A DNA stretch of 64,000 bases from Diadema antillarum (Eukaryota). The notes under the pieces are model-generated. The model was not told the origin of the DNA. It saw nothing but the letters and a program-made list of their open reading frames with translations, and searched no databases. The stretch spans positions 186,001 through 250,000 of the forward strand of contig NW_027271821.1 of the NCBI RefSeq assembly GCF_040938485.1, read 5' to 3'. This document shows, piece by piece, positions 1 to 64,000 of this stretch. Both the position numbers and the translations under genes were made by a program. Within the stretch, counting starts at the first letter, position 1; each line of letters starts with the position of its first letter.

Positions 1-3000
1 AAGAATGGCAGAAAATTGACTTTGTATGCATAATTCATCACTCTTATAGATTTCGGATCGTAGATATGATTCCAAGAAGAGTAAATGTTTCCTTTATCCC
101 CTTTTGCTGGACAGTCGGTCGACTTTTTGCAGCTTATGATCGATGCACAATCTTCTGACAAGGGAAAAGTAACCGAAACGAAAGACGAAGGAGACAAGGA
201 TGACATCCATGCCGATATCGAACGTCACCACGACGTCGACTTCCACACGAAGACTCTCTCGAAGAACGTTCAGCTCACAGACACGGAACTTGTCGGTCAG
301 GTGGGTGTGTCCGTCACGTCAGGCGTGACGTCAGGCGCAGACAGTCTGCTCTGTCTGCTCAGTCGATTCTGGCGACAGACGTGAGCAGCGTCCTTACACA
401 CACATACACACATACACAAACAAACCACCTTGAAAGTAGTAGAATCGGCATACACGTTGTTATGGCACGTCAAACAGTTATCGGGAGTATTCTACCGATA
501 TCATCGGTGGGAAATAATTTTTGTCTTTTTAAATGAGTGTATTTCCTGTCAAGCTATTAGGACTACCTGTCTCTCACTGCATGGTAGTATACAAGGTGTT
601 TGTTATGGTTAGGGCAAGGGGGTCTCGAGTAATTTGGCAAATGTGAATGTGGAAAACAGACAGAATGCAATTTATCGCTTCTTTGCTAATGACCCACTAT
701 TTGATTGCAAGACCTTTCGACTATACCAATATTAGGAGCAACATTATACAAGGACAGATTGAAATGTATATAATGGGCGTCAATAGAGCCAATAAGAGTT
801 TAAATATCAAACTTATATCAAATGTATACAAAAAATCATTCAATCATTGGTAGTCAAAGCAACATAGGCCCTAATGGGGATCCTCACTTCTTTGTACGAG
901 AGTAGTCAGTTTAGCACACATTAAAGGGTACTGAACCGTTAGAATGATCAGGAAAAGAAAAATGCCATTCAGTTTGAATAACTTTTTCAGGCAATAATAT
1001 TCTTCACTGCTGGATACGAGACTACCAACACCTTGCTGGGGTTCGTCTTCTATCTCCTCTCCACTCATCTCGAGGTTCAAGAAAAGTTGATCGAGGAGGT
1101 CGATGAGATGACGCCCTCTCGTGACTCGGTAGGCTACACGTCCATAGCCACCATGCCTTACCTGGATCAGGTGGTGTGTGAGACTTTACGAATCTACCCT
1201 CCTGCTGCTGTGTAAGTACACCTGATTAAACCTAATTTGCTCTCACCTGGATCAGTTACGGCACCGACATACCTGGATAAAGTTATTATGCCCTCTTCGA
1301 CAGAATGTAAACCCAACCTCCCACCTGGGGATCCACCCCAAAAATAAATAAACTTCAAAAGAAAGAGAAAATATTCCCTGCAGAATGATAAAAATGACAA
1401 AAATTAGAAAAGAAATAAGGAAGATATGATATTTTGAAATTTTACCCGTAAAAAACTGGTGTAAAAGTCGATGACCGGGGTTGAGGAGTACTAGAACAGT
1501 TTCTTTTGTCGAACTCTTTTTGCCAATGAAATGTCAAAATATGCATATCATGGAAATGTTTTCCATGAAGAAATAACAGCGTTTACAAATTAACCGAGCA
1601 TATTCATTTCATACACGTTATTCGTATATTTGGTATATTTGTGCATTTATTGTTTTGGTGATAAGCGCAATATTTAACGCTTGTATACCGCCTCCTCTGT
1701 ATCAATAAAAAAAAGCATCGGCATCACGCACCCACGTTCAGCATAGACTGGCATTTATTACAATTTGTCCCAGGTAAATTCTTAGTACGCCTGCTCTATT
1801 CCGCCTTAATTGCCATAATATCATGACATTTCTAATCTGTACTGGTGTTCATGTATGCGTGTGTGATTCCATCATTGCATGATGTACTACAGGATCAATC
1901 GGCGGTGCACCGAAAGTTTTACCTATAACGGAATGACGATCGAACCAGGCGTGGTTATCTTCATTCCTGTCTACAACATACACCACGACGAGAAGTACTG
2001 GCCTGACCCAGAGAAATTTGACCCGGACAGGTAACAAAACTTAAAATTTTTAAATTGTCTCTCATGATGAGTAAGCGTACTGTAATTGAAGCTATGGAGA
2101 GCGATGGAATTCAGCTGGTTATGGCTCACATGCCTAACTCTGAGTTGAAACCCTATCTTACTGAAATTGAAATTGGATTTATTTTTCATAATTTTATGTA
2201 AATTAAATTGATTCAATCGCGCGTCGGCCTATGAACATGAATGGAACTTTTTATCAAAGATGACTTTCTAATCATTGTTTTAATCAGTGTTTCTTTTTAT
2301 CTTATCAATATCGATGTCTTTAAGTACATCACTTTTTTTCTTCGCATTGTTGTGTGTTGAATTTAATCACGCTTATTCTGTTACGGTATTCTCGAATCAA
2401 CATAAAATGCGTATTGCAAATACAGGAACGACAGCAATTAAGAGGTTGAAGAGATTCATGTTTACAAGTCATTTCAGGTACATATTGACGATAGGGAATT
2501 TTAGCTATAAAAATCTATGAAACTTCTTCTTTCACACGTGGAATGAACCAGAGTGGTTCTTAACAACTGACTGAATAAATTCAACTGTCATGAATATGCA
2601 CTGATCAAGAAAATCTCGAGATTTTGCTGATGATGTTTTTGAAGTTTTACTTCTTTATTGTTTTTTTTTAGCTAAAATACTATTCTTTGTCACTTTTTTT
2701 TTCAAAGTATATTTCACACTGTATTTCGCTGCCAATACATCGATGTATTCTTCTGTCTTCAGATTCAGTAAAGTAGAAAAAGATAAGCGCCACCCTTTCG
2801 CCTGGCTGCCGTTCGGAGCGGGTCCACACAACTGCATCGGTATGAGGTTTGCTCTCATGGAAGCTAAGATGGCGATCGCTCGGCTCCTCCAGGAGTACCG
2901 ATTCGAGACGTGTCCACAGACAGAGGTATTTGGAGCTCGCAGGCCAAAGTAGCTAAGGCATATCTTTGCCAGCTTTGAAAACAAATCATCTGATGTAACA

Positions 3001-6000
3001 TATCTTTAATGGATGCAATTTCATTGTTTTTGCCTTTGCCGCAGTAACTTTGCCTCTTGAGCAGGCGTTTACTTGCGCGAGTCCCTGAATAATTTTTATC
3101 ATCACAAATAATGTCCGTACTGCTATTCAAAACATTGGATACAAAGTTAAAGTCGAGTGTACAGCAAGTTTTCAAAAGGATTTACGTAGCTTATGTTGTT
3201 AGTTCATGTGTAGCATCATTCCCTCCCCCCCCCCCAAAAAAAAAATCAAAATCAAAATTAAAAGGATAGCGATTAACTCAACAACGAGTATTCATATGAC
3301 ATTAATTTTTACACTGGAAAGCCTCAAATACAGATGAATTTTTTAAAGGAATTATATGTTTTCCTTTTAGGGCATTTTCTGACATACCTCAATACCACAA
3401 TAAAAGTTATGGAACGCTTCCCAAAGGACCATCGCACATTGTGATGACACTACGAATAAAAAATGTATTAAATCCTATACAGCCGTTATGGGGCAATCCC
3501 CTCACCACTTTTATCTATAAAGCCTACACATCAATGCTACTGTATGGACGTCATGCAAGAAATCAGTTTTGTCCTCTTTCTTTCTTTCTGTCTGTCTATC
3601 TTTCTTTCTTTTTATTTTTCAGATTCCCCCTAAGCTCGGTGATAACGGCCTTCTGTCACCGCCCAATGGGGTCAGTCTTCGCATCGTCACACGCACTGAC
3701 GCCGTCAACTGATTTTAATGCGCTGCAGTTATTCATTTGGACCAGGGTGGTGGAAGAGGTTCCACCTCCCTGTCTCTCTTCCACCTCCCTGATCTGGACT
3801 ATTCTCGAGTACTCAAATGAGTACCAACGCCGAAGAAATGAACACTTACAACATGATATCCCATCACAGAGATTTTTTTTAGAAACGTTTAAACTGTGTA
3901 AAATACACGAATAATTAATGTGTTTTCAACGTGGTGTAACATTTAAGGTGTTATTTCGTGCAAACAAAATTGTTTCATTTCTATCCTATAATCTTCTTCT
4001 TCTTTTCTTTTAAAGCGTAGTGAAAGTTCAATTGCTCAAATTCACTATACTTGTCGTCAGAAGCCCTCTACGGCAAAGCGTTGTTGCCAAACTCTTTTTT
4101 TTCTAATCAAAGACTGAATAAACGTTCGAAATGTTCGCGTTCTTTGATGGGATGGATACTGTATGGGAATTTAATACAAAAATTTTCTTTCACTCTTTGT
4201 TTTAGTTTCTGCCAAGTAAAGGATACTAGTATGATCCGGAAGAATCTGTTTTATATAAAGTTGTGAAGCTTTAGCACGCAACGCTGTCGGAAGCTGGACG
4301 TTTTAGGTTTCAGTTGCTGATATTTACCATGCATAGTCTGGATTGATTTAGTTGTTGTTCAATTGTTTTAGTTTACATAGTGTCAAATCAATATGTAGGT
4401 TGCTTAATGTTAAACGCAATAAGATGCACGTGCAACCAAAGCGTACAGGTGGCAAGGTTATGCTAGTAGCAAGCAGTGAGTAATAGAACTGAATATGAGA
4501 AACTGAAAATAAAGACGTGATGAGTTCTATAGAAGTAGTTGCCATTTTGAATACGCAAGAAACTGTCTCTGCCAAAAGTGTATAGTGATGCAAGACACCT
4601 TTCTTATAGAATACGGTACAAAGGAAATGAAGTTCAAACAGTTCCTAATATTGCCCGCTTAATCTAGGATGAACGATGATATTGGTAATATCGTCGGATT
4701 ATTATCTGTGTGTGTGTGTGTGTGTCACCCACCTACCGTTCCATTTTATTCATCATGTTGTACTTAAGTTTTTTTTTTCCTTTGTGTATGAGATGTGTCT
4801 TATGCTCTTAGTTTGTGTGTGTGCATGTCCTTATGCCAATGTATGGAGTATATAGCCTTGGTGTGTTGACGTTGTTTGTTTTCCATGTTGCGTATACCTT
4901 GATCTTTCAGAAACTGTTGTTTTCTATATCATTTTCTCTTGATTTATCACTTGAAGCAGAAAACAAACCACGTGTCTTTTGGGGTTTTTTTAATTTTAAT
5001 TTTTTGTAAAAGCGTTATTTCAGGTATATTTACAGTGTTCTTCCAGTAAATAGATGATGTAACTTTATTCGTATAAATCAAATTAAGATTTTTGGATTTT
5101 TCTTTCGAGCAATGGTATGACTATTCTGCCCAAGGATCACGTGACAAAGACCATAAAACAAGACAAAAAGACACTTTTAATTACATCACTTTTGTGTCAA
5201 TAATTGGTCAAAATTTTTTTCCCGTAGCCCTTAATATCCTTCAAGAAACAACGGAGGTAAACAAAACAAAAAATAGTAAAAAGAAATGGCGTTCCTAAAT
5301 ATTGGGCGGAAATTCCTCTCATATAAGTTATTATTAGATTTTCAGAAGTGATACTGTTTTGTTTGACAATATTGTGGAAAATCCTTCCACACTGCGTAAA
5401 GAGGTGCGCCGGTCATTGTAGTTGCCCAGTGTTTAAATTTCGAATACAAGCATTGTTCAATGAATGTCTCATACATACACACATTCTGCTGCTTGTTGCT
5501 CTTTGAAACTTTTTCAAATAAAAGTGTCGCCAGCTCTACAATGTCTCCATGTCTCTATGTTTCCTTGAAGTTGGAACATTCTTGTCTACGCTCTAATCAA
5601 AGATAAACACGGAGAAAAGAGAGAGTCTGTTTAACCCCTTGGAGAAGAGTAAAAAAAAAACAGCGTGCAGAAATCCATCGTTTATCACGCAACATCCAGT
5701 GTCATGTCTTTATATCATTTTTAGCATGAGATTTCAACATACATCAAAACACTGAACTCAACTTAAGTGACGGATGAAAAAAAAAATGGTGACTGTCATA
5801 TTTATTCATAAACGTATTGCCCACAAGAAACAAGTGGGCTTTTTACAAACCCTAGTATTGATTTCAGAATCTTGTAGCCGATGAATAAAACATACATCTA
5901 GTACAACTTTTCGAATATTCAGTTCTTCAAGGGAATGACGCATTTGAATGAGTTCCAACACCCGTGTTCATTGAGTTATGCATCAATCGGTTTCTTTTTA

Positions 6001-6784
6001 TTTTATTTTTTGGGGGGTGGAGATGGGGAGGTAAGGCGTTAATTGATAGATACACGCATAGAAAAATAAAAATACTTACTCAACATAGAAAATAAAGAAA
6101 TCATGTCTCATCATAAAGATGGGATGTGTACCCGACATTGATATGAATTTGTTAGATTTTTGTTTAAAACATCAAACACCATTTATTGAAATACAAAATA
6201 TCCTTATTGCCTATACAAAAAAAAGGTTTATCTCTTTAACACCATTCCTTTGCAAACCATTTTTTTTCTTTTGTGTAAGGGCATCTTGATCAGCGCGATG
6301 ACATTAATCAAATTTATTCATAGATATCCTTTCTTCCCCGTTGTATAATTACAGCGAAGAGGAGAGTACGTGCGATGATTAAAGTTTATGTGTGGAAATG
6401 TTGCTCGTAATATCAGTAATCAAATGTAGAAAATACCGATTGTGACTGATATGAAACAGTCGATAGTGTTTACATCAACCCACTTTAAATACGACATATT
6501 CATTCATGAATTATATTCTATACAAAATGGATATGGATGTCCACGCCAGTTGGGACATAAAACTCGTCAGTTATTATATCCTCACTCCAATCCCCCTCCC
6601 CTTCTTTTAAACTCAGTTTCTCTCATTATCCTATCCCTTCAAATGTTTAATAGGAAATACAGAGAAAGAGGGGGGGGGGGGAGAAAATAAGCAGTTTTCC
6701 GAAATTCGTCAAATGGATGAGAATCCGTGTCAGGTGGACCGTGACAGAGGACAAGTACAGGAAAGTTCGTTGATCTTTGATCAC
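1..6784 (+). repeat. Segmental duplication copy 1 (CYP-A exons 9-13, introns and about 3 kb of 3' flank); partner at 45449-52321
   Basis: Colinear alignment by eye from aagaatggcaga (1 and 45449) to gatctttgatcac (6784 and 52321); 12 differences in 798 coding nt, with more substitutions and small indels in the introns. Confidence 0.95.
115..3712 (+). CDS. Cytochrome P450, clan 3 (CYP3A/CYP5-like), CYP-A; 3' half only. Exons 115-300, 991-1211, 1893-2030, 2763-2925, 3623-3712 (equivalent to exons 9-13 of CYP-B); the 5' exons lie upstream of the window
   Basis: GT-AG exons join in frame and encode the I-helix AGYETT, K-helix ETLR, FDPDRF (PERF motif), heme-ligand FGAGPHNCIG and a stop at 3710-3712 (TRTDAVN*). 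Confidence 0.95.
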
Positions 6785-7605
6785 TAAAGCGAGTTTGAAG
6801 AAACAGGCACCACACTTCAAATTAATGAATTCCTGCGTCGAGTTGTTTTAACTGATTGAAAAAAATGCCTTTCATCGACGTAAGTAAGCACCGATTATAG
6901 TGATGCAGTATAGAAGCCATCATGATATACAGGGTTCGAACGTACTTGAGTTTGATCTAACCCAAGTATGTAGGCCTATCCAACTCAGGATCCAACCTGA
7001 GTATGTCTGCCCGTGTTAAGTTTTGTTTTTGTATTTCCTTGCCATAGTTATACTGCTATAAAACACCGACTACAATGGGTGATTATATACTTACGCCGAT
7101 GGAGGGCAATATGACAATCAGTTGCAAGAAAATACCACTGTTCTTCGTATATCATTTTGATCTTTGTATTACAATTTAATCGAATTGCAACTTATACCCC
7201 TTTCCCGCTGAAGGAAATCTTCCCCGGGGGCACCCGGGGGCACCCGGGTAACCCCGCAGTGTGAAAGGAAGGTTGAGTTCACGCAGTTGAACCCTGGGCA
7301 TAACGTTCAATACCTTTAATCGACGTAATAATAGTACACTGGCTGATGCAACCCCGCGGTGGAATGGAGCAATGCGTTTGAGTATAATAGACCTGCGTCG
7401 TACCTCCGCGAGCAGTTGAGGACATTGAACGACGCCTTCAAGCAACGGGTGAAGATAAAATAGAACACCTCTACTTTGGAAGCTGTGTTGTATAGCTGCA
7501 GAGCACGACTTGCTCCAACCAAGGAGGTACTAAACGAGCCGAGTATACTTCCTTTCTATAACCAGAGTGAGATGTTTTCTGTCTACACGGTGCGACCGGA
7601 ATTAA

Positions 7606-8163
7606 AGGGAAGGTAAACCCCAAGAGCAATGTGGATTGAGTGAAAGCAGCAGCATTAGTAGAACACATCAGTGAAAGTTTGAGGAAAATCGGACAATCGA
7701 TGCAAAAGTTATGAATTTTTAAAGTTTTTATGTTGGAACTGCTGGATGAGGAGACTACTAGAGGTTATGACGTATGAGTGGACAACAATACCAAGAAAAT
7801 ATAAAGAAAATTCTGCAAAAATCCATTTTTCATGAAAATTACAAATTCCATCAACTTGATATTGACATATGTTAAGGGTAGCAATTATTCTTCCTGCTTT
7901 CTGAAAGCGGTTGGTCCATTGCTCTTTCATAATTCTAGAAAAGTGAATTTTTGTTGAATTTCCTTTATATTTTCTTTGTATTGTTGTCCACTCATACGTC
8001 ATATCCTCTAGTAGTCTCCTCATCCAGCGGTTCCAACACCAAAACTTTAAAAATTCATAACTTTTGCATCGATTGTCCGATTTTCCTCAAACTTTCACTG
8101 ATGTGTTCTACTAATGTTGCTGCTTTCACTCACTCCACATTGTTCTTTGGGTTTACCTTCCCT
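7606..8163. mobile_element. MITE with about 200-bp TIRs and a TTAA target duplication (Kolobok-like)
   Basis: TTAA(7602-7605)|AGGGAAGGTAAACC...GGTTTACCTTCCCT|TTAA(8164-8167); the arms match over about 200 bp. TTAA TSD plus purine-purine termini fit Kolobok rather than piggyBac (CCC termini). Confidence 0.75.
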
Positions 8164-11100
8164 TTAAATGTCATCCACGGATAAAATTTATCCTCATAAT
8201 AGTGCCGTTAATCATCGGTTACAATCTCCTTCTTTGTTTTTTATTCAAATATTTTCAAGCCGCTATGAAATGATATTTTTAAATGTCGTATCCCATCCTT
8301 GGTGTATAGTTGAGTGAGTGAGACACTATATCACCTGACTGTTGTGACCAAATAATACTTGTCTTGGCTTTTAACACCGCTTGTTCGTACAAAGTTCACT
8401 CATGATAAATCTTTATCAGAGTCGAATTGTCAATTTCAGACAAGTCAAGGGAAGTGCTATTACATGTACGGCCTATCGTTGCAGGGTTTGGACTGAAAAT
8501 AAAAGCTCGACACAGATAAAGCTGCAAAATAGCGTTACTTGCGCCAACTGCATGTGGGCGTGCGTTGTCCCTATTTACCAATACCAGTGAACACACAGTC
8601 GATTCAGGGGGGTGCAGACTGGTCATAATGGAGCTGCACCTGTAGCTGCACTTGATCTCAGTTCAAGTGTTCCGATATCACATCCCCGTTCCCCTTTAAA
8701 CTGCAGCAGCTCCATGCAGCTTATTCGCAGTATTGTCTGGATTTTTTCGTTGTCTGTTTTCTCTCTTCTCCTCCCCATCACCGCCGCTGTCCTAGATCTC
8801 TGTCTGAGTGAGAGATTGAGTCTCGCTTTTTCGCTTTCTTCACGATCTCTCTTCCAACCGATGACCACTAATCGATGACTAAAACAGTCAAAGTCTGCTA
8901 ATACCTTGTAATAGTGACTGCATGGAGTCCTCTTGCTGACGCCACGTTTTCCCAACGTTGACACATTGCCAGGTACATCGTCAAGACGTGAATTTCCAAA
9001 GGATTCAGCCCGATAGAGGGTAAAGCATCATGTCGTTCAAGAGTAATAGTCTGGTAGGAATGGGGGGTCCCCATGCACCCCCGAACACATTTTTTTTAAC
9101 TTACTTTTTTGTAACCCTTAGGGTGTCTAGTTAATGAATTTTTTTGTTCCCAAGAAAAAAATCGTGTCCCATGGGGGTCATTGGCGGCCATCTTGGCAGC
9201 CATCTTGGATTTTCAGGGAAAATCATTATCTTCCATAACTTTTGAACTACACAGCATAGAATTATAAATAAAGCATTTCTGCAGGGTAAACATGACACAA
9301 GGAATCGATTGCAATGGTTATTTACATGATTAAAGCAAGTCTGAAACAAGAAAAGCCTAAAAACATGCAAATTTCGGTGTCATTTTCACCGAAAACTATC
9401 CAAATAGTTTAACTTTTGAATTACACAACATACAGGGACAAATAAAACAGTAATTCAGAGTTAATATGGCATGAGGAATCGTTTGAGAGAGTTATTTACA
9501 TGATTAAAGCAAGTTACATACAAGAAAAGTCCAAACATGCGAGGAAAACCAGTGTCGTTTACTCTAGAAATATTCCCAAGTAGTCTATATACATATATAC
9601 ATGACAATCTCATACCTCCTAAGAGTAAACTTACCTCTTTTTCTTAACAGTCTGGTAGGAAAGGGGGGGGGGGATCCCGTGCACCCTCATTTTTGTATCC
9701 CTTAGGGTGTCTATTTGATTTTTTTTTTTGTCTCCAAGTGAAAATCGTGTCACATGGGGGTCATTGGCAGCCATCTTGGATTTGCGAGGAAAATCATTAG
9801 TTTCTATAACTTTTGAAGTTTCCAACATACAAGGAAAAATAAAACATTTTTTCAGGGTATATGTGACATGAGAAATCGATTGAGATGGTTATTTACATGA
9901 TTAAAAAATGCTTGATACAAGAAAAGTCCCAAATATGATAAATTCTGTATCGGTTACACTGAAAAGTACCCAAATAGTTCAACTTTTGAACTATACAGAA
10001 CATACAGGGACAAATAAAACATTTCTTCAGACGAAACACAGCATGAGGAATCAATTGAGATTGTCATTTACATAATGAAAGCAAGTTTGACACAAGAAAT
10101 GTCCCAAAACTGAAAAATTAAGTGCTGTTACTCTGGAAATGGCCCAAATATTTCATGCTACATACATGACAAATTGCATACCTCACAAAAGTGACTAACA
10201 ACTCTGTCTTTAGATCATTGCCCAAATAGGCCTTTTTTGTTTTGTATCAAAAACATTAAATAGAATCTGAAGAGAAAATTAATTTCAAGCATTGTCACCC
10301 CTCACTTGGTGAAATAGAATAAGAATGTAAGCACTGTGGTAATTCATATGCAAATACCCTTAAAAAGAGGTGACACATGATAATAATGTTGATCACAACA
10401 CTTAAAAGTGACTAATGGACAAAGATAAAACTGGAACTTAAATTTGATACTCTTTGTGCGCGTTCAATTTCGTTTCATTTTATATTTAAAACGAGTTTGA
10501 GTTGGGATATATTCAAGGAAACAATCACTGTGTCAAAATGTCGAGCCGATTTCAAAAATTTAGATGCCAAAATGGTTTCATTTATTCTCAAGTTAAAAAA
10601 GCAGTTCATTCAATAATGTATTTGTTTAAAGTTTATTGTCCGAAAACAAAAAGAGAAACATTTCATTTGACAGCCGGAAATCTAGCCTGTGAATAGGGAC
10701 TGTATATCAATGTGGATTGCTGCTACTTTAATTTAGAAATATTTGCATGTGAATCGCTTTTGTGCTTACATCCTGTATGCATTCAATTCAAGTTCACATT
10801 GATTGGAATTAAGTTTCCTTTCGAATTCTGTTAAAAGTTGTCTGATATAAGACGCAATATTCAAGCTATTATCAAAAGACATAATGATATTTTGAAAGGG
10901 TTAGTCACATACCGATTAGTGATTGGCTGAACACAGTCACGTGATGGAAGTATACATTCGTTATGTTGGCCCACGGGCGAACATTCTTGTAATGTTCTCC
11001 CATGGGAAAACATTTCCACGTGATGGACCGCAGCGCACTTATAACCTCCCTCAATAGCATTTCAAACCCTTCGGGTGGAACATTGGGTATGTTCCCTCCG

Positions 11101-11306
11101 CCGCCAGTCATCATCTATATATTTCAACGTTTGTGACATGTGTATATGCTTTTCATGAAGTATGGAATTAACGTATATTGAAAAAATATAAAGTAACACA
11201 ATATGACTTCACTTTTCTTAAAAAGTATTCTGAATGCTCACCCTGTGTAACTGTACAAACCACAGAAGCGGTTATGCGATATATCAGGTTTTCATTTCAC
11301 ACTTCT

Positions 11307-12330
11307 TTAATTTCTATACCGGTAGTCATCATCAAAACGATCATTGTAATCAATGTCTGGGTCCTCTTCTTCATCCTCCTTCATTTCCTCAGTAATTTTC
11401 TGAAGCAAGTCAATGAGGGAAGTCGGAAAGATAGGGCCACTTGACCACACTGGCTCCATCATAACAAAGGCTACTTTCTGCCATCCTTGTCGTCCAGAAT
11501 CAAAGGAGTCATATACAGAGCACCAGAAGAATGGTTGGTCAGCTCTCTTTAAGATGGCAAGGCGATGGGTCACACATTTAATGTGTGGGATAAGGTTGTC
11601 TCTGCAAGGTGTATATGAGCATGAAGAAATCCACATTGGAGTTTGTCGTCATTTGTTCGCCCTCTCCCATCATCTGCTTTGGATGATGCTGCTGTAAATA
11701 GACTTCTCCACCTCTTATGGTCATACATTAGGCATGTGAATGCTCCAATGTCTTCTGTCACCTCTTATTGGCTCTACAGACCACCCATCTCCAAGGTTTA
11801 AGTGGGGGACGAAAAAACATTGGCACATTTCAAAATCATGTTGTAAGATTTCTGCAGTGTTCATTATAATGTAATATTGAACAATTTACCACATTTCAGT
11901 AAAATATTGCAGAGATTATAATGTCATACTACTCTCTCCTGAATGCTGTATGGTACATGGGGTGGCTTTGTAGATTCTTTAGGGGTCCGACTTTGCCCCT
12001 ACTCTTGAAGGCACTTGTTACATCTTCCCCTGTAAGCACATGTCGTCCAAGTATTGTGGTACAGTAGCCCGCTCCCTTTGATTCAGTATGCCAGTTCAAC
12101 AACATTCACAATCTGGCAATGCTCGACAGTCCATTTATAAAGGAGGATAGTGAGGGTGACGGAGTGAGATGGCGCAAGAAGATCAAGAAAATGTCTGTGT
12201 CTGGTGTCCTTACCACAGCTGCTTTGTACCCAAGCTTAATAGTGGAATACTCGAGGTAGAGCGCTACCCTGGTGTCCTTCTCCTGGTTAGACGGCAGCTC
12301 ATGGATAGAGCTTATTGTCTCCTGGGATGA
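11307..12330 (-). pseudogene. Decayed C-terminal XPG/FEN1-like nuclease segment of an Academ transposase (left copy)
   Basis: The minus strand reads SNQEKDTRVALYLEY..LGYKAAVVRTPDTDIFLI, CTTILGRHVLTGEDVTSAFK, KVGPLKNLQSHPMYHTAFR, then an intron remnant, then PCRDNLIPHIKCVTHRLAILKRADQPFF..EPVWSSGPIFPTSLIDLL and an acidic tail; it has frameshifts and stops. Confidence 0.7.
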
Positions 12331-12429
12331 GTAATTAGGTGAACAAAAAGAATGTAACAGGAATCACTTAAGCTTCAGAGAATGTGATTTCTGTTACATT
12401 CCTTTTGTTTACACAATGATATGTTCCAA

Positions 12430-13200
12430 GAGACAATGGCGCGATATCCATGAGTGACTGTCTAACCAGTATAAGAAGACGGACACCAGGGTCGTGCTTT
12501 ACCTCAAGTGCGCTGCTAAACTTAGGTACAAGGTAGCTTTGGTGAGGGATCCAGACACACATTTCCTTGATCCCCTTGGTCCTTGCTTAATCCATTCTAC
12601 AATGTAGTATCTTTCTTAATAAACGGACTGTCACGTATTGCCAGGTTGTCAATGTCAATTAACTTGCATTTATATAGAATCAACGGGAGCTCATATACTG
12701 TATACCAAAATACCTGGACTACCGGGGAAGATGTAACAATTAAAGTGCCTTAATGGGTTGGGAAAAGTTGGACCCCTAAAGAATCAACAAAAGCCACCCC
12801 ATATACCACATAGCATTCAGGTGAGAGTTGTTTGATTTCGTGATTTCAGAAGTATTTTACTGAAATCTAATAAGTTGCTCAGTATTATATCATAATAAAC
12901 ACTACTAAAATATTAGAATATGACTATACAATATGCCAAGTTGAGTGTTTTTTCCTCACAAATCTTGGTGATGGGTGGTCTGTGGAGCCAGAGGTGACAG
13001 ATGACATGGAAGCATTCACATGCCTAAAATGTATAGCGAGGTCCGGGAGAAGTCTATCATAATGGCGTTCGCAGCATCATGCTGAAACAGATGGTGGGAG
13101 AGGGCGAGCAACTGATGACCAAATCCAAGGTGGATTTCTCCTTGCTCCCACCTGGCAGAGGCAACCTTATCTCACACTTTCAATGTGTGATTTACTGACT
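12430..13200 (+). pseudogene. Second decayed copy of the same XPG-like segment in the opposite orientation (right copy)
   Basis: The plus strand reads TDTRVVLYLKCAAKLRYKVALVRDPDT, with DNA matching the TGEDVT, GKVGPLK and GDGWSVEP segments of the left copy and an intron remnant at the same position (cattcag|gtgaga); about 70-75% identical to the left copy by eye. Confidence 0.65.
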
Positions 13201-16190
13201 TTCCTCTCAAATAAAAAATGGCCGCCAATGACTCCCCCCCCCCCCCGACACGATTATTACTTGGAAACAAAAAAAAAATCATCATCTAATAGACACCTTG
13301 AAGGGATACAAAAATTTAGGGTGCATGAGGATCCCCCATTCCTAGACTTTAGTGGTTAGTCAATCATATGAGGTATATAATTGTCATGTATGTATATGGA
13401 CTATTTGGGCAGAGCAAACAACACTGTTTTTTTATTCGCATGTTTGCATTTTTCATGTATCATAATTGTTTTAATCATGTAAATAACAATGTCAATCGAT
13501 TCCTCATGCCAAATTTACCCTGGAGAAATTATTTATTTGTCCTTGTATGTTGGAAACTTCAAAAGTTATAGAAATTAATGATTTTCCTCGCAAATCCAAG
13601 ATGGCTGCCAATGACCCCCCCCCCCATGTGACACGATTTTCACTTGGAGACAAAAAGAATCAAATAGACACCCTAAGGGATACAAAAAGGAGGGTGCATG
13701 GGACCCCCCACCCCCCATTCCTACCAGACTGTTAAGAAAAAGAGGTTAGTTTACTCTTAGGAGATATGAGATTGTCATGTATGTATGTATATAGACTACT
13801 TGGGAATATTTCTAGAGTAAACGACACTGGTTTTCCTCCCATGTTTGGACTTTTCTTGTATGTAACTTGCTTTAATCATGTAAATAACTCTCTCAAACGA
13901 TTCCTCATGCCATATTAACTCTGAATTACTGTTTTATTTGTCCCTGTATGTTGTGTAATTCAAAAGTTAAACTATTTAGGTATTTTTCGGTGAAAATGAC
14001 ACCGAAATTTGCATATTCTTAGGCTTTTCTTGTTTCAGACTTGCTTTAATCACGTAAATAACCATTGCAATCGATTCCTCGTGTCACGTTTACCCTGAAG
14101 AAATGCTTTATTTATAATTTTATGCTGTGTAGTTCAAAAGTTATGGAAGATAATGATTTTCCCTGAAAATCCAAGATGGCTGCCAAGATGGCCGCCAATG
14201 ACCCCCATGGGACACGATTTTTTCTTGGGAACAAAAAAAAAAATCATTAACTAGACACCCTAAGGGTTACAAAAAAGTAAGTTAAAAAAATGTGTTCGGG
14301 GGGTGCATGGGGACCCCCCATTCCTACCAGACTATAAGAGTAAGAGAGAGTGTGTAGACGACTTTGAACGAGATGCCAAGGAGTTCATCGAACTGATGAT
14401 GTACCGATTCTACCAGGGAGGTTCGGATGAAGAGATCACCCTACACGACAGTCGTCAAGCTTTCAAACGGTACGTCCACCATAGATTTTCATACTTGAAA
14501 ATCATTATCGAAGTTAGTTTAAAGGCTTGAAATGTTGATGTTCTCTAATTAAGGCTCCAGAGTGTCTGTTATGAAGAGCAGGGGCGCAAAAGCGCTTTGA
14601 ATGAGTAAAGGGCGGCATTAATCGATATTTGATGGCAACCGAGAAGTGGAACGGATTGATAAGCATTGTCGTCTGTTGTAGATGTTCAGCAAACTTTCGA
14701 TCCATAGAGTACTGAGTGTTTTCTGCTGATGAAAGAACTCCATAGGCTTTGCAGAATGTTACAGAGAGAGAAGAGGGCATAGATTCCATGGGACCTGGGC
14801 GTGACTATACGACACTTCAGTGTTATTATAACAAGGAGTTACCATAGCGAGCGTGCTGTCTTGTATTATAGTTACTCCTTAGCTTATACTTCGATAGTAA
14901 CCTTCCGTGGTCTCACCAACGAGCTTAATTGGTCTCACAGAAGGTTTGTGTGTTTGCAATGCGACTGCGCTGCCAGCATTAACACTTTTTTTTATGTAAG
15001 CATGTATTTTGTGCTCAGACACAAAACTGTATTGCTTGGATCGTGAGGGTGTTGATACCGTACAGCTATCTCAAGGCGGATGTCAGAGTTCCTCTGTGAT
15101 GGGTCAGCTAATTTGTCCCCTTGGAAAGGGACCGCACCTCTATTCAAACAAAATGGAGCTATCGCTGCCATAGTGGTTTGGAAAAAAAGTCTCTAATAAA
15201 AGCTATTCTGATTTTTTTTAAAGACTCTATAGTTTCCTACAATAAAAAGTTAAATACCATGATGACAAGATGGCCACTGTCAAGAAATTGCCGAGACTTC
15301 GTGAGAATCAAATTTTTCTTTGTGACTGAACAAGAATTGTTCCAAGTGATTTCCAATATTTTGGTATAGTGTAGGCCCTAGAAGTAAACTGTTCAAAGTT
15401 TAATCAAATGACCAAGAATATAGCTTCCAGACAATTTCTAACTGTTCCGACACAAAGATACTTTATGAAGGATCGAGTCACGCTTTTGTAAACAATTTAG
15501 TTAAAACTTTGGGACTCTGCGTGTGGTGCTTTCCTTTGTTCAAGTATCTGACACTTCGCCTATTCTTATGATTTATTCATAATTACCGAGTAGATGTCAC
15601 TCTTAATCGTCATTATGAACATGTAACTTCTATAGAGACATATAAAAAAAAAAAAAAACATTGGTTTCCAGCACATAGCCCATGTACCTTCAGTAGTTTA
15701 AGGGTGTTGCATTTCTTTCTTTTTTTTCATCGTTTTTTTAGAGGCGACAAGGAGTATGGAAAAAGGAAACGCCTGCTCAGCGATGCATCGGTGTTTTATG
15801 ACAGATGTTACATTTAATGTATCAATGTTACACCTGTCACACTCTTCTTCCCGTTTAGTGGAAGTCTTGCTTCTTTTCTTGCTCCAAAACCCCGCCATGT
15901 TTAACTGCTGACGAATGCACAGGTCTACCCATTTCTTCACATGTTGTTGTTCGCGCATTCATTTTGCAAATCGATTTCACACTTCAGATATCGCTTCCGA
16001 CCTATGATTCTTCGCGACGTCTCGAACAGAGATATTTCGACCACGATACTGGGTCACCGAATCGCCTTTCCTTGTTGCATCTCGCCCTCGGCTTTCCATA
16101 AGGGTGCGCATCCTGATGGGGAGTTGACCACTGCGATGGGTAAGAATAATAATATGATGTATGAAGTATTATTATATCCCTACGTATATG

Positions 16191-16254
<64 letters not shown>

Positions 16255-16310
16255 TATATGTATATAATATATATATGTTGATAAGGTAGTCCACGTGTTG
16301 GCAAGATAAA

Positions 16311-16524
16311 AAGATAAGTAACAAGGCTGCAACAAAGTTCATGCTGTATTCACCAACGGTTTATTTCTTCACACAAATTTTCGAGCGTCTCGCCGCCCTT
16401 TCTCAAGTGTTGATACTCAAGTATCAACACTTGAGAAAGGGCGGCGAGACGCTCGAAAATTTGTGTGAAGAAATAAACCGTTGGTGAATACAGCATGAAC
16501 TTTGTTGCAGCTTTGTTACTTATC

Positions 16525-16526
<2 letters not shown>
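16311..16526. repeat. Near-perfect palindrome (107-bp arms, 2-nt loop) within a (TA)n-rich tract, HAO-A intron 2; probable hairpin MITE
   Basis: 16311-16417 is the reverse complement of 16420-16526 with one mismatch seen; (TA)n tracts at about 16190-16276 and 16528-16566. Confidence 0.9.
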
Positions 16527-16571
<45 letters not shown>

Positions 16572-16576
16572 GTATA

Positions 16577-16665
16577 TATATATGAAGAGCTTGCTTCCAA
16601 AAGGCGCTAAATCCATCATTTTTCAATGGATTTAGCGCCTTTTGGAAGCAAGCTCTTCATATATA
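16577..16665. repeat. Second palindrome (40-bp arms, 9-nt loop) embedded in TA repeats
   Basis: tatatatgaagagcttgcttccaaaaggcgctaaatccat / catttttca / exact reverse complement. Confidence 0.9.
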
Positions 16666-19039
16666 ATAGACATCATCGACGGTGGTCTTCTTCTCACACG
16701 CAGCTACGAGAAATAGAGGCAGGCAGAGGAGTGAACGTTGGACCGTGTCTCACTGATAATAAGAATCATCTGTGTGCCCTGTCTAAAGGAATATTCATTC
16801 ATATATGCGATTCCACATCAAGCTGGTTTTGACTTTGATGAAAATGAGTAAATTAGAGTCGTCAAAATTAGTGGCAAGTTTGCAATAAGAAAAAAGATTA
16901 ATCACCTTTGGGTTTTTATTTTGTTTTGTTTTTGTTTTTGTTTTTTGTGAATCCAGGGCAGATTTGTATAAGTGAAGGCATGGCTTTCCTCATTTCCTCC
17001 GGTACTGAGCAGGCCTATACATAACATTTCTCAACTGTCAACCAGTGCGAACTAAACAAGATAGTCAAAATTGGGCTTCTACAACGAGCCACTGTTGCCT
17101 GTCAATGAATCCCTTTTTCTGTTAAACTACCCCCGACGCTCATCACAGTTTGACCCCGGAACCATGACCTAATCTAACACTGTTTTATAAACACATGGTA
17201 TTTCTTTTGCTTGACCAAAGCGGCTGCATCCCGGAACGTAGGGATGTCACTGAGCTGTGGATCCAATGTCCTGATTGAAGATATCGCCAAGGCTGCCCCC
17301 AACGGACTGAAAATGATGCAGATGTACATCTACAAAAACAGAAAAATTTCAGAGTTATTCGTAAGGCGAGCGGAGAAAGCCGACTTTAATGGTATAGTAC
17401 CAATATTACGTACGAAACGCTGTTTACTGGGATTGCTGGTGTACTTTTGATGGCTCATCCTACAGAAATATACGTGACAAATCAATCAAATCAATCAAAT
17501 CAATCAAATAATCAGCTGATGTAGATAAATGTGCTCCTTTAAGTTGGGTGTACTGAATTTTACCCCGGGAGCTTGGTGCATGTGTCTGTTAATTTGGATT
17601 AACCGTTATGTGAGTATAGTCAGCTATTTTATTTCTTTTTTTGTATCGCTATCTTTGAATTTAACCAAGTACGAAAAGTCCCTAATTTACCCTTTTTGTA
17701 TGTATTCTATCTGCTACAACTACTTACGTCACTCTGATGCACAACATGAGAAGAGGAATAGCTTGCTTTCATTACAATATTCGCGAAGTGATGAACAGAT
17801 TGTATGTTACCGGGTTCTGAATGGAATTTCTTCTTCGGTCAAGTATCAGGCGTTTCAGTACTATCTTGATTTCTTTTTGCATGAATACCTGTTTTAGCCA
17901 TGTTAGTGATTGTTGACTTCGCTGTATACGGAAAGAGAAGGGGAGAACGGGATGACAACTTTTATCAGACGACCAGAGAGAATCCAGCTTACGCACATCT
18001 TGAGTAAGAATTGTATAATATCAATTCATATTTTATTAACAAAAGTGTGACGTAGACGCTATGATGTTGTTGGAAATGTCCTCGATTGTTTGTTTTTGTC
18101 AGTAATCTCTCCACATAGCGAATTCTCCATTAGTGCGTAAAATATATAGTTTAGATGCACTTCAAATATTTGGAATAATGCAGTCAAACTGACTTTTTAC
18201 ATTCTCCCCATACGAGGGACTATTCTAGTAGTTGATTTTTTTTGTTCACTCATCTTGTGGTCTAAGATTCATCTGTGAGTATTATTCCTGCCATAAAACG
18301 GATGACTCTTAGGCACGTAATGCAATTACTAACCAGCTACGAGGAATGTCAAACAAAGACAAAAAGAACGAAAAAGAAACAAAATAGATCAAAGATCTGT
18401 GAAAAAAAAATCACTATAGATCACTACCAATAACAAACAAAACCACCATTGAATACACCTCTCATTTATTCTATACAGGGAAAAAAAGTCACCTTTGCAT
18501 AGACAGCAAATGCTGTGAAAGTATCCAAGTTTGGTATTGTTTGGCCGTTGATTTTTCCATATTATATAGGTCCACATAAGCTGCCCTACCGGAGGAGATA
18601 AAGAAAAATGCGACTTTTCAATCAAATGACAATAAAGCTGATCTTTTTTTTCCCTGAAAAAAGGTCAAAAAGTACAATTTCGGTGCAGACCGACATTTTC
18701 TACTTGTACGCGTCAACGCTAAACCGTTTCTCTTTTTAATCCTTCATTGATTGAAGCCAATATTGCTGGTATAGTGTAATTTTCTTCGTAGATGCGTGAA
18801 CATGAACATGATGGGGGAAGAAGCGCGGAGAGAAAAAGCCGCTGGAGACACGCTGCTTTGGGTCTACAACGACCAAGCCGACTGCTCTGCGACCTGGGAG
18901 GACATCAAGTGGGTCAAACGCATCTCATCCATACCAGTGGTGGTCAAAGGTGTTCTCACAGGTATTAAAGACTATGGAATCTGTCAAACTTCCAACTTAG
19001 CGAGAGATTCCGCTGCATTTATCTGCTTTCATTTCGTTT

Positions 19040-19640
19040 CGGTTCTGTATGTCTGTTCGTCTATCTGTCTACCTGTCTGTCTATCTGTCTGTCTACAAGA
19101 TAACTCGAGAACGGAAGACCGGATTTTCACCAAGCTTAATATAGTAAGAGAGAAACTTTAAATTTTGGCTGGTGACGTCAAAAGTCAGAGGTCAAAGGAT
19201 CATAAAATAAAATGTCAAAAAAAAAACAGCTTTATATCTTAATAACTCAAGAACAGACAATTTGATTTTTACCAAACTTACAAACTGTGGTCATAATAAG
19301 TAAAACATAATCGCTATTTTTATTATGGGCTCAAGAACAAACAATTTGACATTTACCAAACTTACAGACTGTGGTCATAATAAGTAAATCATAATCGCTA
19401 TTTATTATGGGGTCATGGTCAAAGGTCATAGGGGTCATGAAAGACATGAAATGAACTTAATCTCCCAATGATTCAAGAACGAGTGATCGGATTATCTCCA
19501 TGCTTGCAGGATGTTTCATAATGAAGTAAGAAAGGGGAATTTGGGGTCATGAGGTCTAAGGTCAAAGGTCATGAAGTCATAGAGGACATAAAATAAGTTT
19601 AATATCTCAATGACTCAGCAATAAACGATTTGATTTTCAC
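19040..19640 (+). mobile_element. Interspersed repeat with a (CTGT)n microsatellite and degenerate internal tandem units (DINE-1/Helentron-associated-like), HAO-A intron 5
   Basis: (ctgt)n at about 19055-19095, followed by about five variants of ataactcaagaac...gattttcaccaaactt and gtcaaaggtca motifs; the family assignment is by architecture only. Confidence 0.45.
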
Positions 19641-21189
19641 CAAATGTATTGTACAGATGTCCGAACCTCTGTGTTTGTGTTGAAGATACTGCCAACGAAA
19701 TGGCGATATTTTATTCCGCCGTCCCTGGTAATATTTGCCATTATCGTTATACTAGTATTGTTTCTCCGACACAATTGTTTTCAATCATTTTTTTTTCTGC
19801 AACAGGCGAGATGGCACGCGAGGCTGCGGCGGCCGGGGTAGACGGGATCTTGGTCTCGGCTCACGGCGGCAGGCAGCTGGACTCAGCCATAGGCCCAGTT
19901 AGTTTTCAAATCCAACTTGACTTTTAAACTCAACTTCTAAGAAATTACACTTTTTTTTCGGTTGATTTTTTTTTCTCGAGTAGGCCTATGCAAGACATTA
20001 CGGAAGGCCTATTTGTAGCATATGAAAATGACGATGTGGCTGTTTTATTGATACTGTACTTCAGTTTATTGATCGTTTTGTTGCAGTCATTCGGTGGGAA
20101 GACATTGGACATTTGACAACTTGTTAAGAGCTGTTCTCATGTTAATCATACTTGCACTTAATCACGCGTATCTCTAATTATACTCCTCATAAGTAGCTGT
20201 TTACATTTTTATCATTAGGCAGTAGTCGTGTAGGTTAAATATCCAGTCATATTCTCAGATAGAAAAAGTAACAAACAAGTAATGATGATTGTAATTTTCA
20301 ATAAGAAGAAAATGTCAATGAATGGTTCTTATCATCATTATCAACCTCTTTGTATGTCATGACTATCTATAACATTATCAATAATGGATGTCGTTTGTCA
20401 GAAGTTATATAACTCTGTTTTATCGTCTTTCTGTACCAGCTTGATGCTCCCCCTGAAGTAGTTGAAGCTGTACGTGGTACCAATGTAGAAGTTTACGTTG
20501 ATGGAGGCGTGCGTACTGGGGCGGACATACTCAAGGCACTCGCCCTGGGAGCCCGGGCCGCCTTCATCGGCAGACCGGCGATATGGGGCCTTGGATGTGG
20601 GGTATGCATATTTCACTTGCCTACGGAGTGTAGAACAGGCTCTTTATTCTTTTGTATTAAAATCCAATGTATTACTCTCTCCTAGGACCTGGTAATGAAT
20701 TGTATGTTCAACTTCTCATACTATTATAGTTCTGTACTATATAATATGCACTGTCGTCCCTGTAAACCAAAGATTACATTGATGTGAACAAGGTACATCC
20801 GTTCCCTGGACAATCATCAATTCTGATGTATCAAAATCAATATATGTCACTTAAGTGTCTTGTCATGCTGCTGTAATTTTTGTGGTTGTGATTTCATTTT
20901 GTGTTTATTTCCGAAATCTATCCTCCCTCACAGGGTGAAGATGGCGTGAAAGAAGTCCTAGACATTTTAAAGGATGAATTCGACAGAGCAATGGCATTAA
21001 CAGGCTGGTACGCAATCGCCTATCTTTATGTTTACTTTTATATTCCATGAGGCAATAAACACAAATTTGTTTCCGATGCAAAGCATGTTGGAGTACATTG
21101 CATGCAGGCATGCCGCTTTCGATCCTTTTTGTCTCGCCCACCGGAGGTGAAGGCGAGACTAAGGGATCCAAATGGCGTCCGTCCGTCGT

Positions 21190-21610
21190 CATGTTATGGG
21201 GTTGTTGGAGGTCATGTGATGATGTCAAAAGTCATTTGAGGTCATATATTAAAGAGTATGTGCAAGGCTCTCTTTTCTATGTTAAAGTTTACCTGCAAGA
21301 CTCTCTTTTGACAAATAACTTCACATAAGTTGCTTGGATTACAACCTAACTTGGGGCGTAGATGCACTGGGAGTACCTTCATGTTATGGTGCCGTTGGAG
21401 GTCACAGGATAAGGTCAAAGGTCATTTGAGGTCATACGTTAAAGTTTACTTGCAAGACTCTCTTATCACACGTAACTCGACACATGTTGCTACAATGGCA
21501 ATCAAACTTGGGTGGTGGATGCACTGGTTGCACCTTCATGTTATGGTGCCGTAAGAGGTCACATGATAAGGTCAAAGGTCATTTGAGGTCATACGTTAAA
21601 GTTTACTTGC
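21190..21610 (+). repeat. Tandem repeat of about 157-bp units rich in AGGTCA, HAO-A intron 8
   Basis: aggtcaaaggtcatttgaggtca at 21412 and 21569 (157 bp apart), with a degenerate unit near 21223. Confidence 0.75.
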
Positions 21611-49176: not shown

Positions 49177-52100
49177 TTTTAATGCGCTGCAGTTATTCAT
49201 TAATTTGACCACGGAGGTGGAAGAGGTTCCACCTCCCTGTCTCTTTTCCACCTCCCTGATCTGGACTATTCTCGAGTACTCAAATGAGTACCAACGCCGA
49301 AGAAATGATTAAGCCTCACACTTACAACATGATACACTGTATCCCATCACAGAGATTTTTTTTTTAGAAACGTTCAAACTGTGTAAAATACACGAATAAT
49401 TAATGTGTTTTCAGCGTGGTGTAACATTTAAGGTGTTATTTCGTGCAAACAAAATTGTTTCATTTCTATCCTATAATCTTCTTCTTCTTTTCTTTTAAAG
49501 CGTAGTGAAAGTTCAATTGCTCAAATTCACTATACTTGTCGTCAGAAGCCCTCTACGGCAAAGCGTTGTTACCAAACTTTTTTTTTTTCTAATCAAAGAC
49601 TGAATAAACGTTCGAAATGTTCGCGTTCTTTGATGGGATGGATACTGTATGGGAATTTAATACAAGAATTTTCTTTCACTCTTTGTTTTAGTTTCTGCCA
49701 AGTAAAGGATACTAGTATGATCCGGAAGGATCTGTTTTACTTAAAGTTGTGAAGCTTTAGCACGCAACGCTGTCGGAAGCTGGACGTTTTAGGTTTCAGT
49801 TGCTGATATTTACCATGCATAGTCTGGATTGAGTTTATGCTCAAGCAGCTTCGGTTTTCCTGAAATAAAGAGCGATTCAATTGTTTTAGTTTACATAGTG
49901 TCAAATCAATATGTATAGGCTGCTTAATGTTAAACGCAATAAGATGCATGTGCAACAAAAGCGTACAGGTGGCAAGGTTATGCTAGTATAGCAAGCAGTG
50001 AGTAATAGAACTGAATATGAGAAACTGAAAATAAAGACGTGATGAGTTCTATAGAAGTAGTTGCCATTTTGAATACGCAAGAAGCTGTCTCTGTCAAAAG
50101 TGTATAGTGATGCAAGACACCTTTCTTATAGAATACGGTACAAAGGAAATGAAGTTCAAACAGTTCCTAATATTGCCCGCTTAATCTAGGATGAACGATG
50201 ATATTGGTAATATCGTCGGATTATTATCTGTGTGTGTGTGTCACCCACCTACCGTTCCATTTTATTCATCATGTTGTACTTAAGTTTTTTTTTCCTTTGT
50301 GTATGAGTTGTGTCTTATGCTCTTAGTTTGTGTATGTGCGTGTCCTTATGCCAATGTATGGAGTATATAGCCTTAGTGTGTTGATGTTGTTTGTTTTCCA
50401 CGTTGCGTATACCTTGATCTTTCAGAAACTGTTGTTTTCTATATCATTTTCTCTTGATTTATCACTTGAAGCAGAAAACAAACCACGTGTCTTTTTGGGT
50501 TTTTTAATTTTAATTTTTTGTAAAAGCGTTATTTCAGGTATATTTACAGTGTTCTTCCAGTAAATAGATGATGTAACTTTATTCGTATAAATCAAATTAA
50601 GATTTTTGGATTTTTCTTTCGAGCAATGGTATGACTATTCTGCCCAAGGATCACGTGACAAATACCATAAAACAAGACAAAAAGACACTTTTAATTACAT
50701 CACTTTTGTGTCAATAATTGGTCAAAATTTTTTTCCCGTAGCCCTTAATATCCTTCAAGAAACAACGGAGGTAAATAAAACAAAAAAATAGTAAAAAGAA
50801 ATGGTGTTCCTGAATAATGGGCGGAAATTCCTCTCATATAAGTTATTATTAGATTTTCAGAAGTGATACTGTTTTGTTTGACAATATCGTGGAAAATCCA
50901 CGCTGCGTAAAGAGGTGCGCCGATCACTGTAGTTGCCCAGTGTTTAAATTTCGAATACAAGCATTGTTCAATGAATGTCTCATACATACACACATTCTGC
51001 TGCTTGTTGCTCTTTGAAACTTTTTCAAATAAAAGTGTCGCCAGCTCTACAATGTCTCCATGTCTCTATGTTTCCTTGAAGTTGGAACATTCTTGTCTAC
51101 GCTCTAATCAAAGATAAACACGGAGAAAAGAGAGAGTCTGTTTAACCCCTTGGAGAAGAGTAAAAACAGTGTGCAGAAATCCATCGTTTATCACGCAACA
51201 TCCAGTGTCATGTCTTTATATCATTTTAGCATGAGATTTTAACATACATCAAAACACTGAACTCGACTTAAGTGACAGATGAAAAAAAAAATGGTGACTG
51301 TCATATTTATTCATAAACGTATTGCCCACAAGAAATAAGTGGGCTTTTTACAAACCCTAGTATTGATTTCAGAATCTTGTAGCCGATGAATAAAACATAC
51401 ATCTAGTACAACTTTTCGAATATTCAGTTCTTCAAGGGAATGACGCATTTGAATGAGATCCAACACCCGTGTTCATTGAGATATGCATCAATCGGTTTCT
51501 TTTTATTTATTTTTTTTTTTGGGGGGGGGGATGGAGTTGGGGAGGTAAGGCGTTAACTAATAGATACACGCATAGAAAAATAAAAATACTTACTCAACAT
51601 AGAAAATAAAGAAATCATGTCTCATCATAAAGATGGGATATGTACCCGACATTGATATGAATTTGTTAGATTTTTGTTTAAAACATCAAGAACCATTTAT
51701 TGAAATACAAAATGTCCTTATTGCCTATACAAAAAAAAAGGTTTATCTCTTTAACACCATTCCTTTGCAAACCAGTTTTTTTTCTTTTGTGTAAGGACAT
51801 CTTGATCAGCGCGATGACATTAATCAAATTTCTTCATAGCTATCCTTTCTTCCCCGTTCAGCTGTTCTTTCTTCCCCGTTTTATGATTAAAGCAAAGATG
51901 AGAGTACGTGCGATGATTAAAGTTTACGTGTGGAAATGTTGCTCGTAATATCAGTAATCAAATTTAGAAAATACCGATTATGACTGGTATGAAACAGTTG
52001 ATGTTGTTTACATCAACCCACTTTAAATACGACATATTCATTCATAAATTATATTCTATGCAAAATGGATATGTCCATGCCAGTAGGGACATAAAACTCG

Positions 52101-52321
52101 TCAGTTATTATGTCCTCACTCCAATCCCCCTCCCCTTCTTTTAAACTCAGTTTCTCTCATTATCCTACCCCTTCGAATGTTTAATAGGAAATCCAGAGAA
52201 AGAGGAGGGGAGGGGGAGAAAATAAGCAGTTTTCCGAAATTCGTCAAATGGATGAGAATCCGTGTCAGGTGGACCATGACAGAGGACTATAGTACAGGAA
52301 AGTTCGTTGATCTTTGATCAC
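45449..52321 (+). repeat. Segmental duplication copy 2 (partner of 1-6784)
   Basis: Colinear with window positions 1-6784; the sequences diverge after gatctttgatcac. Confidence 0.95.
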
Positions 52322-52803
52322 AAAAGCCCACAGTTCGTCATGAGCTGGTGATGACTCGACGTCTATCGATGTACGAGTACGTACAGCGTTTGGTCTTGAA
52401 AGAGACTAAACTTCATCAAGAGCAATCTTCACGAGTGGTTTGAACCTTGTCGATCGTCACAGGTTTCATACTCAACCGATGACAGTTTTCACAAGGATAA
52501 TGGAAGGCAAATGGAGGGGGGGGGGGGGAGGCGAGGAAAGCAGAGAGAGGTAGAAAATGAAAATGAATAATAAGAAATCCAACAGATCGTTCTTAGCCCT
52601 ATATGTTCAATGTACCGTTTAGTGATTGTGAATAGAGTATTGTAGAGCGAAATCCCCGGGGAGGTACGGTTCCATATACAAATACCCCCTCGCTTTCAAG
52701 TACATTTGTATAATAAAAATCACCGTCTCTCTGTACGTGATAGTAATGATTACACACTCGATTGCGAGGACCGTATTCAACGCAGACTTTGCTCCCGTAA
52801 CGG

Positions 52804-52966
52804 TGACGTCACTGATAATAACGTGTTTACAATAACGCGGTACTGCAATACATTGAGGACACGCAATCGTAATTCATATTGCAGAGATTTTTTATAGGTG
52901 CACCTCAGTATTACGTAAACAGCTGTACCTGTTACATGGGAGAAAACTACACTTCGCCGTATAAAA
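52804..52966 (+). promoter_or_regulatory. Candidate CYP-C proximal promoter: TGACGTCA (52804), TTACGTAA (52911), TATAAAA (52960)
   Basis: Exact CRE and PAR-bZIP/NFIL3-type palindromes plus a TATA box 140 bp upstream of the ATG at 53100; motif match only. Confidence 0.4.
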
Positions 52967-53099
52967 GTGAAGGAACATGAACAGTAATTCGTAAAAAGTT
53001 GCCTTCATTTGCGCGTCTATTCAAATATTCATCTGGTCCTTCGTTGCATCTTCTCTCGGATCGCACATTCTGCAAATTTACTTGCTACGCGTCGAAAGC

Positions 53100-53730
53100 A
53101 TGGAAGTGGAGATCTTTGGTTGGGCCATGCCACTCTCGTGGTTCTTGCTGCTTGCAGCGGTCATTCTCTATTTCGTGTAAGTAAATTGCAGATGGCGCAC
53201 CTATTTCCCACATCACAGCAGAGTATGTAGATCATATGAAGTAGTTGGATGATTGGATTTATATAAATGTCATGCTTTGAGAATGGTATCCTCTCTTCAT
53301 GAACTTTACTTTATCATGACCTCCGATGTAGTTGTAGCAACTGTCATCATCCAATAACTGTGTTACTGTATGTTTCGACTTGAAATTATGTCATCGCCAC
53401 CTACCCTCAGTTTTCAACTTGGTGGTGAGGCTGTTATTCTTCCTTTTCTATTTTTCTCTTTTTTTGCGTGTGATTCAAAATTTAAATCATAAACACTTGT
53501 TACTTTCGTGCACATGGCGATTTTGCTGATGACTTAATTGCCGATGAGTCTTTGCAGTAGAATTATCTATATGTATTATCAATCCAAGAAGTAGAGTCGA
53601 CACAATTTATAGGTCTCAAAAAGAGTTTTCTACTCTCCCCCTTCTCTCGTCTTCTTCTCTCCCTCCTTCCCTCTTGCATTCGCACAGTCTGTAATTCTGT
53701 CTCTCTACCTGTCTCTTTCACAGACACACA

Positions 53731-53771
<41 letters not shown>

Positions 53772-56605
53772 TGTCTTCTCTTCATTTCATTGCATGTAGT
53801 ATAATTTATGTGTGTACTTTTAAGATTACTATAGTATCTAGGGCTTTACAGGAACATGATAGGGATATTAAAGGACCAGACGAGCAAGTCAAGACAAGAA
53901 ATAAAAACTCTGCTCAGCTGCGTTACGCCCATTATCAATGTTGCATGTATTTTTAGTTATGGCGTCATAATTTCACTTAGATGTAAGAGATACTGTATAT
54001 TCATACTGATATACATGTAGGCTACTTGACCATTAGACGAGGCTGAAATAGGTTTATCTATACTGCGCGTGACCATGATGGGGTGCAAGAGCCGTGGAAA
54101 TATTTGTTTGTTGTTTGTTTGTTTGTTCGTTCGTTTTTTTGTAAGTATACTGTATTTATTGATTGGTTGGTTTTAAAGGGCGGACTGCGGGTCAATGGTA
54201 TCCCCCCCCCCCCCTTTAGAAGGGAAGAATCCGGACGGAACCTTTTAAAATAAATGGTTTTCTTGGGCACTTGGGGTTATTTTTTAAGACCCCAAACAGC
54301 GTATGTAGGGGGGGGGGGGGGGCTGCAGACCCTGTTCGCTGTCATTGAGACATGAGTGCAGAAAGAGATGCATAATCCCCTTAAAAGTGCAGTGATATTA
54401 TCCAGGATTTCATGAGGATTAAGAGATTATTTATTCTCGAAGGGATAAATAGGAACGGCGAGTATAAGGACCCCCCCAAAAAGAGAAAAATATGTACAAA
54501 TGCAATGATTTATAAGTACACGTAACCAAGCATTAATTTTGCCGGAGCCATTCTATTTCCTGCTCCTCTTCTTCCTCCTCCCTTCCTTTTCTTCTTCTTC
54601 ATCATCATCATGTGATTATCTTTTATTTTGTATTATCACTAGTAATAGGAAGACGTACTGCCATTACTTTCATCTTTACTTGCAACATAAAAATGCTTTT
54701 TCATCCCTTACGCCGCATATTCTCTAGGTATCTAATGACAGCGGTTGTCTTTGCCCGGTAATGTATCCTTGCATTGCCGGTTTGCGGCTTTTGCGGGAGA
54801 CCGTATTATTTTCATCAATACACTTTCGTTCCCGGTTGTTTGTGCTTGAATATACCAGTAACATGATTGCATCATATGCCAGTGTTAATATTTTCATCAG
54901 TTTAGGCGACACACAGGTTTAGAACAAATTGATGATGTTGATTCTAGAATGATACAATTTTTTGTTTGTTTGTTTGTCAAGGAACAAAGAGGCAAAATTA
55001 TCATTATTATCATTTTATCATTATTATCATCATTATCATTACCAAGATATGATGGTGATGATGATGATGATGATGATGATTATGTTTAAATTTATTACAA
55101 TTTTGTCAGACCTAAAATATTAAAATAGACATTTCTCTGAAATAATCATTCTTCAAGTCTCTTCATGTTCGAAAACCGATTAATTTTTTTAAGAATTCAT
55201 TTTATTATTGACTAGGTGATTTTTGTTTGTTTGTTTGTCTTTGCTTATGATCGTGGATGTCAACAGAGTGAATGGGAATCTTAATGTGTATAATAGTTGC
55301 TGAAAGTCGTTAACTCAATGTTGACATTGAGTGTGTGTCTGGCAAAATGTAGGACCCTGTCACTGAACCTTATACTTTGTGTGGATAGTCAATGGATTGC
55401 TCCCTCAAATACAGCATGTTGTCGTACCAAAAGGGGTCATCAACGAGGACGAGTGGATTATTGTTGACTTTGAGCTGAGCTTTTTTAACCCTTTTTGCAC
55501 CAATAAGTCAAAATGTGCCTCAAATCTCACACACATACCAATGGCAGGAAATTAACTTGGCATGCAGAGTTTTATGAGTCAGATGATCCGTTGTTGATCT
55601 GAGTAGCCTCACTGTTGTTGTTGTTACCAGCTCATGTAGGAATAAAGAGAGGAAATTACTATGAAAATCTTTGTTATCACACGATCCACTATTTACAACG
55701 ACAACGTCAAATCATGCTGTCGCGCCCATTCTCACGTTTTGCATGTCGTTCAGAGAACCATGGCCTAATTTGGAAATTGCTGAGTCAAGGTTCAAAAGGT
55801 GCATATGTATGCTTATCATCTATACACTGCGTCTTCCAGTGCGAGGTGTGCATATATAGAAAATGTAAGCACGAACAAACGTGCACTATGACCAGTGAAG
55901 GAACGCTGAATTATGAATGATTAGTGTGTGTGCGAAAGAAATCCTGCAAAAAAAAACCTTGGCTAGATTATCTCTGCCTTTACCACTGTCGAGATGTTTG
56001 CAGGCGGTGTGAATAGCATGTTCAGATCATCCTGCATGTCGAAGGGGGTCAACCAAACATTTTTCAACTATTTAGGAAATGTCAAGCTACGAATAATAAC
56101 AATACAATAATAATACGATGCATTTATAAGGCGCTTAATATAGATGTTTCTAAGGGCACAATTTAACGGAAAATTATTATTCTGTCCAGAATAATACAAA
56201 AATACAAATACAAAAATAAAGAATATACATAAAGATACAGTGTATAAATGCGATAAATAATACTGTAAAATCTGTGGTTTATGGTCAGGTTTAATTTGCT
56301 TTTATCATAGCTCTCATAACAATCTAGCTCCGGGACCTGATAAACTGTCATGTTATATAGACTGTATCTTACCTGTTACAGGTGCAAAATACAAATTCTT
56401 GTGAAAGTCAAGCTGTTCGTGTTCATGATTATAATAACTCCAAACTATTGATCACTGGTCTGTGCTTTCCCTCTCCCCTTCAATTGTTCCATCGTACAAA
56501 CATTTTGTGTCTGTCTAGATACATCCTCTTTGTCTTATCTTCTTTGGTGAAATTCTATTGTATGTTCTCAAGCCATTTTTCGTGTTTGTTTTGTTCATCC
56601 ATCAA

Positions 56606-56676
<71 letters not shown>

Positions 56677-57404
56677 AATGCAAAACATCTTTTCGCCTCG
56701 AGGTTGTCATCCTATAGTCTAGCAAACTATATTGATGAGGTCTCCTTCACATGTACCTTGGTTTACCAAATAAAATTATTACGTTCTCTTACTTATATTA
56801 CTAACGCGAAATTATAGAAGTATTCCTTTAAGTATTCTTCATCATATTTTGATGAGAACATTGTTGATTTGTCTAATGTACAAGTGGAAAAATAAAGCAA
56901 ACTGAAACAAACTTAAACTTGAAGTGAAATCGGTATAAACAGTGTCATTAAGTAACTATCCTCGTATGGTATTTCTGAGTTGAGAACATGACAATCTTAG
57001 TCGATGTGATACGGATCTCTGGAAAATAGGTATGGTTGAGTGTAAAACTCGATGCATCGAGTCTGTTTGTCCACAGCCTAGCGTTTCGAGAGTCATGAAT
57101 AATTACTATGAGGCAACGTTAAAGTGACTATACTTACACGATAAGTTGAAAGAGCTGAACGTTATAATCTTGTACTGTTGGTCTTGATGCTATAAATTCG
57201 TCGTAGATGCTTTTTATCGAATGTAACCATGGCAACTGGGCACATTTCCTTCGTATCACTTTCTTTTCTCCAATTAAGGTACGACACGTGGTGTCATACG
57301 TACTGGCGTCGGAAGGGCGTGGTCAGCGAGTCGGCCTGGCCTGTCATTGGCTGTATGAGGGAGTTTTCAAAGGTCAGTTACGTAATATAATGAAATGTAT
57401 TATA

Positions 57405-57438
<34 letters not shown>

Positions 57439-60400
57439 AAACATATATATACGCTATATTTATATACGTTATTTCATTTTTAAGTCTTTTAATATAATCT
57501 TAAGATATTTTGCAACAAAGGAATTGCTATGTACCATCGACTTATTGGATATGTCTAACCTGACATTTATAATAGTTTGATTCTCTCTCCCACTCTCTGA
57601 TCAGGGCATACCGCAAGTGTTTACCAACATGGGCAAGAGGCATGGGAAGGTATATGGGTAGGTATAACAAGCATGCAGCTATACACAGACAGTGATATCG
57701 GCCTAAGTCTTTATGACCACACAATACGGCTCAGATCTGGTTAAAATTAGGGGCACTAATCAAGAAATTGTGTGCAGCCTGTACCTCATAGTCCGAATCT
57801 GCCCTCTTTTGATACGTTGTCGTATCTATATGCATTACGTAGGCCTACTTGTATGTAAACGTTGTACAAACGATTGCCTTCCATAGCTGCTCCGCGAGAG
57901 GGGACACTTGTCCACAATGCAATGCAATGTAATGAAATCCAAATGTCTGCGGCTGCTCACGAGCAGATACTCATAGCACAAAAGAAATGACGTCATCAAA
58001 GTCTGAATCGCCCAAGTGCAATCCGTTGATAAGAAGGATAAAGGACTGGTTATGACAAGCATTAAAAATGACGCATAAGTGAATGATGAACGATGGTGGT
58101 CATGTGGTAAGAGTGATTGTGATAATTATTATTAGAATTATATTGATTAAAAAAAAAAGGCATCTAAATGACAGAATAATGGTAATACCGATAGCAGCAG
58201 TGATGCTTGTAATGATATTCAAAAAAAGAAAATGTTGATTTCATAGCAAATTGATGTCGAAAGTCCCCTTCGCCTGAACAAATTGCATGCAACACGGTGA
58301 AATCAAGTTATCTTTAATCAGAAATACAACTGTTTAAACACCGAAATATAGGAGAACGTTAAGGATATTATACTGAAGTCTGGGTGTGAACATATTTGTA
58401 TCTATGTTTTAACTGATATTTTTTATCTTCTTTCCACTCTTGATACCTCAGGTTTTACAGTTTTTACGATCCTGTGCTGGTTATTACAGAACCTGACATG
58501 TTGAGAGATATCATGGTCAAAAACTTCGGAAATTTCCACAGCCGAGTGGTAAATAATTTCGTCATTTCCAACATCTTCTTTAACTTTGCACACATGCAAA
58601 ACACACATTTCTCTGCAATTCGCACTTGCACTCTTCAGTAGCACAGCTTTCTAGTCCCACGGCCATCTCTAGATTGAATGTATATGCTTACGTTTAGGTT
58701 CTCATTTTCATAAAGCACTAGCTTTATATGAAAGTCTGCGGTTCTCTTCTCGTCAGTTACAGTTATACCCCCTCCCACACACCGTACTTTTGCTTTCAAG
58801 ATTGTTAAGAACACTCGTATGTGTTTCAATTTACTATTATAAGATCACCCTTTGTAGAATTGCTCGTTTATCATGTATCAAAGAATCTATAATTTGATGT
58901 TGGTTTGTCCTGAGATATACAGAAATTAACTAAACGTCAACTTAGCGTTGAATGATTTTCTGCAAATGACTTGTAAGGTGAAGAAGGTTCATAATTTGCC
59001 TTTTACAAGACTCATTACGTATGTATTTGGGCTTTTTCGTAAAATCGCAAGAAACACAGACATTCCCTACAGTTTTGCCTATTTTCATAATCTCCCTTTC
59101 TGATTTTCATAACGGTTCTCTCCTGACGATGAGTACAGCGTTTTCCTCTGACCAACAAAGAGTTCATAGAAGGCGTCGGAACCCTGGAGGGCGAGCGATG
59201 GAAGGAGGTCCGCAACCTGCTCACGCCAACTTTCAGCGGCTCCAAGATGAAATTGGTCAGTCACTAACGGAGCTCACCTCCGTACGTGTGTCAGGCGAGC
59301 AACTGCTGCTCTGTAGAGCTCGAGGAGGGCAAGGCTTGCGAAGCGGCACTCCACGAGCGCGCTCCTCATTGGATAGCAAAACGTCGGCTGATGTGGGTCT
59401 ATCGTCTATAGGAAAATAAGCTACTCAGTATTTCATTTTACAGAATTACAGACTACCATGCAAGACAAGCGTTTCTCGAACAGAAGAGAAGTATTATGAT
59501 GGCTCATACAATAGTAAACCACTGTAACATTAATGATATGAAGAGCTTGTTCGCAAAAACCGATAAGTCCATTTTTGAAGATTTTGAAGTACGGTCTCTT
59601 TCATAAAGTACAAAATAATACCTTTTAAATGATATATTGGTCACTACATATAAAGGTATATATTTGAAGTCATGGTCAAAAGAAGCAAAGATTTTCTTAT
59701 TATTCTCTTTATTTTTCTTGACCTTTTATCGGAAATATCTCCATTTGGCAAATATGGACTTATCGGTTTTTGCGAACAAACTCTTCATATCATCACTAAA
59801 TGCGTCTCCAATCGACATTTACACGCACGTCTTTACTATTTTTAAAAGAAAATCACATGAAGAAACTTGAAGCCTTCTCATAAAATCCATTGCTGTGAGT
59901 GGGAAGCATTCATAGCTGGTAAATTACACCGGTAAGGACACAATATTTATGATGCAGAAAATTTTCATCGGCTGTTATGATGAAAATGTCACGGCGCTGA
60001 ACCTAATGCGAGGTGGTGATAGTGTCACCTCATCTACTTTGCACGCGTGGTTGCCACCAACATATTATACCCTGGTCCCGCAAAAACATATCATATCCTA
60101 GCATTCCGTAACTGCAGCATTACATGTCAATTTGATGAAATGTTGGTAATTTTGTTGGTTTGGAATTACCCCTAGTTTGTAAAGTAACTTTAACAAGGAG
60201 TGGCGTTGCACTTCACATAAATATACGATAACGTGCCGCCGTGTTCAAAAGGGCATTAAGATTCAGTATATAGCGCACTACAGGAGTTATGAGAATTGTC
60301 TGCCTGCTGAACTTTGCAATAAACATGGACGAATGGATCGCTCATTGTGCGAATAGAATATAATTATTGTGCAATCCATGACGAGCGCCGTGAATAGAAA

Positions 60401-63400
60401 TTACCCAACCATAAAAGGCTCCGTGAACTCTACAACTCTATCATCTACTTTTCAGCATGTTTATATTGTATCCATGTATCTCAAAAGGAGGTGTCTACTT
60501 TAGAGACCAGTGTATTGTACCTTACAACGGCGTGTTTGAATGAAGAAGAAAAAAAATGAACAACTGATTCACTATGAATACCTAAGGCGCAAACGGCTAT
60601 CAAAGAAATCAGCGTGATGCACTTTATTCATGGTGACAACGTGTGAGAAATGAGCAGTTTTCTGTCTGAAAATAATCTGAAAAAAAAAATCTTTTAGACT
60701 TCAAAAAGAGGAGCACTTCATTCTATATCATTCCAGCAAGCGGGGAGCTAGAGCATCGGATAGTGTCTCAATGCACAATTCAAATGTCCACAGATTGTTG
60801 AAAAAGCGGTGAGAATCGCGGGTTACATACCACTGTGCATTGTAAATGTAAAGCGATTGCAATTCTCTCCTCCTGGGTTTTAGTTAGACATTCTTGAGTG
60901 TGCAAGATTCTTTTTTTAATACAATTCAGATAAAATTTTCATTTGTGGGTATAATCAAAATTGCGTAATGCAGCGATTGATACTGTTGCCCACAACAAAG
61001 CAGGACTTGAGTTTGTATGGCTTTTTTTCTTTAAGTTATGTATCAAAACATGTATATGTGCCAATAAAATTGATGAAGAAATGCATGAATTAAATCAAAT
61101 CAAACCAAATCATGGCATTCGATGACATCACTCAAGACGACAATCATTACCTATTTATCGTCTGATTCGTTGTAGATGTCTTCCCTGGTGAACGACAGCG
61201 CAGATAACCTGCTGAAGAACATTGGCAAAGAGCAAAACGACAAAGGATACATGGAGTGCAGGAAGTAAGTTTGTCTGTGTGTTTGTATGTGTGTATGTGT
61301 GTGTGATGTGTGAGGTATTTCAATTTCAATTTCAGTTCAATTGTTCTTTTAATTTCCATCCAACAAAAATGTAATACAAATACAAAGTTATACATCTGAT
61401 AAATCTTAATTATTGTTAACAATTTTGTAAGCGGTGTGAATCAGAAAGTTTAATACAAAATATGATATATTAACGAATAAATGTAAACAATGCATATTTT
61501 CAAAATCTTCAAATTCTTCAAAATCATGCAACAACCACTTTGGTTATAATATTAATGAAAAGATAAGAATATGGAGGTGGGGATTACAGAAGTATATGCG
61601 TATAGTTTATACTATCGGGCTAAAGAAGACAGTATGAGGTGAGAGGGGGTAGTTCAGTTCAGTCAAATTTATTTCGCTTTTTCACAATAGAATGATTATA
61701 TAAACGTAAATCTCACTGTCTTTAGTGACAAAAATGATACATGTAAATTTATACAAAGAAAACAATTATTAACACTACAGTAAGAATACATTACAATGGT
61801 TGCTAAAGTAACAAAAGTGAAATAATTGTCAATATTGTGTGGAGGAGAAACAAAGTTAACGTAGATGCTGAGTATGATTCTCCTTTTAACAAAGCTATTA
61901 GATATGCATATAGATCAATTCAACTTTGTATCTTTTTTTTAACTGCAGATTATTTGGCGCTTTTGTAATGGATACCATTGGAAGCTGCGCCTTTGGACTG
62001 AACATCGATTCTCAGGGACGGCCAAACGATCCATTCGTAACCCACGCCCAGCGAGCCTTCAGAATCGATCAGAACAGCCCCATCTTCGTCATATCGGGTA
62101 ATGACAATCGATATCTATACATGGCATCAAGCTATGATCTGAAAAAAAGAAGGTTTATCCTCGTTCATTATGGCCTGTATTTCACTGCCATATCAGTCTC
62201 GTTATATCAGAGTGATGTGAGCGTAGAATCGTATTGCACATTATTATCATTATTGTTATTATTATTATAATCATTATCATTATTATTATTGTCACTATTA
62301 TTGCATAAAAGATTCATTGTTTTTGGAAGTATAGGTGAAGCAGGACTGTGTATGTAAGAGAGAATGGTGATATTCCATCATATTCTGCCAAGCAGTCATC
62401 ACTTGACCCGTTATCTCCAAGAAAAAGTATACGTCTCATAGATCTGTTGCTTGACATATCTGATTAAAACAGTTATTTTGTTGTTCCAAATCGTAGACTC
62501 GCATGTAGTTGTGTCAATGTCTGTGATGTAGACTTGATGAGAATGATACGCGTAATAAAAGGCACGAACAGGTTCGACGTAAACCCGACAAACTAATCAC
62601 GCCTTGTGAGGTATGAAAAGACCCAGTTATTGCATCCCTCAATGCTAAATCAAAATGTGATTTCCATTTGTTGTTGTGTATTGTCATTGTTGTTGGAGAC
62701 TCTTTCTTTGTTACGTTTCCAGCCATGTTTCCATCAATTGGACGCCTTCTTGCCGAATGTGGTTACGGCTTCGTTCCCCGGGACGTTGTCCAGTTCTTTT
62801 GTGACGTCACGCTCAAAGCAGTTGCTCTTAGAAAACAGACCGTGGGCGCCGTCAAGAAGAAGGTTGGTTGTGTAGTCATATCTTAATGGACTGCCATTTT
62901 GATCAAAATAGCCTTTTCCTTCTTCGCTTGGTTAGTTGATTGATTGATTGACCNNNNNNNNNNNNNNNNNNNNNNNNNNNNNNNNNNNNNNNNNNNNNNN
63001 NNNNNNNNNNNNNNNNNNNNNNNNNNNNNNNNNNNNNNNNNNNNNNNNNNNNNNNNNNNNNNNNNNNNNNNNNNNNNNNNNNNNNNNNNNNNNNNNNNNN
63101 NNNNNNNAAATCATGTCAACAACTTTGGGTATGACGGACGTACTACAGGAGCCCCAGAAGGTTTCTGTGTGTGTGCGGGGGTGGGGGTGGGAGGGGTTCA
63201 AGGTGTCACCACCCCCCCCCCCTTCTCAATTGGAAGAATCTTTGCGCGAAACCATCTTTTGTGTTTGTGTTTGGGGATCGCAATTTTACCCGCTCTTATT
63301 TCAAAAGCCAAAATTTGAGGGGCTTTCAGCCCCAGCCTCCCCCTCCCCCATCGACAAAAGACACTGTGTTTTGATTTGCGCATGTTCACACATTCAGCAG

Positions 63401-63941
63401 CATTACGACAAAGTCAAAGTTCTGAAATGTAGTGAAAGTGCACGAGGTAGCATAGCGATAAAATTCATTAGTACTTTTATGCCTATATTGTGTTCTCTTC
63501 TTTTTCCTGTTTTCCACCATTTCAACACTTCTCAACTTTATTTAACAAGAGCCCCTCTGTGACCTCTTTAAGTCTTTTCGAAACAGTTACATAGAATTCA
63601 ACTATCTTTTTTTCTTATTTTTGGCCAACGCCTCCCGAAGCTCTTTCCAGGTATGCCGCGACTTCGCGACGTAGCTGCACACCTGAGAGAAGCGAGGGTA
63701 GCGATATTTAATTCTTTCATTTATGTGACTTATCATACTTGATGTCCAACAGCTGGTTGATTTCCTTCAGCTGATGCTAAACGCCCAGAGTCCCTCCAGC
63801 GAAGTCGACCAACTTCCCGCTGACGAAAAAGATGACGAAGACGACATCCATGCCGACATCGAGCGTCATCACAACATGGAATACCACGCCAATAAATATG
63901 CGCAGCGCATTCAGCTCTCTGATACGGAGCTCATCGGTCAG
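53100..63941 (+). CDS. Cytochrome P450, clan 3, CYP-C; exons 1-9, 3' end beyond the window: 53100-53176, 57279-57372, 57605-57657, 58452-58548, 59139-59255, 61176-61264, 61949-62097, 62723-62862, 63753-63941
   Basis: Same intron phases as CYP-B, with sizes 53/97/117/89/149 for exons 3-7. MEVEIFGWAMPLSWFLLLAAVILYF anchor, YDTWCHTYWRRKGV, WKEVRNLLTPTFSGSKM, MDTIGSCAFG, LVDFLQLM..LSDTELIGQ. Confidence 0.93.
56092..56163 (-). mobile_element. Second L2/CR1-like 3' tail remnant, CYP-C intron 1
   Basis: The reverse complement reads gtgcccttagaaaca..taagcgccttataaatgca..tattattatt, similar to 40291-40380. Confidence 0.4.
59540..59786. mobile_element. About 250-bp MITE in CYP-C intron 5
   Basis: atat|gaagagcttgttcgcaaaaaccgataagtccat ... 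atggacttatcggtttttgcgaacaaactcttc|atat; about 33-bp TIR (39 bp including flanks) with one mismatch. Confidence 0.75.
62954..63107. other. Assembly gap (154 N) in CYP-C intron 8
   Basis: Run of n. Confidence 0.99.
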
Positions 63942-64000
63942 GTGAGACTTTTTACTTCCGGGTCACGTGACAGCCCATATTTACAATGTCCTACAATCAA

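What the first reader, a model, noticed from the sequence alone, without database searches (positions are those of the whole stretch)
9043..14338. The transposon may be removable as an intron: its right TIR provides a 3' splice site that restores the HAO-A frame
Seen: the element ends ccccccattcctacCAG|ACTA, a pyrimidine tract plus CAG at 14328-14330. The phase-1 GT donors at 9043 (A|GTAATA) and 9049 (A|GTCTGG) joined to 14331 give in-frame MSFK-NY-KSKRECVDD or MSFKSN-NY-KSKRECVDD. The donor at 9054 (G|GTAGGA) is out of frame with that acceptor but in frame with the AG at 14337-14338. Because the terminus TAGTCTGGTAGG and its complement carry both GT and CAG, any copy of this family would bring splice sites in either orientation. 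Inference: possible intronisation by an Academ element; the donors are weak, and an inner copy of the acceptor near 13728 would compete.
Basis: inference. Interest (0 to 1): 0.7.

Follow-up and report, generated by a model that had tools for sequence, protein, structure and literature searches.

The report
Young transposon splitting an oxidase gene
A very recent 5.3-kb DNA transposon sits in the sixth codon of a hydroxyacid oxidase gene; the splice-like signals at its ends are real, but the strongest pair restores no reading frame and no RNA data could be obtained, so it is best read as an ordinary insertion allele, not a new intron.

Summary
The element is window 9047-14334 (5,288 bp). It has ~630-bp terminal inverted repeats and a 3-bp target duplication (TAA). 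It splits codon 6 of HAO-A exon 1.

The decisive test could not be run: no RNA run was listed, so no reads could be laid.

Indirect evidence leans against a frame-restoring spliceosomal intron:
- The best donor (9054) with the best acceptors (13728 or 14331) gives frameshifts and early stops.
- The three in-frame joins each need a weaker site.
- The footprints are fixed by the ends: +14 nt for the strong pair, +9 nt for the weak one. The claim that any copy would be removable therefore fails in general.
- The subfamily is very young (copies 98.7-99.2% alike).
- A sister copy sits heterozygously in codon 14 of a GPCR gene, where the +9 footprint creates a stop.
- HAO-A is absent from the allelic haplotig.
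- HAO-A also carries a GT-to-GC change at its intron-8 donor.

Removal at the RNA level remains possible by another known route: inverted-repeat-triggered "SOS splicing" (PMC12779559).

The scan had already noted this insertion (s1-215151).

Verdict: a known kind of event. The intron claim is untested and moderately unlikely.

The parts
9030..9046 (+). Start codon and first 17 coding bases of HAO-A exon 1 (MSFKS + AA of codon 6)
   Evidence: The paralog g1 begins MSFKPKSKRVCVDD at the homologous place.
9044..9046 (.). Left copy of the 3-bp target-site duplication, TAA
   Evidence: In 22 of 23 family copies inspected, a perfect 3-bp duplication flanks TAGTCTGG...CCAGACTA.
9047..14334 (.). Non-autonomous long-TIR DNA transposon, 5,288 bp, no ORF over 109 aa
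   Evidence: Sister copies of 5,278-5,288 bp are 98.7-99.2% identical.
9047..9673 (.). Left terminal inverted repeat. It holds the candidate donors at 9049 and 9054. A second terminus-like copy follows at 9647-9668, with an identical ctg|GTAGGA at 9655.
   Evidence: I1, I10, D14; 97.2% identity to the right arm over 635 aligned bases.
13706..14334 (.). Right terminal inverted repeat. It holds the inner acceptor copy (CAG 13725-13727) and the terminal acceptor (CAG 14328-14330).
   Evidence: I1, I10, D17.
11307..11636 (-). 109-aa open remnant of the family's protein (C-terminal piece), inside a fold-back interior
   Evidence: 150 scored matches in the genome, many 96-100% identical; no Pfam family.
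14335..14337 (.). Right copy of the target-site duplication, TAA
14338..14469 (+). Rest of HAO-A exon 1, up to the donor ACG|GTACGT. It holds the AG at 14337-14338 used in the third proposed join, and an unused host GT at 14340 (aga|GTAAGA).
   Evidence: (FMN_dh positions 1-33).
15988..22208 (+). HAO-A exons 2-9: 15988-16139, 17221-17391, 17898-18003, 18792-18961, 19806-19897, 20440-20601, 20934-21003 and 22141-22208. All are open. The protein ends in SRL.
   Evidence: With the rebuilt exon 1 the model sums to 1,140 nt, which is 379 codons plus a stop (my arithmetic).
21004..21005 (+). Intron-8 donor reads GC (cag|GCTGGT). Paralogs g1 (both haplotigs), the C752 copy and g4 all read GT.

Best explanation
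A non-autonomous cut-and-paste transposon inserted very recently into codon 6 of the first exon of HAO-A. It has ~630-bp inverted ends and a 3-bp target duplication, and looks AcademX-like. HAO-A is one member of a tandem, copy-number-variable cluster of peroxisomal hydroxyacid oxidase genes.

Shown: the insertion, its borders, its youth, and the frames of every proposed join.

Inferred:
- Unprocessed mRNA stops after 34 codons.
- If the spliceosome uses the transposon's own signals, it should prefer G|GTAGGA (9054, or its twin at 9655) with CAG| at 13727 or 14330. Those joins give frameshifted RNAs with early stops.
- The three in-frame joins need weaker sites and would be minor products.
- The allele is therefore most likely null or strongly reduced. 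It is tolerated because the family is large and the other haplotype lacks this gene altogether.
- It is an insertion allele, not an established intron.
For: - Borders and 3-bp duplication.
- Rebuilt empty site: MSFKSKSKRECVDD, the same length as paralog g1 (MSFKPKSKRVCVDD).
- Youth: sister copies are 98.7-99.2% identical over 5.3 kb. By contrast, dS is 0.129 between HAO-A and g1.
- Site scores and ranks.
- Translated joins.
- Unspliced product: 34 aa.
- Polyadenylation-like hexamers: 12 AATAAA or ATTAAA on the sense strand inside the element.
- Second exonic copy of the same subfamily: in codon 14 of an intronless 7tm_1 receptor gene, filled on contig C50 and empty on C198. It is a segregating insertion.
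- HAO-A has no second allele in a largely diploid assembly. The allelic haplotig C1382 is 99.1-99.8% identical around g1 and carries g1 followed by a g4-like gene only.
- Second lesion candidate: the GC donor in intron 8.
Against: - No RNA was seen, so nothing here measures splicing.
- The rest of HAO-A is intact and evolved under constraint (dN/dS 0.11 against g1). That figure reflects history before the insertion.
- The N-terminal residues differ between paralogs, so any in-frame product would probably work.
- Real donors of these genes are themselves weak: GTATAG, GTTAGT and GTATTA occur. A host GT at 14340 scores 7.4 yet is not used. The 15-site matrix therefore discriminates poorly.
- Exonic inverted-repeat transposons are removed from 90-100% of host mRNAs in C. 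elegans (PMC12779559).
Confidence: 0.6

Rival explanations
1. The spliceosome removes the element as a GT-AG intron. It uses 9043 or 9049 with the CAG at 14330, or 9054 with the AG at 14338. This yields a working oxidase with one to three changed or added N-terminal residues, at a level that matters (a tenth of transcripts or more).
For: All three joins are in frame. Acceptor 14331 scores 5.1, which is the median of 16 real acceptors, with 72% pyrimidines upstream. Donor 9054 scores 7.8, in the upper half of the real donors. The N-terminus is variable between paralogs. Singular transposon-derived introns are reported in many eukaryotes (PMC11282704).
Against: The good donor and the good acceptor are out of frame with each other. 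Donor 9043 scores 4.5 (rank 35 of 331) and 9049 scores -0.8 (rank 191). The AG at 14339 scores 1.4 and follows a better CAG by 8 nt. The inner acceptor at 13728 (score 6.0) is transcribed first and leaves 606 nt of transposon with stops. The tract is C-rich, with T at 17% against 22-78% in real sites. No RNA support exists.
Confidence: 0.1
2. The element is cut out of the mRNA by the non-spliceosomal, inverted-repeat-triggered system described as SOS splicing. The two ~630-nt arms pair in the transcript, and the RNA is cut at several places near the ends and religated by RTCB. This would give a mixture of products, of which a part is in frame. Function is partly rescued because the site lies in a poorly conserved N-terminus.
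For: The arms are 97.2% complementary over 635 nt. Predicted pairing energy for the outer 300 nt is -520.6 kcal/mol, against -139.7 for shuffled arms. The element lies in a coding exon. CAAP1 and RtcB domains are encoded in this genome. [quoted passage not shown] Tc3 and Tc4 are also excised, and the system works in human cells (PMC12779559).
Against: The system has been shown only in a nematode and in human cells. AKAP17A was not looked for here. No substrate of 5.3 kb was reported in the parts of the paper that I read. Such a long duplex could instead draw editing or silencing. The authors note that recent exonic insertions are rare, that is, purged despite the system. No RNA data exist for this locus.
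Confidence: 0.2
3. Transcription starts inside or reads out of the right arm, and translation starts at the in-frame ATG ATG at 14396-14401. This would give an oxidase lacking its first 28 residues.
For: The frame is open from 14264 through the end of the element into exon 1. Two in-frame ATGs lie at 14396 and 14399.
Against: An out-of-frame ATG at 14373 comes first. There is no evidence of a promoter in the arm. The Pfam FMN_dh match starts at residue 14 of the exon-1 piece, before these ATGs, so the product would lose the start of the domain.
Confidence: 0.05

Closest known systems
Exonic Tc1, Tc3 and Tc4 insertion alleles of C. elegans removed from mRNA (SOS splicing; Zhao et al. 2025, PMC12779559)
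   Same: A cut-and-paste transposon with inverted ends sits in a coding exon. One studied case, Tc1::rsd-3, is likewise in the first coding exon. Removal would be imprecise, and rescue depends on frame and on a tolerant protein region. CAAP1 and RtcB domains are encoded here.
   Different: No excision has been observed here. The element is 5.3 kb with ~630-nt arms. The host is a different animal lineage.
Introners: intron-generating DNA transposons (Micromonas IE1 and others; PMC11282704, PMC9860276)
   Same: Inverted ends and a 3-bp target duplication, with splice-like motifs carried by the element's ends.
   Different: Introner families have median lengths of 30-654 nt. They are defined by many copies that are introns. 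They usually leave mRNA length unchanged, with one site often taken from the duplication. Here the element is 5,288 bp and its strong pair leaves 14 bases. Only 2 of 23 inspected copies touch host coding sequence.
AcademX transposons (nuclease-encoding Academ lineage)
   Same: The 3-bp target duplication matches the 3 or 4 bp stated for AcademX (PMC10045372). The element has long inverted ends. A language-model search gave a faint pointer to 5'-3' exonuclease-like folds (scores 0.76-0.78).
   Different: No XPG domain was detectable in this copy or in larger copies. Pfam XPG_I matched only 7 places in the genome, none at the listed positions of the family's copies. No autonomous copy was recovered.
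Peroxisomal (S)-2-hydroxyacid oxidase / glycolate oxidase family (Pfam FMN_dh, PF01070)
   Same: Exons match FMN_dh positions 1-33, 32-85, 80-141, 229-261 and 260-311. The C-terminus is SRL.
   Different: In this genome the family is greatly expanded: 117 exon matches on many contigs. HAO-A is interrupted.

Membership tests
Introner (intron-generating transposon) | Many near-identical copies that are themselves spliceosomal introns of unrelated genes | tested here: not met
   Of 23 insertion sites with flanks in hand, 2 lie in host coding sequence (HAO-A and one receptor gene). 2 lie in retrotransposon ORFs. The rest show no long open frame across the rebuilt site. No copy is shown to be spliced. 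The sample is small.
Introner (intron-generating transposon) | Element plus duplication supply a splice pair whose use leaves the mRNA unchanged or changed by whole codons | tested here: not met
   The strong element-borne pair leaves 7+4+3 = 14 bases. Only the weak donor TA|GTCTGG (score -0.8) gives +9. In the receptor gene, +9 reads as a TAA stop (my reading).
Introner (intron-generating transposon) | Short length (family medians 30-654 nt; PMC9860276) | tested here: not met
   This copy is 5,288 bp. Family copies are 5.3-9.5 kb.
AcademX | Target-site duplication of 3 or 4 bp | tested here: met
   22 of 23 copies, including this one, have perfect 3-bp duplications. The criterion comes from PMC10045372.
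AcademX | Autonomous copies encode a transposase with an XPG-type nuclease | tested here: inconclusive
   No Pfam hit for the open remnants. The XPG_I genome scan found 7 places, none at the listed positions of the family's copies. The atlas gave only weak XRN and 5'-3' exonuclease pointers. No long ORF appeared in any fetched copy.
SOS-splicing substrate | Inverted terminal repeats able to pair within an exon of the mRNA | tested here: met
   The arms are 97.2% complementary over 635 nt with strongly negative cofold energy. The exonic position follows from the gene model.
SOS-splicing substrate | Host encodes AKAP17A, CAAP1 and RTCB | tested here: inconclusive
   The CAAP1 domain scores 43.2 bits. 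RtcB exons are present on two haplotigs. AKAP17A was not searched, because I had no family accession or referenced sequence for it.
SOS-splicing substrate | Element absent from mRNA but present in DNA, with borders mostly not GU-AG | not testable with these tools
   No sequencing run was listed.
FMN-dependent hydroxyacid oxidase (PF01070) | FMN_dh domain across the protein, with catalytic His-Gly-Gly-Arg and Lys motifs | tested here: met
   Exon-wise matches to PF01070. The translated exons contain VVVKG and SAHGGRQLD.

The most novel reading that the evidence does not exclude
This young long-TIR family may give a natural test-bed outside nematodes and cultured human cells for inverted-repeat-directed removal of DNA transposons from mRNA. 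Two segregating insertions lie within the first 14 codons of host genes: HAO-A, and a receptor gene with both filled and empty alleles in one animal. The family's apparent taste for the very start of coding regions would then make sense.
Probability: 0.2. Interest if true: 0.6.

Novelty: new member of a known kind. Interest (0 to 1): 0.3.

Why it matters
If the element were cleanly removed from the transcript, this would be a caught-in-the-act case of a large transposon turning into an intron, or being excised by the recently described SOS system, in an animal where neither has been described. As it stands, it is a well-defined, very recent exonic insertion allele. It lies in a redundant, copy-number-variable gene family. 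A sister insertion has filled and empty alleles in the same individual. That makes it useful material for a simple RT-PCR test, but it is not evidence for intron birth.

Tried and rejected
- **RNA evidence.** The look-up of sequencing runs on the gene body (14336-22400) listed no run, and its single search was then spent. Read laying was therefore never used.
- **Public protein fragments.** A word search with the exon-1 ORF (candidates of 48-154 aa) found nothing. Full-length models are outside that tool's length range. Exons were handled one by one, by reference.
- **An 8-bp target duplication (hAT- or P-like).** Rejected. 22 other copies show 3 bp, and the 3-bp reconstruction matches the paralog's length.
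- **PIF/Harbinger or CACTA (also 3-bp duplications).** The duplications are AT-rich but not TWA-restricted (CTT, CCA, TGT and ATG occur). The termini are TAGTC, not CACTA.
- **XPG domain.** Nothing from Pfam on six plus six open remnants. A genome-wide XPG_I scan hit none of the listed family copies.
- **Search for an autonomous copy.** Fetched copies of 8-9.5 kb hold nested insertions, for example a reverse-transcriptase ORF in L051. None holds a long transposase ORF.
- **Fetching the rest of paralog g1 and haplotig C1382.** The haplotype comparison therefore rests on match tables and six short loci.
- **Assembly artefact.** Considered and judged unlikely. The junctions are exact, with a family-typical duplication.
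Full report
**What is there**

The window is soft-masked animal DNA with about 38% G+C. It lies on contig C933 of a 1.75-Gb assembly in which many loci appear twice, as haplotigs.

At 9030 an ATG opens MSFKS. After 17 coding bases the sequence TAGTCTGGTAGGAATGGGGGG begins. Its exact reverse complement ends at 14334. The arms pair over about 630 nt: 535 nt at 96% and 103 nt at 91% without gaps, or 97.2% over 635 aligned bases with gaps. The interior holds no ORF over 109 aa.

After the element the frame continues KSKRECVDDFERDAKEF..., which matches the start of Pfam FMN_dh. Eight further exons follow, down to a C-terminal SRL. With the rebuilt first exon the nine exons sum to 1,140 nt, that is 379 codons and a stop (my arithmetic).

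**Borders**

AAGAGTAA occurs on both sides and looks like an 8-bp duplication. It is not. In 22 of 23 other copies the ends TAGTCTGG...CCAGACTA are flanked by perfect 3-bp duplications such as CTT, TAT, ATT, TTA, AAA, CCA, TGT, ATG and TAA.

With a 3-bp TAA duplication the empty site reads MSFKSKSKRECVDD. That is exactly as long as the upstream paralog g1 (MSFKPKSKRVCVDD). The host exon simply carried a tandem AAGAGT.

The element is therefore 9047-14334 and splits codon 6. A 3-bp duplication fits what is stated for the nuclease-encoding Academ lineage (PMC10045372). I could not show an XPG domain, either in open remnants or by a genome-wide XPG_I scan. A language-model search gave only weak exonuclease-like pointers.

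- Note 1: GT 9043 is host sequence.
- Note 2: the family termini are conserved at about 460 ends, so every copy does carry the motifs in either orientation.
- Note 3: because these motifs sit at fixed distances from the ends, the footprints are fixed too. G|GTAGGA with CAG|ACTA leaves 7+4 bases plus the 3-bp duplication, 14 in all. That is never a multiple of three. TA|GTCTGG with CAG|ACTA leaves 9 bases, nnnTAACTAnnn, which is a stop in one phase of three.

**Strength of the sites**

I derived 15 donors and 16 acceptors from HAO-A and the second HAO gene of the window (g4), and built crude log-odds matrices from them.

| Site | Score | Rank |
|---|---|---|
| Real donors (leave-one-out) | -2.8 to 9.5, median 6.8 | |
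| Donor 9054 | 7.8 | 3rd of 331 GT, tied with its twin at 9655 |
| Donor 9043 | 4.5 | 35th of 331 |
| Donor 9049 | -0.8 | 191st of 331 |
| Real acceptors (leave-one-out) | -2.3 to 14.7 | |
| Acceptor 14331 | 5.1 | 17th of 292 AG |
| Acceptor 13728 (inner copy) | 6.0 | 13th of 292 |
| Acceptor 14339 | 1.4 | 59th of 292 |

The best donor with either good acceptor gives an early stop. The matrix is weak evidence. Real donors here include GTATAG and GTTAGT, and an unused host GT at 14340 scores 7.4.

**Age and population status**

Copies of the same 5.28-kb deletion derivative are 98.7-99.2% identical. HAO-A and g1 differ by dS 0.129, with dN/dS 0.11 over 222 codons of six exons. The gene was therefore functional for a long time and the insertion is far younger.

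One sister copy (C50:1685848-1691558) lies in codon 14 of an intronless rhodopsin-type receptor gene. The allelic contig C198 has the empty site and a complete 468-aa ORF with a full 7tm_1 match. That insertion is heterozygous, and there the +9 footprint would read as a stop.

**Status of HAO-A itself**

Its flanks and exon 8 find no second allele anywhere, only g1 at 79-93%. Haplotig C1382 is 99.1-99.8% identical to C933 around g1. It carries g1 followed by a gene with the spacing and scores of g4. The sequence downstream of HAO-A is 97-100% identical to that downstream of g1 on both contigs. The simplest reading is a roughly 45-kb copy-number difference, so that HAO-A exists on one haplotype only.

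HAO-A also reads GC at the first two intron bases of intron 8 (21004-21005), where g1 on both haplotigs, a copy on C752 and g4 all read GT. Use of the next GT, at 21008, would add 4 nt and lose the SRL end.

**What could not be done**

No sequencing run was listed, so no reads were laid. No short protein fragments were found.

**Mechanism**

The best-supported reading is a fresh insertional allele, most likely null or weak. It is tolerated because the family is large (117 exon matches) and this member is dispensable on the other haplotype.

Removal at the RNA level is not excluded. In C. elegans and human cells, exonic transposons are excised by a system triggered by pairing of the inverted ends. 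The borders are rarely GU-AG, and only some products are in frame (PMC12779559). The long arms here would pair strongly, and CAAP1 and RtcB domains are encoded.

Introners are the other comparison. The element fails their defining features of size, copy location and footprint (PMC11282704, PMC9860276).

**Verdict**

This is a known kind of event.

Noticed in passing
window 21004-21005: The HAO-A intron-8 donor is GC (cag|GCTGGT). Three paralogs and both haplotigs of g1 have GT there. The next GT, at 21008, would add 4 nt and remove the peroxisomal SRL end. This may be a second lesion or a rare GC-AG intron.
   Followed up: partly
window 1-64000 against contig C1382 (loci L002, L005, L061): The allelic haplotig carries only two HAO genes (g1 and a g4-like gene), where C933 carries four. 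HAO-A and its neighbour g2 appear to lie in a ~45-kb copy-number-variable segment. The sequence downstream of HAO-A (22400-28000) is 97-100% identical to that downstream of g1, although the genes differ by 2-5% in the exons compared and the 5' flanks by 21%.
   Followed up: partly
L058:501-6211 (C50:1685848-1691558) and L067:1462-2865 (C198): A 5,711-bp copy of the same young subfamily interrupts codon 14 of an intronless rhodopsin-type receptor gene. The other haplotig has the empty site and an intact 468-aa ORF. Counting HAO-A, 2 of 23 inspected insertions lie within the first 14 codons of a gene. This hints at a preference for gene starts.
   Followed up: partly
window 24870-25977: A ~1.1-kb repeat is present in dozens of copies at 92-99% identity across the genome. 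It is absent from the otherwise near-identical segment downstream of g1. This is another recently active element.
   Followed up: no
contig C198 (548789 forward and 3210316 reverse); contig C2 (L022 and L023): The whole receptor gene cluster appears twice on C198 in mirror order with identical scores. One transposon end with its flank appears twice on C2 in inverted orientation, 680 kb apart. These are either large inverted duplications or palindromic assembly artefacts.
   Followed up: no
L056 and L057 (C699 and C1079): One family copy, present on both haplotigs, lacks a target duplication (TTC against TAT). This could follow recombination between two copies, or a mutated flank.
   Followed up: no
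window 9039-9046 and 14336-14343: The host exon contained a tandem AAGAGT AAGAGT. After insertion this mimics an 8-bp target duplication. It also places donor-like GTAAGA motifs inside the first exon that are evidently not used.
   Followed up: yes
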